Shown here one piece after another: positions 1 to 64,000 of a DNA stretch of 64,000 nucleotides; positions within the stretch are counted from its first letter, which is position 1; every line of letters begins with the position of its first letter. Below the pieces are notes generated by a model, which saw only the letters and a program-made list of their open reading frames with translations, did not search any database and was not told the origin of the DNA. The DNA comes from an uncultured Acidobacteriota bacterium (GTDB lineage: Bacteria; Acidobacteriota; Thermoanaerobaculia; Thermoanaerobaculales; Sulfomarinibacteraceae). The translations under genes and the position numbers were made by a program. The stretch spans positions 151,018 through 215,017 of the forward strand of contig CAWGLT010000023.1 in the NCBI GenBank assembly GCA_963823445.1. Direction: 5' to 3'.

Positions 1-43
1 TTGTCGGTGCGGATGCTGACGACCGAGAAGACGTCGGCGGGTC

Positions 44-607
44 TCAAACGGGGGTGGACGATCCGAGATCGACGAGGGTTCCCGGATCGACGCCGATCGA
101 CTTGAGGGCCGCGACCCACCTCTCGTGGTAGGGAACATCGAAGATGATCGATGTCGTGACGGGCGCCACGAGCCAGGAGTTCTCCTCGATCTCGATTTCG
201 AGCTGGCCCGGATACCACCCTGAGTATCCCAGGATCAGCGAGAATCGACCCGGGTTTTCTCCGGCGACGAATGCCGCGAGGGTGCCGGCGCTTCCGGAAA
301 CGCTCAGGCCTTCCGGGAGAATGAGATCATCGTCTTCCAGCGGGCGGTCCCCGGGTTCGGAAAGCACGAAACCATGGCTCGGCTCGACCGGTCCACCGGC
401 GAGGACCCGGGGAAGCTGGGTGGGTGGAGTCTCCAGCCCCAGCTCATCGAGGATGTCCGAGAGATCCACGTCGATGGGACGGTTGACGATGAGACCGAAG
501 GCGCCGCCTTCAAGGGAGTGGGCGCCGAGGAGAACCACCGACTGGCGGAAATTGGGATCGCCCAATGAGGGCATCGCGATGAGGAACTTGCCGACGAGAG
601 ATTCCAT
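44..607 (-). CDS. YqgE/AlgH family protein (UPF0301)
   Basis: 187-aa ORF with ATG at 607. The N-terminal pattern LIAMPSLGDPNF..SVVLL..H..GAFGLIVNRP and overall length are typical of the family. Confidence 0.8.
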   Translation of the reverse strand: MESLVGKFLIAMPSLGDPNFRQSVVLLGAHSLEGGAFGLIVNRPIDVDLSDILDELGLETPPTQLPRVLAGGPVEPSHGFVLSEPGDRPLEDDDLILPEGLSVSGSAGTLAAFVAGENPGRFSLILGYSGWYPGQLEIEIEENSWLVAPVTTSIIFDVPYHERWVAALKSIGVDPGTLVDLGSSTPV

Positions 608-649
608 GGAATCATGCTAGCAGAAGGACCGGCTGGAAGCCGGTCCGGA

Positions 650-1606
650 TCAGCGGGCCGGATCCTCTTCCTCGGTCTCGACGCGTTCGATCCTGACCAC
701 CCGCAACATCGGCTGGTCGGCGGGAACACCGGGCGGCGCCGGCGTCCGCGGAGGGGCGAACTCGAGAGTGAGTTGGACATCGCCCCTGCGCCAGACCATC
801 ACGACAAGGTCGTCGCCGCTGGCGGTCGTCGATACCGGTGCGCCGAGCGCTGCGGTCGCGGTCTCAGGGTTCGAGCGCGCGTCGATGGCGGGACCCAGTT
901 GAAGCCGATAGGGCGTATAGCGGAGAAGGTGCTCGTTGTGCATCATGACCCGGGTCAGAATCCCGTCCTGATCGAAACCGAACGCCCAGGTCAAATAGGG
1001 ACCGGCCCTGGCGGTGAGGGTGTCGCCGGTGGCGGCGTGGTCGGCGCCGAAACGAGTCTCGACCTCTGCTTGCGACCGGCCCAGCCCGATTCCGAGCAAC
1101 GCGCCGCGATCGAGATCGACCACCACCGGGGTCGCGAGCTCATCGAGGATGCTCCACACCGCGGGATCCGCGAGAAAGGCCTTTTCCCCGGGCAGAGTCA
1201 CCGCCAGGTAGAGGTCGGTGGCCCCGCTCGCGACGATCTCGCGAAAGATGGCGTACGCCTGGTCGCGATCACCGATGAGATAGGACGTTGCCTGGAGATA
1301 CAGTGCGGTTTCGACTCTCTGGGGCCGCAGGGCGACCGCTTTTCTCAACGCGATGTTCGCAGCGCCGTAATCTCCGAGGTGGAACCGGGCGCGTCCGATC
1401 TCCGCTGCCACGACATACTGTGCTTCCGGGTCTTCGAGGTCGTCAAAATGCGTCAGGAGCCCGATGACCTCTTCGTATCGGTGCTGCTGACCGAGTTGAC
1501 GAGCTTGTTCGAGCGCGGCCTCGAAGTCCTGAGCCGCGGCCGCACCGTTGACCGCCAACAGGAGCAGAGTCACGGCTGTGGTCCTGACCATACCCGACGG
1601 TAGCAT
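650..1606 (-). CDS. secreted TPR-like repeat protein (hypothetical)
   Basis: 318-aa ORF with a signal-peptide-like N-terminus (TTAVTLLLLAVNGAAAAQD) followed by TPR-like helical repeats. An alternative ATG at 1591 is possible. Confidence 0.6.
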   Translation of the reverse strand: MLPSGMVRTTAVTLLLLAVNGAAAAQDFEAALEQARQLGQQHRYEEVIGLLTHFDDLEDPEAQYVVAAEIGRARFHLGDYGAANIALRKAVALRPQRVETALYLQATSYLIGDRDQAYAIFREIVASGATDLYLAVTLPGEKAFLADPAVWSILDELATPVVVDLDRGALLGIGLGRSQAEVETRFGADHAATGDTLTARAGPYLTWAFGFDQDGILTRVMMHNEHLLRYTPYRLQLGPAIDARSNPETATAALGAPVSTTASGDDLVVMVWRRGDVQLTLEFAPPRTPAPPGVPADQPMLRVVRIERVETEEEDPAR

Positions 1607-1764
1607 TTCCCCGGAATCGTTGAACCGGGCTAGCCCGTAGTCCGGCGGAAGGGTCTGCTCCGCGAAGAATCGGACTTGCGGGTGTTACCATGAATCACAG
1701 CCTGTCCGGGGTGTTGAACTCATGCGCCGGCGGCAGGCTCAGGTGAACGCCGCAGGGAGGCGAG

Positions 1765-2103
1765 ATGGATATCGAACGGATGGAGCAGGGCGAGGTCACG
1801 ATCGTGGTCGTCCGTGGCGTGATCAGGCTCGGTGAATCGGCGAAGACCTTCTCTCGGTTTCTCGGTGAGGTGCTTGCTGAAGGGGCCGGCCCGGTCCTGA
1901 TCGACCTCGAGGGCATTGATCACGTCGACTCGACCGGTCTCGGGGAACTCGTCGGCTATCTCCAGAGGTTCGAGGAGCAGGGGCGTCGGCTGGCGTTCAT
2001 CAATCCCGCCAGGCGCCTTCGCAAGCTCTTTGAGCTGACGAAGCTCGACGAGGTGGTTCCGATTTTCGACGACCGCGCACAGGCCATCGCCGAGCTGACC
2101 TGA
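1765..2103 (+). CDS. STAS-domain anti-sigma-factor antagonist
   Basis: 112 aa with an IDLEGIDHVDSTGLGELV motif (conserved Ser) and AGGGAGG upstream of the ATG. Confidence 0.8.
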   Translation: MDIERMEQGEVTIVVVRGVIRLGESAKTFSRFLGEVLAEGAGPVLIDLEGIDHVDSTGLGELVGYLQRFEEQGRRLAFINPARRLRKLFELTKLDEVVPIFDDRAQAIAELT

Positions 2104-2133
2104 TCGACTCGGCGGGAGCGGCCGGCGGGACCT

Positions 2134-3189
2134 CTACTCCAACGGAATCTCGTGGCGCCAGCCGAACGGGTCATCGCCGATCCCGGTCTGGATGCCGACC
2201 AACGCGTCGTAGAGTTGCTGCCACCGTTCGTCGAACTCGAAGGTCCACTCACGATCGCCGTCCGCGATTCGGGAGATCCACGAAATCACTGCAGCGGTCC
2301 CGCAACATGCCGCGGACTCCAACTCGCCGAGTTCGTCGAGGGCGATCTTTCGTTTTTCGACGGTCCAGCCAAAGGACTTCGAGGCAATCTCGAGAATCGA
2401 GAGTCGAGTGACCGATGGGAGAACGCTCACCGAATCGGGTGTGATGAGCTTGCCGTCACGAAATCCGAGAAAATTGGCGGCGCCGATCTCTTCGATGTAT
2501 CGATGTTCACGGGGATCGAGGTAGAGGGCCTCGCTGAATCCGAGTTCCTTCGCTTCCTGCCCCGGCGTGAAAGAGCAGGCGTAGTTCCCGCCGGCCTTGA
2601 CGTGTCCGGAACCTTGAGGTGCTGCGCGGTCGAGGCGGCTGACCATGAACTCCTTGCCCTGATCGGGTCCGAATCCACCCTTGAAGTACGGGCCGACCGG
2701 CGTGACGAACACTCGGAAGACATACGATCGCGCCGGCTTGACCCCGACGTTGTCGCCGATCCCGAGATAAAAAGGTCGAACATAGAGGGCCGCGCCGCTG
2801 CCGTGCGGTGGGATGTAGGGGTAATTGGCCGCCGCCACCTCCTCGATGCCGCGAACAAACAGATCTTCCGGAACCTCCGGGCCGCAGAGATACCTGGCGC
2901 CGGAATTGAGCCGACGAGCGTTTTCGAGGGGACGGAATGCAAAGATCCGACCGTCCGCGCCGGTGTGGACCTTCATGCCCTCGAAGAGCTGTTGTCCGTA
3001 GTGCAGGCACTGGCTTCCCTCCGGAATGGTCATATCGGAGTCTTCGAGGAGGCCCCGCACCCGCCACACGCCGTGCTGAAACACCGCTTCGAAACGGAAG
3101 GGACACTGGATGTAATCGAAACCCAGGCTGGCAAAATCGAGGTTGGCCTTTTTGCGGTTCCCAGGATAGTAGTACCTCGGCAGGCTCAT
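2134..3189 (-). CDS. ilvE: branched-chain amino acid aminotransferase
   Basis: The conserved region starts at MSLPRYYY (ATG at 3189); the track ORF extends further upstream as GC-rich read-through. Class IV aminotransferase pattern (YGQQLFEGMK, VKAGGNY, GTAAV). Confidence 0.85.
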   Translation of the reverse strand: MSLPRYYYPGNRKKANLDFASLGFDYIQCPFRFEAVFQHGVWRVRGLLEDSDMTIPEGSQCLHYGQQLFEGMKVHTGADGRIFAFRPLENARRLNSGARYLCGPEVPEDLFVRGIEEVAAANYPYIPPHGSGAALYVRPFYLGIGDNVGVKPARSYVFRVFVTPVGPYFKGGFGPDQGKEFMVSRLDRAAPQGSGHVKAGGNYACSFTPGQEAKELGFSEALYLDPREHRYIEEIGAANFLGFRDGKLITPDSVSVLPSVTRLSILEIASKSFGWTVEKRKIALDELGELESAACCGTAAVISWISRIADGDREWTFEFDERWQQLYDALVGIQTGIGDDPFGWRHEIPLE

Positions 3190-3539
3190 GAGCCCCTCCG
3201 TTTCGTTGCTGCGTTCGGTGAGGTCGCTCGGATCCGCGACCGTCGTCTCGAGGGTGCGGATCGACGAAACCCTCGGCAGTATAGCCGGTCCCCGGCCGGC
3301 CGTCATGGGCAGAGCCCGACAATCCTCCCGGTCGTTCGAGGCCCGGTTCGACGAAACCTCGGGCGGCGGTCGACGTAAACTATTGAGATGTCGCCTTGAG
3401 TGATCGGCGTGTCCCCTCAGGAGAGCGGGCCGGCGCCGGCTGTCTTGTTCGAGCCAGGTGTGGGAAGGCGAACTCGGGTGCGCCGGTTGGCATTTTGATT
3501 GCATTTGGTGCGTTGACGACTCGGAGGAAAGGGGACGCC

Positions 3540-4142
3540 ATGTGCTCGTTCGAACTCAAGAGGATCTCGACCATTGGACTCGCAGCGGCGGTTGTCGTCG
3601 TGCTCGTCGGTTGCTCATCCGCGACACCGACCGAAGATCCCGGGATCGATCGCGTCGGAAAATACGTGGTCATGAACAAGGGCTCACAGGCGGAGGTGGC
3701 CGTCGGCTACCGCTACGCCCAGCAGAACCTGGGATCCGAGTGGTTGGTGCTCGAGGTGGCGGCGACATCGCCCCCGAAGCAAACCGCCGTGATGAGACGT
3801 GACAAGGTCTCGGTGCAGACGCCGGCCGGGGAAACCGTTCTCCTCGCGACCCAGCGCGAGTTCAACGAAGCCTATGGCGCCCTCCAATCGGTGCTCCGGG
3901 CTGCCGATGTGGTGCGCGACCCGATGGAGTATTGGCCGCCGCGGAAGAGCACCTGTGCGATCCGGTTCTTTGTCGAGCCGGGGAGTGGAGTCTCGTTCGA
4001 CGAGGTCACGGTCAATGACTTTCGGGCCTGCCAGGGGAGGTTCCTTTTCAATATCCCGGGCGGCGTTCAGGCCGGTCGGTATGTCCTGACCCTGGACCTC
4101 GACAAGAGCGAGATGGAGATCCCGATCACCTTCACGGAGTAG
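3540..4142 (+). CDS. lipoprotein, function unknown
   Basis: ATG at 3540 is preceded by GGAGGAAAGGGG. Signal peptide with lipobox (VVLVGC). Confidence 0.65.
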   Translation: MCSFELKRISTIGLAAAVVVVLVGCSSATPTEDPGIDRVGKYVVMNKGSQAEVAVGYRYAQQNLGSEWLVLEVAATSPPKQTAVMRRDKVSVQTPAGETVLLATQREFNEAYGALQSVLRAADVVRDPMEYWPPRKSTCAIRFFVEPGSGVSFDEVTVNDFRACQGRFLFNIPGGVQAGRYVLTLDLDKSEMEIPITFTE

Positions 4143-4161
4143 CCGGACTCCTACGATTACA

Positions 4162-4189
4162 AAGGGGGCCCCGCTCGGGGCCCCCTTTC
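4162..4189. terminator. bidirectional intrinsic terminator hairpin
   Basis: AAAGGGGGCCCC-GCTC-GGGGCCCCCTTT, a perfect 12-bp stem flanked by A and T runs, between convergent genes. Confidence 0.85.
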
Positions 4190-4208
4190 TTCCGTTCTGA
4201 AAAGCGGC

Positions 4209-5627
4209 TCAGGGGAAGACCCCGAGCTCGCGGTACGACACGGCGATCTTGTCGATGGCGGCGATCATCGAGGCGGTGCGGAGATCGACGCCTTCGCCCT
4301 TTGCCATCTTGATGCCCCGTATCTCATGATAGGCCTCGATCATGGTTTCCTCGAGACCCGAGTTGACGAGATCGATCTCGTCGGGGCCCTTGGCGATCTC
4401 GGCGATTTCGGCGTCGGTGAAGATCCGGTTGGTGGAGTTCTCGATGGCCGACAGGAGCATTCGGCTCGAACTCTCGACAAAGCGCTTTTCCATCCGGCCG
4501 AAGCGCACGTGCTGGAGGTTTTTCAACCACTCGAAATAAGAGACCGTGACACCGCCGGCGTTGATGTACGCGTCGGGGATGATGAGCGTGCCCCGCTCGA
4601 AAAGAAAGTGCGATGCGTCCGAGCTGATGGGACCGTTGGCCGCCTCGGCGATGATCTTGGCCTGGATCCGCGGGGCGTTGTCCATGGTGATGGCGTTTTC
4701 TAAGGCGGCTGGAATCAGGATGTCGCAGTCGATCTCGAGACCGGCGTCGCGGGAGGGAAGAGCCACGGCGCCGGGGAAACCAAGGATCGAACCGGTCGCC
4801 TTGCGATGGGCCATCAAGGACTCGACATCGATCCCGGAAGGGCAAGAGATCGAGCCCTCGTACTCGACGACACCGACGATCACCGCGCCGCCGTCCTCCT
4901 GCATGAACTTGGCGGCGTGATAGCCGACGTTGCCGAGACCCTGAACCACGACCCGTTTCCCCTCGAGACCCGGGGTCAATCCGAGCGCCCGCATGTCGTC
5001 GCCGACGAGGCAGGCTTCGCGGAGGCCGAAATAGACGCCGCGGCCGGTGGCCTCGGTCCGACCCCGGATCCCGCCCTGGCCGACCGGTTTCGCGGTGACG
5101 CAGCCCAGACCGTCGATCTCGTGCGGGTTGAGGGTCATATAGGTGTCGGCGATCCATGCCATCTCACGGCTCGAGGTCGCGAAGTCCGGCGCCGGGACAT
5201 CGAGGCCGGGGCCGATGAAGTTTTTCTTGTTGAGCTCGTAGGTATACCTGCGGGTGATGCGTTCGAGTTCTTTCACCGAGTACTCGTGGGCCGAGATCCT
5301 GACTCCGCCCTTGGCCCCGCCGAACGGGACGTTGACGATCGCGCACTTGTAGGTCATGAGAGCCGACAGCGCCATGACCTCGTCTTCGTTGACGTTGGCG
5401 GCATACCGGATGCCGCCCTTGGTGGGCAACTTGTGTTGGCTGTGTTCCGCACGCCAGGCATGGATGACCTTGAGCGAACCGTCGTCTCGGATGAGTGGGA
5501 AGGTGAAGTGAATGACGCTGTTGACGCTCTTGATCTGCTCGAGCAGTCCGGGCGGGTGGTCGGTCAATGCGGCGGCTCGATCGAAATTCTTGTTGACTTG
5601 ATCGAAAAAACTGAGATCGGCGGTCAT
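4209..5627 (-). CDS. gdh: Glu/Leu/Phe/Val-family (glutamate) dehydrogenase
   Basis: 472 aa starting at MTADLSFF (ATG at 5627, GAGGGGG SD). Motifs [15 protein letters not shown] and GLGNVG. The upstream part of the 599-aa track ORF looks non-coding. Confidence 0.9.
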
Positions 5628-5790
5628 GAGGCACCCCCTCGCAAATGATTTTACTGAAAGGCCGGGAAAGCATACCACCGACATCGCCGGCTCCGTGGCC
5701 TTCAGCCGCAGTTTGCGGATTTCTCCCGCGCTGCAACCATTGGTCGGTTGCGGCCAAGTACTGGAGATGACGGAGAATGAGAGGCTGACG

Positions 5791-6327
5791 ATGAAACGCA
5801 TGATGACGTTGACGATGGTCGTGATCGGACTCGGGATAGCCGGGATCCGCGCAGCGGAGAACGGGGGGCAAGAAATGGGCGAAGTCATTTCCGTGTGGTC
5901 GGTGGAAGAGGGGAAGATGATCTCGACTGCCAGAATCATCAAGAGCGATGACGATTGGCAGCGGGAGCTGTCTCCGGAGGTGTACAAGATCACCCGAAGA
6001 AAGGGCACCGAGATGTCGTGCTCCGGAGCCTACTGGAAGAACGATCGCGAAGGTGTCTACCGCTGCGCCGCCTGTGGGAACGATCTCTTCGTCTCGACCA
6101 CGAAGTACACGTCCGGCACGGGCTGGCCGAGCTTCTTCCAACCGGTCCACGACGCAAACATCGGCAGCGAGCGCGACACCAGTCTGGGCATGGTGCGCGT
6201 CGAGGTTCATTGCGAGCGTTGTGGATCCCACCTCGGCCACGTCTTTCCCGACGGACCGAAACCCACCGGAAAGAGGTATTGCATCAATTCGCTGGCCCTC
6301 GACTTCGTCGAGATGGAAGTCAAGTAA
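5791..6327 (+). CDS. msrB: peptide-methionine (R)-S-oxide reductase with signal peptide
   Basis: Two CxxC pairs ([21 protein letters not shown]) and GWPSF. Signal-like [18 protein letters not shown]. The start could also be ATG 5767. Confidence 0.85.
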
Positions 6328-6330
6328 TTT

Positions 6331-6437
6331 TCAATTATGAATTTTTAATTATGAATTATGAATTGCGGAAGCTCTTCGACACCGTCGTGAGAATCTGCGA
6401 TGGAATTCATAATTCACAATTCATAATTCATAATTGA
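6331..6437. repeat. AT-rich hairpin built from heptad repeats (GAATTAT)n / (ATAATTC)n
   Basis: The 5' arm TCAATTATGAATTTTTAATTATGAATTATGAATTGCG pairs imperfectly with the 3' arm GGAATTCATAATTCACAATTCATAATTCATAATTGA. The loop is ~30 nt of normal GC content. It sits between msrB and the next gene. Confidence 0.85.
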
Positions 6438-6441
6438 TGCC

Positions 6442-7665
6442 ATGCATACCATCAAGTTGAGCTTCGACAACGGTCGCGGGCAACAGCTCTCGGCGATCCT
6501 CGATCGTCCCGTGGACGACCGGCCCATCGCCCATGCGGTTTTCGCCCACTGTTTCACGTGCTCGAAGACCTACAAGGCCGTACGGCACATCTCGCGGGCG
6601 CTGGCGGCCGAAGGATTCGCGGTTCTCAGCTTCGACTTCACGGGTCTCGGAGACAGCGAAGGAGATTTTGCCGACACCTCGTTTTCGTCCAACGTCGATG
6701 ATGTCGTCGCCGCCGCGGAGTTTCTCGCCGGCAGCCATGGTGCGCCGGCGGTGCTCATCGGGCACTCGCTCGGAGGCGCGGCGGTGATGATGGCGGCATC
6801 GCGGATTCCGTCGGCAACGGCGGTTGTGACCATCGCGGCGCCCGCGAGTCTGGGTCATCTGTCCGAGATGCTCGAGCCGGCGCGGCCCGAGGTGAACCGA
6901 ACCGGTTCGGCCGAAATCCTGCTCGCGGGTCGACGGATCCGGATCGGCCAAGCGCTGATGGAAGATCTCGACGAGATCAAGATGGTCGACGCCATCACGG
7001 ATCTCGGTCGCGCCCTCCTCGTGATGCACTCGCCCGTCGACAGGGTCGTGGGGATCGACAATGCGTCGAGGATCTTCCGCGCCGCCAGGCACCCCAAGAG
7101 CTTCGTATCCCTCGACCGGGCCGATCACCTCCTCACCGATGCCGCGGACTCCCGCTACGCGGCCGGGGTCATCGCCAACTGGTCGAAGAAGTACATCTCC
7201 GCAAGTCAGCAGGAGGTCAAGCTGGCGACCTCCGATGACAACCGGGTGGTGGTTCGCACGGGCGCCGGCGGCTTTCGCACCGAGGTGCTCGCCAACGGCC
7301 ACCCCCTCATCGCCGATGAACCGGTCTCGGTGGGCGGCACCAACACGGGGCCGAGCCCGTACGAGCTTCTGACCGCGGCGCTCGGGGCGTGCACGAGCAT
7401 GACTCTCAGGATGTACGCCGATCGCAAGGGTTGGCCGCTCGAAGCGGCAGAGGTCCGACTCGAGCACGCCAAAATTCACTGTGTCGATTGCGCCGAGGCA
7501 TCGCAAGGGCAGCCGAAGATCGACCACATCAGTCGGGAGCTCGTGCTCGAGGGACCCCTCGACGAAGCTCAAAGGCAGCGGCTGCTCGAGATCGCCGATC
7601 GCTGTCCGGTGCACCGCACGCTGCACTCCGAGATCAGGGTCACGACGACACTCGCTGACGAGTGA
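6442..7665 (+). CDS. alpha/beta hydrolase fused to OsmC-family domain
   Basis: 407 aa. N-terminal hydrolase with GHSLGG nucleophile elbow; C-terminal OsmC-like domain (GPSPYELLTAALGACTSMT ... CPVHRTL). Confidence 0.8.
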   Translation: MHTIKLSFDNGRGQQLSAILDRPVDDRPIAHAVFAHCFTCSKTYKAVRHISRALAAEGFAVLSFDFTGLGDSEGDFADTSFSSNVDDVVAAAEFLAGSHGAPAVLIGHSLGGAAVMMAASRIPSATAVVTIAAPASLGHLSEMLEPARPEVNRTGSAEILLAGRRIRIGQALMEDLDEIKMVDAITDLGRALLVMHSPVDRVVGIDNASRIFRAARHPKSFVSLDRADHLLTDAADSRYAAGVIANWSKKYISASQQEVKLATSDDNRVVVRTGAGGFRTEVLANGHPLIADEPVSVGGTNTGPSPYELLTAALGACTSMTLRMYADRKGWPLEAAEVRLEHAKIHCVDCAEASQGQPKIDHISRELVLEGPLDEAQRQRLLEIADRCPVHRTLHSEIRVTTTLADE

Positions 7666-7673
7666 ACGCAGCT

Positions 7674-7763
7674 CAGAATTCTCAATTCTTAATTGCATCG
7701 CAAAGTGTTATTGGGACTCTGCGATGCAATTAAAAATTAAAAATCAGGAATTGAGAATTCTCG
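7674..7763. repeat. AT-rich heptad hairpin (AATTCNN)n, terminator-like
   Basis: CAGAATTCTCAATTCTTAATTGCATCGCA ... TGCGATGCAATTAAAAATTAAAAATCAGGAATTGAGAATTCTCG, between convergent genes. Confidence 0.8.
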
Positions 7764-7777
7764 CGTCGTCGGTCCCC

Positions 7778-8848
7778 TCAGGGGCCCGGCCCGGCGGCTG
7801 GGGCGGAGCCCCCGAGGAGGTTCTCCACCTTGGCGGTGGCGGTGAGGGTTTCGAGGAGTTTCCCCATCTGCGCAGTCGCCTTCTCAGTCTTGAGAAGGTC
7901 CTCGATCTGGGGTGCGGCGATCTCGAGGCTGATGGTCTCGGCCGGGCGACGATCGTTGATCGTGAGAACGTGAAATCCGAACCGCGATTGGACGACCTCG
8001 GAAATGTCTCCGGGCTCGAGCGAGAAGATCGTCTCCGACAACGGGCTGACGAGGGCGCCGCGGGTCACCCAGCCGAGATCGCCTCCACTCGGGGCCGACG
8101 GGCCTTCGGAAAGGTCTCGCGCCACGGCGGTGAAGTCTTCCTTCCCGGTGAGGGCGCGTTGCCGGGCGGCCTCGGCCTTCGCGCGGGTGGTCGCGAGGAC
8201 CGCGGGGTCGGCATCCTCGCCGACGATGAAGATCATGTGGAACGCGTGGGCGCGATCCTCGGCTTCGAAGGCCTCCGGATTGTCCTTGTAGAAGGCGGCG
8301 ATCTCCTCTTCGGTGATGGTGATGTTGGGCTTGATCTGCTTCTCGACAAAGGCGCTGAGAATTTCGAACTCCCGGATGATGTCGAGGAACTGTTCGTAGT
8401 TCGATCCGGCGGCCTTGAGCTTGGTTTCCAGCGCCGGGCGGCCACCTGCCTGCTGCTCGGCGAGTTGCGCGGATCGCGCAACCTCGAGCTCATCCGCCTT
8501 GACGCCAAAACGGCCCGCCTCTTGGACGAGGAGCTTCTGCTCGACGGCACGTTGCGTCGCAACCTTGGCGAGCTCGCGCTGGTCGACCTCCTCCCCGCGT
8601 TCCCTGAGCTGCGCCTGGAGGGTCTGCATGACCATGCTGATCTCAACCGCATAGATGGGATCTCCGTTGACCCGAAGAACCACCGGGTTCGGGGCGGTCT
8701 GGGCCGCTGCGGGGGCGGGGGCGGCCATGGGGTCCTGCTGGGTGGCGACACCCTGGTTCTGCTCGGCGCCGGCCGGTTGCTGGCCGAACGAGGGAGCGGC
8801 GCTCGAGATAAGACACACAATGGTCAGAATCGTCAAGGTCGTTCGCAT
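7778..8848 (-). CDS. SurA/PrsA-like parvulin peptidyl-prolyl isomerase
   Basis: Start at MRTTLTIL (ATG at 8848) with a signal peptide. PpiC-type domain (HAFHMIFI ... GGDLGWV ... GFHVL). Confidence 0.75.
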   Translation of the reverse strand: MRTTLTILTIVCLISSAAPSFGQQPAGAEQNQGVATQQDPMAAPAPAAAQTAPNPVVLRVNGDPIYAVEISMVMQTLQAQLRERGEEVDQRELAKVATQRAVEQKLLVQEAGRFGVKADELEVARSAQLAEQQAGGRPALETKLKAAGSNYEQFLDIIREFEILSAFVEKQIKPNITITEEEIAAFYKDNPEAFEAEDRAHAFHMIFIVGEDADPAVLATTRAKAEAARQRALTGKEDFTAVARDLSEGPSAPSGGDLGWVTRGALVSPLSETIFSLEPGDISEVVQSRFGFHVLTINDRRPAETISLEIAAPQIEDLLKTEKATAQMGKLLETLTATAKVENLLGGSAPAAGPGP

Positions 8849-8970
8849 GGAGTCACTTCCGTTTCCGCGCGGCGGCCAAAGTGCCGAGCGCAATGGCCAT
8901 AGCCTAACATCAACCCGCCGGCTCGGAGTTCAAGGTATTGTAAAAAACGCACTTCTCCCCGGCGTCGGTC

Positions 8971-9714
8971 TCAGGGGGCGGTGACGACCGCGAGATAGGA
9001 CCCGCGCTCGCCCTCGGCGGCGATCTCGACCGCGAGTCCGGCGGCGCCGGCGATGATCTCCAAGGTCTCCGGGTCGACGAAGAGCCACGGATAGCGCGGG
9101 CCTGCGAGGTTCCCGTAGCGGAGAGAAAACTCGACCTCGCCGAGATACGAATCGGGTCGCAGGAGATCGTCGAGGGTTTCGGGTGACTCGACGCCGAGCA
9201 CGGCGGCGAGATCGGCGGAATCGCAGACCAGCCGCCCTCCCGGGTTGAGAACCTTGGGGAGCTCCTCGAAGAGGCGACCGAGACCGTGGAGGTCGCCGAC
9301 GACGCCGAGGCCGTGCATGAGCATCAGCACGGTGTCGAATCGCTCGCCGACGACGAGGCTCAGATCGCCCTGGCGAGCATCCGCGACGCCGCGGTCCCTC
9401 ATGATCTCGACCGCCTCGGGCAAGAGATCGACGGCGACGACGTCGTGCCCGGCCCTCTCGAGCTCGATGGCGTGGCGGCCGGCGCCCGCGCCGAGATCGA
9501 GGACCCGGCCGCGGCAAAGCTCGAGAGCCTCGATTTCGAGCGCGGGAAGCGCCTCTTCGACCGGTCGGTAGTAGGCCGCCACCGGGGTCGGTTCATCCTC
9601 CCAGAGATCGCTCGTCACGACGATCTCGACCGCCGACTCACCGCGGTGAAAATCGAGCAGAGCCGCTCCCAGGGGGCGCCACCCGGCCGCGCGGTCGTCG
9701 ACGGAATCGTTCAC
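8971..9714 (-). CDS. class I SAM-dependent methyltransferase
   Basis: Motif I VLDLGAGAGRHAIELERAGHDVVAVD. Begins 2 nt downstream of the stop of the preceding gene on the minus strand. Confidence 0.75.
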   Translation of the reverse strand: MNDSVDDRAAGWRPLGAALLDFHRGESAVEIVVTSDLWEDEPTPVAAYYRPVEEALPALEIEALELCRGRVLDLGAGAGRHAIELERAGHDVVAVDLLPEAVEIMRDRGVADARQGDLSLVVGERFDTVLMLMHGLGVVGDLHGLGRLFEELPKVLNPGGRLVCDSADLAAVLGVESPETLDDLLRPDSYLGEVEFSLRYGNLAGPRYPWLFVDPETLEIIAGAAGLAVEIAAEGERGSYLAVVTAP

Positions 9715-9715
9715 C

Positions 9716-11512
9716 TCAGGAGCCCGTCGCAGGCAGGGCTGGATGCATGACGCGATAGATCGGCAGAAGACCGACCTGCTCGTCCCAGTGCGGGGTCCGC
9801 CGGTACCACCAGTCGTAACGCGCGCGCCCGTCGGCGGCGAAATCGGGATTCTCGAGCGCCGACTCCCACTCCGCCCTGGTGGCGTCGTCGGCGAGCATCT
9901 CGACCGCCAGCTCCTCGAGCTTGTCGAGCCCGATATAGGTCTTTTGCTCGAAGACCGAGTCGAGCGCGCCCCAGCGCAGCAGCGAATCCGGCGCCTCGGG
10001 TTCGAAGAGCTGGACCGCGACGGCGAAGTCCGGCTGGTCGGCCGGGATCCACAGGCTGCCCGCGGGGATCCGGCGGGTCTCCGTCTGCCGGGTGGTGACG
10101 AAATCCCTGACCATCACCGTGCCCTGGAAGGGAGCCTCGGCGAAGACCGGTGCGGCGACCCGGATGGTCTCGACCTCGAGCTCGACGGGCGCGGACAGGC
10201 GCTGCGTCACCAGGTGGTGCGCTTCGACCACCTCGACGAGCTGCGGCCAACCCGCGTGGACGAGATAGCCGCGCGGGCGCGCGAGCTCGAGTTCGGGCGC
10301 CGCAACGTGCCGGAAGGAGATCTCGGCCGGGACGATCTCGTCGCGGTGGTAGACAGTGCGCGGTCCGCCGGTGACCACCGAGGTCTCGGTGGTGGTGCGG
10401 TAGGACGGCCAGGTGAACTCGTCGTCGCTGTCGACGCCGCGCCACCGCACGATCACGGTCGACGGATCGGCGTCCGGTCCTGCCGAGAGCGCGGGTCCTC
10501 GCTTCCGCCGCCTGCGACCGCCGCAACGAGCGTCGACCCGGACCGGCCGGTCTCGACGATGAGGGCGTCCATGAAGTCGCGGTTGGCGAGCACCCGATCC
10601 CGGTACGGCTTGTGCGCGTGCATCTCGATGAGGATCGACGGCCGATTGATGAGCGGGAAGAACCCGGTCGAGTAGCGCGGCAGCTGGATGTCCGACCAGT
10701 CGACCCCGCTCGTCGGGTCGTCCCAGTCGACGAACGCGAGGTAGGGGCCGTTGGGGTGGCCGGCGGCGGCGGTGGCGTCGAGCACCCGCGGCAGGTGCGC
10801 AGCGACCCAGGCGTCGACCGCGGGGTCGAGTCGAGGTGCCTCGGCGACCATCCAGGTCAGAACCCAGGCGTGGTCGGAGCCGTTGGTGACGTGGTTGTCG
10901 ACGTGGAGGTGCGGCCGCCAGTCGGCGACGAGCTGCGCGAGCGCCCGCGCCTCGGGGCTCGCGAGCCGGAGGAAGTCGCGGTTGAGGTTGAGCCCGGCGG
11001 TGGTGGCGCGAAAGCCCATGCCCTCGACCGGGCCGTTCTGGTTGGGCCGGTTGTACGGCGAGACCCGCTCGTGGCCGTCGAGGTTGAAGATCGGCACGAA
11101 GAGCGTCACCGCCGCCTCGGCGAGATCCGGGCCGTCGGCCCAGGGCGATCTCGCGCAAAAGCATGAGGGTGGCGTCCTTGCCGTCGATCTCGCCGGCGTG
11201 GATGCCGCTTTGCAACAGCAGGATCGGCTTGCCGGCGGCGCGGGCAGCGGCCGGGGTGAAGGCTCCGTCGGACGAGACGATGACGAGGGGCAGCTCGCGG
11301 CCCTCGGCGGTTTCGCCGAAGCTCGTGACGCGGATGGTCTTCGGAGCGCGCGACTCGACGCGGCGGAGGAAGTCCATGGTCTCGGCAACGGTCGATGTGG
11401 CGCGGAAGTCGGTCTTCTCCGCCACCGTCTGCCAGACCTCGGGGACGTCCTCGGCGGTTGCGGGGCAGGGGAGGAGCAAGACAAGGCCGGCGAAGAGGGA
11501 AAGTCGTTTCAT
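9716..11512 (-). pseudogene. M14-family zinc carboxypeptidase, coding sense split over two reading frames
   Basis: The signal peptide, HxxE (SGIHAGEIDG) and the C-terminal third read in the frame of ORF 9716..11608. The central ~650 nt (TLFVPIFNLDGHER, NLNRDF, LHVDNH, ILIEMH) reads only in the frame of ORF 10453..11484. Frame switches are near 11140-11160 and 10485-10510. Confidence 0.55.
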
Positions 11513-11519
11513 GGCCGCC

Positions 11520-11547
11520 ACTCTAGCCCATCGCATTCTTACCGCAA
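11520..11547 (-). promoter_or_regulatory. sigma70-like promoter TTGCGG-16-TAGAGT, 7 nt before the ATG of the M14 gene
   Basis: Minus-strand reading is TTGCGGtaagaatgcgatgggcTAGAGTggcggccATG. The same module occurs at 13406-13433. Confidence 0.45.
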
Positions 11548-11595
11548 AGACCGCCAAGAACGCAAAGGACGTTGCAAAGGACATCGCCATATTGA
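11520..11595 (-). repeat. 9-nt-periodic repeat module E, copy 1
   Basis: ACCGCAAAG ACCGCCAAG AACGCAAAG GACGTTGCAAAG GAC. Homologous to 13403-13475 and to the arms of the hairpin at 16281-16438. Confidence 0.8.
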
Positions 11596-11699
11596 CCCGT
11601 CGCGGCATCGCACAATGGCGTGCCCGGCACCCCGAGGGACGTTTCTTTCCCTCCGACCCGGGGCGGCATCTGCCGCTGTCGGCCCGGCCGCTGCCGCTG

Positions 11700-11800
11700 C
11701 CCCCGACAGGCTGGAAGCCTGTCGCTACACAGGGGCCGTTCTTGATTGTGTAGCGACAGCCATCCTGGCTGTCGTCGGTGACGTGCCCGAACGCGGTACC
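11700..11800 (+). repeat. REPIN-like triple-hairpin element, copy A1
   Basis: GACAGGCT-GGA-AGCCTGTC (11705-11723), GCTACACA-15nt-TGTGTAGC (11724-11754), GACAGCCA-TCC-TGGCTGTC (11755-11773), with a conserved tail GTCGGTGACGTGCCCGAACGCGGT. Confidence 0.9.
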
Positions 11801-11907
11801 CTACCGCTGCCCCGGCCGCTGTCAGTGACGCTGTCCCGGCCGCTGTCGCTGTTCCCGGTTCTCACGGCTCCGGCCTTCCGGTCCGCCTTCGGCGGCCCGG
11901 CGTCGCC

Positions 11908-12126
11908 CCATCGGCGGGGTCGCTTGGGTGGTGAATGGGAAGGGCTGCGACCCCGCCGATGGCGCGCCGGCGGCCTTCTTCGTTGCCGGAGCAGAGGACC
12001 GCATCGCGCCTCCCGGGGGAGCCCGGTATGACAATGTGCGCAACGGGTTGCGGTGCCGGGAGGACTTTGGGGCACATTGTCAAACCCCGCACCCCGAGGA
12101 TCGCCCCTTTCCCTCCGACCCGGGGC
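11908..12126 (+). repeat. composite structured repeat B, copy B1
   Basis: 16-bp hairpin CCATCGGCGGGGTCGC/GCGACCCCGCCGATGG (11908-11962), then hairpin TGACAATGTGC/GCACATTGTCA (12029-12082), then a GCACCCCGAGG tail. Homologous to 26611-26886 (inverted) and 40839-41053. Confidence 0.85.
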
Positions 12127-12236
12127 AGTCTCGGTTCGGGTCCCGGGTGCGGTCGCTGGTTGCTGCCGCTGTCCCTGCTTGCTGTCGCTGATCGCTGCCA
12201 CTGATTGCCGCCGCCGCTCTGTGGTGGCCGCGGAAC

Positions 12237-13385
12237 TCATTCAGCCGTCAGGACCTGGCGAGCGAGAAAGGCCGCCAACGCCTGGTGACCCGCCGGGTTG
12301 AGGTGTCCGTCGCCCGGCAGGATCCAGTCGGTGCGTCCCTCGAAGAAATCCCGGGTGTCGACCACTTCGAGACCATGACGGCCACAGATTGATTCAAGCG
12401 ATCGCTCGAGCCTGGCCTGGGCCCGATCTCGTTCGGGCCATTCCTTTTCGACCGGCGGGACTAGATGGATCACCACCAGCCGAACCGCGAGCCGGTCGCA
12501 TCGCTCGGCGAGGTCGGCGAGGACGGTGTCGTGGTAGAGCTCGATCGGTGCGAATCGCGAGTCGTCGAGCACTGCGGCCATGGCGTTTCCGGGTCTGGGT
12601 TCGCCCTCGGGTGGTGGGCGCCACTCAGGTGGAGTCACCGATTCCGGAGGCCTGGCGGGTCGCCAACGGCGAATCTTGGCCGTCAACCGGACGATTGCGG
12701 AGGAAAACGCGATGCGGACCGCCAGCGGTTCCCGATGGGCCTGCAGACGCCCGATCCGCTCACGGAGGCCGTCGTAGTCGAACGAAGCGATCTCCGGGAA
12801 CTCGGGTCCGCCCCGGGCACGACCCAGGTTCTCGAGATCGTTGATATCGTTGACGTATACGAAGAGCAGGACGGTGTCGGGTCGGATCTCGTCGAGGTGA
12901 AGGCGCAACGCGAGGTAGTGCTCGTAGAGGCACTGGCCCTGCGCCGACATGTCGTAGGCGTCGACGCCGTGGTTCGTTCTCAGGAAGTGGGCGACGGTCT
13001 CGGCGGCCTCGACTCCGTGGCCGTAGACCAGGGAATCCCCGAGGAGGAGGACCCGGGGGTTGTCGATTCCGGCGGGATTTCGGTAGGCGCGCGAATCGGT
13101 CTCGTGGGTCCAGAAATAGCCGTGCGAGTAGGCGCGGGTCCGGTGGTCGGCGCGCATGACGCGCGACCGGGTCAGCCCCTCGAAGAGGAAGATTCCGCCC
13201 GGCAGGGTGTCGTACTTCGCAAAGGCCGCGTGCCGGAGTCTGTCGTTGAGGAGTCGAGGAAACGAGCGAATGGCGCTCTCGGCGATGAGAAAGCCAACGA
13301 CGAGCGCGACCAGAACTGTCGCCAGGCGAAAAAGCCTGAGACGAACCCGATGAGGTGCTGTCGCCATGGAGCGATGATGCCACAC
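12237..13385 (-). CDS. SGNH/GDSL-family hydrolase with N-terminal membrane anchor
   Basis: GDS motif (VLLLGDSLVYGHG) and C-terminal DGHLNPAGH (DxxH). The start is GTG 13385 or ATG 13367. Confidence 0.65.
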   Translation of the reverse strand: MWHHRSMATAPHRVRLRLFRLATVLVALVVGFLIAESAIRSFPRLLNDRLRHAAFAKYDTLPGGIFLFEGLTRSRVMRADHRTRAYSHGYFWTHETDSRAYRNPAGIDNPRVLLLGDSLVYGHGVEAAETVAHFLRTNHGVDAYDMSAQGQCLYEHYLALRLHLDEIRPDTVLLFVYVNDINDLENLGRARGGPEFPEIASFDYDGLRERIGRLQAHREPLAVRIAFSSAIVRLTAKIRRWRPARPPESVTPPEWRPPPEGEPRPGNAMAAVLDDSRFAPIELYHDTVLADLAERCDRLAVRLVVIHLVPPVEKEWPERDRAQARLERSLESICGRHGLEVVDTRDFFEGRTDWILPGDGHLNPAGHQALAAFLARQVLTAE

Positions 13386-13402
13386 CAGCCGATCCCAAGG
13401 AC

Positions 13403-13475
13403 GCCACTCTAGCCCATTGAATATTCACCGCAAAGAACGCCAAGATCGCAAAGGACGTCACATTTGACGTGTGGG
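13403..13475 (-). repeat. 9-nt-periodic repeat module E, copy 2
   Basis: ACCGCAAAG AACGCCAAG ATCGCAAAG GACG followed by the small hairpin ACGTCA-catt-TGACGT. Confidence 0.8.
13406..13433 (-). promoter_or_regulatory. sigma70-like promoter TTGCGG-16-TAGAGT upstream of the SGNH hydrolase gene
   Basis: Minus-strand reading is TTGCGGtgaatattcaatgggcTAGAGTggcg. It is the second copy of the promoter-bearing module E. Confidence 0.4.
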
Positions 13476-13540
13476 TGGCGCGGGGCTTCGAGGGTGCCTG
13501 ACTGCGTGGTGGCGATTCGCGTTCCGGGTTGGACGCTGAA

Positions 13541-13604
13541 GGCAGGCAGGATGCCTGCCCCACAACGGAGACGGTTGAGTTGTGGAGCAGGCTTCCAGCC
13601 TGCT
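13541..13604 (+). repeat. REPIN-like triple-hairpin element, divergent copy A4
   Basis: GGCAGGCA-GGA-TGCCTGCC, CCACAAC-12nt-GTTGTGG, AGCAGGCT-TCC-AGCCTGCT. Same architecture and loops as A1-A3, with different self-complementary stems. Confidence 0.85.
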
Positions 13605-13761
13605 CATGATGGGATGATTCAATAATGTGATGGTTTTGCGATGGGTCGAAGGCGAGGCGCCGGCGGCCTCCCTCTGAGCCGGGAGAACACGGCCGCAACG
13701 TTGTAACCCGTGGTTAGGGATGAACGTCGCCAGGAACGCCCCGCCGAGCCTGATGCTGGCG

Positions 13762-13868
13762 TCGCGGGTGGCCGAGGGAGCCACCTTTAGCATTGTTCGG
13801 GATCAGCGTTGAGCCGAAGATCGGCGACTCACACCCGAACAATGACAAAAGACGGCACCCCGTTCGAC
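13762..13868 (+). repeat. two-helix hairpin element, copy D1
   Basis: GGGAGCCACCTTTAG CATTGTTCGG (13791-13800) ... CCGAACAATG (13835-13844) ACAAAAGACGGCACCCCGTTCGA. Near-identical flanks occur at 52622-52729. Confidence 0.85.
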
Positions 13869-13952
13869 GCCCTTCTTCCGATGCTCGAGGCTCTCGACCG
13901 CGTGTCCGGTTCGGCGCGTCCGACGCGCCGCCGCAATTCGTCCGACGAATTG

Positions 13953-15182
13953 CTAGGGCATCTCGGTCCGGGTGAGCATCTCCATCGCCTCCGGCCGCGG
14001 CTCGTTCTTCTTCGAATCCCAGTAGGGCGAGAGCCGTCGCAGGCTGTCGACGATCCCGGGAAAGACCTCGATGACTCGATCGACCTCGGCTTCGGTGTTG
14101 TAGCGGCTGAGCGAGAAGCGCACCGAGCCGTGGATCGCCGAGAAGGGGATGTGCATGGCTCTGAGGACGTGCGAGGGCTCGAGGGAGCCGGAGGTGCAGG
14201 CCGAGCCCGATGAGGCGCAGATGCCCTGCGCGCTGAGCTGGTAGAGGATGCCCTCGCCCTCGATGAAGTGGCAGGCGACGTTGAGGGTGTTGGAAAGCCG
14301 CGGCGAGTTCCTGCCGTTGACTTCGAGGTAGGGGATGCGGGCGACGAGCTCCCGCTCCAGGCGGTCGCGCATGGCGAGAATCCGCGGTTCGTCCTCATCG
14401 TGCCGCGCCATGGCGAGCTCGAGGGCCTTGGCGAGGGCGACGATGAAGGCGACGTTTTCGGTCCCCGCTCGACGCCCGTCCTCCTGGTGGCCGCCGAGGA
14501 GAAACGGCCGGCAACGGGTGCCGCGGCGGATGTAGAGGGCGCCGACGCCCTTGGGCGCGTGCAGCTTGTGGCCGGAGAACGACAGCAGGTCGACATGCTT
14601 GAACGAGCCGCGGAGATCGATTGGGAGCTTGCCCACGGTCTGGGTGGCGTCGGTGTGGAAGATGATGCTCTCGTCGGTTTCCTTGGTGATGCGGGAGAGC
14701 TCTTCGACCGGAAAGATGACCCCGGTTTCGTTGTTCGCGTGCATCACCGAAACCATCAGGGTGTCGGATCGGAGGGCGCGGACGAACTCGACGCGGTCGA
14801 TCTGACCATCGGCATCGACCGGGATGAAGTCGACGTCAAGGCCTCTGCGTCGGAGATCCTCGCCGACGGAGAAGATGGCCGGGTGCTCGACCCCGGTCGT
14901 GATGATGTGGCGGCGCTCCGGATTGGCGGCGATGGCGCCGAAGACCGCCGTGTTGTTGGACTCGGTCGCGCAGGAGGTGAAGAGGATCTCGGGCGGCCGG
15001 GCGTTGCCGAGGAGCCTGGCGACGGTCTTGCGCGCGTCGGCGATGGCGTCGGCCGGGATCTGGGCCGGTTCGTAGAGCGAACTCGGGTTGTAATAGTCAT
15101 CGGTGAGGAAGGGCATCAACGCCTCGACCACCTCGGGCGCAACCCGGGTGGTGGCGTTGTTGTCCATGTAGATGATGTTCAT
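13953..15182 (-). CDS. nifS: cysteine desulfurase (NifS/IscS type)
   Basis: 409 aa. PLP Lys context SFSGHKLHAPKG and active-site loop SSGSACTS. Downstream of nifU on the minus strand. Confidence 0.9.
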   Translation of the reverse strand: MNIIYMDNNATTRVAPEVVEALMPFLTDDYYNPSSLYEPAQIPADAIADARKTVARLLGNARPPEILFTSCATESNNTAVFGAIAANPERRHIITTGVEHPAIFSVGEDLRRRGLDVDFIPVDADGQIDRVEFVRALRSDTLMVSVMHANNETGVIFPVEELSRITKETDESIIFHTDATQTVGKLPIDLRGSFKHVDLLSFSGHKLHAPKGVGALYIRRGTRCRPFLLGGHQEDGRRAGTENVAFIVALAKALELAMARHDEDEPRILAMRDRLERELVARIPYLEVNGRNSPRLSNTLNVACHFIEGEGILYQLSAQGICASSGSACTSGSLEPSHVLRAMHIPFSAIHGSVRFSLSRYNTEAEVDRVIEVFPGIVDSLRRLSPYWDSKKNEPRPEAMEMLTRTEMP

Positions 15183-15192
15183 GGGTCGGCCT

Positions 15193-16152
15193 TCACACTT
15201 CGATGACCTGAATCCGCTGGTCGATCTGGTCCTTGAGCGCCTGTTCCACGAGCATCTTGATGGTGTTCTGCGAACTCATGCAGTTGGCGCAGGCCCCCTT
15301 CATGGTGCAGTAGACCTTGGAGTCCTTGATATCGATGATCTCGATATCGCCGGCGTCCTTGGCGAGTTGCGGCCGGACATAGTTGTCGATGACCTCCTCG
15401 ACCTTCTTGGCGAACTTGAAGGGCGACATCTCCGACGGCGGTTGGGCCTTGGGCGCGCGCGCCATGGGCAGCACCGGGAGCTGTTTCATGATCGTCGGCC
15501 GCGCACCGTTGACCCGATCGAGGAGATCCTGCAGCCCGCCGGGGGTGTGGTGACATGACATGCAGGCGCCGCCGGCCTTGATGGCGTTGGTGATGTCGGG
15601 AATGGTGGCGAGGTTGAGCTCCTCGATCTTGCGCAGGATATAGGGCTCGGTGAGACCGAAGCAGGTGCAGACCAGCCGCCCCTCCTCCTGTTCGTCGTGG
15701 CGGATGTCGATCCCGAGCTCGGCGAGGTCGACGCCGCGTTTCTGCGCCCAGTTGAAGACCGCCGCCTCGAGGGCCTCGGCGCCCATGACCGAGCAGTGGA
15801 TCTTGGCCTGGGGAAGCCCGTCGAGATACTTGACGATGTCCTGGTTGGTGATCTGGAGGGCGCCGATGGGGGTGAAATCTCCCTCCTCGATGATGGCGCA
15901 CAGCGCTTCCGAGGCGGCGATGGCGGAGGTGCAGCCGAAGGTCAGATACCGGGCCTCGGTGATCCGATCCAGCCGCGGGTCGCTGGGGTGACGATCGACG
16001 CGGAAGGTGAACCGCAGGGCGTCGCCGCAGGCGATGGATCCGTGCTCGCCGAATCCGTCGGCGTCCTCGATCTCTCCGAGGTGCGTGCCGGGCTTTCCCG
16101 AAACCGCCGCCATGAAGAGCTCGGTCGTTTTCTTCGAGTAGTTCCAGGTCAT
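15193..16152 (-). CDS. nifU: NifU-type Fe-S cluster scaffold protein
   Basis: Starts at MTWNYSKK (ATG 16152, GGAGG SD). N-terminal IscU-like Cys residues, a central CxxC..C cluster, and a C-terminal NifU domain (CANC). Confidence 0.9.
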   Translation of the reverse strand: MTWNYSKKTTELFMAAVSGKPGTHLGEIEDADGFGEHGSIACGDALRFTFRVDRHPSDPRLDRITEARYLTFGCTSAIAASEALCAIIEEGDFTPIGALQITNQDIVKYLDGLPQAKIHCSVMGAEALEAAVFNWAQKRGVDLAELGIDIRHDEQEEGRLVCTCFGLTEPYILRKIEELNLATIPDITNAIKAGGACMSCHHTPGGLQDLLDRVNGARPTIMKQLPVLPMARAPKAQPPSEMSPFKFAKKVEEVIDNYVRPQLAKDAGDIEIIDIKDSKVYCTMKGACANCMSSQNTIKMLVEQALKDQIDQRIQVIEV

Positions 16153-16280
16153 GGTTCCTCCGCCTGCGTGCCGCGCAGGCACAGGATGATACCTGATCCA
16201 ACGCTGCATTATTCCCGATCCACCCGAGGCCCGCGACGACAATCAAATCTCTGATCGCGGTGTGGACCTCAGCACGAATT

Positions 16281-16438
16281 TTGAAACACGAAGATCACCA
16301 AGAACCACAAGGCAATCACAAAGGACGCATTTTTGGCTCATCGCAGGGAATCGTGAACGCGCAGGGCCAGAAAGAGCCCGGGTCAATGAGCGATGCTTCG
16401 TGAAACCTTCGTGGTTCTTCGTGCCCTTTGTGTTTCAA
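16281..16438. repeat. long imperfect hairpin whose arms are module-E-like 9-nt repeats
   Basis: The 5' arm AACACGAAG ATCACCAAG AACCACAAG GCAATCACAAAG GACGC faces the 3' arm GCTTCGTGAAACCTTCGTGGTTCTTCGTGCCCTTTGTGTTTC, with a ~65-nt loop. Confidence 0.8.
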
Positions 16439-16511
16439 GAACCACGGCCCTTCGGCAAATCGAGTTCTTACGGGTGGCTGAACTGTCGGCTGTCAGCCGT
16501 CGCCAGGCGAC

Positions 16512-16985
16512 TCAACCCCGATCGAGAACCTCGGCGGGGTCGATGCCAATTTCGCCGGCAATTTGGGCGATCTCGTGTCGTTCCAATGCGCAGAAACAAC
16601 CGTCGGCTCTGGCGACCGCGGTCAGGAGGCCAGCGATCGACTCGCGCTGAGGAGCGTCGAGACGTGACCGAAGTCCGCGGCTGATGGAGTACGCGCACCC
16701 GCAGTCGGCGAGCTGTGCCCGATGGCAGGCGATCTCGGTGACCAGGACCGCGTGCTCGGCGGGGATCCCGGTGGCGGCCATGAGAATCTCCTCCATGCGG
16801 CGACGTTCGGCGCCGCGCACCCGGCCGTCGGCGCGGGCGACGCGCATCAGAACAAACGCGAGGGCGCTGAGATGGTCGGCGGTCTCCGCGTCGAGCGAGT
16901 TGAGAGTCGCGACGGCGCGACGAACCACCGTTGCCGGAATCTGATTGGGCGCGTTCTCGTCTCCTTGAGCAGTCGTCGGATTCAA
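16512..16985 (-). CDS. TerB-like (tellurite-resistance family) domain protein
   Basis: 157 aa with two helical ADG...E repeats (VARADGRVRGAERRRMEEIL; VARADGCFCALERHEIAQI). Confidence 0.55.
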   Translation of the reverse strand: MNPTTAQGDENAPNQIPATVVRRAVATLNSLDAETADHLSALAFVLMRVARADGRVRGAERRRMEEILMAATGIPAEHAVLVTEIACHRAQLADCGCAYSISRGLRSRLDAPQRESIAGLLTAVARADGCFCALERHEIAQIAGEIGIDPAEVLDRG

Positions 16986-17046
16986 TGTGTCTCCCCTCTC
17001 GGATCATACGGAGCGGGCCGGCCGGGAGTTGCAGTAAACTCGGCCG

Positions 17047-18759
17047 ATGACGCTCTTCTCGTCTTCCCGTCGTCTCGCGCTGTTCCTGGTACTCGTCGTC
17101 ATTGCGGGACCGCTCTCCGCGGCCTCGCCCGAACCGGCCCGGGGAACCGGAGGTGCGGTGGCGAGCGCCGCTCCAGCGGCCACCGAGGCCGGTTTGGAGA
17201 TTCTCCGGGCCGGCGGCAATGCCGTCGATGCGGCGGTGGCGACGGCCGTCGCTCTCGCGGTGGTCCACCCGCAGGCCGGCAATCTCGGCGGCGGCGGATT
17301 CGCGGTCGTGCGGATCGGCGGTGAGGTGACGGCCCTCGATTTTCGCGAGGCGGCCCCGGCCGCGGCCGACCACGACATGTACCTCGACGCCGAGGGCGAC
17401 CCGGTGGCCGACAAAAGCCTGGTCGGTCCGTTGGCGGCCGGCGTGCCCGGTTCGCCGGCGGGTCTGTGGGAGCTCCACCGGCGCCATGGTTCGCTCGATT
17501 GGGCGCGGGTGGTGGCTCCGGCCGCGCGACTGGCCGGCGAAGGATTCGTGGTGACCGAGCGGCTCGAGAGATCCGTGGCCAATGCCGCGAAGCTGCTCGG
17601 CCGATTCCCGGAAACCGCGGCGGTGTGGCTGCCCGGCGGCAATCCGCCGGTCGCGGGCTCCGTCATGAAGATCCCCGACCTCGCGGCGACCCTTCATGCC
17701 TATGCCGAGAAGGGCCCCGCAGCCATCACCGGCGGCGCCGTGGCGGCGGCCGTCGAAGCCGTTTCAGACCGGCACGGCGGCATTCTCACCGTGGCGGACC
17801 TCGAGGCCTATCGACCGGTGTGGCGCGAACCCGTTGCCTTTCAGGCCTTCGGATGGAACGTGGTCTCCATGCCGTTGCCGTCCTCCGGCGGAATCATCCT
17901 CGGCCAGACCACCGGTCTGCTCGAACGCGTCGAGTGGCGGCAGGCGCCCCGGTTCGGCGCCGAACGGGCTCGCCTGCTCGTCGAGGCCTGGCGCCGGGCC
18001 TACGCCGATCGCCTGCTGCTCGGCGATCCCTCCACGACCCGGGCCACCGCCGCCGATCTCCTCGAGAGGAACTGGCTCGATTCCAGGGCGCTCGAGCTTG
18101 ATTCGCCGCGGGCGATCCCATCGGCCGATGTCGGCTCATGGGGCGCCTCGAACCCACGTGAGTCCACTGAAACCACCCATCTCTCGGTGGCGGACGGCGC
18201 CGGCAACGTGGTCAGCATCACCACCACCCTCAACGGGAGCTTCGGCTGTGGCCTGCTCGTCCCGGGCGTCGGCTTTCTGCTCAACAACGAGATGGATGAT
18301 TTCGCCGTCGCGCCGGGCCGACCCAATTTCTACGGTCTGATCCAGGGGGAGGCCAACGCGGTGGGTCCGGGAAAGCGGATGCTGTCATCCATGTCGCCCG
18401 CCGTGGCCTGGCGCGGGACCGAAACGGTGGCTCTGGGCTCGCCCGGCGGATCGACGATCCCCACCGTGACCGCTCAGGTCCTCCTCAATGTCATCGTTGA
18501 CGGAGACGACATCCAGGCCGCCGTCAACCGGCCCAGGATCCACCACCAGTGGATGCCGGATGAGATCGCGGTCGAGCCCGATGCGTTCTCGCCGGAAACG
18601 GCGGCGGAGCTCGAGCGGCGCGGCTACCGACTCAAGGACCGGAGCCGTCTCGGCGAGGTGAACGCGGTACGGGCGACCGCGGGTGGCATGGTCGAAGCCG
18701 CCGCCGATCCGCGCGGACCGGGTTCGGCGGGGGTGGTCCGGCCCGCTCCGGGGTCGTGA
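17047..18759 (+). CDS. ggt: gamma-glutamyltransferase
   Basis: 570 aa with a signal peptide and the autoprocessing/catalytic Thr context ETTHLSVAD ... LNNEMDDF. Confidence 0.9.
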   Translation: MTLFSSSRRLALFLVLVVIAGPLSAASPEPARGTGGAVASAAPAATEAGLEILRAGGNAVDAAVATAVALAVVHPQAGNLGGGGFAVVRIGGEVTALDFREAAPAAADHDMYLDAEGDPVADKSLVGPLAAGVPGSPAGLWELHRRHGSLDWARVVAPAARLAGEGFVVTERLERSVANAAKLLGRFPETAAVWLPGGNPPVAGSVMKIPDLAATLHAYAEKGPAAITGGAVAAAVEAVSDRHGGILTVADLEAYRPVWREPVAFQAFGWNVVSMPLPSSGGIILGQTTGLLERVEWRQAPRFGAERARLLVEAWRRAYADRLLLGDPSTTRATAADLLERNWLDSRALELDSPRAIPSADVGSWGASNPRESTETTHLSVADGAGNVVSITTTLNGSFGCGLLVPGVGFLLNNEMDDFAVAPGRPNFYGLIQGEANAVGPGKRMLSSMSPAVAWRGTETVALGSPGGSTIPTVTAQVLLNVIVDGDDIQAAVNRPRIHHQWMPDEIAVEPDAFSPETAAELERRGYRLKDRSRLGEVNAVRATAGGMVEAAADPRGPGSAGVVRPAPGS

Positions 18760-19391
18760 TGCGGATCGTCGACGAGATCCGCGAGGAGCACCGTCTCATC
18801 GATCGGGTGACGGGCTCGTTGTTCTTTTGGGCCGATCGCGGTTGGGACCATCCCGACGCCGCCGCCGACCTCGACGACCTCATTCACTTTCTGCGGCTGT
18901 ATGTGCATGGATTTCACCATCAGCGGGAAGAGGTTCTCTTCCGAGCGCTGGTGGAACACGGCGAAGTACCGGGCCATCACGGCCCGCTCGCGATCCTCAC
19001 CGCCGAGCACGAGAGCGTGCCACAGGTTTTGGACCGGCTCGCGGAGGCGGGCGCCTGCGCCGAGTCGGTGTCGGTGGCGAGAACGCTTGCGGCGGAGATC
19101 TGGCAGCACCTGGACAAGGAGGAGACGGTTCTGCTGCCCGAGGCCGAACGCCGTCTCATCGACGGCGGGATCCGGGAGCTCGATGGGCCGCCGGCGTCGG
19201 ACGAGGTCGAGGCCGCGCGGGTGTTGGGGCTCGAGTTGGTTCGGAGGCTGCCGCCGAAGGACGACCCCCACCTCATCCGCGGCGACGGTTGCATCCCCTG
19301 CGCCGCCTTCGGCGACACCTGCCACGGAATCGAAACAGAATGGTGGAGCGACTGGGAGAGGGAACACTATCGGTCCCTCGACGAGGGGTAG
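18759..19391 (+). CDS. hemerythrin (HHE cation-binding) domain protein
   Basis: The ATG overlaps the ggt stop (TGATG); GTG 18756 is also possible. H/E-rich motifs EEHRLID, HHQREE, AEHESV, HLDKEE. Confidence 0.7.
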   Translation: MRIVDEIREEHRLIDRVTGSLFFWADRGWDHPDAAADLDDLIHFLRLYVHGFHHQREEVLFRALVEHGEVPGHHGPLAILTAEHESVPQVLDRLAEAGACAESVSVARTLAAEIWQHLDKEETVLLPEAERRLIDGGIRELDGPPASDEVEAARVLGLELVRRLPPKDDPHLIRGDGCIPCAAFGDTCHGIETEWWSDWEREHYRSLDEG

Positions 19392-19458
19392 GGGAATCGC
19401 TCGATTGACATCCCCTCGGCACCGGCCGACGCGTTCCCTGTCGATGCCCCTGCCGCTG

Positions 19459-19600
19459 CCCCCGACAGGCTGGAAGCCTGTCGCTACACAGCGGCCGTTC
19501 TTGATTGTGTAGCGACAGCCATCCTGGCTGTCGTCGGTGACGTGCCCGAACGCGGTCCCCTGCCGCTGCCGCTGCCGCTGACGCTGCGGCTGCCGCTGCC
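19459..19600 (+). repeat. REPIN-like triple-hairpin element with (GCTGCC)n tail, copy A2
   Basis: Hairpins at 19464-19482, 19483-19513 and 19514-19532. Nearly identical to A1 and A3. Confidence 0.9.
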
Positions 19601-19603
19601 GTC

Positions 19604-19659
19604 GGTCGCTGCCCCGGTCGCGCGGTCGCTGCCCCGGTCGCTGCCCCGGTCGCTGCCCC
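19604..19659 (+). repeat. 12-mer microsatellite (GGTCGCTGCCCC)n
   Basis: Four full units and one truncated unit between A2 and A3. Confidence 0.9.
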
Positions 19660-19797
19660 CGACAGGCTGGAAGCCTGTCGCTACACAGCGGCCGTTCTTG
19701 ATTGTGTAGCGACAGCCATCCTGGCTGTCGTCGGTGACGTGCCCGAACGCGGTACCCTGCCGCTGCCGCTGCTGCTGACGCTGCGGCTGCCGCTGCC
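19656..19797 (+). repeat. REPIN-like triple-hairpin element with (GCTGCC)n tail, copy A3
   Basis: Starts 197 bp after A2. Hairpins at 19661-19679 and 19711-19729 flank the central GCTACACA/TGTGTAGC hairpin. Confidence 0.9.
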
Positions 19798-19867
19798 CCT
19801 GCTTGCGCGCTGAATCGGAAACGGGTTCGGAGGCAATTGCGGGCGAGGTGGGCTACAGTACGGTGCC

Positions 19868-21559
19868 ATGAAGACACCCAACCTCATCACCCCAGTCCTC
19901 GCCGCCGTCATCGGCCTCGCCGCGTGCGGCGCCGGCCCCGAGCCGGCGGATCTCGTGATCACCGGCGGTCGCATCGTGACCCTGGATCCCCAGCGACCGG
20001 AGGTCGAGGCCGTGGCGGCGCGCGGCCAGAAGATCGTCGCTGCCGGAAGCGCCGCCGAGATGGCGAAGCTCATCGGCAGCGCGACCGAGGTCATCGATCT
20101 CGAGGGCGCCCTCGCGGTGCCGGGTTTCATCGAGGGCCACGGCCACTTCACCGGTTTGGGCCGATCGCGGATGATCCTCGATCTGACCCGGGTGGAGAGC
20201 TTTGACGAGATCGTCGAGATGGTGGCCGCGGCGGCGGCCGAGGCCGAACCGGGGGTCTGGATTCTCGGACGCGGCTGGCATCAGGAGAAGTGGAGCTCGA
20301 CCCCCGAGCCCCACGTCTCGGGTCTTCCGTATCACCACGATCTGAGCGAGGTCTCACCGGCCAATCCGGTGCTTCTCACCCACGCCAGCGGCCATGCTGC
20401 CATGGTCAACGAGGCCGCCATGGCTCTTGCCGGCATCGTTGACGAAACCCCCGATCCCGCCGGGGGTGAGATCGTCCGCGACGGCGACGGTCGCGCCATC
20501 GGCGTGCTGCGCGAGACCGCCGAAGATCTGGTGGCGGAGCATCTCGGGAGCGAACCGGACGCAGCCACCCTCCGCAGCGCCATCGATCTGGCGAGTCGGG
20601 AGTGTCTCGCCAAGGGGATCACTTCGTTTCAGGATGCCGGTTCCAGCTTCGCAACGGTCGAGGTGCTCAGGACCATGGCCGAGAACGGTGAGCTGGCCCT
20701 CCGGCTGTGGGTCATGCTCAGCGAGGACAACGAAAGCCTGGCGGCCGGACTGCCCGGATACCGGGTCCACCGGGCCGGCTCCGATTATCTGACGGTGGGC
20801 GGCATCAAGCGTTGGATCGACGGCGCCCTCGGGTCGCACGGCGCCTGGCTGCTCGAACCCTATGCCGATCTTCCCAGCAGCATCGGACTCAACATCGTCA
20901 CTCCGGAAGAGTTGCGCGAGACCGCTCGGCTCGCTCTCGAACACCACCTCCAGCTCTGTTCGCACGCCATCGGAGATCGAGCCAACCGCACAACCCTCGA
21001 TGTCTATGAAGAGGCCTATGAGCTGGTGCCCGAGCCCCGCGACCTGCGCTGGCGGATCGAACACGCCCAGCACCTCCACCCGGACGACATCGCGCGCTTC
21101 GCCGAGATCGGGGTGGTGGCGGCCATGCAGCCCATCCACTGCACCTCTGACGGGCCGTGGGTCCCGGTGCGGCTCGGTGAGGAACGTTCGCGGACCGGGG
21201 CCTATGTCTGGCGGGATCTTTTTTCCACGGGGGCGGTCATCGCCAGCGGCACCGATGTGCCGGTGGAACCCGTCGATCCGCTGCCGTCGTTCCACGCCGC
21301 CGTGACGCGTCAGATGGCGGACGGCACGGCGTTTTATCCCGAACAGGTCATGACCCGGACGGAAGCGCTCCATGCGCGGACCCTCGGCGCCGCCTACGCC
21401 GCCTTCGAGGAGGACATCAAGGGATCTCTCGAGATCGGCAAGCTGGCCGATGTGACGGTGTTCTCGAAAGACATCCTGGCGGTGCCGGCGGCCGAGATCC
21501 TCGAGGCCGAGGTGATCTACACCATCGTCGGCGGTGAGGTGAGATATCGCGCGAGATAG
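19868..21559 (+). CDS. amidohydrolase-family metallohydrolase (YtcJ-like)
   Basis: 563 aa with a lipoprotein-like signal (LAACG) and metal ligand motifs EGHGHF, SHAIGD, GTDVPVE. Confidence 0.8.
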   Translation: MKTPNLITPVLAAVIGLAACGAGPEPADLVITGGRIVTLDPQRPEVEAVAARGQKIVAAGSAAEMAKLIGSATEVIDLEGALAVPGFIEGHGHFTGLGRSRMILDLTRVESFDEIVEMVAAAAAEAEPGVWILGRGWHQEKWSSTPEPHVSGLPYHHDLSEVSPANPVLLTHASGHAAMVNEAAMALAGIVDETPDPAGGEIVRDGDGRAIGVLRETAEDLVAEHLGSEPDAATLRSAIDLASRECLAKGITSFQDAGSSFATVEVLRTMAENGELALRLWVMLSEDNESLAAGLPGYRVHRAGSDYLTVGGIKRWIDGALGSHGAWLLEPYADLPSSIGLNIVTPEELRETARLALEHHLQLCSHAIGDRANRTTLDVYEEAYELVPEPRDLRWRIEHAQHLHPDDIARFAEIGVVAAMQPIHCTSDGPWVPVRLGEERSRTGAYVWRDLFSTGAVIASGTDVPVEPVDPLPSFHAAVTRQMADGTAFYPEQVMTRTEALHARTLGAAYAAFEEDIKGSLEIGKLADVTVFSKDILAVPAAEILEAEVIYTIVGGEVRYRAR

Positions 21560-21580
21560 ATCACCGAACGATTGCGGGAG

Positions 21581-22177
21581 ATGAGTTACCCTCGGTTATC
21601 GGAAACCGGGAGTATGCAGGGCTACACCCACACATGCGCCGCCTGCGATGCGAAGCTCAAGATCCACGAGCGCTACGTGGGCCGGGTCCTGCACTGCCCG
21701 ACCTGCGGGATCGAGTTTCTCGCCGATCCCACCCTCGCCGATATCGACGACATCATCGATGAGCTTGTCCCGGACCGGGGGAGATCCATCCCGTGGTTGC
21801 CGGTGTCCGCGGGTCTGGCCCTTCTCGTCGTCGTGGTTCTGTGGCTCGGGACGGCCGATCGCGGTGGCCCGTTTTCGAAGTTCTTCAAGCCGGAACGAAA
21901 CCCGGGTCAGTTTGCCGCGCTCGCCATCGCGGGTCGGGATCGGGTTCCGGCGGCCATGGATCGCGAAACCGTGGTGTTCCTGGTCGCAGCCATCGAGGAC
22001 GACGACCCCGGGTCGATTGCAGCGCTGAGCGTCCAGGGCAAGATCATCGATGTCGTGTCCGGCACCAGGATCAAGGTCATCGAACGGGTCAGGAGCGACC
22101 GGTCAGCCCGGGTCCGGATTCTCGAAGGCGCGTGGACCGGCAGGGTGGTGTGGGTCCCCGAACTCGCCCTCGAGTGA
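21581..22177 (+). CDS. zinc-ribbon membrane protein, function unknown
   Basis: CAAC..x..CPTC zinc ribbon, one TM segment, and a C-terminal beta-rich domain. The start is ambiguous (TTG 21572, ATG 21581, ATG 21614). Confidence 0.5.
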   Translation: MSYPRLSETGSMQGYTHTCAACDAKLKIHERYVGRVLHCPTCGIEFLADPTLADIDDIIDELVPDRGRSIPWLPVSAGLALLVVVVLWLGTADRGGPFSKFFKPERNPGQFAALAIAGRDRVPAAMDRETVVFLVAAIEDDDPGSIAALSVQGKIIDVVSGTRIKVIERVRSDRSARVRILEGAWTGRVVWVPELALE

Positions 22178-22249
22178 GCCGACCGGACCCGTGCGGGTTG
22201 ATCCGGCGGAATCGCTCATCCCGGGTGGCGATGGACAGCACCCCCTCGC

Positions 22250-22405
22250 TTGCGTAGACTCGAGAGGACCGAATATGGGGAAGACGGTGCGAATCCGTCG
22301 CGGACCCGCCGCTGTGACCGGGGACGATGACCGGCAGAACCACTGCAATCGGTGATTGTGGGAAGGGCCGGTAGGTAGGACGATCCGGGAGCCAGAAGAC
22401 CCGCA
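22250..22405 (+). promoter_or_regulatory. cobalamin (B12) riboswitch
   Basis: GGGGAAGACGGTGCGAATCCGTCGCGGACCCGCCGCTGTGACCGGGGACGA ... CAGAACCACTG ... GGGAAGG ... GGGAGCCAGAAGACCCGC matches the conserved core and B12 box as I remember them. It lies directly upstream of a BtuF-like binding-protein gene. Confidence 0.8.
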
Positions 22406-22440
22406 GTTCGGCTTTGACGACCCTCGTGGATTGGGGTTTG

Positions 22441-23403
22441 ATGCTCAGATATCCAGGATGGAATACGGCATCCCGGAGGCCTCGAGGCTTCCGGTTTTTG
22501 TGTGTTGGAGCGATCTTGGACATTCGCCTTATTGCCTGGGTTCTCGCCATTGCCGTTCTGGTTGTCGCAACCTCGGCGTGTGGCGGGCATGGCGAACCCG
22601 CGACGGTGGATGTGCCGCGGCGGATCGTGGCCATGGCTCCGAGCCTCACGGAAACTCTCCTCGCCCTCGATCTCGGAGACCGGGTCGTCGGCGTGACCCG
22701 GTACTGCCCGAAGGTCGCCGGTGCGGTCAACGTGGGCGGCTACTTCGATCCGAGCTACGAGACCATCCTCTCGCTCGATCCCGATCTCGTGATCGTCATG
22801 CAGTCGCACGACGAGCTGCACCGGCGGCTCGGCGATCTCGGTCTCGACACCCTGAGGGTCGATCAGCACGACGTCGAGGGAATTCTGGTTTCGGTGGAAG
22901 CCATCGCGACGCGGTGTGGCGTCGAACGGCGCGGCCGCGACCTGGTTCTTGGCCTTCGGCAGGCGCTCGACAAGGTCGCGATGGCCGTCGCGGGGCTGCC
23001 TCGGCCGCGGGTGCTGGTCGTCGTCGGTCGCGAACCCGGAGGCGGCCGGATCGGCACCTTGTGGGCCGCCGCGGACGACACCTTCTACGATGACGTGATC
23101 GGTCTGTCCGGTGGCCTCAACGCGATTTCAAGCAGCGTGATCCGCTATCCCGAGTTGTCCCGCGAAGGGCTCATCGCGGTGGATCCCGATGTGATTCTCG
23201 ATGTCGTGGCCGATGGCGGGGTGCGGGGGGTCAGCGTGGACGCGGCCGCCGCAGACTGGCTGGAGCTCGAAGATCTGCGGGCGGTGCAGGACCACCGGGT
23301 CCACGTCCTGATGCAGGACTTCGTGGTGGTCCCCGGGCCGCGGATCGTCGACACGGTTCGAGCCTTTGCCGAGCGTCTTCATCCGGAGCTCCGATGGGAG
23401 TGA
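22441..23403 (+). CDS. ABC transporter periplasmic binding protein (BtuF / cluster A type)
   Basis: Signal/lipobox (VVATSACGG), RIVAMAPSLTETLLAL and GVTRYC motifs. The start is uncertain (TTG 22414, ATG 22441, TTG 22498). Confidence 0.75.
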   Translation: MLRYPGWNTASRRPRGFRFLCVGAILDIRLIAWVLAIAVLVVATSACGGHGEPATVDVPRRIVAMAPSLTETLLALDLGDRVVGVTRYCPKVAGAVNVGGYFDPSYETILSLDPDLVIVMQSHDELHRRLGDLGLDTLRVDQHDVEGILVSVEAIATRCGVERRGRDLVLGLRQALDKVAMAVAGLPRPRVLVVVGREPGGGRIGTLWAAADDTFYDDVIGLSGGLNAISSSVIRYPELSREGLIAVDPDVILDVVADGGVRGVSVDAAAADWLELEDLRAVQDHRVHVLMQDFVVVPGPRIVDTVRAFAERLHPELRWE

Positions 23404-24197
23404 CCGGGGGCCGGCCGCGGATCGAGATCCGTGATCTCGTCGTCCGTTTGGGGCAGAACGAGGTTCTCGGCGGTGTCGATCTCGATGTCGGCGGTGGCGA
23501 GTTGTTGGCCATCATCGGGCCCAACGGCGCGGGGAAATCGACCCTTCTTCGCGCCCTCGACGGGCTCGAGGAAGCGCAGCGTGGCCGGGTCGAGATCGAC
23601 GGCCGGGCGGTGAGCGGGTACCGGCGGCGGGACCTGGCGCGGGTGGTCAGCTTTGTTCCGCAAACCGATGTTCCCGCTGACGACTACACCGTGCGGGCCT
23701 TTGTCGAGATGGGTCGATACCCTCATCTCGCGACCTGGTCGGCGCTCACCGCCGAGGATCGGCGGGCGGTGGACGAGGCGCTCGACCTCACCGAAATCGG
23801 TCATCTGGCCTTTCGCCGGATGAAGACCCTCTCCGGCGGCGAGAGGCAGCGGGTGTGGATCGCGGCGGCGCTCGCCCAGGGCGGCACCATCCTCCTCCTC
23901 GACGAGCCGACGAGCTTTCTCGACTATCGACACCAGGTTCAGATCCTCGATCTCCTCGGCGGGCTCCACGCCGAGGGTGGTTACACGGTGGTCGCCGTGA
24001 CCCACGATCTCAACGGCCTCGTGGCGGATGCCGACTCGGTGCTCGCCCTGGTCGATGGCCGGGCCGAGTTTTCCGGGCCGCCGGAGGCGCTCTTTGACGC
24101 CGCGACCCTGGCGCGGATCTTCGGCAACGATTTTGTTCTCGTGGATGGCGGGCGGCGTGGTCTGCCCCTGGTCATGCCGGCGAGGAAAGGCTCGTGA
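23394..24197 (+). CDS. ABC transporter ATP-binding protein (BtuD/FecE-like)
   Basis: Walker A GPNGAGKST, signature LSGGERQR, Walker B ILLLDEP. Overlaps the upstream gene by 10 nt. Confidence 0.9.
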   Translation: MGVTGGRPRIEIRDLVVRLGQNEVLGGVDLDVGGGELLAIIGPNGAGKSTLLRALDGLEEAQRGRVEIDGRAVSGYRRRDLARVVSFVPQTDVPADDYTVRAFVEMGRYPHLATWSALTAEDRRAVDEALDLTEIGHLAFRRMKTLSGGERQRVWIAAALAQGGTILLLDEPTSFLDYRHQVQILDLLGGLHAEGGYTVVAVTHDLNGLVADADSVLALVDGRAEFSGPPEALFDAATLARIFGNDFVLVDGGRRGLPLVMPARKGS

Positions 24198-25168
24198 ACC
24201 GGCGCGTCGGTCTCGCGGTCCTGCTTGTCGGCGCAGGTGTGGTGTTGTTGACGGCGCCGTTGATCGGACCGGTCCCGTTGCCGTTTTCGGTCCTGACGAG
24301 TGCTTTCGACTCCGATCCGAGTTCGCGGATCTTCTGGCAGATCCGGGTGCCGCGGGTGTTGGCGGCGTTTCTCGGTGGGGCGGGACTCGCGGTGGGCGGA
24401 GCGGTCTTTCAGGCCGTTTTCCGGAATCCGCTGGCCACGCCCTACATTCTCGGTGTCGCCGCCGGCGCGTCATTCGGGGTGGCGGCGGTGGCGCGGATCG
24501 GTGCGGGGGTGGTCATCCTCGGTCTCGGTCTCCAGTCGTGGTCGGCCCTCGGCGGCGCCCTGCTCGCGGTCGGGGTGGTGTGGGCGGTGACACGGCTGCG
24601 ACCCGATGCTCCCACCTCGACTCTTCTCCTCGCCGGCGTCTCGCTCAATTTCTTTTTCTCGAGTCTGATCCTCTTCCTCCAGTACACGGCCTCATTTGCC
24701 GACGCCTATCGGGTCCTGCGCTGGCTCATGGGCGGTCTCGGCGGGGTCGACGCCTCGGCGGTTGTGCAGATGACGCCGTTCGTCGTTCTCGGAATGGCGG
24801 TTATCTTCGCCTTCGGGCGCGAGCTCGATCTTCTCGCCACCGGCTCCGAGATCGCGGCCAGCCGCGGCGTGGCCGTGGCGAGGACGCGAACGACGCTCTT
24901 CCTGGCGACCTCGGTGATGGTGGGGGGAGTGGTGGCGGCGTGCGGTCCCATCGGCTTTGTCGGGATGATGTCGCCCCATATCTGCCGCCTCCTGCTCGGC
25001 CCCGGGCACCGGCTGCTGCTGCCGTCGTCGGCGGTCTTCGGCGGCGCTTTCCTGGTGCTCTGCGATGTCGCCGCGAGGACCATCGTCGCCCCCGCCGAGC
25101 TCCCGGTCGGGGTCATCACGGCGTTTCTCGGCGCGCCGTTCTTTCTCTGGCTGCTGTTGCGGAAATAG
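24194..25168 (+). CDS. FecCD/BtuC-family ABC permease
   Basis: 324 aa, multi-TM. The GTG start overlaps the ATPase stop. Typical RxPRxL and C-terminal GAPFFLWLL motifs. Confidence 0.85.
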   Translation: MNRRVGLAVLLVGAGVVLLTAPLIGPVPLPFSVLTSAFDSDPSSRIFWQIRVPRVLAAFLGGAGLAVGGAVFQAVFRNPLATPYILGVAAGASFGVAAVARIGAGVVILGLGLQSWSALGGALLAVGVVWAVTRLRPDAPTSTLLLAGVSLNFFFSSLILFLQYTASFADAYRVLRWLMGGLGGVDASAVVQMTPFVVLGMAVIFAFGRELDLLATGSEIAASRGVAVARTRTTLFLATSVMVGGVVAACGPIGFVGMMSPHICRLLLGPGHRLLLPSSAVFGGAFLVLCDVAARTIVAPAELPVGVITAFLGAPFFLWLLLRK

Positions 25169-25205
25169 GTGCGGAGTCCCCTCGTCAGTCGAGGCGATGG
25201 GAGCG

Positions 25206-25245
25206 GTGCCAGGCACCTTTTCGCGGCGAAAAGAGAGCCAGGCAC
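25206..25245 (-). repeat. GTGCCTGGC-flanked hairpin element, copy F1 (inverted)
   Basis: The reverse complement reads GTGCCTGGCTCT CTTTTCG-ccg-CGAAAAG GTGCCTGGCAC. Confidence 0.85.
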
Positions 25246-25272
25246 CGGGCCCGCGTGCTGTCGAGGGGCTCC

Positions 25273-26484
25273 CTACTCGCCCGCCTCGTTCTCCGGGAAG
25301 TGCTCGACGACAACATCGAGATGATCGGTGAGCTCTTTGAGCTCGCGGGTCAGGGCGCGGCCGATGACGAGCCGCTGGACCTGGTTGGTGCCCTCGTAGA
25401 TCTGGGTGATCTTGGCGTCCCGCATGTACTTCTCGATGGGGTAATCCCTGCAGTAACCGTAACCGCCGAAGAGCTGCACTGCGTCGGTGGTGACCCTCAT
25501 GGCGGTGTCGGTGGCGAAGACCTTGCCCATGGCGGCGATCTTGTTGACGTTGGCGGCGCCCGAGTCGATGACCCGCGCCGAGTGGTAGACGAGTTGCCGG
25601 GCGGCCTCGATCTGGGTCGCCATGTCGGCGAGCATGAACTGGATTGCCTGGTGCGACATGACCGTTTGACCGAACTGCTTGCGCTCCGAGGTGTAGCGCA
25701 TGGCCCATTCGAAGGCGCCCTGGGCGAGTCCGAGGGCCTGGGCGGCGACCCCCGGGCGCGCCCGGTCGAGGGTCATCATGGCGTTCTTGAAGCCGACGTT
25801 CTCCTTGTCGCCCATGAGCTGTGACGCCGGAACCCGGCAGTCGGTGAACTCGAGCTCGTTGACCGGGACGGTGCGGATGCCCATGGTGTCTTCGCGCTTG
25901 CCGACGGTGAAGCCCGGAGTGTCCTTTTCGACGATGAAGGCCGAAATCCCACGCATGCCGCGGGCGGGGTCGGTGAGGGCGTAGACGGTGAAGGTCGAGG
26001 CGACCCCGCCGTTGGTGTTCCACTTTTTCTGGCCGTTGAGGACGTAGTCATCGCCGTCCTTGATCGCGGTCGTGCGCAGGCTGCCCGCGTCGGAACCCGA
26101 AGGCTTCTCGGAGAGACCGAAGGCGATGAGGGCATCGCCGGCGGCGATGGGCGGGAGGTATTTCTGCTTCTGCTCCTCGGTGCCTCCGATGATGATGGGG
26201 AAGGACCCCAGGGCATTGACGGCGAAGGCGACGCCGACGCCGCCGCACGCGCGGGACAGCTGCTCGACGATGAGACAGAGGTTGAGTACGCCGGCGTCCT
26301 TGCCGCCGTACTCCTCGGGGATCCAGGCTCCGGTGAGCCCGTAGGACTTGAGGGCCTCGAGGATCTCCCAACCATACTCGCCGGTGCGGTCGAGCTCGGC
26401 GGCGACCGGGCGGACGTACTTTTCGGCCACTTCGCGGGCGCGTTCCTGATAGTCGAGGTTTTCTTTGCTCAGCAGCTCGTTCAT
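25273..26484 (-). CDS. acyl-CoA dehydrogenase
   Basis: 404 aa starting at MNELLSK (ATG 26484, GGAGGAGG SD). ACAD motifs (GLSEKPSGSDAGS, QLFGGYGY, IYEGTNQVQ). Confidence 0.9.
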   Translation of the reverse strand: MNELLSKENLDYQERAREVAEKYVRPVAAELDRTGEYGWEILEALKSYGLTGAWIPEEYGGKDAGVLNLCLIVEQLSRACGGVGVAFAVNALGSFPIIIGGTEEQKQKYLPPIAAGDALIAFGLSEKPSGSDAGSLRTTAIKDGDDYVLNGQKKWNTNGGVASTFTVYALTDPARGMRGISAFIVEKDTPGFTVGKREDTMGIRTVPVNELEFTDCRVPASQLMGDKENVGFKNAMMTLDRARPGVAAQALGLAQGAFEWAMRYTSERKQFGQTVMSHQAIQFMLADMATQIEAARQLVYHSARVIDSGAANVNKIAAMGKVFATDTAMRVTTDAVQLFGGYGYCRDYPIEKYMRDAKITQIYEGTNQVQRLVIGRALTRELKELTDHLDVVVEHFPENEAGE

Positions 26485-26610
26485 GGTTGCCTCCTCCGCG
26501 TCGGATGCCCGCCATTCTCGCACATCATCCCGCGTCCGCGTCGGTTTCCGTGCCCATGCCCGATGTCTCAGCGGCAGCGGCAACCAGCGGCAACAACCAG
26601 CGACCGATAC

Positions 26611-26886
26611 GCCCTCCAGGACCCGCGGAAAACCACGCCCCATCGGGGTGCCGGGTTTGACATTGTGCCGGAGCGACCGACCAGCTTCGCGGCGCTCCCC
26701 GCACAATGTCATACCGGGCTCCCCCGGGACGGGCGATGAAGTCTGATCTCCCGGCTACGAAGCAGGCCGCCGGCGTGCCATCGGCGTGGTCGCAGCCCTT
26801 TCAATCAACCCGCGAGCGACCACGCCGATGGCGCGACGCTGGGCCGCTGGGACGCCAAAGCGTCACGGCGGCCCGGAAGGCCGGGG
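26611..26886 (-). repeat. composite structured repeat B, copy B2 (inverted)
   Basis: Hairpins TGACATTGTGC/GCACAATGTCA (26658-26711), CCATCGGCGTGGTCGC/GCGACCACGCCGATGG (26778-26831) and GACGC-CAAA-GCGTC (26851-26864). Roughly 85% identical by eye to 40800-41053 when reverse-complemented. Confidence 0.85.
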
Positions 26887-27113
26887 ATGAGGACAGCATC
26901 AGGGGCAGCATCAGCGACAGCGTCAGGAATCACCGACAGCGACAGCGGCGGCGGCAGTCTTCAGGGGCAGCGACAGTGGCAGCAATCAGGGACAGCGTCA
27001 GGAACCAACGGCAAAACGTGCGCGATCGGACGTTTCCCTTGACGCGGATCGCAGCATCAACACTCCTGGTTGTTCTTGATGAGACGGGAATCTGCGCCTC
27101 TGCGTTGAAACCG

Positions 27114-27833
27114 TCACCCCGTGGCCTCGACCAACCCGAAGGTCCTCTTCCTCCCGTGGTACCAGGCCACGGCGCGATCGAAGTCTTCGGGTGAGAAATC
27201 CGGCCACCGCTGATCGGTGAAGAAGAGCTCGGCGTAGGCCGCCTGCCAGAGCAGGAAATTCGAGAGCCGGCGTTCGCTGCCGGTGCGGATGACGAGATCG
27301 GCGGGTGGAGTGTCCCCGGTGTCGAGGTTGTCGCCGAAGAGGACGTCTTCGATGGCGTCCGGGTCGAGCTCGCCGTCGGCGACCCGGCGCGCGAGCCGGC
27401 GCGCGGTGCGGACGATCTCGTCGCGGCCGCTGTAGGAGAGGGCGAGGGTGAGCCGCATCCCGCCGAGGCCGCGGGTTTTCTTGATCGCCCGTTCGAGCAG
27501 CGACCCGGCGCGGTTCGGCAATCGCCCGAGATCGCCGATGGCTGCAAGCTCGATGCCGTGCTTCTTGAGCCCCTCCTCCTGATCGACGATGAACTCGGCC
27601 AGGAGCTCCATGAGGCAGTTGACCTCGAATGCCGGACGGGCCCAGTTTTCGGTCGAGAAGGCAAAGAGGGTCAGATAGCTGAGACCCGCTTCCCGGCAGT
27701 GGGTGATGATCCTCCTCACCGCCGCCGCTCCCTGGTGATGGCCGGCGGTCCGCGCGAGACCTCGAGCCCGGGCCCAACGGCCGTTGCCGTCCATGATGAT
27801 CGCGACGTGTCGAAGTGGGGATTCTCTCATCAT
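27114..27833 (-). CDS. uppS: isoprenyl transferase (undecaprenyl-diphosphate synthase)
   Basis: HVAIIMDGNGRWA, FSTENW and RTGGE-like IRTGSERRLSNFLLWQ motifs. GGAGG lies 4-7 nt before the ATGATG at 27833/27830. The track ORF begins at 27860. Confidence 0.9.
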   Translation of the reverse strand: MMRESPLRHVAIIMDGNGRWARARGLARTAGHHQGAAAVRRIITHCREAGLSYLTLFAFSTENWARPAFEVNCLMELLAEFIVDQEEGLKKHGIELAAIGDLGRLPNRAGSLLERAIKKTRGLGGMRLTLALSYSGRDEIVRTARRLARRVADGELDPDAIEDVLFGDNLDTGDTPPADLVIRTGSERRLSNFLLWQAAYAELFFTDQRWPDFSPEDFDRAVAWYHGRKRTFGLVEATG

Positions 27834-28059
27834 CGGTCCTCCGTGAGTCGGTTGATCCATGCAACCAGATTCGGGCCGGAAGGCGATGACCGCGTGGCGG
27901 GTTCATGGCGGTTGTGTGGCGAACAGCGGCGGTTTCGTGCCGCCGGTGCGAGCTCATCCGGTGAGAAGGCCTGCCCGAGCGGCCCCAGCCGATGGTCTGC
28001 CGTCCGTTCGCCGCTCGCCCCGGGGTGGTGTTATCCTTTTCGAGCAGATTTGGAGGCAC

Positions 28060-28755
28060 ATGGCGAAGAGACGCTATCGCATCCTCGCGCCGAGCGCGGT
28101 CACCTCGGCCAATATCGCCGCCGGTTTCATGGCGATGGTCGCGGCGGCCGATGGCCGATTCGAACTCAGCGTCTACCTGCTCGTAGTCGCCATCCTCTGT
28201 GATGTGCTCGACGGCACCATCGCCCGATTGCTCGGCGCGACCAGCGATTTCGGCCAGGAGATGGACAGCTTCTCGGACGCGATTTCTTTTGGTGTCGCGC
28301 CCGCATTCCTGGTTTACCTCGCGGTGCTTCGGCCCCTCGGTTTCTGGGGGCTCATCGTCTGCCTGGTCTATCTTCTCGCCGGGGTGACCCGGTTGACGCG
28401 GTTCGTCCTCACCAGTAACGCCCACGGCAAGGAGCTTCGCACCACCGGGGCGCCGATCCCGGTGGCCGCCTCGTATCTGATGGCGGCGGTGCTCATGCGC
28501 GACAGCATGTCGATCGAGGCGGTCGCCCTCGTGTTGCTGGTGATGTCGGTGCTCATGGTGTCGAGGATTCGGTTGCCCAATCTCAAGGGTAAGAACATCG
28601 TCACCGCCATGCTGCTCATCGGGATCGTCAACTACATGCTGGTTGTGTTCCGTCCGAGCTGGCTCACCATCTCGTGGTGGAACGTCTGGAACGCCTTCAT
28701 CCTCGTCGCCGCGAAGCTCCAGAGCAATCGTCTACAGACTTCATCAGCGCCCTGA
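28060..28755 (+). CDS. pssA: CDP-alcohol phosphatidyltransferase (phosphatidylserine synthase-like)
   Basis: Starts at MAKRRYR (ATG 28060, TGGAGG SD). Motif D(x)2DG(x)2AR...G(x)3D(x)3D appears as CDVLDGTIARLLG..FGQEMDSFSDAISF. Confidence 0.8.
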   Translation: MAKRRYRILAPSAVTSANIAAGFMAMVAAADGRFELSVYLLVVAILCDVLDGTIARLLGATSDFGQEMDSFSDAISFGVAPAFLVYLAVLRPLGFWGLIVCLVYLLAGVTRLTRFVLTSNAHGKELRTTGAPIPVAASYLMAAVLMRDSMSIEAVALVLLVMSVLMVSRIRLPNLKGKNIVTAMLLIGIVNYMLVVFRPSWLTISWWNVWNAFILVAAKLQSNRLQTSSAP

Positions 28756-28761
28756 CCGCCG

Positions 28762-29655
28762 TTATCCGAGGATCTGTCGGAATGCGTCCGCCAATGTCGG
28801 CGCGCTGAATGTGTAGCCGGTTTCCTCGAGCACCTTCGGCACCGCCCTGGTCGATGACAACAGGAGCGCTTCGGCCATCTCGCCGAGGGCGAGCTTGACG
28901 GCGAACGCCGGAGCCGGGACGATGGCCGGCCGGCCGAGGTGCTCGCCGAGGGTCCGGGCAAAGCCCTTGCTGGTGACTGTTTCAGGTGCGACGAGGTTGA
29001 CCGGCCCCCGGATATCGTCGCGGCCGAGAACGTGATGGAACGCACCGAGGACATCGCCCATGGCGATCCACGGCCACCACTGACGGCCGTTCCCCATGGG
29101 CCCGCCGAAACCCAGTTTGAACGGCGGCAGCATCTTTTCCAGGGCCGCGCCGTCGCCGAGAACCATCCCGAGCCGAAGGAGCACCACTCGTGTCGATTCG
29201 GAATCAGCCGCCACCGCTGTCGCCTCCCAATCCCTGGAGAGATCGGCGAGAAAACCACTCCCCGGGGCCGATCCTTCGTCAAGGACCTCGTCACCCCGGT
29301 CGCCGTAGAAGCCCGTCGCCGATGCATTGACGAGCACCGTGGGAGGAACCTCGGCCCGGCCGATGGCGTCAACGATCGTGCGGGTCGCGTCGAGGCGGCT
29401 CGACCGCAGTTCGTCCTTGACCGCCGGGGACCAGCGACCCTGGCTGATGCTGCGGCCGTTGAGGTTGATGACGGCGTCCGATCCCGAGATGAATGCCGGG
29501 TCGAGATCGCCCGCGACGGGATTCCAACGAACCTCGGTTGCACGGTCGGTGGGTTCGCGGCGAACCAGGGATGTGACGTGATGGCCGTGATGCCGCAGGT
29601 GTGCGACCAGGGCGCCTCCGACAAAACCGCTTGCTCCGGAAATGATGATCTTCAT
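28762..29655 (-). CDS. TIGR01777-type NAD-dependent epimerase/dehydratase family protein (YfcH-like)
   Basis: GASGFVG Rossmann motif and a C-terminal DUF1731-like region. Confidence 0.75.
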   Translation of the reverse strand: MKIIISGASGFVGGALVAHLRHHGHHVTSLVRREPTDRATEVRWNPVAGDLDPAFISGSDAVINLNGRSISQGRWSPAVKDELRSSRLDATRTIVDAIGRAEVPPTVLVNASATGFYGDRGDEVLDEGSAPGSGFLADLSRDWEATAVAADSESTRVVLLRLGMVLGDGAALEKMLPPFKLGFGGPMGNGRQWWPWIAMGDVLGAFHHVLGRDDIRGPVNLVAPETVTSKGFARTLGEHLGRPAIVPAPAFAVKLALGEMAEALLLSSTRAVPKVLEETGYTFSAPTLADAFRQILG

Positions 29656-29659
29656 GGTG

Positions 29660-30751
29660 TCAGGATAGCGCTCCCGGAACCCGAGGTATTCCTAGCCTTC
29701 GAGATCTTTTTTTTTCGGGTGCTCTGAGCGGCTGCTCCGACCAATCCCGGGTGTGGTCGGCGATGATCTCGGCGAGCGCCGTCGTGTGCTCCCAACGATC
29801 GTTGAGCGCGGGAATATAGCGATAGCCGCTGCCGCCCGCTGCTGCGAATCGTTCGCGACCCGATATCGCGACCTCCTCGAGCGTCTCGAGGCAGTCGGCC
29901 GCGAAGCCGGGGCAGATGACGTCGACCCCTTGGACGCCGCGTTGTCCCCATCCGGTGAGGCGTGAATCGAGGTCGGGTCCGAGCCACCTCTCCCTGCCGA
30001 ATCGCGATTGGTAGGCCATGTGCCAGCGGCCGGGTGTGAGCTCGAGGCGGGCGGCGAGGGCGCGCGCGGTTGCGGCGCACTGCTTGGGATAGGGGTCGCC
30101 GAGTTCCGCGTATCTGCGTGGGATGCCGTGAAAGGACATGAGAAGCCGGTTCGGCTGGCCGTGTTCGCTCCAGAACTCTCGAACCACCGATTGGAGCGCA
30201 GTCAGATAAGCAGGGTGATTGTGGTAATCGCGGACCGTGCGGAGTTCCGGAACCGCCGTCATGCCGGAAACCGCGTCCGCGACGGCGTCCTCCGTCGATG
30301 CGGTGGTCGTGGTGCTGTACTGCGGGTAGAGAGGCAGGACCAGGATGCGGGCGCAACCCCGATCGGTGAGCGCAGCGATGCCGTCTCTGATTGATGGCGA
30401 TCCGTACCGCATGGCCACTTCCAACGGGACCCCGGTGCCACCGGTGTCGTTCAATCGCGTCGTGAGAGCGTCTCCGATCCGCCGGGTCGTGACCGTCAGC
30501 GGTGAGCCGTCGCCGGTCCAGATTCTGCGATACCCAGCGGCCGATTTTCGCGGGCGAAGAGGGAGAACGACAAGATTGCGAACAAGAAACCAGCGGAACC
30601 GCGGCAGGTCAACGACTCGACGGTCGGCGAGGAACTCGCGAAGATATCGTCGGACGGCCCGGGCGGTCGGCGCCGCCGGGGAACCGAGATTGCTCAGCAG
30701 CACGCCGAAAGTCGGCTGGGGAATTCGACCGCCATCGCCGATGGTGGACAT
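29660..30751 (-). CDS. hemH: ferrochelatase
   Basis: 363 aa with LNLGSP-like start (LLSNLGSP), PLYPQYS and SFHGIP motifs. Confidence 0.9.
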   Translation of the reverse strand: MSTIGDGGRIPQPTFGVLLSNLGSPAAPTARAVRRYLREFLADRRVVDLPRFRWFLVRNLVVLPLRPRKSAAGYRRIWTGDGSPLTVTTRRIGDALTTRLNDTGGTGVPLEVAMRYGSPSIRDGIAALTDRGCARILVLPLYPQYSTTTTASTEDAVADAVSGMTAVPELRTVRDYHNHPAYLTALQSVVREFWSEHGQPNRLLMSFHGIPRRYAELGDPYPKQCAATARALAARLELTPGRWHMAYQSRFGRERWLGPDLDSRLTGWGQRGVQGVDVICPGFAADCLETLEEVAISGRERFAAAGGSGYRYIPALNDRWEHTTALAEIIADHTRDWSEQPLRAPEKKRSRRLGIPRVPGALS

Positions 30752-30777
30752 GGCTCCCCCTTTCGACGCTCAAGGCC

Positions 30778-31299
30778 TCACTGGGCGGTGGGACCGTCCG
30801 CGAAGTCGTTGGGGTCGAACGCGTCCATATCGGGCACCTTCGCCATGATTTCTTTGATCATTTCCTGGTGGCGGACCTCTTCGTCACGGAGCTGGACGAA
30901 AAGGGCGTTGACCTTGGCGTTCTTCACCGAAGGCAGGGCGTCGTGATAGAAATCGTAGGCCTTGATTTCGGCGTTGAGGGCGACCTCGAGGGCATCGTTG
31001 ATGGACATGAAGGCGCGGGCTCCGTCGTAATCCGGCGCTTCGATGTCGTAGAGCATCGAGGTGTCGGCTGTGTTGGGTTCGGTTCCGAACAGCTCGGCGC
31101 GTTTACTGGCGAGGACCTCTGCGTGCTTGACCTCGTTGTCGGCCATGAAACGGAAGAACTTGGCGACCTCGGGGGTGCGGTGGGCTTCGAGCTGCTCGGC
31201 GAACTCGTCGTACCGCTCCTTGGCTTCTTCTTCGATGGCAATGGCGAGGTCAAGGGTGTCTCTGAGGTTCAGAATTGAGAAGTCGATGTCGTGGCTCAA
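30778..31299 (-). CDS. rubrerythrin/ferritin-like diiron protein
   Basis: Two ExxH motifs (DNEVKHAEV, DEEVRHQEM) plus paired Glu helices. Confidence 0.7.
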   Translation of the reverse strand: MSHDIDFSILNLRDTLDLAIAIEEEAKERYDEFAEQLEAHRTPEVAKFFRFMADNEVKHAEVLASKRAELFGTEPNTADTSMLYDIEAPDYDGARAFMSINDALEVALNAEIKAYDFYHDALPSVKNAKVNALFVQLRDEEVRHQEMIKEIMAKVPDMDAFDPNDFADGPTAQ

Positions 31300-31378
31300 T
31301 GCGTGCCTCCAGCTCGTCGCCGGGTATTTGTCGAGGCGACGTTGTCGGGGGGAACTGTGAACCCGCCGATGGTGCTTG

Positions 31379-32050
31379 TCAAGGCGCCCGGTGCCAGCGG
31401 ACGCGATCCCAGGCCATTCCCGCGACCCAGCCGACGCCCATGAAGACGATGACCGCGCCGGTATGCCAGACGAGCACGTGGGAGAGATTCGACATGGGAC
31501 ACAACAGGTGAATGACCGCGTCCGAGGCCACCATGGCGCCGGCGCCGCCGAGAAGACCCGCAGTCGGCGCCCGCAGCGGGAGGGCGCGGAAGACCAGCCA
31601 CATGGTCACGACAAAGGTCGGGAGGGCCATGGCGGTTTCGTGCTTGAAACAACCGATTCCGGGAGCGAGACCGTCAACGGGCATGGCGATGGCCGGCGAG
31701 TAGATCGACGTCGCGACACCGACGAGGATCTGCACCGCGAGGGCGGTCAGCGCGGCGATGCGGACGGCGCCTTCCGGGATGCCCTCGCCGGGGACAGCTT
31801 CGCGGAGCGCGAGGCTGATCAGCAGGATCCCGAGGGCGAGCTGGAGAATGGAACATCCCCAACTCAGCCACATGGGCAGGTGGTCCATGTCCGGGCGGAG
31901 GCTGGCTTTGACGAGGACGAAGGCGAGCACGAGTACGAGGATCGCCACTGCCAGGATGGTCCGCAGCCACGCCGGGCGGAGCGGACGGACCGGGGCAAGA
32001 TCGCTCTCGATGGCCTCACGCAGGCCGTTGGGGATCGGGTCGAGACTCAT
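31379..32050 (-). CDS. NrsF-like (DUF1109) membrane anti-sigma factor
   Basis: Six predicted TM segments. The ATG lies 1 nt after the stop of the ECF sigma gene (TGAgATG). Confidence 0.6.
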   Translation of the reverse strand: MSLDPIPNGLREAIESDLAPVRPLRPAWLRTILAVAILVLVLAFVLVKASLRPDMDHLPMWLSWGCSILQLALGILLISLALREAVPGEGIPEGAVRIAALTALAVQILVGVATSIYSPAIAMPVDGLAPGIGCFKHETAMALPTFVVTMWLVFRALPLRAPTAGLLGGAGAMVASDAVIHLLCPMSNLSHVLVWHTGAVIVFMGVGWVAGMAWDRVRWHRAP

Positions 32051-32051
32051 C

Positions 32052-32606
32052 TCACCCACCTTCCTCGGTCAGCCGTTTGCGGATCCTGTTCAATGCGCGG
32101 TGGGCGCGGACCTTGGCGGTGCCGGGGGCGATCCCGACGATGGCTCCGACCTCCTCGAAGCTCATGCCGAGCAGATGGTGGAGAATGAGAACCTCTTGAG
32201 CTTCTCGCGGCAGGGTGCTGAGCAGCCGTTGCACGGTCGCCCGATCGGCGAGCTGATCCATCTCCGGCGGCACCGGAACCTCCGGGAGATCGTCGTCGGG
32301 CAGGACCTCCTTGCGCCGCCGCATGGAGCGGAGGTGCATCAGGGCGACATGCCGGGTGATGGCGTAAATCCACGGCCGCACCGGGCGCGGTGGGGTGTAG
32401 GTCCGCCGTGCTCGGTGGAGTTGAAGGAAGGTCTCCTGGAGCAGGTCCTCGGCGATGGTCTGATTTCGGACAAAGGTCCATAGATAGCGAATGAGTGGAC
32501 GCTTCAGGGCGTTGTACAGGCCCGTGAACGCATCCATGTCCCCCTTCTGGTAGGCGATCATCAGCGCGGTCAGTTGCTGCTCTTCGGCGCGACGGTCGAC
32601 TGCCAT
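32052..32606 (-). CDS. ECF-type RNA polymerase sigma-70 factor
   Basis: Region 2 (DLLQETFLQLHR) and region 4 (EVLILHHLLGMSFEEVGAIVGIAPGTAKVRAHRAL). Confidence 0.9.
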   Translation of the reverse strand: MAVDRRAEEQQLTALMIAYQKGDMDAFTGLYNALKRPLIRYLWTFVRNQTIAEDLLQETFLQLHRARRTYTPPRPVRPWIYAITRHVALMHLRSMRRRKEVLPDDDLPEVPVPPEMDQLADRATVQRLLSTLPREAQEVLILHHLLGMSFEEVGAIVGIAPGTAKVRAHRALNRIRKRLTEEGG

Positions 32607-32704
32607 CAGTGAGTATGCCCTTCTGAGTTTGGACGTTACTTGACCCAGAAGTATAAACCGGCAAGGGGCGACTGCTATTCTCGTTCTCGTTCATAATCGT
32701 CGGC

Positions 32705-33739
32705 GTGTCCGTCGCCGATTGCCTCACCGCCTGGTTCCGCGCCAACGCACGGCCGCTGCCGTGGCGGGTCGAGCCCCGCAATCCCTACCACTCGTTGGTG
32801 TCCGAATTGATGGCCCAACAGACGCAGCTCGATCGCGTGGTGCCGCGGTTCGGGGCCTTCGTGAACAGGTTTCCGGATTTTCGGGCGCTCGCAGCCGCAA
32901 CCGAGGATGAAGTGCTCGAGCAGTGGTCCGGTCTCGGCTACTACCGCCGCGCCCGCCTCCTGCACAGGCTCGCGGGTGTCGTCGCCGCCGGAAGCGGAGA
33001 GCTGCCGACCACGGCGGCGGAACTCGAAACGCTGCCCGGAATCGGCCCCTACACCGCGGCGGCGGTGGCTTCGACGGTCTTCGGCGAGGCGGTTCCTCTC
33101 ATGGACGGCAACGTCGCGCGCGTCGGGGCGCGGGTCCTCGCTCTGGCCGAAGACCCGCGGAGTCAAGCCGGCAGGACCGCCGTTTTAGAATGGGTCCGCG
33201 CTCTGATGACCGACACGCCGCCCGGCGAAGTCAACGAGGCATTGATGGAGCTCGGCGCGACGATCTGCAGACCCGCGCAACCGGACTGCGGCGCCTGTCC
33301 GCTGGCCGAGAGTTGCCGTGCGCACCGTGCTGGTGATCCGACGGCCTACCCGCCGCCGCGGCGAGCCCGGGAGACCGTCGAGGTGCGTTGGTTGGCGGTG
33401 ATCATCGAAGATCACGATGGGCGCTGGCTGTTGCGTCAGGTGGTTGAAGGTCCGATCCTCAACGGGCTCTGGTTGCCGCCGTTTTGCGAGATCGACCCGA
33501 TACGGCCCCTCGAAGAACAGGCCTTCGACCTTGCAGCCTTCGAAGTCGAATCGGCCGTCGACGTCTTCGAGCCGGTCAAACACTCCATCACGCACCGGAG
33601 AATCGAGGTCACGCCGGCACGAACTCGAATGGACGATCCGGTGAGCGCGCCCGAAGGGTGGTCGTGGGCCGATCCGGAGAAGCCGAATCTCCCGACGTCC
33701 TCGCTTCTCGGTAAATTGCTGAAGTCGATATCCTCGTGA
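32705..33739 (+). CDS. mutY: A/G-specific adenine DNA glycosylase
   Basis: HhH-GPD (LPGIGPYTAAAV), a 4Fe-4S cluster loop (CxxxxxxCxxCxxxxxC) and a C-terminal NUDIX-like domain. GTG start. Confidence 0.9.
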   Translation: MSVADCLTAWFRANARPLPWRVEPRNPYHSLVSELMAQQTQLDRVVPRFGAFVNRFPDFRALAAATEDEVLEQWSGLGYYRRARLLHRLAGVVAAGSGELPTTAAELETLPGIGPYTAAAVASTVFGEAVPLMDGNVARVGARVLALAEDPRSQAGRTAVLEWVRALMTDTPPGEVNEALMELGATICRPAQPDCGACPLAESCRAHRAGDPTAYPPPRRARETVEVRWLAVIIEDHDGRWLLRQVVEGPILNGLWLPPFCEIDPIRPLEEQAFDLAAFEVESAVDVFEPVKHSITHRRIEVTPARTRMDDPVSAPEGWSWADPEKPNLPTSSLLGKLLKSISS

Positions 33740-33747
33740 GGTCTTTT

Positions 33748-33784
33748 TCATTTCTCGGCGGTGCGGGGTAACGCCGAGAAATGA
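33748..33784. terminator. hairpin downstream of mutY
   Basis: TCATTTCTCGGCG-11nt-CGCCGAGAAATGA, a perfect 13-bp stem with a T-run on the 5' side only. Confidence 0.5.
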
Positions 33785-33802
33785 ATGACGGTTCAGTTTC
33801 CC

Positions 33803-33811
33803 TGGTATACT
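33803..33811 (+). promoter_or_regulatory. possible extended -10 promoter element TGGTATACT
   Basis: TGnTATAcT about 58 nt upstream of the ATG at 33869. No convincing -35 element. Confidence 0.3.
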
Positions 33812-33868
33812 GCCGAGGTGCGGCAAGCATCTCGAGTTCAATCATTTTCTCGGTTCTGAGGAGGAGTC

Positions 33869-35881
33869 ATGGACCACGCCACCGCGGCATCGTTTTTGGG
33901 GATTTCGGGCGTTGTCTGGTTCTGGGCGCTCACCGTCGTCGGCGTCGGCGCCGTGGTGTTCTCACTGAGCCGTCGTTTCAGCATGCTCGAGTTGGGTCGG
34001 CCGGAGTACCGCTTCGACCGGCTCGGAGAACGATTCAAACACGTTCTCGTCTATGCATTCGGCCAGAAGAAGATGTTCGACGATCCCTTCGCCGGGATCT
34101 ACCATCTGCTGATCTTCTACGGATTCCTGGTTGTCAGCATCAGAACCGTGACCATGGTGATCGAAGGTCTCTTCGCGGGTTGGGAGCTGCCGCTGCTCCA
34201 CACCGGCGTCGGGCACGCCTATCTCTTTTCCAAGGACGTTTTCGAAGCGCTGGTGCTCCTCGGATTGGTCTTCGCCGTGTGGCGGCGCGGCGTCCAGCGC
34301 AAGGACCGCATCATCCAGTCGTCCGGCGCCTGGATCGTCATCGGGCTCATCGCCATTCTCATGCTCACCGATCTCGCGTCGGAAGGGGCGAGGATTGCCG
34401 CCGGCGCGCTTGACGGCAGTTTTCTGCCGGTCTCGGCGGTCTTCGGGTCGCTCTTTGCCGGATTCTCCGAAGGTGCGCTCCAGGGGATCTACGGCTGGAC
34501 CTGGTGGCTCCACCTCATCACCCTCTACGTCTTTGCCAACGAGCTCCCGTACTCGAAGCACTTTCACGTCTACACCTCGATCTTCAACGTCTTCTTCGCC
34601 AACCTCGACCCTCCCGGCAAGCTCAAGTCCATGGATCTGGAGAACGTCGACGAAAACACCCGGTTCGGGATTTCGACCATCACCGACTTCACCTGGAAAC
34701 AGATGCTCGACATGTACACCTGCACCGAGTGCGGGCGTTGTCGCGAGTACTGTCCAACGACCCTGACCGACAAACCGCTGCAACCGGTGCTCTTCCTCAA
34801 GACCGTTCGAAATCAGCTCTACAGCGAGCAGAACGACCTTCTCGCGATGTCTGGCGAGGAGACCGCAGGGTCGCAGCACGAGCTGGTCCCCGTCGTCGTC
34901 GATCCCGAGGTCATCTGGGCGTGCACCACCTGCCGGTGGTGCGAACGAGCCTGCCCCCTGGACATCACCTATGTCGACAAGCTGGTGGAGCTGAGGCAGA
35001 ACCTGGTGCTCGAGAAGGCCGAGTTCCCCGAGGAGGCCCAACCCGCCTTCCGCGGCTACGAGGTCAATGGCAACCCGTGGCAGCTCCCGGCCGAGGAGCG
35101 GGGCAACTGGGCCGACGGCCTCGATATTCCGTTGGCGGCCGAGGCCGGCGGCGATTTCGAGTATCTCTTCTTTGTCGGTTCCCCGGGCAGCTACGACGAC
35201 CACGGCAAGAAGGTGTCGAGGGCGCTCGCGAAAATCCTCAAGGCGGCGGGCGTGAAAATCGCCATCCTCGGCCCGGAAGAGGTCTCGACCGGCGATGCAG
35301 CCCGTCGTCTCGGCAACGAGTATCTCTTCCAGACGCTGGCGATGCAGAACATCGAAGTCATGAACGGATACGGTGTCAAGAAGATCGTCACCAACTGCCC
35401 GCACGCCTTCAACACCATCGCCCACGAGTATCCCGATTTCGGCGGGAACTACGAGGTCGTACACGGGACCCAGCTGGTGGCCGATCTCGTTCGCGAGGGC
35501 CGGATCAAACTGACCGAATCCGTCGAGCTCGATCTCGCCTATCACGACCCCTGCTATCTCGGGCGGACCAACGGTGAGTACGACGCTCCGCGGTTTCTGC
35601 TCAACGCGATTCCCGGGCTCAGAGTGCGCGAGGCCGAGCTCAGTCGTGATCGCTCCATGTGTTGCGGCGCGGGCGGCGGCAGGATGTGGCTCGAGGAAGA
35701 CCTCGGCACCAGGATCAATCAGCTGCGTTTCGAACAGCTCCGGGCGAGCGGGACCGAGGAGGTCGCCGTCGCCTGTCCCTACTGTTTCTCGATGCTCTCG
35801 GACGCCCAGCGCGAGGGAGGGCTGGAGAACGCTCAGACTCTCGACGTCATCGAGCTGGTGGCCCGGTCTCTCCAGGAGTAA
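33869..35881 (+). CDS. membrane-bound Fe-S oxidoreductase: NarI/DsrM-like cytochrome b domain fused to an HdrD/DsrK-like domain
   Basis: 670 aa. The N-terminal ~230 aa has multiple TM segments with conserved His residues. These are followed by two CxxCxxCxxxCP ferredoxin motifs and two CCG-type Cys-rich repeats (CPHAFN; CPYCFS). GAGGAGG SD. Confidence 0.75.
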   Translation: MDHATAASFLGISGVVWFWALTVVGVGAVVFSLSRRFSMLELGRPEYRFDRLGERFKHVLVYAFGQKKMFDDPFAGIYHLLIFYGFLVVSIRTVTMVIEGLFAGWELPLLHTGVGHAYLFSKDVFEALVLLGLVFAVWRRGVQRKDRIIQSSGAWIVIGLIAILMLTDLASEGARIAAGALDGSFLPVSAVFGSLFAGFSEGALQGIYGWTWWLHLITLYVFANELPYSKHFHVYTSIFNVFFANLDPPGKLKSMDLENVDENTRFGISTITDFTWKQMLDMYTCTECGRCREYCPTTLTDKPLQPVLFLKTVRNQLYSEQNDLLAMSGEETAGSQHELVPVVVDPEVIWACTTCRWCERACPLDITYVDKLVELRQNLVLEKAEFPEEAQPAFRGYEVNGNPWQLPAEERGNWADGLDIPLAAEAGGDFEYLFFVGSPGSYDDHGKKVSRALAKILKAAGVKIAILGPEEVSTGDAARRLGNEYLFQTLAMQNIEVMNGYGVKKIVTNCPHAFNTIAHEYPDFGGNYEVVHGTQLVADLVREGRIKLTESVELDLAYHDPCYLGRTNGEYDAPRFLLNAIPGLRVREAELSRDRSMCCGAGGGRMWLEEDLGTRINQLRFEQLRASGTEEVAVACPYCFSMLSDAQREGGLENAQTLDVIELVARSLQE

Positions 35882-35999
35882 CGGTTTTTCAGCCCGGATG
35901 TCTCGCCGGGGCAGGGTCGCGGCAGGTCAAACGGGTCCCGATGCGGCGGCATCGGGGTCGATTGCGGGGAATACCAGCAACCGATCGTTGTCGGGCGTG

Positions 36000-36028
36000 T
36001 TGCGGTGGGTGGGCCGAGGGGCTATATT
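36000..36028 (+). promoter_or_regulatory. sigma70-like promoter TTGCGG-17-TATATT
   Basis: Best -35/-10 match in the window. It would give a ~200-nt leader before the GTG at 36233. Confidence 0.45.
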
Positions 36029-36082
36029 AAAAGGGCATTCGAGAATCGTCTTGCGCATAGACAACCTTCGTGTGAACAGGTG

Positions 36083-36208
36083 ATGTCGTGGTACGACGCG
36101 CTGCGGATCCTCGTGGCGAACGATCTTTGGGTGATCTCAATACCGACAATCCTCGGGCTGCGACAGGGTCGGGCGCCGTTCCACCCCCCCCCTGCCGACG
36201 GGTTGTGA
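36083..36208 (+). CDS. possible 41-aa small membrane protein
   Basis: MSWYDALRILVANDLWVISIPTILGLRQGRAPFHPPPADGL has high GC3 and one hydrophobic helix, and lies within the leader of the HTH-REC gene. No homolog could be checked. Confidence 0.25.
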   Translation: MSWYDALRILVANDLWVISIPTILGLRQGRAPFHPPPADGL

Positions 36209-36232
36209 ACATCTCTGATTGGAGGGCTCAGC

Positions 36233-36811
36233 GTGGCCAGAAATTTCAACAAGCGGAATCTCACCACCGGAGACATCGCCAAACTGTGCGGCGTCAACTT
36301 CCGGACGGTGATCCGATGGATTCAACGAGGCCACCTGAAGGCGTTTCAGCTGCCCGGGCGCGGTGACAACCGGGTCCAGGTCGCCGACTTTATCGAGTTT
36401 CTCAACGCCAACAACATGCCGGTTCCCGAGGAACTGCTGCCGTCCGCCAAAAAGGTGCTCATCGTCGAGGGGGATGCCGAATCGGCCGCCTCGTTGGAAA
36501 AAGCGCTGCGGGGAGCGGGCTTTGACACACGTCTGGCCACCGACGGGTTCTCTGCCGGAGCGCTGGTGAGCTCGTTCGGACCCAACGTCATGACTGTCGA
36601 TGTCGGAATGAAGGGTGTCGACGGGGCCCAGGCGATCAAGCTCATGAGGGAGGATGCCCGCCTCGGTCTCGCCAAGATCATCGCGGTGACTTCTGCGAGC
36701 ACGAGCAGGAAGAAGCGGGACGAACTCCTCGAGGCGGGCGCCGACGAGGTTCTCAACCGCCCGCTGAGTGGATCGGAGCTGGTCCGAAGGATCACCGCAC
36801 TGACGGGCTGA
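36233..36811 (+). CDS. response regulator with N-terminal excisionase/MerR-type HTH and C-terminal receiver domain
   Basis: HTH (LTTGDIAKLCGVNFRTVIRWIQRG) followed by REC (KVLIVEGDAESA ... MTVDVGMKGVDG ... AVTS). GTG start with GGAGGG SD. Confidence 0.75.
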   Translation: MARNFNKRNLTTGDIAKLCGVNFRTVIRWIQRGHLKAFQLPGRGDNRVQVADFIEFLNANNMPVPEELLPSAKKVLIVEGDAESAASLEKALRGAGFDTRLATDGFSAGALVSSFGPNVMTVDVGMKGVDGAQAIKLMREDARLGLAKIIAVTSASTSRKKRDELLEAGADEVLNRPLSGSELVRRITALTG

Positions 36812-36814
36812 TTC

Positions 36815-37192
36815 CTATTCCAGAGAGAGATCGACCCGGTTGTCCGGACCTTCCCAAACACTCACCGTGAGCAGCGCGCCGCCGATGGCGGCGAGCCTTG
36901 ACTGAAGATCGTCCGCCAGGACCTCGGCGAGGCGCTCCGCGGACGGGGTCGGACGGCCGATCGCCGGGTGGCGGTTGAGGTCGCTGTCCCGCAGCGGCGC
37001 CACGGTCTCGGCGAGGATGCCGTGGACCCCGTGAAAGTCGAGCGCGAAACCCTCGTCGTTGAGGCTTTCCGAGCCGACCCTGATGGCCACCTCCCAGCGG
37101 TGTCGGTGCGATTCCTCGGGTTGCCCGAGGTAGCTCGTGAGAGCGTGACGGGCATCGAAGGACGTCCGAGAATGGATCACCCACCGCGGCAT
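36815..37192 (-). CDS. queD: 6-pyruvoyl-tetrahydropterin synthase family (QueD-like) protein
   Basis: 125 aa. His ligands as FDARH and SHRHRW, plus DFHGV. The Cys normally 4 residues before the HxH motif is absent. The ATG lies 1 nt after the radical-SAM stop. Confidence 0.7.
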   Translation of the reverse strand: MPRWVIHSRTSFDARHALTSYLGQPEESHRHRWEVAIRVGSESLNDEGFALDFHGVHGILAETVAPLRDSDLNRHPAIGRPTPSAERLAEVLADDLQSRLAAIGGALLTVSVWEGPDNRVDLSLE

Positions 37193-37193
37193 C

Positions 37194-39797
37194 TCAGCCT
37201 GCCGATCGGCCGATCGCCGGGGTCAGGCGCTGAGCACCCGGGGGTTGCAGGACAATGCGTTCCCGGCGGATCCGGGACATCTGGACCTCGGTCTCGGTGA
37301 GGCCGAGAGACTCGAGGATCTTCTTGACGCTGGTGGTCGGGCCGGCGGCCTGACGGGCGTTGAGATCGACGGTGAGGCTGCCATCGGCGAGGACGGTCCA
37401 CCGGAGAATCGCGTCGGTCACGGACGGGTCGAGATCGGTCGATGCCTCGGGCCACCGGTATCCCGGCCGTTCGGGGATGCGGTATCGCGATGCGGCGACC
37501 ATCTTCCCGAGCGATGGCGCACCCGGCAGCAGCGGTGTGGCATCGACGATCTCGATCCCGTGCGGCAAAAGCCGATTGACCGCCGTGATGTGTTGTTGCC
37601 GCACCTGCGAGGTGCAGTCCACATCGAAGAGCTCGGCCTCGCCCTCGTGGCCGACGCTGAGGGCCGGCCCCATGGAAAGCCGGATGTGAGGGTTGTAGCC
37701 CTCGGTGTATCGCACGGGAACCCGTCCCCCGCGGATCGCCCGCTCGAGGGCGTCCATCACCTGGCGGTGCGAGAGATACCGCGCGTCGCCCATCTTGGTG
37801 AAGCTGAAGCGATAGCGGTGCTGGACCGGCGCCTGGGCTTCGATCCTGGCCTGGGGCGGCACCCGGGGCTCGGGACGCAGCTTGTAGGCGGCGGTCTTGG
37901 GACGATCGATCTCGGGCATGCTCTCGCCGAGCAGCGGCAGGGTGCAGGCCGCGAGCCGGGTGTCCGCGCCGTCGCCGGGGATTCCGCAGCGGTAGCAGCG
38001 GCCCCACTTGCAGTCTTCGGTGTCGGCTTCGCGGACGGCGCGCCGCCACTCGGCCTTGAGATAACCCTTGCGGACGCCGGCGTCGATGACGTCCCAGGGG
38101 AGGGTCTCGGCGATGTCGCGCTCGCCGAGTTCCCGCTTGATGTCGACGCCGGTGGCATCGACCGCCTTGCGCCATGCGTCGAGGTTGAGAAAATCGGTCC
38201 AACCGTCGAAAACCGCACCCTCGTCGTGCGCGAGTTCGATGGTTCTGCTGAGCTCCCGCCCGCCCCTTGAAAGCAGCGCCTCGAGGACCGCCTCCTCCGG
38301 ATCCGACCAGTTGAAGCGGGTTCCGTTGATCCGCCGAAAGCGATCCCGGAGGAACTCGATCCGGCGCCGTTGCTCGTCGGGGTCGATATACGGCTGCCAC
38401 TGGAAGGGCGTCCACGGTTTCGGGATGAAGCACCCCACCGAGACCTTGATCTCGACCTTGCGGCCGCGGATCCGTCGTCCGGCCTTCGCGAGATTTTCGG
38501 CCAGGATGGCGAGCTCCTCGAGATCGTCGTCGGTTTCGGTGGGCAGCCCGATCATGGCGTAGACCTTGATGGCGTTCCAACCCTTGGAGAACGCGGCCTC
38601 GGCCGCCTTGATCATGTCGGCGTTGGTGAAGGTCTTGTTGATGACGCGCCGGAGACGATCCGAACCGGTCTCCGGAGCGAAGGTGAATCCCGATTTTCGG
38701 ACCCTCGAGACGGCTTCTGCGAGCCCGACCGAAAACGAGTCGGCGCGCAGGCTCGGCAGATTGACCGAAACCCGGCGGTCGGACAACCGGTCGGCGAGGT
38801 TGTAGACGAGGGGTTCCACCTGGGAGTAGTCGGCGGAGGACAGGCTCAGCAACCCGATTTCTTCGAACCCGGTCTCGTCGATCTGGCGCTCGAGCCGTTC
38901 GACGACCCGGGCCGGGTCGTGTTCGCGGACCGGCCGGTACCAGTAGCCGGCCTGGCAGAAACGGCAGCCCTGGGTGCAGCCGCGCATGATCTCGAGCCCG
39001 AGACGGTCCTGGATGACCCCGGCGAAGGGTACGATGGGCGCCTCGGGCTGGTCGGCGAGATCGAGCTCGTCGACCCACACCCGTTTGACGGGGAACGGCG
39101 CGATCGCGGGTTCGGCCCACTCGCCTGGCTTCTCGCCCGTCGCGGGGGTCCAGGTGTAAAAACGCGGGACATAGACCCCTTCGACAGCAGCCAGACGGCG
39201 CAGGATCTCGATTCGGTCGTCGCCGGCTGTGCGGCCGTCGCGGATGGCGTCGAGCATGGTGTCGAGCGCGGCCTCGGCGTCGCCGATGAGGATGGCGTCG
39301 AAGAAGTCGGCCACCGGTTCTGGGTTGGCGGTGCACGGGCCGCCGCCGATGACGAGGGGCTCCTCCTCGGTGCGCTCGACGGCGCGGCGGGTGATGCCGG
39401 AGAGATCGAGGAGATACGGAATGTTGATGAAGTTGAGCTCGGATTGGAGCGAGATGCCGACCACGTCGAAATCGGCGATGGAGTGATAGGACTCGAGGGA
39501 GTAGAGGGGAAGATCGGAAGCACGGAGCGCCGCCGCCATGTCGGGCATGGGGGCGAAGGTCCGTTCGGCCAGAGCGTCATCGCGGCGGTTGACGAGGTGG
39601 TAGAGGATCCGGGTTCCCTGGTGGGACATGCCGATCTCGTAGGCGTCGGGGAAGGCGAGGGCGACCCGCAGCGCGACGCTGTCCCACGGTTTGCGGGTCA
39701 GGTTGCGTTCGAGGCCGAGATAGCGCGACGGGCTCTGGACGGTGGGCAGGATCGCGTCCAGGCGCTCGCGCAGGGTTGTCGGGTCGATGGTCGTCAT
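37194..39797 (-). CDS. B12-binding-domain radical SAM protein (TIGR03960-like) fused to a DUF2344/TIGR03936-like domain
   Basis: 868 aa starting at MTTIDPTTL (ATG 39797, GAGGAG SD). CxxxCxxC appears as RGCTQGCRFCQAG. The C-terminal ~230 aa (RYRFSFTKMGDARYLSHRQ) is DUF2344-like. The N-terminal 228 aa of the track ORF are translated repeats. Confidence 0.85.
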   Translation of the reverse strand: MTTIDPTTLRERLDAILPTVQSPSRYLGLERNLTRKPWDSVALRVALAFPDAYEIGMSHQGTRILYHLVNRRDDALAERTFAPMPDMAAALRASDLPLYSLESYHSIADFDVVGISLQSELNFINIPYLLDLSGITRRAVERTEEEPLVIGGGPCTANPEPVADFFDAILIGDAEAALDTMLDAIRDGRTAGDDRIEILRRLAAVEGVYVPRFYTWTPATGEKPGEWAEPAIAPFPVKRVWVDELDLADQPEAPIVPFAGVIQDRLGLEIMRGCTQGCRFCQAGYWYRPVREHDPARVVERLERQIDETGFEEIGLLSLSSADYSQVEPLVYNLADRLSDRRVSVNLPSLRADSFSVGLAEAVSRVRKSGFTFAPETGSDRLRRVINKTFTNADMIKAAEAAFSKGWNAIKVYAMIGLPTETDDDLEELAILAENLAKAGRRIRGRKVEIKVSVGCFIPKPWTPFQWQPYIDPDEQRRRIEFLRDRFRRINGTRFNWSDPEEAVLEALLSRGGRELSRTIELAHDEGAVFDGWTDFLNLDAWRKAVDATGVDIKRELGERDIAETLPWDVIDAGVRKGYLKAEWRRAVREADTEDCKWGRCYRCGIPGDGADTRLAACTLPLLGESMPEIDRPKTAAYKLRPEPRVPPQARIEAQAPVQHRYRFSFTKMGDARYLSHRQVMDALERAIRGGRVPVRYTEGYNPHIRLSMGPALSVGHEGEAELFDVDCTSQVRQQHITAVNRLLPHGIEIVDATPLLPGAPSLGKMVAASRYRIPERPGYRWPEASTDLDPSVTDAILRWTVLADGSLTVDLNARQAAGPTTSVKKILESLGLTETEVQMSRIRRERIVLQPPGAQRLTPAIGRSAG

Positions 39798-39834
39798 GGG
39801 CTCTCCTCGTCCGTGGCCGGACAATATATACCAA

Positions 39835-39851
39835 GTCTCAACATTTGCCGA
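39835..39851 (-). promoter_or_regulatory. possible extended -10 promoter within TTGAGACTTGGTATATA
   Basis: Minus strand reads TTGAGACTTGGTATATATTG about 35 nt upstream of the radical-SAM ATG. The same 12-mer occurs upstream of fmt. Confidence 0.35.
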
Positions 39852-40070
39852 CCCTCGGGGCTTCCAGGATCCGTGCCCGGGTCCGCGTCCGATTCCGTTT
39901 CCGTTCCCGATCCCGATCCCGGTCCCGAATAGCAGCGTCCGGGGCAGTGGCAGCGGCAGCGCCAGGGGCAGCGACCGGGGCAGCGGCAGGAACAGCGGCG
40001 GCGTCAGCCTCCGCGTTTCTTTCCGTGCCCGTATCCGCTTCCGTGACAGATCCGAGCCGATCTGCGATGG

Positions 40071-40838
40071 ATTGTGGGGGCGGGCTTCCAGCCTGCCCGT
40101 CAGGGTTGTTGAAGCCGGCCGTGCGTTCCCGAGAGAGTGCGGGGTATTGGGTCTTGTGGGATCTCGGGTTCCTGTCCTCCTCCCCGGCCTTCTGGGCCGC
40201 CGTGACGCTCTGGCGTCCCGGCGACCCAGCGTCGCACCATCGGCGTGGTCGCGGTTTTCTTTCAGGTTGGGCGGACATTGTGGGGGCGGGCTTCCAGCCT
40301 GCCCGTCAGGGTTGTTGAAGCCGGCCGTGCGTTGCCGAGAGAGTGCGGGGTATTGGGTCTTGTGGGATCTCGGGTTCCTGCCCTCGTCCCCGGCCTTCTG
40401 GGCCGCCGTGACGCTGTTGCGTCCCGGTGTCCCAGCGTCGCACCATCGGCGTGGTCGCGGTTTTCTTTCAGGTTGGGCGGTCATTGTGGGGGCGGGCTTC
40501 CAGCCTGCCCGTCAGGGTTGTTGAAGCCGGCCGGGCGTTGCCGAGAGAGTGCGGGGTATTGGGTCTTGCGGGATCTCGGGTTCCTGCCCTCGTCCCCGGC
40601 CTTCTGGGCCGCCGTGACGCAGTGCGTCCCGGCGACCCAGCGTCGCGCCATCGGCGCAGTCGCGGTTTTCTTTCAGGTTGGGCGGACATTGTGGGGGCGG
40701 GCTTCCAGCCTGCCCGTCAGGGTTGTTGAAGCCGGCCGTGCGTTGCCGAGAGAGTGCGGGGTATTGGGTCTTGCGGGATCTCGGGTTCCTGCCCTCCTCC
40801 CCGGCCTTCTGGGCCGCCTCCGGCGACCCAGCGTCGCA
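40071..40838 (+). repeat. tandem array of four ~206-bp structured non-coding units
   Basis: Units start with ATTGTGGGGG at 40071, 40277, 40483 and 40688 (periods 206, 206, 205). Copies 1-3 are ~95% identical by eye. Copy 4 lacks one internal hairpin and merges into element B3. Confidence 0.9.
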
Positions 40839-41053
40839 CCATCGGCGCGGTCGCGCGTGGGAGGCGGGGAGGGCTGCGACCACGCCGATGGCGCGCCGGC
40901 GGCCTGCCTCGCAGCCGGGAGAGCAGACCGCATCGCGCCTCCCGGGGGAGCCCGGTATGACATTGTGCGGGGAGCGCCGCGAAGCCTGGAGGTCGATCCG
41001 GCACAATGTCAAACCCGGCACCCCGATGGGGCGGGGTATTCCGCGGGTCCTGG
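40839..41053 (+). repeat. composite structured repeat B, copy B3
   Basis: Hairpins CCATCGGCGCGGTCGC/GCGACCACGCCGATGG (40839-40891) and TGACATTGTGC/GCACAATGTCA (40958-41011), with tail AAACCCGGCACCCCGATGGGGCGGGGTATTCCGCGGGTCCTGG. Confidence 0.85.
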
Positions 41054-41170
41054 TCGGGCGCTGTCGCTGTCGCTGATTCCTGCCGCTGTCCTGCCGCTGT
41101 TCCTGCCGCTGTCCCGGCCGCTGCATGCTGCCCCTGCCGCTGTCCCGGATACGGTTGTATCCTCGCGGTC

Positions 41171-42163
41171 CTACCCGCCGATGCCGAACGCCGCGAGGAT
41201 CTCCTCGGCCGCCGCGGTGGCGCTCATCGCGCCGTCGACGACATCGCGTTCGAGGCGCTCGATCCTGCGCTTGATCTCGGGGTGTTCGCGGACGGCAGCC
41301 CGGACGCCCTCGTCCACCAACGACCACATCCAGTGGAGCGCCTGACGACGACGGGCGGCCCCGAATTGACCGGTGCTCTCCCTGAGCCGACGGTGCTCTA
41401 CGATGAGGCCGTGGATCTCGTCGAGACCGTCGCCGGTGACGGCGCTCGTCGTGACCACCTTTGGGACCCACCGGCCGTCCCCGGCCGGCCGGAGGATGTG
41501 GAGGGCGCTTTCGAACTCGGCGCGGGCCCGTTCGGCCGCCGCCCGGTTGTCGCCGTCGGCCTTGTTGATGGCGATGAGGTCGGCGAGCTCGAGGATGCCG
41601 CGTTTGATCCCCTGCAGCTCGTCGCCGGCGCCGGCGAGCTTGAGGACGAGAAAGAAGTCGACCATGCCGGCGACGGAGACCTCTGATTGACCGACCCCGA
41701 CAGTCTCGACGAGAACCATGTCGAAGCCGGCGGCTTCGCAGACAATGATGGACTCGCGGGTCTTGCGCGCAACGCCACCGAGAGAGCCGCTCGACGGCGA
41801 GGGCCGGATGAAGGCGTCGGAGCTTCGAGACAACTCCTCCATCCGGGTCTTGTCGCCGAGGATCGAACCCTTCGAAACCGAGGATGATGGATCGACCGCG
41901 AGGACCGCGACCCGGTGCCCGTGCTCGATCATCCTCATGCCGAAGGCCTCGATAAAGGTGCTTTTCCCCACCCCGGGCACGCCGGTGATCCCGATGCGGT
42001 GCGCCTTGCCGGAGAAGGGGAGAAGCGCCGCGAGAAGCTCGTTTGCCCGGTGCCGGTGATCCACCCGATCCGACTCGATCACGGTCAGGGCCCGTCCGAG
42101 CACCGCCCGGTCGCCAACCCGGACCCCGGCTGCCAGCGAATCGATGGTGTCTGTTGTCCGCAT
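41171..42163 (-). CDS. meaB: methylmalonyl-CoA mutase-associated GTPase
   Basis: 330 aa with P-loop GVPGVGKST, DxxG (VETVGVGQ) and NKAD motifs. Confidence 0.9.
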   Translation of the reverse strand: MRTTDTIDSLAAGVRVGDRAVLGRALTVIESDRVDHRHRANELLAALLPFSGKAHRIGITGVPGVGKSTFIEAFGMRMIEHGHRVAVLAVDPSSSVSKGSILGDKTRMEELSRSSDAFIRPSPSSGSLGGVARKTRESIIVCEAAGFDMVLVETVGVGQSEVSVAGMVDFFLVLKLAGAGDELQGIKRGILELADLIAINKADGDNRAAAERARAEFESALHILRPAGDGRWVPKVVTTSAVTGDGLDEIHGLIVEHRRLRESTGQFGAARRRQALHWMWSLVDEGVRAAVREHPEIKRRIERLERDVVDGAMSATAAAEEILAAFGIGG

Positions 42164-42171
42164 TCACCTCA

Positions 42172-42199
42172 AGCCTACGTGGGAACCGCCAGAATTCAA
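42172..42199 (-). promoter_or_regulatory. sigma70-like promoter TTGAAT-16-TAGGCT, 8 nt before the meaB ATG
   Basis: Minus strand reads TTGAATtctggcggttcccacgTAGGCTtgaggtgaATG. This geometry implies a leaderless or near-leaderless mRNA. Confidence 0.45.
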
Positions 42200-42312
42200 G
42201 CCAATCGTAGCTCTCTGCGATGAAAAGCTGTCCTCGTCTTCAAATCTTCGGTTGGGCGGCCGTTGGCCGCATAGCCGAGAATTGAATTGAGACTTGGTGT
42301 AGACTTCGCGCC

Positions 42313-43251
42313 ATGAAACTTGTTTATTTCGGGACGCCCGACTTCGCTGTGCCGACGCTTCAGGCGCTCGTGGAGAGTCGCCACGAGGTGGTTCTGGTGG
42401 TCTCCAAGCCGGACCAGCCGGTCGGCCGCCACAAAGTCATGGCCTCGCCTCCGGTGATCGAGGTCGCCCGCCGCTTCGAGCTGCCGATCGCGCAACCCAA
42501 GGGCTTCAAGGGAGCCGCCTTCGAAGAGACCCTTGTCCAATGCGGCGCCGAGATCGCAGTGGTCGTGGCCTTTGGCAAGCTCATCCCCGAGAGCCTGCTC
42601 GGCGTGCCGGCGAGGGGATTCATCAACCTCCACCCGAGTCTTCTCCCCCGCCACCGAGGACCGTCGCCGATCCAGTGGAGTCTGGTCTGCGGCGACCGCT
42701 CGACGGGTGTCACGACGATGCAGCTCGATGAGGGCATGGACACCGGGCCGATCCTGCTTCAGGAACGGATGGCGATCGAGGCTCTCGATACCGCAGAGAC
42801 TCTTTCCCCGCGGTTGGCGGAATTGGGCGCGAAGCTCATGGTCCGAACTCTCGACGCCTTGGAGGATGGGACCGTCGAGCCGCGGCCACAGCCCGAAGAC
42901 GGCGCCAACGTGACCCCGATGTTGCGGCGGAACTTCGCCAAGATCGACTGGTCCATGCCGTCCAGGCAGCTCGTCAATCGGCTTCGCGGGTTCACGCCGT
43001 GGCCCGGACTCTACACCAAATTCCGCGGCGGTCGGCTCAAGATCTTCGGCCTCGAAGAGGTGCTTCCGGCCCCTCCCGGTCGGGAGGAGGGCGGGGTCGT
43101 GCTCGGAACCGGCCCTGCCGGAATCGTGGTCCGTTGCGGCCGGGGCTCGGCGGCGCTCATTACCGAGATGCAGCGCGAGGGCCGGCGGCGGCTGCCGGCC
43201 GATGCCTTCCTCATCGGTGAGCGGGTGAGCCGTGGCGAAGTCTTCGGGTGA
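42313..43251 (+). CDS. fmt: methionyl-tRNA formyltransferase
   Basis: 312 aa with FGTPDFAVP, INLHPSLLPRHRG and TTMQLDEGMDTG motifs. Confidence 0.95.
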   Translation: MKLVYFGTPDFAVPTLQALVESRHEVVLVVSKPDQPVGRHKVMASPPVIEVARRFELPIAQPKGFKGAAFEETLVQCGAEIAVVVAFGKLIPESLLGVPARGFINLHPSLLPRHRGPSPIQWSLVCGDRSTGVTTMQLDEGMDTGPILLQERMAIEALDTAETLSPRLAELGAKLMVRTLDALEDGTVEPRPQPEDGANVTPMLRRNFAKIDWSMPSRQLVNRLRGFTPWPGLYTKFRGGRLKIFGLEEVLPAPPGREEGGVVLGTGPAGIVVRCGRGSAALITEMQREGRRRLPADAFLIGERVSRGEVFG

Positions 43252-44479
43252 CCGGCGCCGGTCGGCACGCCTCCTGATCCGGGTCGAAGACGGCGCCTTC
43301 GCCTCCCGACTGCTCGATACCGAGACCTCGCCGGGGGTCCGGGTACGGGTTTTGGGCGTGCTCCGCTGGCAACGGACCCTCGACCATCGATTGCGTCCCT
43401 TTCTCAAACTCCCCATCCCTCGGCTCGACCCCGAGGTCCGCGCGGCCCTGCGAATCGGGTGTTTCGAGATCCATCACCTCGGCGTTCCCGCTCCGGTGGC
43501 CACCGATTCCATGATCCGGTTGACCCGGAAGATGGGGAAGTCGTCGGCGGCCGGCATGGTCAACGCGGTGCTCCGCAGGGCGGCCGCGGATGCGGATCCT
43601 GCGCCCCACCCCGACCTCAGGTGGTCCCATCCCGAGTGGGTGTGGCGGCGCTGGTCGGGGTGTTTCGGAGCCGAGGCCGCCGAGGGGGCGATGGCGGCGG
43701 CGCAGGAACCGGCGCCGGCTTGGGTGTGGTTTGTCCGCGACCGATCAGAGAGCCTTCTCGACCATGAGAACCTGGTTCTCAGATCGCACCCGTGGTGTCC
43801 TGAAACCTGGACGGCCTCCGACGGCGGTCCCGACCTGATAGAGCGGATCAAGCGGGGTGATGCGGTCGTCCAGGATCCCAGCTCGCAGGTGGTGGCGAGG
43901 ATTGCGGTCGGGGTGACTCACGGCGCCGGCCGCGCAGCAGATCTCTGCGCCGCGCCTGGCGGGAAGACCGCGCTGCTGAGAAAGCTGGGCTGCTGGGATC
44001 TTCTGGTGGCGGGCGATCTGAGTCCCTCCAAGTCCGTACGACTCGCTCGCCGACTCGGTCTGACGGCGGTGGTGGCCGCAGACGCCGGTCGGCCCGCACT
44101 GCGCCCGGGGGCGTGGGATCTCGTTCTCCTCGACGCGCCGTGCAGCGGGACGGGCACCTTCCGCCGCCACCCGGAGCTCAAGTGGCGGCTGACACCGGAA
44201 AGCATCGCCGCCGCGGCTGCGCACCAGCGCCCCATGATTGACGCCGCTCTCGATCTCCTCGCGCCGGGCGGGGTCCTCGTCTACGCCACGTGTTCGGTCG
44301 AACCCGAGGAGAACGAAGCGCATTTCCGGGATCTGCCCGAGGGTTTCGAACACCGGTTCTTGGAGGACCTTCTCCCGGCCGCCATGCCGTGGACCGGGAC
44401 CGACGCCGGCGGGGTGCGGATCCTGCCGCACCGGGACGGCGACGGTTTCACCGTGCACTCAGTGCGAAGGTGTGATTGA
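43232..44479 (+). CDS. rsmB: 16S rRNA (cytosine-C5)-methyltransferase (RsmB/Sun family)
   Basis: N-terminal NusB-like region. SAM motif DLCAAPGGKT and catalytic DAPCSGTG and ATCS motifs. The GTG start overlaps fmt by 20 nt. Confidence 0.85.
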   Translation: MAKSSGDRRRSARLLIRVEDGAFASRLLDTETSPGVRVRVLGVLRWQRTLDHRLRPFLKLPIPRLDPEVRAALRIGCFEIHHLGVPAPVATDSMIRLTRKMGKSSAAGMVNAVLRRAAADADPAPHPDLRWSHPEWVWRRWSGCFGAEAAEGAMAAAQEPAPAWVWFVRDRSESLLDHENLVLRSHPWCPETWTASDGGPDLIERIKRGDAVVQDPSSQVVARIAVGVTHGAGRAADLCAAPGGKTALLRKLGCWDLLVAGDLSPSKSVRLARRLGLTAVVAADAGRPALRPGAWDLVLLDAPCSGTGTFRRHPELKWRLTPESIAAAAAHQRPMIDAALDLLAPGGVLVYATCSVEPEENEAHFRDLPEGFEHRFLEDLLPAAMPWTGTDAGGVRILPHRDGDGFTVHSVRRCD

Positions 44480-44494
44480 GATGTTCCTCAGACC

Positions 44495-44538
44495 CCGAGA
44501 ATCGGTGAGGTTTTTTCGAAAACCTCACCGATTCTCGG
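44495..44538. terminator. bidirectional intrinsic terminator
   Basis: CCGAGAATCGGTGAGGTTTT-TTCG-AAAACCTCACCGATTCTCGG, a perfect 20-bp stem. The 3' arm overlaps the last codons of the ABC-F gene. Confidence 0.85.
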
Positions 44539-46468
44539 AGTAGGGCGTGAGTTCGTTCAGATCAGTTTCGATGCTCTCCCACTCCGCCATGAGCTTTGCG
44601 ATCTCGGTCTGGAGATCATCGCGTTCCTTCTGCATGGTGCGGATCTTCTCCGCGTCGGTGGTCTCGAAGAAGCCCTCGCGGCAGAAAGCGGCGTCGATGG
44701 CCTCGACCCTGGCCTCGGTCTTCTCGACGGCGGCGGTGACGACCTCGAGTCGCAGGCCGAGGTCCTTTCGTTGCTTCGCCCGGCGCTTTTCGTCGGCGTC
44801 GACGGCTCGCGGGCCGGGTGCACCGGTGGGTTTCTTTTTCTCCCGCTTGGTGCGGAGGGTTGTGGCATCGACATCGAGGTGGTCGTCGCCGCAGTTGGCG
44901 AGGTACTCGTCATAGGTTCCGGCGAAGTCGTTGAGACGCTCGGAGGTGATCTCGAGGATCCGAGTCGCGAGCTGCGACACGAACCAACGATCGTGAGCGA
45001 CAAAGATCAGGGTTCCGTCGTAGGCCTTCAACGCTTTGACCAGGGCCTCGATGGCTTCCAAATCGAGGTGGTTCGTCGGCTCGTCGAGGACCAGGACGTT
45101 GGGACGATCGACGGCGAGGCGGGCGAAGATCAACCGTGCCGCCTCGCCGCCCGAGAGGCTCGAGACCCGTTTTTCGACCTCGTCGCCGGAAAAGAGCACC
45201 TTGGCGAGCTGGCCTCGTACCCAACCGATGGACTGACCGGCGGAGGCCGCGCCGAGCCAACCCTCGACGGTGCCTTCGGACTCGGCGAGGAGCTCCCGGT
45301 GGTCCTGGGCGAAATACCCGGGGAAGACCTGGTGGCCCCATTCGACGGTGCCGGCATCGGCTTCGAGGCGACCCATGATGATCTTGAGCAGCGTCGACTT
45401 GCCGATCCCGTTGGGCCCGATCACCGCCAGTCGGTCGCCGCGGCGGAGGTTGAGGGTGACGTTGTTCAGTACCCGTTTCTCGCCGAACGACTTAGAGAGT
45501 TTCTCGATCTTGATGACCTGCTTGCCGCTCGGGCGTTGCTGCGAAACGCTGAAGATCGGGTAGCGTCTCGATGATCGAGGAAGCGGCTCGATGACCAGTT
45601 TTTCGATCTGCTTGATCTTGCTCTGAGCCTGCCGGGCCTTGGTGCTCTTGGCGCGGAAACGGTCGACAAAGGACTGGTGGTTGGCGATTTCCTTCTCGCG
45701 CTTGTCGATCTCGGCTTCGCGACGTTCGCGATCGCTCCGCTTGGCCTCGGTGAAGGCGGTGAAGTTCCCGGTGTAGAGGGTGACGGTCTCGTAGTCGACA
45801 TCGAGGATGTGCGTGCAGACGTTGTTGAGAAAGCGATGGTCGTGGGAAATCACCACCGCGCAACCGGGAAAGTCGAGGAAGAACTTCTCGAGCCATCGAA
45901 TCGAGAGGATGTCGAGGTGATTGGTGGGCTCGTCGAGGAAGAGGCAGTCGGGATCGGAGGCGAGAACCCGGGCAAGCAGAACCCGGAGCTTGAATCCCCC
46001 CGACAAGGTCGAGAGCGGTTGCCGGTGCTGTTCGGTCGGGATCCCGAGACCCTCGAGGATCTCCCCGGAGCGGGCCTCGAACGAGTAACCGTCGAGGCTG
46101 ACCACGATGTCCTCGAGCTCGGCATACCGATCGGCGTCGAACTCGGTGTCGGCCTGCTCGAGGATGGCCTCTTTTTCGACCATGGCCTGCCAGAGCTCGG
46201 TGTGGCCCATCATCACGACCTTGATGATCGGAAGCGTCTCGAATTGGAAGTGGTCCTGCTCGAGGACGCCGAGCCTGAGCCTGCGGGGTCGTGAGACCGC
46301 GCCGGTGCTGGGCTCTTCGGCTCCGGCGAGCATGCGGAGCAGGGTCGTCTTGCCCGAGCCGTTGGCGCCGACGAGCCCATAGCGTCCGCCCGGGTTGAGT
46401 TGGAAGCTCGCACCCTGGAAGAGGGTCTGGGCGCCAAAATCCTTGCCGAGGTCGGATGCCGTAATCAT
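44525..46468 (-). CDS. ABC-F family ATPase (two ABC domains, no TM)
   Basis: 647 aa starting at MITASDLG (ATG 46468). Two Walker A motifs (GANGSGKTT, GPNGIGKST), two LSGG signatures and a C-terminal coiled coil. Confidence 0.9.
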   Translation of the reverse strand: MITASDLGKDFGAQTLFQGASFQLNPGGRYGLVGANGSGKTTLLRMLAGAEEPSTGAVSRPRRLRLGVLEQDHFQFETLPIIKVVMMGHTELWQAMVEKEAILEQADTEFDADRYAELEDIVVSLDGYSFEARSGEILEGLGIPTEQHRQPLSTLSGGFKLRVLLARVLASDPDCLFLDEPTNHLDILSIRWLEKFFLDFPGCAVVISHDHRFLNNVCTHILDVDYETVTLYTGNFTAFTEAKRSDRERREAEIDKREKEIANHQSFVDRFRAKSTKARQAQSKIKQIEKLVIEPLPRSSRRYPIFSVSQQRPSGKQVIKIEKLSKSFGEKRVLNNVTLNLRRGDRLAVIGPNGIGKSTLLKIIMGRLEADAGTVEWGHQVFPGYFAQDHRELLAESEGTVEGWLGAASAGQSIGWVRGQLAKVLFSGDEVEKRVSSLSGGEAARLIFARLAVDRPNVLVLDEPTNHLDLEAIEALVKALKAYDGTLIFVAHDRWFVSQLATRILEITSERLNDFAGTYDEYLANCGDDHLDVDATTLRTKREKKKPTGAPGPRAVDADEKRRAKQRKDLGLRLEVVTAAVEKTEARVEAIDAAFCREGFFETTDAEKIRTMQKERDDLQTEIAKLMAEWESIETDLNELTPYSENR

Positions 46469-46542
46469 CGCCGGGGGAGGATACACGATACGCGAGAAAC
46501 GGTATGATGTGAAACCAGCTTTTCGATGGTGAGGAGGGCGAG

Positions 46543-47028
46543 ATGCGACCCATTTTCGGAGTGCTTGTGATGGCGTTTTCGTTGGTCGTGATCCCGGCGT
46601 CGGCCCAGGATGGCGACGCGATTCTCGGTCTTTGGGCAACCGATCCCGAGGGCGGGGGCGGGGAGGCCCATGTCGAGGTCTACAAGGAGAACGACAAGTA
46701 CCACGGGAAGATCGTCTGGTTGGCAGAGCCGGTTTACCCGCCGGATGACCCAAAGGGAGTACCGGGCGAGCCGAAGACCGACCTCGAAAACCCCGATCCC
46801 GAGCTTCGCAACAACCCGGTCATCGGCCTGCTCATCACCAAGGACTTTGTCTACAACGGCGATGGGATGTGGCACAAGGGAACGATCTACGATCCCGACA
46901 ACGGCAAGACCTACAAGTGCAAGATCAAGTTCGGCGACAACGAGAGGGTGCTCAAGGTCCGGGGCTTCATCGGGGTGTCCATGCTCGGGCGGACGACCTA
47001 TTGGACCCGCGTGGAGGACACGGAGTGA
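46543..47028 (+). CDS. DUF2147 domain protein (secreted)
   Basis: Signal peptide, GLWATD ... YHGKIVWL ... GTIYDPDNGKTYKCK pattern. Confidence 0.75.
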   Translation: MRPIFGVLVMAFSLVVIPASAQDGDAILGLWATDPEGGGGEAHVEVYKENDKYHGKIVWLAEPVYPPDDPKGVPGEPKTDLENPDPELRNNPVIGLLITKDFVYNGDGMWHKGTIYDPDNGKTYKCKIKFGDNERVLKVRGFIGVSMLGRTTYWTRVEDTE

Positions 47029-47080
47029 GTTCCGGATTTTCTGCCGGCGGAATGCGCGGTCCCGATCGGAGAGCGGCGCG

Positions 47081-47863
47081 ATGGGACTGAGCTACGCCAC
47101 GTATCTCAGATTGGACGAGTTGCTCGCTCTCCAGGAGCCGATCTCCGACGGCCCCGAGCACGACGAGCATCTCTTTATCGTCATTCACCAGGTCTACGAA
47201 CTCTGGCTCAAACAGATCCTGCACGAGACCAAGTTATTGCAACTGGCACTGGAGAACGGCCACACCCCCATCGCGGCCAGGACCCTCAAGCGGATTCTCG
47301 CGATTCTCAAGACTCTGGTCGCCCAGATCGAGGTCCTCGAAACCATGTCTCCGGTCTCGTTCGCCTCGTTCAGAGAGCGGCTCGGCACTGCGGGCGGCTT
47401 CCGGTCGGTACAGTTTCGCCAACTCGAAGCCATCCTCGGCAATCGCCGGCAGTCGGCCGTCGATGCGCTACCGGACTCGAGTCAGGAGCGGGCACGGCTC
47501 GAGCGGATTTTCGGCCGTCATTCGGTCTACGATTCGTTCCTCCGGTTTCTCGCGCTCCTCGGATACCCGATCCCCCGAGATGTCCTCGGTCGAGATCTTT
47601 CGCAACCCCATCAGGAGTCACCCGCGATCCAGGAGAGCCTCATCGAGATCTACCGACACGATCCCGGCGCCTCGCAGATCTGCGAACTCATGGTCGATCT
47701 CGATGCGGGCCTGCAGGAGTGGCGGTACCGCCACGCGGCCATGGTCAGGCGGACCATCGGATCCATGCCCGGCACCGCCGGGTCGGACGAGGCCATCGAC
47801 GTCAGATCCACCATGAGCAGACCGTTGTTCCCCGATCTCTGGGCGATTCGAAGCGAGCTGTGA
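47081..47863 (+). CDS. kynA: tryptophan 2,3-dioxygenase
   Basis: 260 aa starting at MGLSYATYLRLDELL, with HDEHLFIVIHQVYELWLKQ and WRYRHAAMVRRTIG motifs. The upstream part of the 417-aa track ORF overlaps DUF2147 in another frame and is rejected. Confidence 0.85.
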   Translation: MGLSYATYLRLDELLALQEPISDGPEHDEHLFIVIHQVYELWLKQILHETKLLQLALENGHTPIAARTLKRILAILKTLVAQIEVLETMSPVSFASFRERLGTAGGFRSVQFRQLEAILGNRRQSAVDALPDSSQERARLERIFGRHSVYDSFLRFLALLGYPIPRDVLGRDLSQPHQESPAIQESLIEIYRHDPGASQICELMVDLDAGLQEWRYRHAAMVRRTIGSMPGTAGSDEAIDVRSTMSRPLFPDLWAIRSEL

Positions 47864-47911
47864 CCGATCGTCGACGGGAGGCCCGCCGGATCAGCCGGGT
47901 AGGAGCGTCGA

Positions 47912-49030
47912 ATGGCGTTTGAGGGCAATCTCGAAACCATGCCGGTGGCCGATCTGCTGCAGTGGGCCGCCAACGGTCGATACACCGGGACCATCCGCGT
48001 CGCCAACGCCGAGATCACCAAGATGATCTATATCCGCAAGGGCGAAATCGTCTCCTGCACATCGACCGACCCGCGCGAGTTCCTCGGTCACTTCCTCGTC
48101 AGTCAGGGCGCCATCGACGAGGCCGATCTCCAGGGCGCGATCATCGATCAGGATCGCAACAGCGGGCTGTTGGGGCAACTCCTGGTCCAGCGTGGCGCCA
48201 TCACCCAGGAGCGGCTCGAGGACATGCTCCGGATCAAGGCGGAGGAAGCGATCTTCGACCTCTTTACCTGGAAAACCGGCCAGTTCCGTTTCATGGATGG
48301 TGAGCTGCCCGGATTCGAGCTGGTTCCGATTTCACTCGGCGTCCAGGGCCTCGTGCTCGAGGGGATGCGGCGGCTCGACGAGTGGGAGCGGATTTCCGAA
48401 GCGATCCCGTCGATGCAGGCCGTCCCGGTTTCGCTGCAGCCGTTGCTGGCGGATGGTGACGAGCCCGACCCCGGCTGCCGATGCGTGCTCGAGTCGGTGG
48501 ACGATGACCGGTCCATCGAAGACATTTGTCTCCACACCCACTCGACGGAGTTCCATGTCTGCGAGATTCTGTTTCGTGAGATTCAACGCGGGAGAATCAA
48601 GATCGTTCGTCCTCGGCAGATCGCCCGACGCGACGAAACCGCCACCGGGATGTCCGGTGAATCCCTGGTGAACATCGCGAGTGAACGGCTCGAGTCCGGA
48701 GAGCTCGAACCGGCGATTCGCCACCTTCAGGCGGCGGCGAGCCTCGAACCCCACGATCGAGGTCTGCGCGAGCAGATTTCGGGGGTTGAGAGCCGGGTCC
48801 GCGAGCGGCTCGCCCAGTGCGGCATCGGGCCGAAGGCGGTCCCCGAACTCGCCGTCGGGATCGGTGCCGTGTCGAAGCTCGATCTGGAGCCCTCCGAGGG
48901 TTTCATTCTCTCCCGCATCGACGGAGCGAGCTCGCTGGGCAACATCCTCAAGATATCGCCCCTCGCCGAAATCGATGCCCTTCTGGTGATCTGGAAGCTC
49001 GTCCGGGGCGGCCAGCTTCGCTTGAAGTGA
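47912..49030 (+). CDS. DUF4388 (PatA-like) domain protein
   Basis: N-terminal GNLETMPVADLLQWAANGRYTGTIRV motif, followed by helical repeats. Confidence 0.65.
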   Translation: MAFEGNLETMPVADLLQWAANGRYTGTIRVANAEITKMIYIRKGEIVSCTSTDPREFLGHFLVSQGAIDEADLQGAIIDQDRNSGLLGQLLVQRGAITQERLEDMLRIKAEEAIFDLFTWKTGQFRFMDGELPGFELVPISLGVQGLVLEGMRRLDEWERISEAIPSMQAVPVSLQPLLADGDEPDPGCRCVLESVDDDRSIEDICLHTHSTEFHVCEILFREIQRGRIKIVRPRQIARRDETATGMSGESLVNIASERLESGELEPAIRHLQAAASLEPHDRGLREQISGVESRVRERLAQCGIGPKAVPELAVGIGAVSKLDLEPSEGFILSRIDGASSLGNILKISPLAEIDALLVIWKLVRGGQLRLK

Positions 49031-49681
49031 TCAGCCCTCGAGACTCCCGAGAACGGCCCGTTTGACTTCATCCTCGACATCGAGGGCGAAGACCTGATGG
49101 TCTTCCGCCATGAGATCGACCGCGAGGTTCCCGACCGGCCGGCTCACCGGGTGGACGGCCGCGGCGATGAGCTGGGCGCGGTAGATCGCGTCAAAGGCGT
49201 TCCAGCGGTGGATTCCGGGCGTGCGGTCGGACATCAGATCGGCGATCTCCAAGAGACGCCCCCGTTGCCAGTGGTAGAACTGGTGGACCTGCATGCCGTC
49301 CTCGTGGAGCTCGAAGGACATGTGGAGAGGACCGAGAAGGCGGGTCAGCTCGGGCCGCTCGGCCAGGCTGGACGCCACCAGATCGGCCGCCTCCTCGCGA
49401 CTCAAGGCGTCATCCGAGCTTCGCAAATCGGTCTCGAGGGCGTCGTACCACTCCTTCATCCGGGTGAGCATGACGGTCATGAACAGCTCTTCCCGGCTCC
49501 GATAGGCAAGGGTCGCCTGGCCCTGTTTGACGCCCGCCTGTTGGCCGAGGGTGTCGAGGGTGATCTGGGAGTATGGAAATCGGACAAAGGCGCTATCCGC
49601 GGCGTCGAGGATCTTCTTCGCCCGCTCTTGACGGGCCTCGCGCGCGAGACGGGTACGGTTGGGATCGATGAGTCTGCCCAT
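49031..49681 (-). CDS. TetR/AcrR-family transcriptional regulator
   Basis: N-terminal HTH (ILDAADSAFVRFPYSQITLDTLGQQAGVKQGQATLAY). Confidence 0.8.
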   Translation of the reverse strand: MGRLIDPNRTRLAREARQERAKKILDAADSAFVRFPYSQITLDTLGQQAGVKQGQATLAYRSREELFMTVMLTRMKEWYDALETDLRSSDDALSREEAADLVASSLAERPELTRLLGPLHMSFELHEDGMQVHQFYHWQRGRLLEIADLMSDRTPGIHRWNAFDAIYRAQLIAAAVHPVSRPVGNLAVDLMAEDHQVFALDVEDEVKRAVLGSLEG

Positions 49682-49704
49682 GGGTGGGAATGATACTTGA
49701 TCTT

Positions 49705-49809
49705 CGTGAGACGTGAGGGGGTGAGGAAGTGAGGAGGTTCGAAGGCGAGGAGTGGAGTGTGAAGAACCTCCTAACCCCTAACTCCTAACCCCTCACTCTT
49801 CACCTCTCG
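49705..49809. repeat. heptad-periodic imperfect hairpin (GTGAGGN)n / (CCTAACN)n
   Basis: CGTGAGACGTGAGGGGGTGAGGAAGTGAGGAGGTTC ... GAACCTCCTAACCCCTAACTCCTAACCCCTCACTCTTCACCTCTCG. The right arm overlaps the 3' end of the HD-GYP CDS. Confidence 0.75.
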
Positions 49810-51036
49810 ATCCCCGAGCCGATCCCAGATCTCCGCCATGCCGCCGTGGTGGTCGGCGAAGAGCCGCCGGAGATCCGGGTCGAGGTGGCCGTCCGGGTCC
49901 ATCCGATCGTCGCCGTCGAGGATGACCTTGCGCGACTGGTCGTGGCTGAACCCGATCTTGTACGGGCGCGTCGAACGGAGTGCATCGTAGATGTCCGCGA
50001 GGGCGACGATCCGCGCCTCGATGGGGATCTCCTCGCCCCGCCGGCGGTTGGGATACCCGCCGCCGTCCCAGCGCTCGTGGTGGTTGAGGGCGATGGCTGC
50101 CGCCATCTGGAGCCGGTCCGAGGACTCGAGGATCTGATAGCCGAAGACCGGGTGCTGGTTCATTTCGGCCCGTTCGTCGGCGTCGAGTGGTCCCTTCTTG
50201 CGGAGGACCATCCCATCCACGCTCATCTTGCCGACATCGTGGAGTTGAGCGGAGTACCGGATCTCGTCGCAAAAGCTCGCCGGCATCCCGTGCGTCCTCG
50301 CGATGAAGTAGGAGTACTCGTTGACCCGCAGGACATGGGATGCGGTGTCGGTGTCGTGGACCTCGGCCGCGCGGGCGAGGAGGTTGATGGAGAGCTGGAA
50401 CGCCTCTTCGGTTTCCTGGTGCAGGGCGGCGATTTTCTCTCTCTGCTCGGCGAGGATCCTGTTGCGATCGCGAAGCCTGACGTTCTGCGCCTTGATGCGT
50501 CCGAGCATCTCGGCCCGTTCGATGGCGCTGCCGACGATGTGGTTGACCGGGACGATGAGGCCCGCCTGTTCTTCACCGAATGGCAACGGCCGATCGATTT
50601 CGCCGGTTCTCCGGTTGATGAGCTGGACCACGCCGACGACGTTGCGGTCGTAGTTGAGGAGCGGAAAGGAGAGCATGGAACGGCTGTGGTACCCGTGTTT
50701 GAGGTCGAATCGGCGATCAAAGGTGTAGGGGACGCTGCGCGGGAGATCGTAGAGGTCCTCGACGAAAACCGTCTCTCCGGTGGTGGCGGTGAATCCGGCG
50801 ATGGAGGAGGGTGTCATGGGCACGACGAAGGACGCGGGTTTCACGGCGATGACGTCGTTTTGTGAGTCGGCCGCCTCGAGCCGCCGGCTGCGCCCGCGAC
50901 CCCTGACGATGAAGATGGTGCCGGCTTCCGCTCCCGTGAGCTCGCGGCTCTTGAGGAGCACGCGGTGCATGAGCCTTTCCACGGACTCGGGCTTCGACGA
51001 TTCGATGAACTCGAGAAACTCCCTGAGTGCGTCCAT
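49771..51036 (-). CDS. GAF domain - HD-GYP domain protein (c-di-GMP phosphodiesterase type)
   Basis: HDVGK and HHERWDGGGYP motifs, with an N-terminal GAF-like domain. Confidence 0.85.
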   Translation of the reverse strand: MDALREFLEFIESSKPESVERLMHRVLLKSRELTGAEAGTIFIVRGRGRSRRLEAADSQNDVIAVKPASFVVPMTPSSIAGFTATTGETVFVEDLYDLPRSVPYTFDRRFDLKHGYHSRSMLSFPLLNYDRNVVGVVQLINRRTGEIDRPLPFGEEQAGLIVPVNHIVGSAIERAEMLGRIKAQNVRLRDRNRILAEQREKIAALHQETEEAFQLSINLLARAAEVHDTDTASHVLRVNEYSYFIARTHGMPASFCDEIRYSAQLHDVGKMSVDGMVLRKKGPLDADERAEMNQHPVFGYQILESSDRLQMAAAIALNHHERWDGGGYPNRRRGEEIPIEARIVALADIYDALRSTRPYKIGFSHDQSRKVILDGDDRMDPDGHLDPDLRRLFADHHGGMAEIWDRLGDREVKSEGLGVRG

Positions 51037-51095
51037 GATCGGCCAGCTCTCCTTCCGGGTGCAACGGCTTCAACATGATACAGAATCGCGATTAA

Positions 51096-52394
51096 TCAAC
51101 TCGCTGATGAGGTATCCCGGCGCATCCCCTTCTGCGTTCGCCCGAGCCACAGCCCGATGGCCATCCACGCCGCGGCGAGGGGAACGGCGGCAAAGGCGAT
51201 CCCGGTCATCCCGAGACCGAGAAGGCCCAGGGCGGCGTAGGACCAGGCGCCGACCTGGTCGCCGGCGCGGTAGACAAAGGTGTCGATGAGGTTCTTCGCC
51301 TTGTACTTCGTCTCTCGCGGCAGCACGGTGTAGAGCATCTCGCGGCAGGGACGGGTGACCGCATAGTTCGATGCCCGGCGGATGATCTGGAAAGCCGCGA
51401 TGACCCCCAGGGTCGGCGCCAGCCCGAGCCCGAGGAAACCGATGGCGCTCATTGCGGGCAGCCAGGCCAACGACATGGCGATGCCGATGCTGCGGACGAT
51501 CCGGCCGGTGAGGAAGATCTGGGTGAGGATGGTGAGGATGTTGACGGCGAGATCGAGGCGGGCGAAGAAGACGGTTCGGGCCGCCCGGTCGGCGAAAACG
51601 TCGGCGACGATCTCGGCCTGCTCGAAGTAGAGGAAGGTCGAGGTGACGGTGTAGAACAGCATGTAGGCGACGATTCCGAGGAGATAGGGTGAGCGGAACA
51701 CCGCGGCGACGCCCGCCATGACGCCGCCGCCGATGATTTCGCTGTCGGCGGTGCTCTCGACGCCGGTCGGATCGGGCTTTGGACCAGGGCTGCCGCCGCG
51801 TATCAGGACGAGCGCAATGACAACCGCGACTTCGATGAAGGCAATGGAGATGAGGAGGAGGAATCGCGGCGGCATCTGCTGCGCCAGGGTGGCGGTGACC
51901 GCCGAACCGACGATGGCTCCCGCGGTGCCTCCGACCGCGATGAACCCGAAGATCCTCGCCCCCTGGCCGGGTTTGAAGATGTCGGCCATGACCGACCAGA
52001 AGATCGAAACGACAAAGAGGTTGAAGATCGAGGTCCAGATGTAGAAGATGCGGCCGACCCAGATGATCTTCGCTTCGGGCAGGGTGCTGAGCAGCACGAG
52101 AAAGCCGAGCATGCACCCAGCGAAGAGGTTGTAGCTCAGCGGGATGAACCGGCGGCGGGGGAGGCGGGAGACCATGGCGGTGAAGACCGGGTGGGCCAGC
52201 AGCATCCCGACCAAGGTGCCGGTGAAGAGCCACGGCAGGTTCCGGACCCCGCCGGCGATCCCCATCTCGTCGCGCAGCGGTCGGATGATGAAGTAGCCGG
52301 CCATGATGAGAAAGAAGTAGAGGGCCGACAGGAGCATGGGGCGGACCTCGTCCGCCTCGACCGCGACCATGCTTTGGAGCATTCTGTTCAGCAT
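51096..52394 (-). CDS. MFS-type transporter related to the ATP/ADP translocase (TLC/Npt) family
   Basis: 432 aa, ~12 TM. The N-terminal pattern P..L.ALYFFLIMAGYFIIRPLRDEMG resembles the TLC family. Confidence 0.55.
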   Translation of the reverse strand: MLNRMLQSMVAVEADEVRPMLLSALYFFLIMAGYFIIRPLRDEMGIAGGVRNLPWLFTGTLVGMLLAHPVFTAMVSRLPRRRFIPLSYNLFAGCMLGFLVLLSTLPEAKIIWVGRIFYIWTSIFNLFVVSIFWSVMADIFKPGQGARIFGFIAVGGTAGAIVGSAVTATLAQQMPPRFLLLISIAFIEVAVVIALVLIRGGSPGPKPDPTGVESTADSEIIGGGVMAGVAAVFRSPYLLGIVAYMLFYTVTSTFLYFEQAEIVADVFADRAARTVFFARLDLAVNILTILTQIFLTGRIVRSIGIAMSLAWLPAMSAIGFLGLGLAPTLGVIAAFQIIRRASNYAVTRPCREMLYTVLPRETKYKAKNLIDTFVYRAGDQVGAWSYAALGLLGLGMTGIAFAAVPLAAAWMAIGLWLGRTQKGMRRDTSSAS

Positions 52395-52504
52395 TGTGGT
52401 TGATCAACCTCCGGCGGCGCCTGACGATTCCAGGTAACAAGATGATTGCGTCCGGCTGCGGTGCCTGGCGCTCGGGGCGCGATGGACAGCGCATTCAGCG
52501 GCGC

Positions 52505-52546
52505 GTGCCTGGCTCTCTTTTCGTCCGACGAAAAGGTGCCTGGCAC
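52505..52546 (+). repeat. GTGCCTGGC-flanked hairpin element, copy F2
   Basis: GTGCCTGGCTCT CTTTTCG-TCCGA-CGAAAAG GTGCCTGGCAC. Flanks are conserved with copy F3 over ~70 nt. Confidence 0.9.
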
Positions 52547-52621
52547 CGCACGGGAACAATGATGAAAGCATCATGTCCTGGCAAGCGTTTCTGGCAGCGC
52601 CGTCCCGAACCCGATTCTCCC

Positions 52622-52729
52622 ATCGCGGGTGGCCGTGGGAGCCACCTTTAGCATTGTTCGGCATCGAGGTGAGGCCGACGTCGAGGCCACTCTGAATCCG
52701 AACAATGCAAAAGATGGCACCCCGTTCGA
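52622..52729 (+). repeat. two-helix hairpin element, copy D2
   Basis: GGGAGCCACCTTTAG CATTGTTCGG (52652-52661) ... CCGAACAATG (52698-52707) CAAAAGATGGCACCCCGTTCGA. Confidence 0.85.
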
Positions 52730-52748
52730 GGCCCGTTCCGGGCTTCCT

Positions 52749-53915
52749 CTAAGATCTGCTCTCTTGGGCGTCCTCACCCCGCGCATGCCACGCGGCGAGG
52801 ACTTTCTTCTCTTTCTCTGCCGAAAGCCCCGCCTTTGGATTGGCGCGGCGCTCCTCGGGCAGCGAGTTCCAGTAGTCCATGGTGGCCTTGGCGGTGTCGG
52901 CGAGCGGTCTGAAACTCAACCCCGCGTCGAGGGCCCGCTGGATGCTCGATGACGAGAACCCGGCGTATTCACCCACCGGGGGAACCCACACCGTCATCTC
53001 CATCCAGGGCTGGACCTCGTGCTTCTCGAGGAAATCCGCATCGACCCAGGTGAAGGAGATCTCATTGTCGACCGCGCCGCGGATCCCGTAGAGCATCCCG
53101 GCGATGCTCATGGGCGATCGCGGGCCGACCCCGTTGTAGGTGCCGGCTGCCTTCGCCTCCACCAGTCGGATGTACCACTCGCCGAGATCGCGACAGTCGA
53201 TGAACTGCACCGGATCGTCTGGGTGGCCCGGCGCCATGACCTCGCCGCCGCGGAAGATCCGGACCGGCCAGTAGGAGAAGCGATCGGAGTAGTCGCCCGG
53301 ACCGACGATGAGACCCGGGCGAACGACGATGGCCCGGCCGGGGAAGGCCTTGCGCGCCTCTTCCTCGCAACGCGCCTTGAGCGGGCCGTAGTTTTCACCG
53401 GTGATGTCTTTCGTGGTCTTGACCAGGGCCTCGTCTTCGGCGGAGATCCGGCCGACGGCGGCGGTCTCGTCGGCGTCGGGGACCGACGAATCGGCATAGG
53501 CCGAGATCGACGACGTGTAGAGATAGAGATCGGCCGCGCCCGCGAGCAGCCCCGCCGATTCGGAGACCCAGCGCGGGATCGAGGCGGTGTTGTCGATGAC
53601 GACATCCCAGCGCCGGCCGTCGGCGACCGCCTTTTCAAGGGCCGAGATGTCGTCGTTGCGGTCGCCGGTGATGCGTTCCACATCGGGAAAGAGATCGGCG
53701 TTCGTCTTGCCGCGGTTGAAGAGAGTCAGATTGTGACCGCGGGCGAGGGCGTACTCCACCATTGGAGGTCCGATGAGGCCGGTCCCGCCGAGGACGAGGA
53801 TCTCGAGCGGTTTGGCCGCTGTGCCGGTATCGGCCGAACCGGCGCGAGCGGCTGCTGCGGCGGCGGTGGCGGCGAGGACGGAGAGCTGGACGAATTGACG
53901 TCGGTTGGTGGGCAT
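52749..53915 (-). CDS. NAD-dependent epimerase/dehydratase-family protein with Tat-type signal
   Basis: Twin-arginine N-terminus (NRRQFVQLSVLAATAAAAAA) and a GGTGLIG Rossmann motif. Confidence 0.7.
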   Translation of the reverse strand: MPTNRRQFVQLSVLAATAAAAAARAGSADTGTAAKPLEILVLGGTGLIGPPMVEYALARGHNLTLFNRGKTNADLFPDVERITGDRNDDISALEKAVADGRRWDVVIDNTASIPRWVSESAGLLAGAADLYLYTSSISAYADSSVPDADETAAVGRISAEDEALVKTTKDITGENYGPLKARCEEEARKAFPGRAIVVRPGLIVGPGDYSDRFSYWPVRIFRGGEVMAPGHPDDPVQFIDCRDLGEWYIRLVEAKAAGTYNGVGPRSPMSIAGMLYGIRGAVDNEISFTWVDADFLEKHEVQPWMEMTVWVPPVGEYAGFSSSSIQRALDAGLSFRPLADTAKATMDYWNSLPEERRANPKAGLSAEKEKKVLAAWHARGEDAQESRS

Positions 53916-54013
53916 TTCGTGATCTCCCTGCAGGCACGATGGGTGCCGAATGAGTATACGGGGGCTGCGATGCAGGGTTTGACCGAAAACGGGTAGGATG
54001 AGGTGTCAATTTT

Positions 54014-54162
54014 GAATGATGAATTATGAATTATGAATTATGAATTATGAGTTGAGAATTCGGAGTGAGGTGTGAGGAAGTACGTGCTGCGGTAAGGGGT
54101 GCGACACGCCCAACGTCTAACGTCTAACGTCTAACCCCTAACGTCCAACTCCTAACCTCCTG
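54014..54162. repeat. two abutting heptad arrays: (GAATTAT)4 grading into GAGTGAG/GTGTGAG, then (CGTCTAA)3 grading into CCCCTAA/CTCCTAA
   Basis: 7-nt periodicity over about 10 units on the left (54014-54083) and about 7 units on the right (54114-54162), in a divergent promoter region. Confidence 0.8.
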
Positions 54163-54185
54163 ACCCAGCCGAGAGGGGAATCTGA

Positions 54186-55007
54186 ATGGCCAAGCGACTC
54201 GATGGAACGGTCGCCTTCATCACCGGGGCTTCGTCGGGGATCGGCGCGGCGATGGCGCGCGACTTCGCCCGCCGCGGCGCCGATGTCGTGCTCACGGCTC
54301 GACGCCGAGAGCGGCTCGAGGCTCTGGCGATGGAGATCCGCGCCCGTGGTCGCCGGGCTCTCGTGGTCCGGTGCGATGTGACCGCCGATGGTGATCTCGA
54401 AGCCGCAGCGGCCGAGGCCGTCGACGCGTTCGGCCGCATCGACTGGGTCGTCGCCAACGCCGGGTTTGGCGTCGCCGGCTGGTTTCACCGCCGCGAGCTC
54501 GCCGACTACCGGCGGCAGTTCGAGACCAACGTCTACGGCGTCATTCGCACCGCGTTCGCGACCCGCGAGGCCCTGGAAGCCTCGGGAGGATGCTTCGCCG
54601 TCATGGGCTCGGTCATGAGCCACGTCTCGTTGCCGGGAACCTCGCCGTACGCCATGAGCAAGCACGCCGTCCGGGCCCTCGCGGCGTCGCTGCGCAACGA
54701 GTGGCGGTCCCGCGGTGTAGCGGTGACCCTGCTGGCGCCCGGCTTTGTCGACTCGGAGATCCGTCAGGTCGGCAACGACGGGCAACGCAATCCGGACGCC
54801 GGGGATTCGGTGCCCAGGTGGTTGCGGATGCGAACCGACACCGCCGCCCGCAAGATGGTGACGGCGGTGGTGCGGCGGAAACGCGAGGCCGTGATCACGT
54901 TTCACGGCAAGATCGGCGTGTTTCTCGCGCGGTACGCGCCCGGTCTCCTCGACCTCCTGGTCCGGATCTTCGGCGTCAGGAGTTCGCGAGGGAGGAAACC
55001 CGAATAG
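54186..55007 (+). CDS. short-chain dehydrogenase/reductase (SDR)
   Basis: TGASSGIG cofactor motif and catalytic YAMSK. Confidence 0.85.
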   Translation: MAKRLDGTVAFITGASSGIGAAMARDFARRGADVVLTARRRERLEALAMEIRARGRRALVVRCDVTADGDLEAAAAEAVDAFGRIDWVVANAGFGVAGWFHRRELADYRRQFETNVYGVIRTAFATREALEASGGCFAVMGSVMSHVSLPGTSPYAMSKHAVRALAASLRNEWRSRGVAVTLLAPGFVDSEIRQVGNDGQRNPDAGDSVPRWLRMRTDTAARKMVTAVVRRKREAVITFHGKIGVFLARYAPGLLDLLVRIFGVRSSRGRKPE

Positions 55008-55137
55008 CGGCAGCCTACGCGGGTTGATCGAAGATCTGTCTCAATACCGGTCGCCCGAGTTGACATGACGTTGACCTTCGAGAGCTTGACGGCCGCGGCT
55101 GTTTTGCTACGCTCCAGGAAAGCTCGGGACGGTCAAT

Positions 55138-57351
55138 GTGGCGAACGGACAAAAAAAGACGCACCCGCGACGGCATCTCGATGCCCTCGCAACACCTGCG
55201 GACGGCGTTTCGCCGGTGACGGCCGAGGTGTCGCCAGCGGGCGCGGGCGGCGGACTGGTGGTTCTCACGGTGCTGCCGAGCGTGGCCGAGACCGATCTGG
55301 TGCGCACCCGGCTTCCCCTGGCATTGGCCGGGGTCGTCCTCAAGTCCACCTTGAGCCTCGCCGGTGCGGTGGATCGGATCACGGCCGGCGGCATCGATAT
55401 CGTCCTGCTCGGACTCGATCTTCCCGACAGCTCGGGGCTTCCGACCTTCCAGAGACTGCACGACTGCAACCCCGATGTCCCCATCATCGTCATGGTCGAT
55501 GAGGACGGCGAAGATGTGGCGTTGAGAGCCATCGCGCAGGGCGCTCAGGGCTATCTCACCCGGACGAAGATCGACCCGGCCCAGTTGCGCCACTGCATCC
55601 TGGCCGCGGTGGAACGGCAGCGGGTCCTGCGGCGGATTCGCGGTGAGGCCGAGCGGTACTCCCTGGCCATCGATGGGACCAGCGACGGGTTGTGGGACTG
55701 GGACCTCGAGAGCGACGCCGTTTTCTACTCGGCGCGATGGAATGGCCTCATGGGGCTTCCCGAGCGTGATGTGGTCGCCGGCCCGCATCACTGGTTCGAC
55801 CGGGTTCACCCCGACGACCTCTCGGGGTTGAAGGACATGCTCATCGAGCACCTCAGCGGCAACGCCCGGCATTTCGAGCACGAGTACCGGGTCCGCGGCA
55901 CCGGGGGCGACTTTCTCTGGGTGCTGTCGAGAGGCCTGGTGGTGCGAAACCTCAACGGCGAGGCCCGTCGGATCGCCGGATCGATGACCGACATCACCGA
56001 GAGAAAACTCGCGGAGAAGCTCCTCGCCTTCGGCGCCCTCCACGACGAACTCACCGGGCTCGCGAACCGCACCCTCTTCAAGGACCGGCTGACGGTGGCC
56101 CTCAAGACGATGAAACGCCAGTCGGGGTCCCCGTTCGGGGTCCTTTTTCTCGATCTGGATCGTTTCAAGAGGGTCAACGACACCTTCGGACACTCGGTGG
56201 GCGATCGTCTCCTGGTGGAGATCGCCCGGCGGCTCGCGACCTTTCTTCGGCCCGGCGACACCCTCGCCCGGCTCGGTGGCGATGAGTTCGGGATTCTCGT
56301 GGCCGACGCCCCCAGCGTGTCCGACGCGCTGCATGTGGCGGAACGGGTCCAGGAGCGGCTCAGGGTTCCGTTTGTCGTCGACGACCGCACCCTCGAGGTA
56401 TCGGCGAGCATCGGAATCGCCCTGAGCGCCACGGGATACGACGAACCCGAGGAGATCCTCCACGACGCGGATGTCGCCATGTACCGCGCCAAGGCTGCCG
56501 GCCGAGGCCAGACCCAGGTCTTCGACCCGTTGATGCATCGCTCCGCCGTCGCGCTCATGCGGCTCGAAAGCGAGTTGCGCCAGGCGGTTGATCGTGATGA
56601 GTTCGTCATGTACTACCAGCCCGTCGTGTCCTTCGATTGCGGCCGGGTGGTCGGTTTCGAGGCTCTGGTGCGGTGGAATCACCCCGAACGGGGCCTGCTC
56701 CAGCCCGGGCAGTTTTTTGCCATCGCCGAGGAATCCGGTCTCGCGAACGCCATCGGGTGGTGGGCGATCGAGGACGCGTGCCGGCAGCTCGTTGAGTGGC
56801 ACCGGCGATTCCCCGAGAATCCGACCCTCTGGGTCTCGGTCAACATCTCGGACCGACTCTTCATGCAGGCCGACATGGTGAGTCGGGCCAGGGCCATTCT
56901 CGCGGAGACCGGTCTCGATCCCACGACCCTGCGTCTCGAGTTTCGCGAAGAGGTGGTGGTCCGCCACGGCGAGCAGGCCATCGCCAAACTCGAGGAGCTT
57001 CGGCGGACCGGGATCCGACTGGCGGTGGACGACTTCGGGAGCGGTCTCTCGCATTTGAGCTTTCTCCAGAGATTCCGCTACGACACCCTCAAGATCGACC
57101 CCTCCTACATCAGTGCCCTCGGCGCCGACGCTCCCACCATGATCGAGACCATCCTCTCCATGGCCGACGGTTTCGGCATCGGAGTCATCGCCGAGGGGGT
57201 GGAGACCGCGGACCAGGCGGACCGGCTGCGCCGGCTGCGCTGCCCCGAGGGACAGGGTTTCTGGTTCGCCCGTCCCGTGGTGCCGAGCGACGCCGAGCGT
57301 CTCATCATCACGACTCCGGAGTGGTGGGGGATGGGATCTCAGCCGCACTAG
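55138..57351 (+). CDS. receiver-like - PAS - GGDEF - EAL signalling protein
   Basis: REC-like region (DIVLLGLDLPD), PAS (DGLWDWDL), GGDEF (RLGGDEFG) and EAL (FEALVRW ... DDFGSG). The GTG start is uncertain. The N-terminal acidic pocket of the receiver looks degenerate. Confidence 0.85.
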   Translation: MANGQKKTHPRRHLDALATPADGVSPVTAEVSPAGAGGGLVVLTVLPSVAETDLVRTRLPLALAGVVLKSTLSLAGAVDRITAGGIDIVLLGLDLPDSSGLPTFQRLHDCNPDVPIIVMVDEDGEDVALRAIAQGAQGYLTRTKIDPAQLRHCILAAVERQRVLRRIRGEAERYSLAIDGTSDGLWDWDLESDAVFYSARWNGLMGLPERDVVAGPHHWFDRVHPDDLSGLKDMLIEHLSGNARHFEHEYRVRGTGGDFLWVLSRGLVVRNLNGEARRIAGSMTDITERKLAEKLLAFGALHDELTGLANRTLFKDRLTVALKTMKRQSGSPFGVLFLDLDRFKRVNDTFGHSVGDRLLVEIARRLATFLRPGDTLARLGGDEFGILVADAPSVSDALHVAERVQERLRVPFVVDDRTLEVSASIGIALSATGYDEPEEILHDADVAMYRAKAAGRGQTQVFDPLMHRSAVALMRLESELRQAVDRDEFVMYYQPVVSFDCGRVVGFEALVRWNHPERGLLQPGQFFAIAEESGLANAIGWWAIEDACRQLVEWHRRFPENPTLWVSVNISDRLFMQADMVSRARAILAETGLDPTTLRLEFREEVVVRHGEQAIAKLEELRRTGIRLAVDDFGSGLSHLSFLQRFRYDTLKIDPSYISALGADAPTMIETILSMADGFGIGVIAEGVETADQADRLRRLRCPEGQGFWFARPVVPSDAERLIITTPEWWGMGSQPH

Positions 57352-57428
57352 TTCGGGCTTGCGATGTCCCGGGTTCTGATGATCGGTGCTGGCTCCTGGG
57401 GAACGAAGGACAGCGCGTTCAGCGGCGC

Positions 57429-57470
57429 GTGCCTGGCTCTCTTTTCGTCCGACGAAAAGGTGCCTGGCAC
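57429..57470 (+). repeat. GTGCCTGGC-flanked hairpin element, copy F3
   Basis: Core identical to F2. Lies in the 227-nt spacer upstream of the RNase H gene. Confidence 0.9.
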
Positions 57471-57578
57471 CGCACGGGAAGGGCGCTCAAAGCACCATGC
57501 GAGGAAAGGCGATTCGTTCGGAGCTTCGGGCTAGCTTGGTTTGCCGCCGGAGTGGTGACTGCGCTACCGTCACTCATC

Positions 57579-58490
57579 ATGAGCGAGACCCTTCCCTCCG
57601 TCACCATCTACACCGATGGCGGCTGCCGACCCAATCCCGGGCCCGGCGGATGGGGCGCCATCGTCCTCCACAAGGGCGGTGATCCCATCGAGATGAACGG
57701 AGCCGACCCCAAGGCCACCAACAACCGGATGGAGCTCCAGGCCGCCATCGAGGCGCTGCGCTCCCTCGACGGACCGCACCGAGTCGAGCTCGTGACCGAT
57801 TCCCAGTATGTCCGCAAGGGCGTCACCGAGTGGATGACCACGTGGCGCGCCACCGGATGGAAGACCGCCGGAAAGAAGGATGTGGCCAACCGCGATCTCT
57901 GGGAGGTTCTCGACGGCGAGATCAAACGGCACAAGGTCCTCTGGCGTTGGGTGCGCGGCCACACCGGCGACAAGTGGAACGAGCGCGCCGACGAGTTGGC
58001 GTCGGCGGCGATCCCTCGCGCGCCGCTGCCGATCGACGACCCCGAGGCGGTTCACCTCTTCACCGCCGTCGCCCAATCGGGGAAACTGGGCGCCGGCGCC
58101 TGGGCGGTCCTGCTCCGCTTTCGCGGGGAGGAGCGTGAGCTCAGCGGACGACAGGCCGGGGCTTCGGCCAACCGGATGCACATCACCGGCGCCGGGATGG
58201 GTCTCGCCGAGCTCAACCGGCGGGTCAAGGTCCACCTCTACACCGCGTCGGATTACCTCAAGGACGGCGCCACCACCTGGATCAAGGGCTGGCAGGCGAG
58301 AGACTGGACGACCCGCGACGGAAAGCCCGTGGCCAACCAGGACCTCTGGCGGCGGCTGGCGACCCTCCTGGGCCGGCACGAGGTCCACTGGCACGTGGTC
58401 TCGCGCGACAGCATGCCGGAGGAGATGGAGCGGGCCAAGGCAAGTGCGACCCACGCCCTCGAGGGAGGCAAACCGGACGCCGCCGACTGA
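57579..58490 (+). CDS. rnhA: RNase HI with a second, catalytically degenerate RNase H-like domain
   Basis: Domain 1 has YTDGG, NNRMELQA, TDSQY and GHTGDKWNERADELA. Domain 2 aligns by eye (FTAVA, NRMHITGA, TASDY, RDSMPEEMERAKASA) but the acidic catalytic residues are replaced. Confidence 0.8.
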   Translation: MSETLPSVTIYTDGGCRPNPGPGGWGAIVLHKGGDPIEMNGADPKATNNRMELQAAIEALRSLDGPHRVELVTDSQYVRKGVTEWMTTWRATGWKTAGKKDVANRDLWEVLDGEIKRHKVLWRWVRGHTGDKWNERADELASAAIPRAPLPIDDPEAVHLFTAVAQSGKLGAGAWAVLLRFRGEERELSGRQAGASANRMHITGAGMGLAELNRRVKVHLYTASDYLKDGATTWIKGWQARDWTTRDGKPVANQDLWRRLATLLGRHEVHWHVVSRDSMPEEMERAKASATHALEGGKPDAAD

Positions 58491-58528
58491 CCCGCCTGCC
58501 TGCATCGCTGCGGTGGAAACCTCTCGGG

Positions 58529-58993
58529 TCAGGACGATTTCCACATCCGGGGATCGAATGAGAACGCCTCATGGTCGCCGATCTCGATGTCGTTGAAGTC
58601 GGGGTGGCTCGGGTCGAGGACGAAGTTGTACTCGATCGGGATGAGAGCTGACGGAACCCTCAAGACGCAGGACGCTCCCGAGCGCAGCCATGCTGAGCCG
58701 AGGCTCTTGGTGTCGGCCGGCGGCGGTTGCGCACGCCATGTGGGGGGAAGCTCCGGCGGGCCCGAGACGAGTTGCTCCGGTATTTCAACCGGAATGGCGA
58801 CCAGCCGGAGAGCAGTCCGCGATCTTGTGTCGAGGTGAACGAAGAGATCGAGGGCAGCGAGGGAGAGCGTGCTGGAGACATAGACGACGGCCTCGCCCGG
58901 CTGGTTCCATCGACCTCCGGCGAGCCGAGCACCCATTCCCGTGAACGCGGTCGCTGCCTGGGTGGCCTTGACCAGCCGCCAGCCGAGGATCAC
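58529..58993 (-). CDS. RES-domain toxin
   Basis: 154 aa. Pattern GARLAGGRWN..G..VVY.S and SALIPIEYNFVL. Overlaps the upstream antitoxin gene by 4 nt. Confidence 0.8.
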   Translation of the reverse strand: MILGWRLVKATQAATAFTGMGARLAGGRWNQPGEAVVYVSSTLSLAALDLFVHLDTRSRTALRLVAIPVEIPEQLVSGPPELPPTWRAQPPPADTKSLGSAWLRSGASCVLRVPSALIPIEYNFVLDPSHPDFNDIEIGDHEAFSFDPRMWKSS

Positions 58994-59451
58994 GAAACGA
59001 CGCCGTACTCGATCCGCATCAGCAATGCCTCGACCTCACGGCTGCCCGCATCGCTGGTCATGAGATCCAGAGGCACCCGGGTGTCGAGCCCGACCTGCGG
59101 GCTGCGGAGCCACTCGCGAGCGCTCTCGGGGCTCTCGAGAACGTCGAGAGTCAGCTGAAAAAGCCGGGCGAGTCGGTAGAGCCGATCGCTGGCCTGGCTG
59201 CTGAGGTGCCGATCAGGGTCCTTCCGGAGTCGGTGGATAGTCTTGAGACTGATGCCGAGGGCGTGGGCAACCTCGGCGTCCGACAATCCGACGACGACCT
59301 TGACGCGATCGAGGGAATCGGTGGGAAGACCGTGGTCGACGGCGTCGGCCATCTTCAGCTGGGTGCTGATCTTCGTGCCGAGAATCCTCGGTCCGCCAAG
59401 CAGCTCTGCGACTTCTGCGATGCTCATCTGGGGCTCCATGTCATCTGACAT
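58990..59451 (-). CDS. Xre-family antitoxin with C-terminal DUF2384-like toxin-binding domain
   Basis: HTH (LSDAEVAHALGISLKTIHRLRK) and a C-terminal W..P...L.G..P.DL motif. The start is ambiguous (ATG 59451, 59439 or 59427). Confidence 0.75.
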   Translation of the reverse strand: MSDDMEPQMSIAEVAELLGGPRILGTKISTQLKMADAVDHGLPTDSLDRVKVVVGLSDAEVAHALGISLKTIHRLRKDPDRHLSSQASDRLYRLARLFQLTLDVLESPESAREWLRSPQVGLDTRVPLDLMTSDAGSREVEALLMRIEYGVVS

Positions 59452-59596
59452 AAATGTAAACGTCATTTGTCTGAATGTCAACGGGGGACTGGAATTCAGG
59501 CGAAACACCACAAAGCCCCCGAACAGCGGGGTTCGGGGGCCGAGTGCAGTCCGTCAAGATCGCAGGCGCCAGATTTCCGGCGCCCGCCTCGAAAAC

Positions 59597-61672
59597 CTAC
59601 TGCGCCACCGGCATGATGTAGGTCGGATCGTCCGTGCTGCCGTCGACGATGGAGGCGTAGGTCGTCCAGTAGACCGGCGCGCCGTTGATGAGTTCGACCG
59701 AGATCCAGCCGCCGTCGACCACCGTGCTTCCCATGCCCATGTCGCCCAGCAGGTTGTTGATCTGGAGGTAGGCGCCGGGGACGTTGTAGCCCTTGGTCGC
59801 GAGAACCGTTCCATTCGGAGCGTGAATCCTCACCCGGACCGCGAAGCTGCCGGCCGACGCCTGAACCAGCCCGAGGTTGGCGCGGAAGCGTGACGGATCC
59901 GAGAACAGCATGGGCAGGATCATGGTCTGCGCGGTCTCGGCGTCGTTGAGGAGGATGCCCGGGATGCCCTGCCCGAAGGTCCCGCCGTCGGCGGCGAGGT
60001 TGTAGGTCCGGGTGGCGACGGGCATGCCCTCGGCGCTGACGGTGACATAGAGCAGTCCGCTGGTCGGGTTGAGGCTTGCGAGCGGATCATCGATGGCGAG
60101 GGAGCCCCCCGCCGGGATGGTGTGCGGACCGGAGATGGAGCGGCCGGGCCAGCCCTCGCCCCTGGCGACAAAGTAGATCTGCGCCTGTTGCGGGGCGCTC
60201 GTCGGGTTGGGCACGACGATCTGGGTCTTCCAGTTCGAGGTCCCGACGCCGGGGGCCGACGCCGCGGCCGGAACGAGCCAGGTCTGGGTCGTGAAGGCGC
60301 CCCCAGAATCGCGGCCCGCGAGGGTGAGCGCGCCGGTCGAGAGCGGGTCGAGCCAGTCGGAGAGCCGGCCCTCGGAGGTCCCGTCGCCGGTCCAGTGGAC
60401 ATCCATCCGGCCGTAGATGTCGTAGCCGGCCGTGTTGCCGCACGACGCCGTGCCGGCGGTCAGGGTGCCGACGCAGAGCCGGCTGACGGGGTCGTAGATG
60501 CACGAGCCCGAGGAGCCGCCCTCGGTTGTGCCCATTTCCCACTGGTTGATACGCCACTGGTGGCTGCCGGAGCCGTAGTAGTTGTCCTTGTCGAGGGGAT
60601 CGGTGTTGAACGAAATCGATTTCTCGTCACCCGACGGGTGGTGTATCCCCACCGAGCCGGAAGGGATGTTCCCCGTCGCATCCCAGCCCGAGTAGTAGAC
60701 GTTGAACGCCGGGTCGGGAGTCTGGTCGAGACGGACGAGGGCGAAGTCGGAGCCGCTCTGCCACTCCCAGAGCGAAACCAGCGTCGCGCCGCTCTGGTTC
60801 TCGACGAGGCTGCCGCCGGCGTGCAGACCGCAGGTGGGCGATTCGTAGTTCCAGAAAGCGACGATTGAGGTCGCCTCGGAGCCGTTTGAGACGCAGTGCT
60901 GGGCGGTCAGCAGGTACGGCGTGAGGTCCTCCGCGGTGTTGTTGACGAGCTGGGCGGAGCACAGAAAGGCGCCCGAGATCGTGATCCGGGCGGTGGCGCG
61001 GATCTGGTTGCGCCAGCCGTCGCCCTCCGGGCAGATCACGTCGATGTTGCAGGTCCCCTGTTTGGTCGCGGCGGCTTCGGCCTCGCCGAACTCGCGGTAG
61101 CCGTGGTTGACCGAGGCGATCCTGAGGTCGGTTCGCGACCCGGCGCCCGCCGGTTGGTGGTATTCGACGACGATCTCGTCGCCGAGAACCAACGCGGTCC
61201 ACAGACCGCCCTCGGCGTTCCGGTTGTCTCGGGTGTACGGGCCCTGGACCATGGTCCCGTTGCCGTCGTAGAGCCAGAGGCCGGCCCCCGCGGGCAGCTC
61301 GAAACGGTCGAACTCGAGGTTGAGGCTGAGCGCTCCCGGCGAGGCGATCCGCAGCCGCCACAGCGAGCTGCCGTCGCCGAGGTTTTCCCACGTCCCCGCC
61401 GCCGCAGGCGTGATATCGGCGGCGATCGTTGCGGCGAAGCGGAAAGGCGACGGGATTTCCGACCGTTCCCGGATCGCGTCCTCGGCCCGGTAGGCGGCCA
61501 GGTCGATCTCCGGCATCTCGACCCGTGCGACCTCGGAGATGGTCTTCACCGGCTGGATCAGCCCGGGCGGCAGGCCGCGGCCGGCCTCGACCGGAGTGCC
61601 GATCGTGGTGAACCCGAGGACGGTTGCGATGGTTGCGATGATGGCGGGCTGCGAGGGCGCGGCGAGTTTCAT
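59597..61672 (-). CDS. secreted trypsin-fold (S1) serine protease, lysyl-endopeptidase-like, with N-terminal propeptide and C-terminal beta domains
   Basis: Signal peptide and catalytic triad contexts TAQHC, SDFALV and GGSSGS. Confidence 0.75.
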   Translation of the reverse strand: MKLAAPSQPAIIATIATVLGFTTIGTPVEAGRGLPPGLIQPVKTISEVARVEMPEIDLAAYRAEDAIRERSEIPSPFRFAATIAADITPAAAGTWENLGDGSSLWRLRIASPGALSLNLEFDRFELPAGAGLWLYDGNGTMVQGPYTRDNRNAEGGLWTALVLGDEIVVEYHQPAGAGSRTDLRIASVNHGYREFGEAEAAATKQGTCNIDVICPEGDGWRNQIRATARITISGAFLCSAQLVNNTAEDLTPYLLTAQHCVSNGSEATSIVAFWNYESPTCGLHAGGSLVENQSGATLVSLWEWQSGSDFALVRLDQTPDPAFNVYYSGWDATGNIPSGSVGIHHPSGDEKSISFNTDPLDKDNYYGSGSHQWRINQWEMGTTEGGSSGSCIYDPVSRLCVGTLTAGTASCGNTAGYDIYGRMDVHWTGDGTSEGRLSDWLDPLSTGALTLAGRDSGGAFTTQTWLVPAAASAPGVGTSNWKTQIVVPNPTSAPQQAQIYFVARGEGWPGRSISGPHTIPAGGSLAIDDPLASLNPTSGLLYVTVSAEGMPVATRTYNLAADGGTFGQGIPGILLNDAETAQTMILPMLFSDPSRFRANLGLVQASAGSFAVRVRIHAPNGTVLATKGYNVPGAYLQINNLLGDMGMGSTVVDGGWISVELINGAPVYWTTYASIVDGSTDDPTYIMPVAQ

Positions 61673-61758
61673 GGAACACCTTTCTCCGGCAGTCGAGGCC
61701 GGAGGTCAATGATCTCTACGAAATGCAGAACACGGGAAACCGGCCGGGAGTTCCCGGT

Positions 61759-62274
61759 TCAGTCGTCGATGGTGACCTTGATCATCTTTACGGGGGTCTT
61801 GGGCCGATCGTTGGGGCCGGTCGGGGTGGTCTCGATGGCGCTGACCACATCCATCCCCTCGGTGATGCGGGCAAAGACCGGGTGCTTGGATGGGCCGGGG
61901 CTGAACCAGTCGAGATAGGGGTTGTGGACGGTGTTGATGAAGAACTGCGAACCGCCGCTGTTGGGGCGTCCCGTGTTGGCCATGGAGAGCGTGCCGGGTT
62001 TGTTGGAGAAACGGGCGTTGTCGGGGTGCTCGTCGGTGATGGTGCCGTGCGGCGGGCCGCCGGTGCCGGCGCGGCCGTCGTTCGGGTCCTTGCTGTACGG
62101 GCAGCCGAACTGGACCATGAAGTTCGGGATGACGCGGTGGAAGTGGAGGCCGTCGTAGAAACCGCTCTTGGCGAGGTCGATGAAATTGCCGGCGGTGATG
62201 GGCATGGTGTCTGAGAAGAGCTCGGCCTTGAAGGTGCCGAGGGAGGTCTCGAAAGTGGCGATCGGGTTGGGCAT
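61759..62274 (-). CDS. ppiB: cyclophilin-type peptidyl-prolyl cis-trans isomerase
   Basis: [13 protein letters not shown] and SMAN...NSGGSQFFI motifs. Confidence 0.9.
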
Positions 62275-62360
62275 GGAAATCTCCTTGGTTGGTCTGGCGG
62301 TTCACCTTATCACGGTCGCGGTCTCGATCGTTTGAGCTCATACGCGGTACACTTCCGGCG

Positions 62361-63239
62361 ATGAAACACAGGTGGATCGTACTGTCGTGGATCGCTCTCA
62401 TCATCCTCGCCTCGATCGCGTGTGCAGCCGAGGAGAATGGTGGGAAGTCCTTTCTTTGGCGGGTGAGCTCCGGCGATCGAACGGTCGCGCTCTTGGGATC
62501 GATTCACTTCATGAAGACCGACGCCTATCCGCTGAGCCCGGCCGTCGAAGCCGCCTTCGAGGACGCCGGGGTCGTCGTCTTCGAGACCGACATCGACCAG
62601 ATGGGGAAGGCCGCAGTTTCCATGCTCGCGGCGGGCACGCTCGACGGCGATCTGACCCTGAAAGACGTGGTTTCAGACGAGGTCTTCCAGGGGGTTTCCC
62701 GGCGTCTGGATGATCTCGGAATGGGGATCGGGGCATTCAAGAAGATGAAGCCTTGGATGGCGGCCATGGGCCTGACGTCGTATGAACTCATGCGCGCCGG
62801 TTACCTCGGATCCGAGGGCATCGACGCTTATTTCAGCTCGCGCGCGACCGCCGATGGCAAACCGCAGCGGGGACTGGAGTCCATCGAGTTCCAGATTTCG
62901 CTCTTCGCCGACATGACAGCAGAAGAGAGCGCCGAGTTTCTTCAATACACCTTGACCGATCTCGACACGATGATCCCTCTCGTCGATGAGATCGTGGTCG
63001 CCTGGAAGCGCGGCGATGCGGCGCGGATCGAGGACCTCCTGGTCGAAGGGTTTTCGGATCACGAGGCGCTCTTCGATCGGCTGGTGACCCGGCGCAACCT
63101 GCAATGGCTGCCCCAGATCGAGGAGTTGCTGCAAGGTGATGTCGACGCCATGGTCGTGGTCGGCTCGCTTCACCTCGTGGGCGGGCAGGGCCTCATCGAG
63201 CTGTTGAGGGCGAAGGGTTACGCGGTGGAGCAGCTGTAA
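62361..63239 (+). CDS. TraB/GumN family protein
   Basis: Starts at MKHRW (ATG 62361) with a signal peptide. FLWRV ... LLGSIHF motif. Confidence 0.75.
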   Translation: MKHRWIVLSWIALIILASIACAAEENGGKSFLWRVSSGDRTVALLGSIHFMKTDAYPLSPAVEAAFEDAGVVVFETDIDQMGKAAVSMLAAGTLDGDLTLKDVVSDEVFQGVSRRLDDLGMGIGAFKKMKPWMAAMGLTSYELMRAGYLGSEGIDAYFSSRATADGKPQRGLESIEFQISLFADMTAEESAEFLQYTLTDLDTMIPLVDEIVVAWKRGDAARIEDLLVEGFSDHEALFDRLVTRRNLQWLPQIEELLQGDVDAMVVVGSLHLVGGQGLIELLRAKGYAVEQL

Positions 63240-63243
63240 AGCG

Positions 63244-63294
63244 GGAGGAGTGAGGAGTGAGGGTTCAGGTCAGTCAGTTTCCTCAGTCCTCACC
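63244..63294. repeat. heptad-periodic imperfect hairpin (TGAGGAG)n / (GTCCTCA)
   Basis: GGAGGAGTGAGGAGTGAGGG-17nt-CCTCAGTCCTCACC, between convergent genes. Confidence 0.7.
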
Positions 63295-63317
63295 ATTTCG
63301 CCCCCTGCCGACGCGGC

Positions 63318-64000
63318 TCACTCGGCCAGCCGCAGTTTGGCGCTCGAAGCCGCCTCGTTCACCGCTCGATCATAGGCCTCGCCGGAGACCCGCTCCTTGA
63401 GCCGATCCGAGACCGGCAGGACCATGGCGTAGCCCATCCAACGCAACGGTTCGCCGGTCGCCTCGATCACCACGCCGCCATCGGCGACGATCCGGCTCGC
63501 TTCGGCGAGCGGCACCTTCCGGAAGAGCTCCTCGAGCGCGCGCATCCAGGCTTCGTGCTCGGGTTTGACAAAGGCGACGAGTCGCCGGCTCTGGGAGGCG
63601 ACGTGGTAGTTGGACGGGACATACCCGATGCCGTCGAGCTCGAGGACCTCCGCCACCATGACCAGCCAACCGAAGACCTCCTTGAGCATGCCGAGGCCGG
63701 GGTGGTTCTGGCCCGGGAGCGGTCGTCGATACGGACCGAATTCCGCCTGCGGATTCTGCAGCAACAACCACTCGATGGTGAGGAGCTCGCATTGGGGGAC
63801 CAACCGTGAATCGCGGTTGACCCGCAATTCCATCAGGAGCTCTTCGCGGTCGGGTCCGTCGAAGATCCGAACCGTCTGGCCGACCGGGTGGGACAGATCG
63901 ACTTCGACCGTGGGGTTTTCGAATCCGCGCACCCTGAGTTGGTCGAGAATTCCGAAACGCTCGAGGAGGAGCTCGACGCCGTGACGCGAGAAATACGAGA
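63318..64000 (-). CDS. hypothetical protein, 5' end outside the window
   Basis: The reading frame stays open from 63932 to the window edge (..SYFSRHGVELLLERFGILDQLRVRGFENP..), so the GTG at 63932 is probably internal. I did not recognise the family. Confidence 0.5.
   Translation of the reverse strand, partial: SYFSRHGVELLLERFGILDQLRVRGFENPTVEVDLSHPVGQTVRIFDGPDREELLMELRVNRDSRLVPQCELLTIEWLLLQNPQAEFGPYRRPLPGQNHPGLGMLKEVFGWLVMVAEVLELDGIGYVPSNYHVASQSRRLVAFVKPEHEAWMRALEELFRKVPLAEASRIVADGGVVIEATGEPLRWMGYAMVLPVSDRLKERVSGEAYDRAVNEAASSAKLRLAE

Follow-up and report, generated by a model that had tools for sequence, protein, structure and literature searches.

Triple-hairpin repeats in an Acidobacteriota genome are probably REPINs that depend on a RAYT encoded elsewhere

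A 64-kb stretch of acidobacterial DNA, analysed here in full and referred to as the window, contains four copies (A1–A4) of a compact intergenic element that reads as a run of three hairpins, which raises the question of what such an element is and how it came to be repeated. A first-pass annotation of the window had recognised in it the geometry of a REPIN, two inverted REP units carrying GTAG or GTGG, and this reading is borne out by head-to-head doublets, 29 of which are kept as such across genomes. We consider it likely that all four elements are REPINs, i.e. non-autonomous single-strand DNA elements in which two GTAG- or GTGG-headed REPs (repetitive extragenic palindromes) stand head to head, dependent on a RAYT (REP-associated HUH-Y1 tyrosine transposase) whose gene lies elsewhere in the genome. 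For the definition of REPINs and for the single-copy nature of RAYTs we follow PMC3337134 and PMC5581495. REPs are characterised as imperfect palindromes of 20–40 nt whose 5′ foot carries an unpaired GTAG-type tetranucleotide, and the units here are of this kind (GTAG + CGACAGCCA-TCC-TGGCTGTCG and GTAG + CGACAGGCT-TCC-AGCCTGTCG, with GTGG variants in A4 and in a 206-bp array) and, as is characteristic of REPINs, two such units lie inverted around a short spacer in a doublet that is kept as a unit.

Copies A1–A3 share the layout CGACAGGCT-GGA-AGCCTGTCG / CTACACA-15 nt-TGTGTAG / CGACAGCCA-TCC-TGGCTGTCG with zero linker bases, just as annotated, and the segment between the two outer hairpins of the head-to-head doublet measures 29 nt (Table 1). 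Each 27-nt half has three matches in the window without a single mismatch, where none is expected from 100 shuffles. A reading of the stems as 9 bp is possible. Over the 71 core positions, A1 and A2/A3 differ once; this identity of 98.6% points to recent copying, and all three copies are members of one 176-nt repeat family. The 197-bp distance between A2 and A3, noticed from the outset together with their near-identity to A1, is that of a tandem duplication detected by TRF (1.8 copies, 96% matches), whose unit comprises doublet, tail and a hexamer/12-mer tract. A2 and A3 thus stem from tandem duplication and not from transposition, and the window holds only four doublets. The left and right halves had been said to differ at three positions; four bases are in fact involved, two base pairs close to the loop being swapped (GCT/AGC against CCA/TGG), and each apex swap is compensated inside its own hairpin. 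All copies are intergenic and flanked by Pfam-supported genes, which encode an M14 peptidase and a GDSL lipase around A1, a GDSL protein and a NifS-type protein around A4, and a hemerythrin-domain protein and an amidohydrolase around A2/A3; a gamma-glutamyltranspeptidase gene is a further Pfam-supported gene around the copies.

Table 1. Positions of the doublets, single REPs, tracts, module X copies and associated features in the window.
Feature	Position	Strand	Description
REPIN copy A1	11704-11774	+	71 nt, triple hairpin
A1 left REP	11704-11724 (hairpin)		hairpin + CTAC
A1 middle hairpin			15-nt spacer loop, closing stem CTACACA/TGTGTAG
A1 right REP	11750-11753 (GTAG), 11754-11774 (hairpin)		GTAG + hairpin
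A1 conserved 3′ tail	11775-11800	+	TCGGTGACGTGCCCGAACGCGGTACC
(GCTGYC)n tract	11665-11703	+	left of A1, abutting
Module X copy	11870-12126	+	adjoining A1
REPIN copy A4	13541-13605	+	sister family, GTGG heads
NifS-type aminotransferase gene	13953-15182	-	
197-bp tandem duplication	19436-19797	+	source of A2 and A3
REPIN copy A2	19463-19533	+	71 nt
A2 left REP	19463-19487		minus strand reads GTAG + hairpin
A2 right REP	19509-19533		GTAG + CGACAGCCA-TCC-TGGCTGTCG
A2 conserved 3′ tail	19534-19559	+	
Hexamer + 12-mer tract	19559-19659	+	between A2 and A3; CTGCCG; CGCTGCCCCGGT
REPIN copy A3	19660-19730	+	identical to A2
A3 conserved 3′ tail	19731-19756	+	
Module X copy	26615-26895	-	
206-bp array	40071-40893		
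Single REP, array unit 1	40074-40098	+	GTGG + GGGCGGGCT-TCC-AGCCTGCCC, one G-T pair
Same single REP, other array units	40280-40304, 40486-40510, 40691-40715		
Module X copy	40790-41055	+	

The doublet can fold either as three local hairpins or as one long hairpin, and the two folds were compared on an alignment of 15 doublets, in which three window copies stand beside 12 from one Acidobacteriota MAG. In the three-hairpin fold 95.7% of cells are paired, against 82.4% in the long hairpin, which carries four fixed mismatches. Folding energy was rejected as an arbiter because the two folds are near-isoenergetic as DNA, with -23.9 kcal/mol for the long fold (plus strand) and -23.3 kcal/mol for the three-hairpin fold (minus strand); both lie far under shuffled sequences (z = -6.4 and -7.1). 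Folded as RNA, the doublet gives the same picture. With the folds equivalent in energy, the preference for local hairpins stated in the first-pass annotation derives from the sequence comparison, which upholds it, and not from the energies, which do not. The compensatory differences between the halves keep the local hairpins intact.

Copy A4 reads GGCAGGCA-GGA-TGCCTGCC / CCACAAC-12 nt-GTTGTGG / AGCAGGCT-TCC-AGCCTGCT and so combines the three-hairpin layout and the GGA/TCC triloops of the other copies with different self-complementary stems, as originally described. Its sister REP family recurs in two related loci, L116 and L079, and A4 is therefore a relative of A1–A3 and not a chance look-alike. 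The REP-like half that had been seen to head the units of the 206-bp array is found in all four of them. From the window and related loci we catalogued 44 distinct units composed of TTGT(A/G)G, an 8–9-bp GC-rich stem, TCC and the complementary stem. They represent at least eight stem families, CGACAGSSW, RGCAGGCW, GGGCGGGCK, CGCCGGCG, GGCCGGCG, TGCGGGCK, GGCAGCCG and CGCAAGCT among them, and the head and the TCC loop are the only parts constant across these families. Among 26 representative unit types, six of eight stem pairs are changed on both sides (43 cells), and no shuffle equals this score. Since the 26 units had been chosen for pairing and for a TCC loop, the search was redone without any loop condition. 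GTRG-headed hairpins with a TCC loop then number 12 in the 64-kb window, out of 13 GTRG-headed hairpins, and loops beginning with TC(C/T) are present in 70 of 73 hairpins at those loci of relatives that had been picked without regard to the loop, and in 47 of 50 at MAG loci. The claim that stems covary while the GGA and TCC loops stay fixed is thereby confirmed, and the pattern holds beyond the window.

The first-pass annotation had listed no RAYT in the window, and neither phmmer nor a clade HMM detected one there or at any other locus compared. A RAYT flanked by the same hairpins was found on a metagenome contig. A metagenome scan with GTAGCGAYAGSSWTCCWSSCTGTCG yielded 35 contigs that carry the unit, and one of these, the 6.4-kb contig L142, encodes a RAYT in an ORF at 1018–1719 on the minus strand. 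The protein matches E. coli YafM (phmmer, 4.2e-12), reaches 88.1 bits with the NCBIfam model NF047646 'REP-associated tyrosine transposase' (cut-off 80) and 27.7 with Pfam Y1_Tnp (cut-off 23), fails the IS200 model (18.8, cut-off 55) and has TnpArep (PDB 4ER8, E = 1.5e-9) as its sole solved relative. Its motif, YSEQNP, is missed by the strict pattern HUH...Y[hydrophobic]xxNP. The exact doublet, with the same GCT/CCA apexes, flanks the gene on both sides, at 951–1014 and in a cluster at 1672–1966 that consists of a single REP and three to four doublets.

Homologues of the L142 RAYT are numerous and often bear the JGI label 'REP element-mobilizing transposase RayT'. Related RAYTs show 49–64% identity, and the HxH motif, the catalytic Tyr and the NP that follows it are invariant among these proteins and E. 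coli TnpA-REP. Arrays of their own TTGTRG-stem-TCC-type REPs border all five homologous RAYTs for which context is available: GTAGC-GGCAAGCA-TCCT for L152/L154, GTGG-GGCAGCCG-TCC for L155, GTAGC-GCAGGCA-TCC for L156–L158 (Thermoanaerobaculales), GTAG-CGCCGACT-TCCA in a nine-unit 101-bp array for L159, and GTGG-TGCGGGCT-TCC for L160. In L155 and L156–L158 the RAYT adjoins Peptidase_M56/Penicillinase_R (BlaI/BlaR-like) genes, an apparently conserved chromosomal position that would fit vertical inheritance. The assemblies that contain the RAYTs of L159 and L160 also contain the closest syntenic relatives of the window, and at least one of these assemblies, ERZ25039600, is a metagenome. Treating ERZ25039600 as one genome was rejected on account of two different syntenic contigs inside it; as it combines two related genomes, these two RAYTs are not tied to a particular relative. 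A weak IS200 match in L097 proved spurious: on the opposite strand, a membrane-protein gene of 682 aa spans it.

The boundaries of the element emerged from an alignment of 29 non-redundant doublets from several genomes. On the right, about 22 nt are conserved (CGgTG.CGTgCCggaaCgCgG); on the left, conservation is partial and covers about 8 nt (cgctgNCC followed by C or T). The one-sided conserved 3′ tail makes the unit asymmetric and about 100 nt long. In the same set of doublets the apex pair, GCT left and CCA right, is kept as a 'heterodimer' in the window, in the Acidobacteriota MAG and in metagenome contigs. Of the sequence that had been assigned to the element after its right hairpin, the tail belongs to the conserved unit and the (GCTGCC)n tract lies outside it, as the tract is also present at both empty orthologous sites. 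Direct repeats around the window copies were considered as target-site duplications and rejected, as they derive from the hexamer tract. No copy-specific target duplication was detected among 27 doublets, whose left and right flanks match at 6.04 of 9 positions, compared with 5.99 ± 0.14 under shuffled pairing.

The window's NifS-type protein has its named relatives, at 88% identity, in Thermoanaerobaculales and 'Sulfomarinibacteraceae', which places the window in Acidobacteriota, probably in the class Thermoanaerobaculia. Beyond the window, a genome collection was searched with the pattern GTAGCGACAG-N9-CTGTCG, which is loose and whose results are given here as the matches listed. At least 13 near-identical full doublets occur in the Acidobacteriota MAG MFD03804.bin.1.249, and among the matches listed a near-identical doublet appears once in MFD09964.bin.2.45. 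Head and stem base recur, combined with other apexes, in MAGs of Planctomycetota, Acidobacteriaceae, Chloroflexi, Bacteroidota and Verrucomicrobiota. The apex is perfectly self-complementary in 73 of the 124 matches listed, against 1.6% by chance.

Comparison with four syntenic contigs (L115, L116, L161 and L162; NifS identity 92–95%, gene DNA about 85–90%) revealed the presence/absence polymorphism that the REPIN reading had called for. The hemerythrin/amidohydrolase spacer, which in the window spans 476 bp and holds a hexamer tract with two doublets, measures about 150 bp in L116 with a (CCCTGCC/GCTGCC)n tract only, 159 bp in L115 with the 5′ part of a second repeat (module X), 563 bp in L161 with a tract and an X-like module, and 33 bp in L162, where it is empty; A2/A3 are absent from this orthologous spacer in all four relatives. 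From the GDSL/M14 spacer, 197 bp of the window comprising a 3′ fragment of X, a tract, A1 and the tail are missing in L161, where the tract is followed by the orthologous X without A1. L116 has A4 in the same spacer, but the block of about 198 bp that contains it is inverted with respect to the neighbouring genes; L115 and L162 have no A4. As the spacer states differ among close relatives, the copies are polymorphic, although presence/absence could equally mean deletion in the relatives.

Module X is a structured repeat of about 270 nt that often lies beside the doublet and forms its partner in a mosaic. In the window each doublet and each X copy abuts a hexamer tract, the order at 11610–12215 being tract, doublet, tail, tract and X, and the 5′ third of X sits inside every 206-bp unit, combined there with the single REP. 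REPs and other conserved motifs thus stand together in regular, partly tandem arrays, which is the hallmark of BIMEs. Such an arrangement could also be read without a RAYT and without any mobility of the doublet itself, which would then be one module of a larger mosaic of hexamer tracts, REP doublet and X, comparable to E. coli BIMEs and spread by homologous or illegitimate recombination, slippage or tandem duplication. The doublet and X keep the same relative orientation in nine of nine adjacent cases, tandem arrays exist with units of 459 bp (doublet + X, in L079) and of 197 bp and 206 bp (window), the modules found in one and the same orthologous spacer vary between relatives, and 10 of the 35 metagenome contigs have X along with the doublet. 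Given the fixed orientation, some copies may indeed have spread by recombination within the larger mosaic. As a full account, however, we regard this explanation as unlikely: no X lies close to A2/A3 or to most of the metagenome copies, the doublet possesses its own conserved boundaries, it flanks the RAYT on L142, where X is absent, and a fixed head and loop combined with covarying stems is not explained by recombination alone.

Less probable still is that the hairpins are selected for an RNA-level function in the host, such as transcript 3′-end protection, termination between co-directional genes or CsrA/RsmA-type binding of the GGA loop, and that their repetition reflects this selection. 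It would be in keeping with the position of all four doublets between co-directional genes, with strong RNA folds (-37 to -40 kcal/mol, z about -6), with C-to-T variants that yield G-T/G-U pairs on the GTAG strand, and with the probable transcription of many GTAG REPs (PMC3733652). We nevertheless think it very improbable, since no T-run follows the REP hairpins, terminator-like sites of the region are not above chance (7 against 4.8 ± 2.5), close relatives lack the element in the same spacers, each strand of a doublet exposes only one GGA loop, and Rfam holds no matching family. A search of Rfam 15 for a known RNA family returned only generic miRNA-precursor hairpin matches, far below threshold. 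A host role would moreover be compatible with a RAYT origin and would not replace it. Intrinsic terminators were rejected as candidates, the hairpins being followed by TCGGTGACG or preceded by GCCCC and the scan returning weak sites inside the spacer only.

It is hardly credible that the doublets are the ends of decayed, PATE-like IS200/IS605 insertion sequences moved by an ordinary multi-copy TnpA and not by a domesticated single-copy RAYT, for, while their asymmetric ends with hairpins inset from conserved flanking motifs, the lack of copy-specific target duplication expected for IS200/IS605 and the association with a Y1 HUH enzyme would suit such an origin, the protein exceeds the cut-off of the RAYT equivalog and falls short of that of the IS200 model (scores above), its best solved relative is TnpArep, its homologues keep their position beside BlaI/BlaR-like genes in several genomes, the hairpins bear the GTAG head typical of REPs, and tnpB is absent.

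For the preferred reading, REPINs served by a RAYT, a mechanism can be outlined. We know of no system in which RAYT-driven REPIN mobilisation has been shown directly in vivo. The underlying chemistry of HUH-Y1 enzymes and of E. coli TnpA-REP is established for the enzyme family. Further mechanistic background is provided by PMC2817692, PMC3337134, PMC5581495, PMC3733652 and PMC6006769. We propose that (i) each REP would fold as its own 9-bp hairpin on single-stranded DNA, for instance on the lagging-strand template; (ii) the RAYT, as the putative mover, would recognise the hairpin shape, the unpaired 5′ TTGTRG head and, probably in this clade, the TCC loop; (iii) it would cut and rejoin the strand, whereby the doublet with its 3′ tail of about 22 nt (about 100 nt altogether) would be copied to new intergenic sites, which in this lineage would be (GCTGYC)n tracts, the hexamer tracts being plausible as preferred landing sites; (iv) local tandem duplication would then multiply what had been inserted, A2/A3 and the 206-bp array being examples; and (v) the stems would drift by compensatory changes, each tracking its own RAYT, until sister families arise, that of A4 among them. 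That head and TCC loop stay constant across families predicts what the RAYT contacts. In a more specific form, which we put forward tentatively and with some doubt, this RAYT clade reads the TTGTRG head and the TCC loop and not the stem, and inserts the REPIN of about 100 nt specifically at (GCTGYC)n. The left junction cgctgNCC(C/T) would then, by analogy, represent a left cleavage/target site of the IS200/IS605 type. If insertion is indeed tract-specific, repeated hits on the tracts would build BIME-like mosaics with module X.

Among known systems, the REPINs and RAYTs of Pseudomonas fluorescens SBW25 and other Gammaproteobacteria (Bertels & Rainey 2011, PMC3116915; PMC3337134; PMC5581495) share with the doublets inverted REPs around a short spacer, the ability to fold as one or as separate hairpins, an extragenic and apparently dispersed distribution, the possibility of several sister families per genome, and a Y1 transposase gene flanked by its own REPs. 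In contrast to these, the present elements belong to an Acidobacteriota host, probably of the Thermoanaerobaculia, measure 71 nt with hairpins that abut without linkers, have arms with fixed, different apexes and a TCC triloop that is constant across families, carry a conserved 3′ tail on one side and are embedded in hexamer tracts. The GTAG REP families, which include Stenotrophomonas SMAG and a GTGG family of Opitutus terrae (Di Nocera, De Gregorio & Rocco 2013, PMC3733652), have in common with them the unpaired 5′ GTAG or its GTGG variant, a stem of 6–13 bp and a loop of 2–3 nt, head-to-head dimers with conserved 20–100-bp spacers that have complementary ends, heterodimers of differing stems, and tolerance of G-T pairs. 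That 2013 survey of GTAG/CGTC REPs describes them in Proteobacteria, Cyanobacteria, Chloroflexi and PVC, and for Acidobacteria gives only tyrosine transposases with long terminal inverted repeats (TIRYTs; PMC3733652), so that the families described here lie outside its 24. A literature search found no paper on REPINs in Thermoanaerobaculia.

E. coli TnpA-REP (YafM; PDB 4ER8) has the HUH and Tyr...NP motifs in common with the associated protein, and the two are 26% identical across their alignment. E. coli REP/BIME elements likewise bring REPs and further conserved motifs together in mosaics that are partly tandem, but their REP sequences are unrelated, and the partners found here are a structured module of about 270 nt and hexamer tracts, not short S/L/r motifs. 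IS200/IS605 elements (IS608, ISDra2) and their miniature PATE derivatives resemble the present system in a Y1 HUH enzyme that acts on single-stranded DNA hairpins, in asymmetric ends, in the lack of target duplication and in a conserved sequence abutting the left end; they differ from it in that here no transposase lies inside the element, tnpB is missing, the hairpins carry a GTAG head and the protein fits the RAYT model.

On the reading favoured here, the REPIN/RAYT system extends to Acidobacteriota, probably to Thermoanaerobaculia, and the RAYT clade is common in Thermoanaerobaculia-like bacteria. With at least eight stem families, six diverged RAYTs and one head and loop, the lineage offers a natural experiment in RAYT–REP co-evolution, in which the constancy of head and loop is unusually clear. 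Practical consequences are modest: the repeats fragment metagenome assemblies (most of the RAYT contigs recovered are about 1 kb long), and they mark fast-changing intergenic spacers and are possible strain markers.

Compared with the doublets, module X and the tracts of hexamers are the more unusual components and merit an analysis of their own. X had no family match in Rfam. It could represent a structured RNA that has not been described before, or else a second element of single-stranded DNA that this RAYT or a different enzyme mobilises. Its copies in the window and at MAG loci are 70–90% identical, and its fold comprises two domains and 63 pairs with 96.7% of cells paired and compensatory changes in 12 pairs, neither value being equalled by any shuffle.

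Wherever module X lies beside a REPIN, the doublet of two head-to-head REP hairpins headed by GTAG or GTGG, the relative orientation of the two elements is fixed (9/9 adjacent cases). Copies in the window share 70-90% identity with those at loci of Acidobacteriota MAGs, and the module was found in 10 of the 35 metagenome contigs that carry the doublet unit. Its predicted fold comprises two domains with 63 pairs, in which 96.7% of cells are paired, compensatory changes occur at 12 pairs (0/500 shuffles) and one U-G pair is invariant. No Rfam family matched module X, which may be an RNA gene, a single-strand DNA element or something else.

Every REPIN and every copy of module X in the window adjoins a hexamer or 12-mer tract of the type (GCTGYC)n / CGCTGCCCCGGT. 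Tracts in the Acidobacteriota MAG MFD03804.bin.1.249 have a different unit, CACGGT/ACGGAT, and in two syntenic relatives (contigs L116 and L161) the empty orthologous sites still hold a tract of the type found in the window. Such tracts might serve as landing sites, or insertion itself might produce them.

The orthologous spacer between the hemerythrin and amidohydrolase genes occurs among close relatives in five different states: nothing, a tract only, a partial module X, a tract with module X, and a tract with two REPINs. This marks it as a hot spot where repeats turn over. A further rearrangement concerns the block containing REPIN copy A4, whose orientation with respect to its neighbours NifS and GDSL is inverted between the window and L116; the block itself aligns on the same strand with 85% identity, while the two genes are reversed.

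Positions of repeats and structured elements in the window and, where a contig or locus is named, in other genomes
Feature	Position	Strand	Remarks
Module X, ~270-nt repeat	11870-12126; 26615-26895; 40790-41055	+; -; +	
Module X, 5' third	40172-40252; 40378-40458; 40584-40663		
Module X, 3' fragment	11610-11664		
Hexamer/12-mer tracts	11665-11703; 11801-11860; 12140-12215; 19436-19462; 19559-19659; 19756-19802		
Hexamer/12-mer tracts (continued)	26575-26620; 26894-27013; 39889-40010; 41059-41140		
Hemerythrin/amidohydrolase spacer	window 19392-19867; L162 5750-5782; L116 about 5640-5797; L115 5577-5735; L161 5496-6058		
Inverted block, ~198 bp	window 13438-13635; L116 11414-11609		Includes A4 plus ~100 bp on its upstream side
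Cobalamin riboswitch	22219-22422	+	Rfam RF00174, 88.8 bits
Perfect hairpins in gene-end spacers	44495-44538; 4161-4188		20 bp; 12 bp
63-nt repeat	11510-11572; 13396-13458		86% identical
Two-copy intergenic repeat	13737-13817; 52598-52678		79% identical
Two-copy intergenic repeat	52465-52575; 57389-57499		87% identical
Other-apex GTAG-CGACAG hairpins	L005, L007, L027, L066, L008, L017, L013, L012, L048 and others		
(AATTATG)n arrays	6326-6364 with 6404-6435; 53994-54060		
(CTAACCC / CTAACGT)n arrays	49700-49810; 54106-54157		

The head and stem base GTAG-CGACAG...CTGTCG recur in hairpins with other apexes, which are abundant, among the matches listed, in MAGs of five groups: Planctomycetota (GCGGCTCGC), Acidobacteriaceae (CCGCCTCGG), Chloroflexi (GGCTTGCCC), Bacteroidota (GTCTCAGAC) and Verrucomicrobiota (GCGTCCCGC). 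This suggests a REP class common to several phyla. Planctomycetota are also the named source of homologues of RAYT, the REP-associated tyrosine transposase, at about 46% identity. In the window, the hairpin GGACCGGCT-GGA-AGCCGGTCC at 626-646 has the apex and triloop of the REPs without the GTRG head, and may be a decayed REP.

The 63-nt repeat, which reads ACGTCCTTTGCG..TCTTTGCGGT..GGGCTAGAGTGGCG on the minus strand, is found at the 5' end both of the M14 peptidase gene and of the GDSL lipase gene. It looks like a promoter or leader module common to the two, and it suggests an M14 start codon at about 11512 instead of 11608. Regarding the two-copy intergenic repeats, the less conserved one is also present in the GDSL/M14 spacer of the syntenic contig L115, and the other holds the hairpin CTTTTCGT-CCG-ACGAAAAG. 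Both perfect gene-end hairpins, the longer of which sits between convergent ORFs, are probably ordinary bidirectional terminators. The cobalamin riboswitch lies upstream of transport genes of the ABC/FecCD type, which show synteny with the relatives.

The (AATTATG)n arrays are AT-rich against a genome of 65% G+C, and those at 6.3 kb form an inverted pair with a spacer of ~40 bp. At 49.7 kb, the CTAACCC-type array faces a complementary GTGAGG-type array, resulting in a long imperfect palindrome.

Follow-up and report, generated by a model that had tools for sequence, protein, structure and literature searches.

A tandem array of 206-nt units between meaB and a radical-SAM gene of an uncultured Acidobacteriota bacterium: probable amplification of a truncated mosaic intergenic repeat

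Introduction

Several families of bacterial intergenic repeats, among them ERIC/IRU, BOX, RUP and Correia/NEMIS, are made up of dispersed, folded elements of 100-300 nt that occur in both orientations and are variably present at orthologous sites. In tandem arrays of small RNA genes, such as NsiR1 in Nostoc, each repeated unit carries its own promoter and terminator. A third type of described system is built on REP sequences. REPs of the GTAG type have a GTAG-like tetranucleotide outside the stem and flank a cognate RAYT (Y1 transposase) gene, and traits of REP clusters and BIMEs include binding of gyrase, IHF or Pol I and stabilization of the mRNA upstream. REP clusters are singletons reiterated in tandem together with flanking DNA, and GTGG variants of the REP tag have been described (PMC3733652). 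REPINs were described in a separate study (PMC3116915).

Here we compare with these systems a tandem array of non-coding units found in a 64,000-nt stretch of DNA (the window) from an uncultured Acidobacteriota bacterium. An earlier note on this DNA had proposed that the array is composed of structured units maintained by selection on their fold and had placed it upstream of a radical-SAM/PTPS-like operon. We examined the composition of the units, their relatives in other genomes and metagenome contigs, and the orthologous loci. The array is best explained as a probable lineage-specific amplification of a truncated mosaic repeat of the REP-cluster type.

Results

Architecture of the array

The array lies in a spacer of 1373 nt between two genes of the minus strand. 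On one side is meaB (41171..42163; Pfam MeaB, E = 6.4e-111), and on the other a gene encoding a radical-SAM protein of 867 aa (37194..39797; Pfam Radical_SAM_N2, Radical_SAM and DUF2344), which is followed downstream by a PTPS gene on the same strand (36815-37192; Pfam PTPS). A promoter-like site (TCGGCA-17-TATATT) and a ribosome-binding site (GTTGAGACTTGGTATATATTGTCCGGCCACGGACGAGGAGAGCCC-ATG) precede the radical-SAM gene at 39798..39851 on the minus strand, and this block sits between the array and the gene. A consensus-only scan for sigma-70-like promoters and intrinsic terminators returned the gene-proximal site of the radical-SAM gene and nothing on either strand of 40071-41053. Exact-protein look-ups gave no match for the MeaB and radical-SAM proteins of the window, and matched the PTPS protein to two short Logan contigs that end inside the radical-SAM gene.

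TRF recognized one tandem array at 40071-40818 (period 206, 3.6 copies, 96% matches, score 1377). The sequence ATTGTGGGGG opens each unit, at 40071, 40277, 40483 and 40688; the successive periods are 206, 206 and 205. Pairwise identity is 96.1% between copies 1 and 2, 95.1% between copies 1 and 3, and 95.6% between copies 2 and 3; copy 4 matches the others in its initial ~183 nt, beyond which it passes into the adjoining element. Substitutions are in excess in the loop of one hairpin (hairpin C, see below), where 3 of the 14 variable columns among the copies fall within 4 of the 206 positions.

All four units are oriented on the plus strand. Unit 1 (40071..40276) is composed of a REP hairpin, A (40078-40098), a second hairpin, B (40129-40167), a short tract, and the 5' part of an element that we call E (40178-40253). 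This last part includes an extended hairpin C (40192-40229) and the left arm of a long hairpin (40234-40252). On its 5' side, unit 1 is flanked by GCGATGG, as solitary REP-A copies usually are. Unit 2 (40277..40482), which is preceded by the junction of GGCGTGGTCGC with GGTTTTCTTTCAGGTTGGGCGGAC, and unit 3 (40483..40687) have the same composition as unit 1, except that the hairpin-C loop of unit 3 is 1 nt shorter (AGT). Unit 4 (40688..41053) is a complete A-B-E mosaic, with REP A at 40695-40715, hairpin B at 40746-40784 and a full-length E at 40794-41053 (E-value 1.6e-69 over model positions 3-272, nhmmer). This E comprises both the tail of array copy 4 and what had earlier been taken for an adjoining element. 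It belongs to a subtype with a short hairpin C, and carries the right arm of the long hairpin at 40876-40894 and a further hairpin, closed by GACATTGTGC/GCACAATGTC, at 40959-41010.

Low-complexity tracts bracket the block. TRF detected period-6 tracts at 39889..40008, (CCGATC)-like at 39889-39928 and (GGCAGC)n at 39932-40008, and, after E, a plus-strand hexamer tract (GCTGYC)n that starts at 41059 and extends to 41123 or 41146. Their arms at 39968-39999 and 41093-41124 are inverted and 94% complementary. A period-6 tract like the one at 39889..40008 is also present at the equivalent position of an orthologous locus (L034), and hexamer tracts flank the other E copies of the window as well (11800-11845, 12150-12215 and 26894-27002).

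The description of the locus in the earlier note was therefore accurate with regard to the four head-to-tail units and their 206/206/205 periods, the roughly 95% identity of copies 1-3, the inverted hexamer tracts around the block, and the 1373-nt spacer between minus-strand meaB and radical-SAM genes. The array is also non-coding, as had been claimed: its period is not a multiple of 3 and the six ORFs that cross it have no Pfam match, which together dismiss a coding reading. Other readings were discarded on architecture. There are no unique spacers, as a CRISPR would have, and the array is not a 5' leader or riboswitch since it lies upstream of the 39798-39851 promoter block and is absent from five orthologs. 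Nor did the consensus scan find the promoter and terminator per unit that would mark a tandem array of small RNA genes. An iteron reading was set aside, as the locus lacks any pointer to a replicon.

The three hairpins of the unit

Hairpin A is formed by GTGG followed by GGGCGGGCT-TCC-AGCCTGCCC, with a 9-bp stem that includes one G:T pair, and is identical in 4 of 4 units. It accounts for about 35 of the 206 nt. Like REPs, which are short imperfect palindromes of 20-40 bp, it can form a stem-loop, and in every copy the GTGG tag is immediately 5' of the stem. The window contains 10 occurrences of its core, CAGGCTGGAAGCC, where 0.18 would be expected. Copies were gathered from metagenome contigs by exact match to a 27-mer, which was found in 71 contigs, with inverted doublets in L083, L100 and others. 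In most of these contigs A is an ordinary extragenic GTGG-tagged REP, often accompanied by an inverted partner as in REPINs. The tag, the palindrome and the high extragenic copy number support the earlier assignment of this hairpin to the REP type.

Hairpin B (CCGAGA...TCTCGG, at 40129-40167 and the equivalent sites of the other copies) is found in the window only within the array. Both A and B are present in all copies in the form in which they were first proposed. Hairpin C (GACGC-loop-GCGTC) has the loops TCTG, TGTT and AGT in the array and TTTG in an inverted homolog. Its loop indeed differs from copy to copy while the stem is kept, and it is absent from copy 4 in this form. Stem and loop exist as described, but they are only the tip of a stem of ~17 bp (40192-40229 in copy 1). 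The conserved stem with a free loop, which had been put down to selection on a fold, is a property of the E family, in which this helix covaries strongly across 35-71 homologs.

The E element family

E is a multi-helix element of ~270 nt with three copies in the window. Apart from the one in the array, there are two solitary full-length copies. The copy at 26616..26896 (minus strand) has a long hairpin C and is 92% identical to 40870-41053. The copy at 11863..12122 (plus strand) has a short hairpin C and compensatory changes in two helices, and is preceded by a REP-bearing module of a different kind at 11666-11841. A homolog of the unit had been correctly located at 11860, although it reaches about 12122 instead of 11962.

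A 20-mer invariant in the three window copies was searched against species-representative genomes and retrieved 28 loci, all in three uncultured Acidobacteriota MAGs of the Microflora Danica series. A profile search of all related sequence gathered then yielded 72 near-full-length E copies and many fragments. Parts of the unit consequently have homologs beyond this genome, as the earlier note required of a genuine family, with at least 70 E copies in Acidobacteriota MAGs and metagenome contigs. Relatives are labelled Acidobacteriota or Thermoanaerobaculales, and the E core had 0 matches in viral contigs. Neither E nor the array matched Rfam at gathering level or at E<=10, in agreement with the initial failure to recognize any described RNA family; the spacer gave noise of 15-18 bits, and the sole gathering-level match to Rfam 15 in the window was a cobalamin riboswitch at 22219-22422.

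The E alignment, ~270 nt in length, folds into an outer helix (CCGGC/GCCGG), a variable-length hairpin that has hairpin C as its tip, a long hairpin of about 20 bp, and a second long irregular hairpin closed by the GACATTGTGC/GCACAATGTC pairing. Across 35 copies, 98.2% of cells are paired and compensatory change is seen in 8 pairs (27 cells), a level that 0 of 500 shuffles reach and that compares with 0-6 cells in slid controls. Across 71 copies, 26 of the 80 predicted pairs show at least two Watson-Crick types. The short hairpin C seen in copy 4 marks an established E subtype, to which 7 of the 35 copies belong, the one at 11863 among them.

Neither of the hallmarks of a MITE was seen, be it terminal inverted repeats at the ends of the E consensus or a target-site duplication; when filled and empty orthologous sites are compared, several modules differ at once. 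An all-against-all comparison of 879 candidate ORFs from 106 sequences revealed no transposase, RAYT or reverse transcriptase among the recurrent clusters, and no integrase was seen among the ORF clusters of these loci. Relative to neighbouring genes, E copies occur in all four orientations (11, 9, 4 and 4 cases, as called by a crude gene caller).

The strand on which E folds was assessed from the wobble asymmetry of shared pairs, in place of the RNAalifold energies, which do not discriminate between the two E strands (-193 vs -196). At the 54 helix pairs that RNAalifold predicted on both strands, A.C or C.A combinations fill 123 cells and G.T 33 cells in the E(+) orientation, and 23 pair positions lean to A.C against 6 in the opposite direction. 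This A.C excess places the wobble pairs on the E(-) strand. The E at 40790-41053 was also compared with shuffles and gave z -3.1 on the minus strand (0 of 200) and z -2.0 on the plus strand. Hairpin B shares the polarity of E: at the fourth pair of its stem most homologs have A.C, which reads as G.U on the minus strand; the window has A-T there, and L078 and L105 have G-C. The reverse holds for hairpin A, whose G:T pair lies on the plus strand. The favoured E strand at this locus is the minus strand of the window, which is the sense of both meaB and the radical-SAM gene. Selection appears to act on the E family to preserve the fold of one particular single strand, a bias that could equally fit RNA and single-stranded DNA intermediates.

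The parent repeat and the origin of the 206-nt unit

A repeat search across the window reveals a composite unit, in which about 40172-40252 form the start of an E. Its two halves have separate relatives. The 3' half (~101-183) matches E copies with 80-94% identity at nearly every locus of the three related MAGs. The 5' half (A plus B) recurs as a module in about 16 other loci, with the start of E next to it. In at least 10 metagenome contigs, A-B stands between the 3' end of one E, extended by a conserved linker, and the 5' start of the next. Two copies of A are 431 nt apart in L063, and E copies are spaced by 415-433 nt in L079, L078 and L105. From these runs and spacings it follows that the natural repeating unit is A-B-tract-E, a parent repeat of ~430 nt in which REP hairpin A and hairpin B are followed by a short hexamer tract and then by E. 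Intergenic DNA of the clade abounds in such mosaics, singly and in tandem, and in solitary E copies. The array is of the same make as REP clusters and BIMEs, combining a REP with other motifs as a mosaic in four copies, and full A-B-E tandems are found in the four loci just named.

When aligned to the 431-nt unit of L063, the 206-nt unit corresponds to its first ~192 nt (A, B, the tract, and E as far as the long hairpin's left arm) and its last ~20 nt (linker), whereas unit 4 aligns end to end. The deletion junction joins the E left arm, ending in GGCGTGGTCGC, to the end of the inter-unit linker, GGTTTTC...AGGTTGGGCGGAC. In 730 kb of related sequence searched, this junction is present solely at the three internal boundaries of the array, and the 206-nt unit with its own junction has no occurrence outside it. 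In units 1-3 the outer helix and the long hairpin are each represented by their left strand alone; the corresponding right strands are found once, at 40876-40894 and beyond. The fold of the 206-nt unit is ordinary for its composition when compared with dinucleotide shuffles (plus strand z -1.67, with 13 of 200 as good; minus strand z -1.87, with 8 of 200). The idea that the 206-nt unit is itself a structured unit under selection was thus not upheld, the unit being a deletion derivative. Partial 5' fragments of E are also found beside a full E, in the same orientation, in L030, L034, L038 and L092, and their breakpoints in or near the long hairpin suggest that this hairpin promotes slippage or deletion.

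Orthologous loci

Four syntenic loci were identified through MeaB homologs with 84-86% identity, and a fifth, L086 (80%), among metagenome contigs. Their meaB/radical-SAM spacers measure 273 (L086), 320, 834, 863 and 1177 nt, as compared to 1373 nt here. REP A and the array are absent from all five. Four of the five contain E or an E remnant in the same orientation; the L034 spacer adds to this a B-like remnant and another 5' fragment of E. All six loci have the start of the radical-SAM gene in common. Five spacers were read, those of the window and of L031-L034, and in these the gene-proximal ~45 nt (GTTGAGACTTGGTATATATTGTCCGGCCACGGACGAGGAGAGCCC-ATG), which overlap the promoter-like site, are near-identical.

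Four-helix-bundle genes beside E in relatives

Ten recurrent ORF clusters were scanned with Pfam. Nine were housekeeping-type or unannotated, and the one recurrent non-housekeeping cluster encodes a four-helix-bundle protein of ~135 aa (PF05635 23S_rRNA_IVP; TIGR02436). At least 8 loci, which have no other recurrent cluster of neighbour genes in common, carry this gene in the E(-) sense. E lies about 30-40 nt past its stop codon (about 90 nt in L029), and in most of these loci a second E is located upstream of the gene. A giant nested hairpin before the gene, which covaries between loci, is predicted to sequester its ribosome-binding site and start codon. The window has no four-helix-bundle gene, and the association is a lead on E that does not explain the array. 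Neither for the four-helix-bundle family nor for repeats in Thermoanaerobaculia did the literature searched yield anything useful. Avd-like four-helix-bundle genes are not known to have a role outside diversity-generating retroelements.

Discussion

The array has probably arisen by tandem amplification, specific to this lineage, of a truncated mosaic intergenic repeat, in the manner of REP clusters. The amplification would be both recent and genome-specific. We infer the order of events, deletion first and amplification second, and the recombination mechanism as follows. The meaB/radical-SAM spacer would first have contained two neighbouring A-B-E units. Through a deletion between short CGTGGTCG-like direct repeats, the E of the left one would have lost the stretch that runs from the left arm of its long hairpin as far as the post-E linker, leaving a 206-nt unit made of A, B and the E 5' part. 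The A-B direct repeats of ~100 nt may then have allowed unequal crossing-over or replication slippage, by which the truncated unit would have been raised to three copies ahead of the intact fourth unit.

A link of the array to the radical-SAM/PTPS operon, as originally suggested, is unlikely. The array is not conserved with the gene, it is upstream of a promoter-like site that is itself gene-proximal, and E takes every orientation relative to its neighbours, all of which argues against an operon-specific regulatory role. Most likely, the array has no operon-specific function. At most, by analogy with REP clusters, it might endow the meaB transcript with a set of stable stem-loops at its 3' end, formed on the strand that is sense for meaB.

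An amplification-only reading has to accommodate the conservation of E, its wobble bias, and the substitutions concentrated in the hairpin-C loop, which leave room for a function as RNA or single-stranded DNA. The array and E could be transcribed from the minus strand as a structured RNA, either stabilizing or processing the 3' end of meaB or acting as partner of the four-helix-bundle protein. The wobble asymmetry in cells and in pair positions favouring E(-), the better minus-strand fold of the array's own E, the changes at the fourth pair of hairpin B, and the TIGR02436/PF05635 gene lying next to E in the E(-) sense in at least 8 loci all speak for such an RNA. We nevertheless consider it improbable. 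The array has no promoter- or terminator-like site on either strand, and E is so variably oriented that read-through from neighbouring genes would often produce the wrong strand. Units 1-3 have lost the partner strands of two E helices, the window does not encode the bundle protein, and intermediates of single-stranded DNA, as with REP/RAYT elements, could account equally well for the strand bias.

It is highly unlikely that the array is a cis-acting DNA element of the radical-SAM/PTPS operon, whether as a set of protein-binding sites or as an insulator between meaB and the radical-SAM gene. Its position, about 220-1000 nt upstream of the promoter-like site, and the repetition of several motifs in four identical copies would be compatible with this role, but five orthologs share the gene start and do without the array, one of them with a spacer of just 273 nt, and every module of the unit is a dispersed repeat found beside unrelated genes. 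We attach just as little weight to an assembly artefact, in which the copy number would result from an expanded or mis-joined repeat. Tandem repeats are error-prone in assemblies and the exact MeaB protein is present in one record only, on a contig of 504,745 bp. An artefact, however, would give identical copies, while each copy here has private substitutions, including the three hairpin-C loops, and copy 4 belongs to a different E subtype. Moreover, the closest relatives are Nanopore long-read MAGs from the Microflora Danica project (PMC12313526), a type of data with which the 504,745-bp contig is consistent, and such reads would span 0.8 kb. Tandem amplification of the truncated mosaic remains the explanation that we favour.

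A broader and tentative proposal, to which we give a low probability, concerns E more than the array. E may be an undescribed family of ~270 nt, confined to a Thermoanaerobaculia-like clade, that acts as single-stranded RNA or DNA through the fold of one strand and is tied to Avd-like genes, for example as the RNA partner or the mobility signal of a small selfish cassette. If this were true, the array would consist of partial E copies that could serve as decoys or processing sites on the meaB transcript.

These results remove an apparent candidate for a novel regulatory RNA array at this locus. As a product of repeat amplification in a spacer of fast turnover, the array does not warrant annotation as a regulator of the radical-SAM/PTPS genes. 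They also indicate that soil and sediment Acidobacteriota harbour a rich set of undescribed intergenic modules, including several REP types, a covarying 270-nt element, and hexamer and heptamer tracts. Such modules make the lengths of orthologous spacers differ five-fold, and they will break short-read assemblies and yield spurious ORFs. The part worth following is the E family, with its covariation-supported fold, its strand bias and its adjacency to Avd-like genes.

Among known systems, integron attC sites resemble E runs in being co-oriented structured repeats with variable inserts between them (some with a small ORF, as in E-IVP-E) and in folding strand-specifically. However, an attC site is a single imperfect hairpin of 57-141 nt whereas E has 270 nt and several helices, and E copies are scattered among housekeeping genes with no integrase seen. 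NsiR1-type arrays are similar in consisting of head-to-tail small non-coding units upstream of a gene, but the units of the window are truncated parts of a larger fold, in which a consensus scan detected no promoter or terminator. E resembles ERIC/IRU, BOX, RUP and Correia/NEMIS in size class, dispersal, fold, occurrence in both orientations and variable presence. It differs from them in having no visible terminal inverted repeats or target-site duplication and no sequence in common, and in its restriction to a narrow acidobacterial clade.

Hairpin A compares directly with REP sequences, with its 9-bp stem and 3-nt loop, unpaired GTGG tag, extragenic location and high copy number. The A copies of the array are head-to-tail singletons whereas REPINs are inverted doublets, and no RAYT gene was seen in the loci studied here (106 sequences). 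Compared to BIMEs, the partner of the REP is larger in the array, a covarying multi-helix element of 270 nt instead of linker motifs, and period-6 tracts separate the modules. As a whole, the array resembles REP clusters and BIMEs: a tandem, extragenic mosaic of a REP and other motifs that varies between related genomes (PMC3733652; PMC3116915).

Results

Occupancy of orthologous sites by E, the dispersed multi-helix intergenic element of about 270 nt, differs between species. Three E-bearing intergenic sites (942-1193 in L031; 3202-3446 and 7227-7471 in L033) were compared with the window and with two further orthologous meaB/radical-SAM loci, L032 and L034; some such sites hold E in one species and lack it in others. 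The DUF2147/ABC-F spacer illustrates the difference, measuring 593 nt with E in L031 and 75-125 nt without it in L034 and L032. Since E is present at some orthologous sites and missing at others, the family has been gained or lost after the species diverged.

A ~135-aa four-helix-bundle gene (PF05635 23S_rRNA_IVP/TIGR02436, Avd-like family) is repeatedly flanked by two E copies of the same orientation. It was found beside E at no fewer than eight loci of related Acidobacteriota, most of them with a second E upstream, on the minus strand in L012 (3604-4005), L028 (374-775), L035 (874-1269), L030 (2460-2861), L026 (6969-7235) and L086 (4458-4724), and on the plus strand in L029 (~4900-5303) and L017 (6814-7215). 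In every case the gene reads in the E(-) sense, opposite to the reference orientation of the element, and the next E lies about 30-40 nt from the stop codon, except in L029, where the distance is about 90 nt.

In an alignment of copies 1-3 of the four-unit array at the 40-kb locus, 14 columns vary, and 3 of them lie in the 4-nt loop of hairpin C, a helix near the 5' end of E, against an expectation of about 0.3. The loop lies at 40209-40212, 40415-40418 and 40621-40623, one position per copy, listed under the 40139-40142 region of each unit. Relaxed constraint may account for this excess of substitutions, as may a mutational hot spot in an exposed loop.

A second repeat family in the window has a 197-nt unit carrying a different REP-type hairpin from that of the array, CCCCCGACAGGCTGGAAGCCTGTCG, and is flanked by (GCTGYC)n tracts of the same type as those elsewhere in the window. 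It occurs as 1.8 tandem copies at 19436-19797 and singly at 11666-11841; tandem doubling of REP modules is therefore not confined to the 40-kb locus. A 63-nt repeat at 11510-11572 and 13396-13458 is rich in the motifs CATCGC, GCAAAG and CGCCAAG, a set also seen beside solitary copies of REP hairpin A in many marine-sediment metagenome contigs.

Nearly every repeat module in the clade (A-B, E and the four-helix-bundle cassette) is separated by period-6 low-complexity tracts of the types (GGCAGC)n, (GCTGYC)n and (CGGNNN)n. They lie at 39889-40008, 41059-41146, 26894-27002, 11800-11845, 12150-12215 and 19557-19659 in the window and also occupy L031-L034 spacers; an apparent capacity for G-quadruplex formation is seen in some G-rich examples, among them GGGGCAGGGGCAGCGACCGGGGCAGGGGCAG of L031. 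The tracts may be either targets for insertion or components of the elements. The intergenic heptamer microsatellites AATTATG, also present as two inverted tracts separated by 39 nt, and AACCCCT/AACGTCT occur in a genome of 65% G+C (6325-6364, 6404-6435, 53997-54060, 54106-54157 and 49768-49798), and related heptamer tracts (GGATGCT) fill the orthologous spacers of L031 and L032.

The window also contains a dispersed module, hairpin GGTGGCCGAGGGAGCCACC adjoining TTTAGCATTGTTCGG (13737-13817 and 52598-52678, 79% identity), which is found again in relatives, where it lies in the ABC-F/RsmB spacers (L031 at ~3490-3535, L032 and L033), and a 111-nt direct repeat of 87% identity, 4.9 kb apart (52465-52575 and 57389-57499). 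The only Rfam match of the window is a cobalamin riboswitch at 22219-22422 (+), which scores 88.8 bits where the gathering score is 31.5.

Discussion

Immediately 5' of the four-helix-bundle ORF lies a giant nested hairpin (~4010-4200(-) in L012), with an equivalent stretch in L028, L035, L029 and L017. Its outer stem of about 26 bp includes the RBS and ATG of the ORF, and its inner stem of about 27 bp is perfectly paired at each locus and wholly different in sequence between loci. This arrangement is reminiscent of the rRNA intervening sequences that are processed by RNase III.

Follow-up and report, generated by a model that had tools for sequence, protein, structure and literature searches.

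Recurrent intergenic hairpins with co-varying stems in uncultured Acidobacteriota: the probable core of a REP-like repeat family

Why does a long hairpin recur between unrelated housekeeping genes of an uncultured Acidobacteriota bacterium, and in what form might it be recognised? Few bacteria are as abundant in soil as the Acidobacteriota, whose non-coding DNA has hardly been explored. The hairpins studied here lie in a 64-kb stretch of DNA (64,000 nt, G+C content of 65%; hereafter the window), where copies in both orientations are spaced 1.8-14 kb apart, with housekeeping genes between them. The original prediction, made from the letters of this DNA, described five copies in two subfamilies (B and D), each composed of two helices, and implied a discrete structured RNA or protein-binding site. 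In this study, we re-examined the copies in the window, aligned them with copies from related genomes and metagenomes, and compared them with known repeat families. We hold with moderate confidence that these hairpins form the core common to a high-copy, non-coding, REP/MITE-like intergenic repeat family whose recognised form is a single-stranded hairpin.

Hairpin copies in the window and their structure

The five copies, B1, B2, B3, D1, and D2, were all present at the coordinates originally given. The pattern CATTGTN{25,55}ACAATG matched four times in the window, compared with 0.02 matches by chance, and ACAATGN{1,12}GGCACCCCG matched five times, compared with 0.00. GGCACCCCG itself occurred at five sites, all five preceded by ACAATG; one of them belongs to a truncated sixth copy, designated as H, which had been overlooked. 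Scanning of the 64-kb window with a covariance model (CM), R1, returned only the five full copies and missed copy H (11610..11634). The copies and associated features are as follows.

11610..11634, + strand: copy H, the truncated sixth one, which retains only the 3' arm (GCACAATGGCGTGCCCGGCACCCCG) and belongs to the GCGCCATTGTGC/GCACAATGGCG subfamily; repeat D14
11870..12130, + strand: full B1 unit (repeat D4), with hairpin a at 11870-11881, c arms at 11901-11923/11947-11966, the core, and the tail
12013..12096, + strand: B1 core hairpin (B' subfamily), with flipped arms GACAATGTGC/GCACATTGTC and base CCGCACCCCG; CM score 77.8, folding z only -1.9
13772..13862, + strand: D1 core hairpin, with arms GCATTGTTCGGG/CCCGAACAATG and middle CCTTTAG/CAAAAG; CM score 79.9
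26590..26896, - strand: full B2 unit; hairpins a-c are on the right-hand side of its core when read on the + strand
26644..26727, - strand: B2 core hairpin, the inverted copy, identical to its ortholog at locus L028; CM score 94.8
40071..40893, + strand: tandem array of about four 206-nt units, continuing into the B3 unit
40790..41058, + strand: full B3 unit, delimited by the consensus of 44 long-flank B copies and RNAalifold on 43; it consists of hairpin a (CCGGCCTTCTGG, 40801-40812), a short hairpin b, the c arms (40832-40854/40876-40895), core hairpin d, and, 3' of the core, the conserved tail CCCCGATGGGGCGGGGTATTCCGCGGGTCCTGG
40942..41025, + strand: B3 core hairpin, CCGG-GGGAGCC...GGCACCCCG, with arms GACATTGTGC/GCACAATGTC; CM score 94.7
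52495..52553, + strand: accessory module, GTGCCTGGC - CTTTTCG TCCGA CGAAAAG - GTGCCTGGCACCGCACGGGAA; repeat D11
52633..52724, + strand: D2 core hairpin; CM score 73.4
57419-57477: second copy of the accessory module (repeat D11)

The span to which the prediction was attached, 40839-41053, is real but forms part of a longer B unit (approximately 40790-41058) that follows the 206-nt tandem array. Each unit of this array combines a GTGG-type REP with B hairpins a-c and lacks the core hairpin. The B2 and B3 units form an inverted repeat (I1) of 184 nt with 92% complementarity. The accessory module is often located approximately 80-100 nt upstream of D cores and also precedes D copies at loci L012, L072, and L082.

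The core is 80-95 nt long and forms a single imperfect hairpin of approximately 30 bp with a variable tip. The pairing arms of the two-helix model are real, but the internal loop assumed between the helices is mostly base-paired (GGTATGA/TCAAACC in B and CCTTTAG/CAAAAG in D) and itself co-varies, so that the element amounts to a single hairpin (about 30 bp) interrupted by a few fixed mismatches. With RNA as well as DNA energy models, each core folded into one hairpin. RNA folding energies of the cores were -40 to -49 kcal/mol, with z-scores of -4 to -6 except for B1 (-1.9). The B3 core had a minimum free energy of -49.1 kcal/mol as RNA (z -4.7) and a z-score of -4.9 as DNA, and the D1 core folded with -41.0 kcal/mol on the + strand and -46.9 kcal/mol on the - strand.

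The base of the hairpin, CCG-N-GGGAGCC / GGCACCCCG, is invariant. Its order is a C-G pair, a G-C pair, a bulged N, GGG/CCC, an A.A mismatch, and GCC/GGC, with the C-G of the 5' CCG-N pairing with the terminal CG. The proposal that GGGAGCC and the 3' flank form a helix with a central A:A was borne out, the A.A mismatch being fixed in 114 of 117 aligned copies. The middle of the stem changes freely, always on both arms, and the tip is subfamily-specific. The arms CATTGTKCGG/CCGMACAATG, which had been ascribed to all five copies, are exact only in D1 and D2, whereas B2 and B3 have CCGGCACAATG with one extra G and the arms of B1 are flipped. Likewise, the loops are not unrelated between copies, as had been supposed: the tips of B2 and B3 are almost identical, B tips share GCCGGnTGGTCGnTCCGG in dozens of copies, and D tips share ATCGGCGACTCACA.

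Covariation and strand asymmetry of the stem

Covariation was assessed in 82 distinct copies, and in 117 after metagenomic copies were added. In the set of 82, standard pairs occupied 83% of the cells of the stem alignment, compared with 72.4% after column shuffling and 31-43% after the 3' partners had been slid by 1-3 columns; 15 of the 26 stem pairs had changes on both sides, and none of 500 shuffles equalled any observed measure. With 117 copies, 86% of the cells paired against a shuffle maximum of 75.5%, and at least 11 stem positions showed two to four Watson-Crick pair types. The claim that the fold is conserved through compensatory changes is now much stronger, the observed pairing having exceeded that of the shuffles at either sample size. 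The two compensatory events first noticed are a small sample of many, and both extend through whole subfamilies: the swap of G:C to T:A between subfamilies (column pair 27-89, GC 45 and UA 34) and the A:T to T:A flip of B1 (pair 23-93, UA 70 and AU 12).

At least 10 stem subfamilies were distinguished. The hairpin is kept in GACATTGTGC/GCACAATGTC, GACAATGTGC/GCACATTGTC, GGCATTGTGC/GCACAATGCC, GCGCCATTGTGC/GCACAATGGCG, GCGCTATTGTGC/GCACAATAGCG, CCGCATTTGTGC/GCACAAATGCGG, GACAATGTTGGGA/TCCCAACATTGTC, and CTCGACGTTTTTC/GAAAAACGTCGAG, the last being an example of metagenomic copies in which the hairpin persists although most or all of the mid-stem differs. Intermediates with G.U wobble pairs are almost absent, and the changes are mostly transversion swaps common to whole subfamilies.

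The conservation of the fold was thus correctly recognised but is insufficient evidence of an RNA or regulatory site; strong stem covariation alone is no proof of RNA function, and palindromic DNA repeats yield an equal signal. One explanation is that the elements are structured RNAs selected at the RNA level, i.e., RNase III/exonuclease processing or barrier sites, non-canonical terminators, or a multicopy sRNA gene, with the B unit as a multi-hairpin RNA of approximately 300 nt. The strong covariation, the fixed internal mismatch, and the folding z-scores of -4 to -6 speak for this explanation, whereas helices of 15-30 bp that are near-perfect and almost free of G.U pairs are unusual among functional RNAs. 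Such long near-perfect helices, with double substitutions and almost no G.U, are as in DNA palindromes, and we count them in favour of an interspersed repeat.

The mismatches are unevenly distributed between the two strands. On the strand on which the element was originally described, the 117 copies contain 97 A.C and 10 G.T mismatches. A conservative count, restricted to deviations from the subfamily Watson-Crick consensus in the outer 24 pairs, gave 20 A.C and 5 G.T (p = 0.004); counted by column, the numbers were 12 and 5 (p = 0.14, not significant), and the asymmetry derives partly from subfamily-fixed columns. D and E copies fold better by approximately 6-8 kcal/mol on the complementary (minus) strand, and B copies exhibit no clear preference. 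Because of the excess of A.C over G.T mismatches, the complement folds better and is probably the active strand.

The asymmetry, in suggesting one functional strand, is also in keeping with selection at the RNA level. It is harder to reconcile, as is the fixed A.A mismatch, with a classical MITE, i.e., a deletion derivative of a DDE-type insertion sequence whose arms would be terminal inverted repeats (TIRs) bound as double-stranded DNA, and in which covariation would arise from ends co-evolving with different transposases and not from selection of a fold; neither feature is expected under double-stranded recognition of TIRs. The arms are indeed inverted repeats with the outer ends most conserved, and subfamilies differ by blocks of changes in both arms, as such an origin would have it. 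A further explanation is a passive palindrome with neither function nor mobiliser, spread by tandem duplication and recombination, the arms of which would be restored by intrastrand template switching (quasi-palindrome correction). Transversion-type double changes without wobble intermediates agree with this process, but template switching would erase fixed mismatches, yet the A.A was kept in 114 of 117 copies, and the invariant hairpin base suggests sequence-specific recognition.

Repeat units, distribution, and turnover

The hairpin is the core of longer units of approximately 300-340 nt (B) and 150 nt (D). In long-flank alignments, B copies have in common approximately 250 nt upstream of the core and 50 nt on its downstream side. 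RNAalifold on 43 B units gave a consensus fold of four long helices with 55 pairs, 20 of which have double changes: helix a (CCGGC/GCCGG); helix b (GGGCCGCTGTGACGC/GCGTCCCAGCGGCCC), of which B1, B3, and some other copies have a shorter form; helix c (CGTCGCACCATCGGCGTGGTCGC/GCGACCACGCCGATGGCGCG), which co-varies with the variant CCGAGCAGCG/CGCTGCTCGG; and helix d, the core hairpin. D copies share approximately 40 nt upstream (CCGAACCCGATGCTCCCATCGCGGGTGGCCGA) and 12-30 nt downstream. For an RNA-level role, the four helices of the B unit with their conserved linkers and 20 of 55 pairs co-varying are favourable features, as is the terminator-like CCCCG-AUGGGG-CGGGG-UUUU in which B terminates.

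The size and intergenic location of the units are compatible with a MITE, and the outer ends GGGG[AT][GC]C[GC] agree at 7 of 8 positions with the GGGGWSAS of the inverted repeats of TIR-flanked Y1 transposases (TIRYT) (PMC3733652). However, conservation extends 50-250 nt outside the arms (250 nt on one side in B). Because conserved sequence continues well beyond the arms, they are not the termini of the repeated unit; the arms are internal to the unit, unlike the TIRs that define a MITE. Nor did we find target-site duplications, there being no direct repeats flanking the core or the units, or any full-length element with such ends or transposase in approximately 1.5 Mb of fetched DNA. We regard a classical MITE as very unlikely. 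The copies form an old, diversified repeat family, and the terminal repeats of one recently amplified insertion element, the other outcome against which the original prediction had been set, do not describe them.

To follow the family outside the window, we searched one genome per species with a pattern of the flanks that leaves the stem free, GGGAGCC-N50-80-CAAA-N3-4-GGCACCCCG. The scan returned at least 109 loci, with approximately 60 genuine elements among the matches listed. These genuine elements were all in metagenome-assembled genomes (MAGs) of uncultured Acidobacteriota, namely several Microflora Danica bins, Ww181, an unclassified bin, and a Sulfomarinibacteraceae MAG; the other listed matches were due to chance and included tRNA-Pro genes, whose 3' end fits the pattern. 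A scan of metagenome contigs with a pattern of the hairpin base only added approximately 35 genuine copies from soils and sediments. The same hairpin-base pattern found no genuine copy in viral contigs, where all nine matches were by chance, and BLAST gave no match to the element in plasmids; a phage or plasmid origin was accordingly rejected. The window is identical to none of the flank-scan loci and is syntenic, at approximately 75-95% nucleotide identity, with MFD09779.bin.2.172 (L025 and L028), MFD03804.bin.1.249 (L050), and locus L107. Across Acidobacteriota loci totalling 532 kb, covariance model R1 detected approximately 100 distinct copies. The density is about one copy per 12-15 kb, with five full copies in the 64 kb of the window, and by extrapolation there are hundreds of copies per genome.

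B units often occur in direct tandem arrays with a unit spacing of 444 to approximately 1100 nt. Three tandem B copies are present at L083 and two each at L065, L043, and L029, while L001 has three B copies and one D copy within a 3.2-kb non-coding stretch. Genuine GTAG/GTGG REP doublets, which constitute a separate family, lie in the same mosaic intergenic regions as the hairpin units, and regions of this kind are the setting described for REP/BIME clusters (PMC3733652). Duplication in place is evident at D2, a single copy in the window that corresponds at L107 to a tandem doublet of 140-nt units; this doublet, the other tandem arrays, and the shuffled modules of the mosaic regions would suit a passive palindrome. 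Nevertheless, the presence of the element at hundreds of unlinked sites and in several Acidobacteriota families requires a transfer mechanism, and we consider purely passive spread to be even less probable than a MITE.

All copies are intergenic. Their neighbours are unrelated housekeeping genes, such as those for an M14 peptidase, a GDSL lipase, an aminotransferase, an acyl-CoA dehydrogenase, UppS, radical SAM and MFS proteins, MeaB, RNase III, and SSB. The positional bias relative to gene ends that had been put forward as worth checking is absent from B and mild in D. B copies are randomly oriented with respect to their neighbours (8/9/9/8 for the four combinations) and are distributed over convergent, divergent, and co-directional regions at 9:9:16, as chance predicts. 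D copies exhibit a mild excess with the 3' side toward a gene end (18 of 25), often within 200 nt. Orientation relative to GC skew or gene strand showed no significant bias, skew in MAG fragments being a weak proxy. Such a bias might be predicted by a mechanism acting on lagging-strand ssDNA, and its absence counts against that mechanism.

Several established categories of element were also considered. A consensus scan called neither a sigma-70-like promoter nor a terminator in the B3 unit, and B copies are as frequent in divergent as in convergent regions, so a sigma-70 promoter or intrinsic terminator was rejected. A sigma-54 promoter with GGCAC...TTCG/TTGC as the -24/-12 elements was dismissed by inspection because its spacing and -12 box are unfit. 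At the gathering score, Rfam 15 found in the whole window only an unrelated cobalamin riboswitch, and E-value scans of three element regions returned only sub-threshold look-alikes of microRNA precursors; no known RNA family is thus a relevant match. A riboswitch or cis-regulator was rejected in view of the random orientation of B and the functionally unrelated neighbours. ARAGORN found no tRNA in the window and called no element a tRNA in 38 loci, and the likeness to the 3' end of tRNA-Pro goes only as far as the search pattern imposed it, which disposes of a tRNA-derived element.

Related genomes allowed comparison of about a dozen intergenic regions. Most D elements compared, and one B element, were retained at 77-90% identity, similar to that of the flanking genes. 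At other sites, the contents differed: the B3 site in L050 has a different stem subfamily and lacks the 206-nt array; L025 has a degenerate B-like unit at the D1 site and a D copy at the site of H and B1; L054 and L073 have different subfamilies at an orthologous site; and the D copy of L102 is replaced by a GTAG-REP doublet in L053. Elements are thus gained, lost, or swapped between related genomes at orthologous sites. No clean pair of filled and empty sites was seen among them, the only present/absent pair (L102 and L053) being a wholesale replacement in which insertion boundaries are not readable. B2 lies in the intergenic region between uppS and an acyl-CoA dehydrogenase gene, all 530 nt of which match L028 at 98-100% identity, whereas the adjacent coding DNA is 73-96% identical. 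This island may reflect recent recombination or functional constraint, and either fits the alignment. Functional constraint, if that is its meaning, would count against selfish DNA.

These data bear on the RNA-level explanation from both sides. The tendency of D copies to lie just downstream of a gene whose sense is that of the better-folding strand (18 of 25 copies, in many cases within 200 nt), and the conservation of the B2 intergenic region (98-100% against 73-96% in its flanks) are in its favour. Against it stand the random orientation of B, with divergent regions as frequent as convergent ones; the lack of a conserved sigma-70-like promoter and of any terminator called by the scan; the lack of an Rfam family beyond the sub-threshold microRNA-precursor look-alikes; and the hundreds of copies, tandem arrays, and turnover at orthologous sites. 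Because of the random orientation, the missing transcription signals, and the long near-perfect helices, we rate an RNA-level role lower and consider it unlikely. The discrete structured RNA or protein-binding site implied at the outset fares no better in the face of the copy number, the longer units, the unrelated neighbours, the random orientation of B, the failure to find a conserved promoter or terminator, and the turnover.

Relationship to known repeats and a possible mode of recognition

In broad terms, the family is best classed with REP/REPIN/BIME, ERIC, Correia, and RPE, and it is hosted by a clade of uncultured Acidobacteriota. With the RAYT-associated REP/REPIN/BIME elements it shares a high copy number, strictly intergenic location, imperfect palindromes with fixed mismatches that form single-strand hairpins, several subfamilies per genome, occurrence as singlets, doublets, and mosaic clusters, and long vertical inheritance with some turnover. 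It differs in length (80-95 nt, compared with 20-40 nt for REPs), in its stem of about 30 bp, and in being embedded in conserved units of 150-340 nt. REPs also have an unpaired 5' GT[AG]G foot, which the Acidobacteriota core lacks, its own 5' CCG-N being paired. The family therefore has the high-copy, intergenic, clustered, and multi-subfamily character of the REP class but not its short palindrome with a GT[AG]G foot, and the lack of such an unpaired foot counts against the repeat reading. No RAYT gene flanked by copies was found in the approximately 1.5 Mb of fetched loci with a single RayT query.

The hairpin repeats that the consulted literature describes for this phylum are other ones. 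Acidobacteria have non-GTAG hairpin repeats by class 3 TnpA-Y1 genes, with a CnGA foot and approximately 600 copies in Solibacter usitatus, and also carry TIRYT (PMC6006769, PMC3733652); we take these repeats as a precedent in support of the repeat reading. The present family resembles these repeats in host phylum, high copy number, lack of a GTAG tag, CCGA/CCGG at the 5' edge, and GGGAGC in the motif. However, the published class 3 sequence CCGAGCCGCGACCGTAAGGGAGCGG (26-30 nt) differs from the element, and only three loose matches to it occurred across all loci; identity with the class 3 TnpA-Y1 REP of Solibacter was rejected because the sequence is different.

Elements such as ERIC, Correia (NEMIS), RPE, RUP, and BOX are similar in having units of 100-350 bp with long imperfect hairpins, in lying in intergenic regions or UTRs in either orientation, and in forming subfamilies with indels. 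Some of them have no known mobiliser, and their transcribed RNA hairpins can affect mRNA processing. They have no sequence relationship to the Acidobacteriota element, at which we saw no TA or other target duplication; unlike them, this element has asymmetric conservation beyond the hairpin and units that are composites of distinct hairpins. Integron attC sites, which are recognised as one folded strand, also keep a fold while the sequence varies, with fixed unpaired bases and a variable tip. Unlike attC, the present element has no RYYYAAC/GTTRRRY core sites, cassette array, or constant orientation, and its neighbours are housekeeping genes. An attC identity was rejected on its arms (CATTGTKCGG/CCGMACAATG), on GTTCGGG, which does not fit GTTRRRY, and on the absence of array organisation.

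An invariant base, combined with a middle that co-varies freely, a mismatch that stays fixed, and a preference for one strand, would be expected if an enzyme specific for both sequence and structure recognised a folded single strand, and we accordingly favour recognition at the level of ssDNA. In an interspersed repeat of this kind, the recognised form would be a folded single strand, most probably ssDNA exposed in replication or repair, and the active strand would probably be the complement of the one originally described. A dedicated enzyme may use the fixed mismatch and the invariant base to identify strand and sequence, while pairing would suffice in the remainder of the stem. The hairpins of REPs and insertion sequence ends are handled in such a manner by RAYT and IS200-type HUH tyrosine transposases. 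Where transcribed, the hairpins would incidentally give very stable RNA stem-loops in UTRs. In a phmmer search for a mobilising enzyme with E. coli RayT, a single-sequence query insensitive to class 3 proteins, no match was found among approximately 10,600 ORF segments from the 1.5 Mb of fetched loci. Pfam assigned housekeeping domains or no domain to the ORFs between inverted copies, and the genes by the inverted pairs were ordinary. That these searches of the fetched loci yielded no transposase or nuclease partner speaks against the repeat reading, as do the failure to see target-site duplications and the failure to see a clean pair of filled and empty sites.

The family appears undescribed and has no Rfam model, and its share of the intergenic DNA may be at the percent level. 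A name would prevent confusion of the elements with regulatory RNAs or small ORFs, and the copies could be used as a marker of lineages and recombination in MAGs. The invariant base, fixed mismatch, and preferred strand together offer a defined substrate for a search for the partner protein. More speculatively, and in our view doubtful, the invariant base and co-varying stem could be the module through which an undescribed system of Acidobacteriota recognises one strand. This system would be either ssDNA mobilisation or a domesticated nuclease, unrelated to the GTAG-REP/RAYT pair that coexists in the same genomes, or a selected class of multi-hairpin RNA of approximately 300 nt. The 98-100% conservation of the B2 intergenic region might hint at multi-hairpin RNA elements of this length under selection.

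REP doublets and GCTG-rich tandem repeats

Besides the B and D units, which are subfamilies of the interspersed palindromic hairpin repeat, the window possesses REP elements of the canonical kind, whose foot is GTAG or GTGG. They lie at the following positions:
11703-11778, REP
13543-13612, REP
19462-19537, REP
19659-19734, REP
40074, 40280, 40486 and 40691, further REPs

The TCC loop is constant, as in GTAG CGACAGCCA TCC TGGCTGTCG and, with the other foot, GTGG AGCAGGCT TCC AGCCTGCT, and the stems exhibit covariation between the copies. Most of these REPs are arranged head-to-head as REPIN-like doublets, and they closely resemble the subclass 2.7 REP of Solibacter usitatus (PMC6006769). Both the REP doublets and the B units are flanked on either side by GCTG-rich tandem repeats (CCGCTGTCC... 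/ GGCAGCGAC...) with a period of 12 or 24 nt:
11666-11845
19425-19800
26910-27013
39932-40008
41059-41123

The arrays on either side of the complex around B3, a plus-strand B copy, are mutually inverted, with 32 nt being 94% complementary.

Intergenic regions occupied by B and D units

The region between uppS and an acyl-CoA dehydrogenase gene includes B2 (a minus-strand B copy), CAGCG-rich repeats and unique sequence. When the window was compared over 8 kb with L028, a syntenic contig of the related MAG MFD09779.bin.2.172, conservation was highest in this intergenic region: 26568-27100 was 98-100% identical to L028 3826-4360 over its entire length, while the adjoining coding DNA was 73-96% identical. 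Recombination or constraint could account for this high identity.

In L001, a locus fetched by the pattern scan for relatives of the hairpin repeat, a stretch of approximately 3.2 kb (3268-6433) contained no credible ORF and was filled by one D unit and three B units in the same orientation. For a bacterium, such a length of non-coding DNA is unusually great.

Other hairpins, repeats and an Rfam match

Small hairpins with a constant TCCGA (or CCGGA) loop and variable stems were found in the window and in the intergenic regions of L102 and L053, two further scanned loci:
13913-13953
52495-52553
57419-57477

Their forms are GGCGCG TCCGA CGCGCC, GCAATTCG TCCGA CGAATTGC and CTTTTCG TCCGA CGAAAAG. 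The first two lie directly beyond a gene end and are present again at the orthologous site in L025 (another contig of the related MAG) and in L102/L053. The TCCGA-loop hairpins may be terminators or a separate repeat family.

A repeat of approximately 63 nt (CGCCACTCTAGCCCAT..ACCGCAAAGA.CGCCAAGA.CGCAAAGGACGT) occurs directly upstream of two different minus-strand genes, which encode an M14 peptidase and a GDSL lipase, and is kept in the related MAG:
11510-11572
13396-13458
L025 4940-5010

It may be a promoter or leader common to both genes.

The sole Rfam match in the window at the gathering score was the following:
22219-22422, plus strand, Cobalamin riboswitch (88.8 bits, E 1.3e-20)

Heptamer runs were also observed:
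6312-6438, 7721-7759 and 53994-54074, (AATTATG)n with inverted copies
49771-49810 and 54117-54156, CTAACCC / CTAACGT type

The (AATTATG)n runs are AT-rich against a genome G+C of 65%, and all are intergenic, two between divergent genes and one between convergent genes. The CTAACCC / CTAACGT-type runs are likewise intergenic, and the AT-rich site at 54 kb adjoins them.
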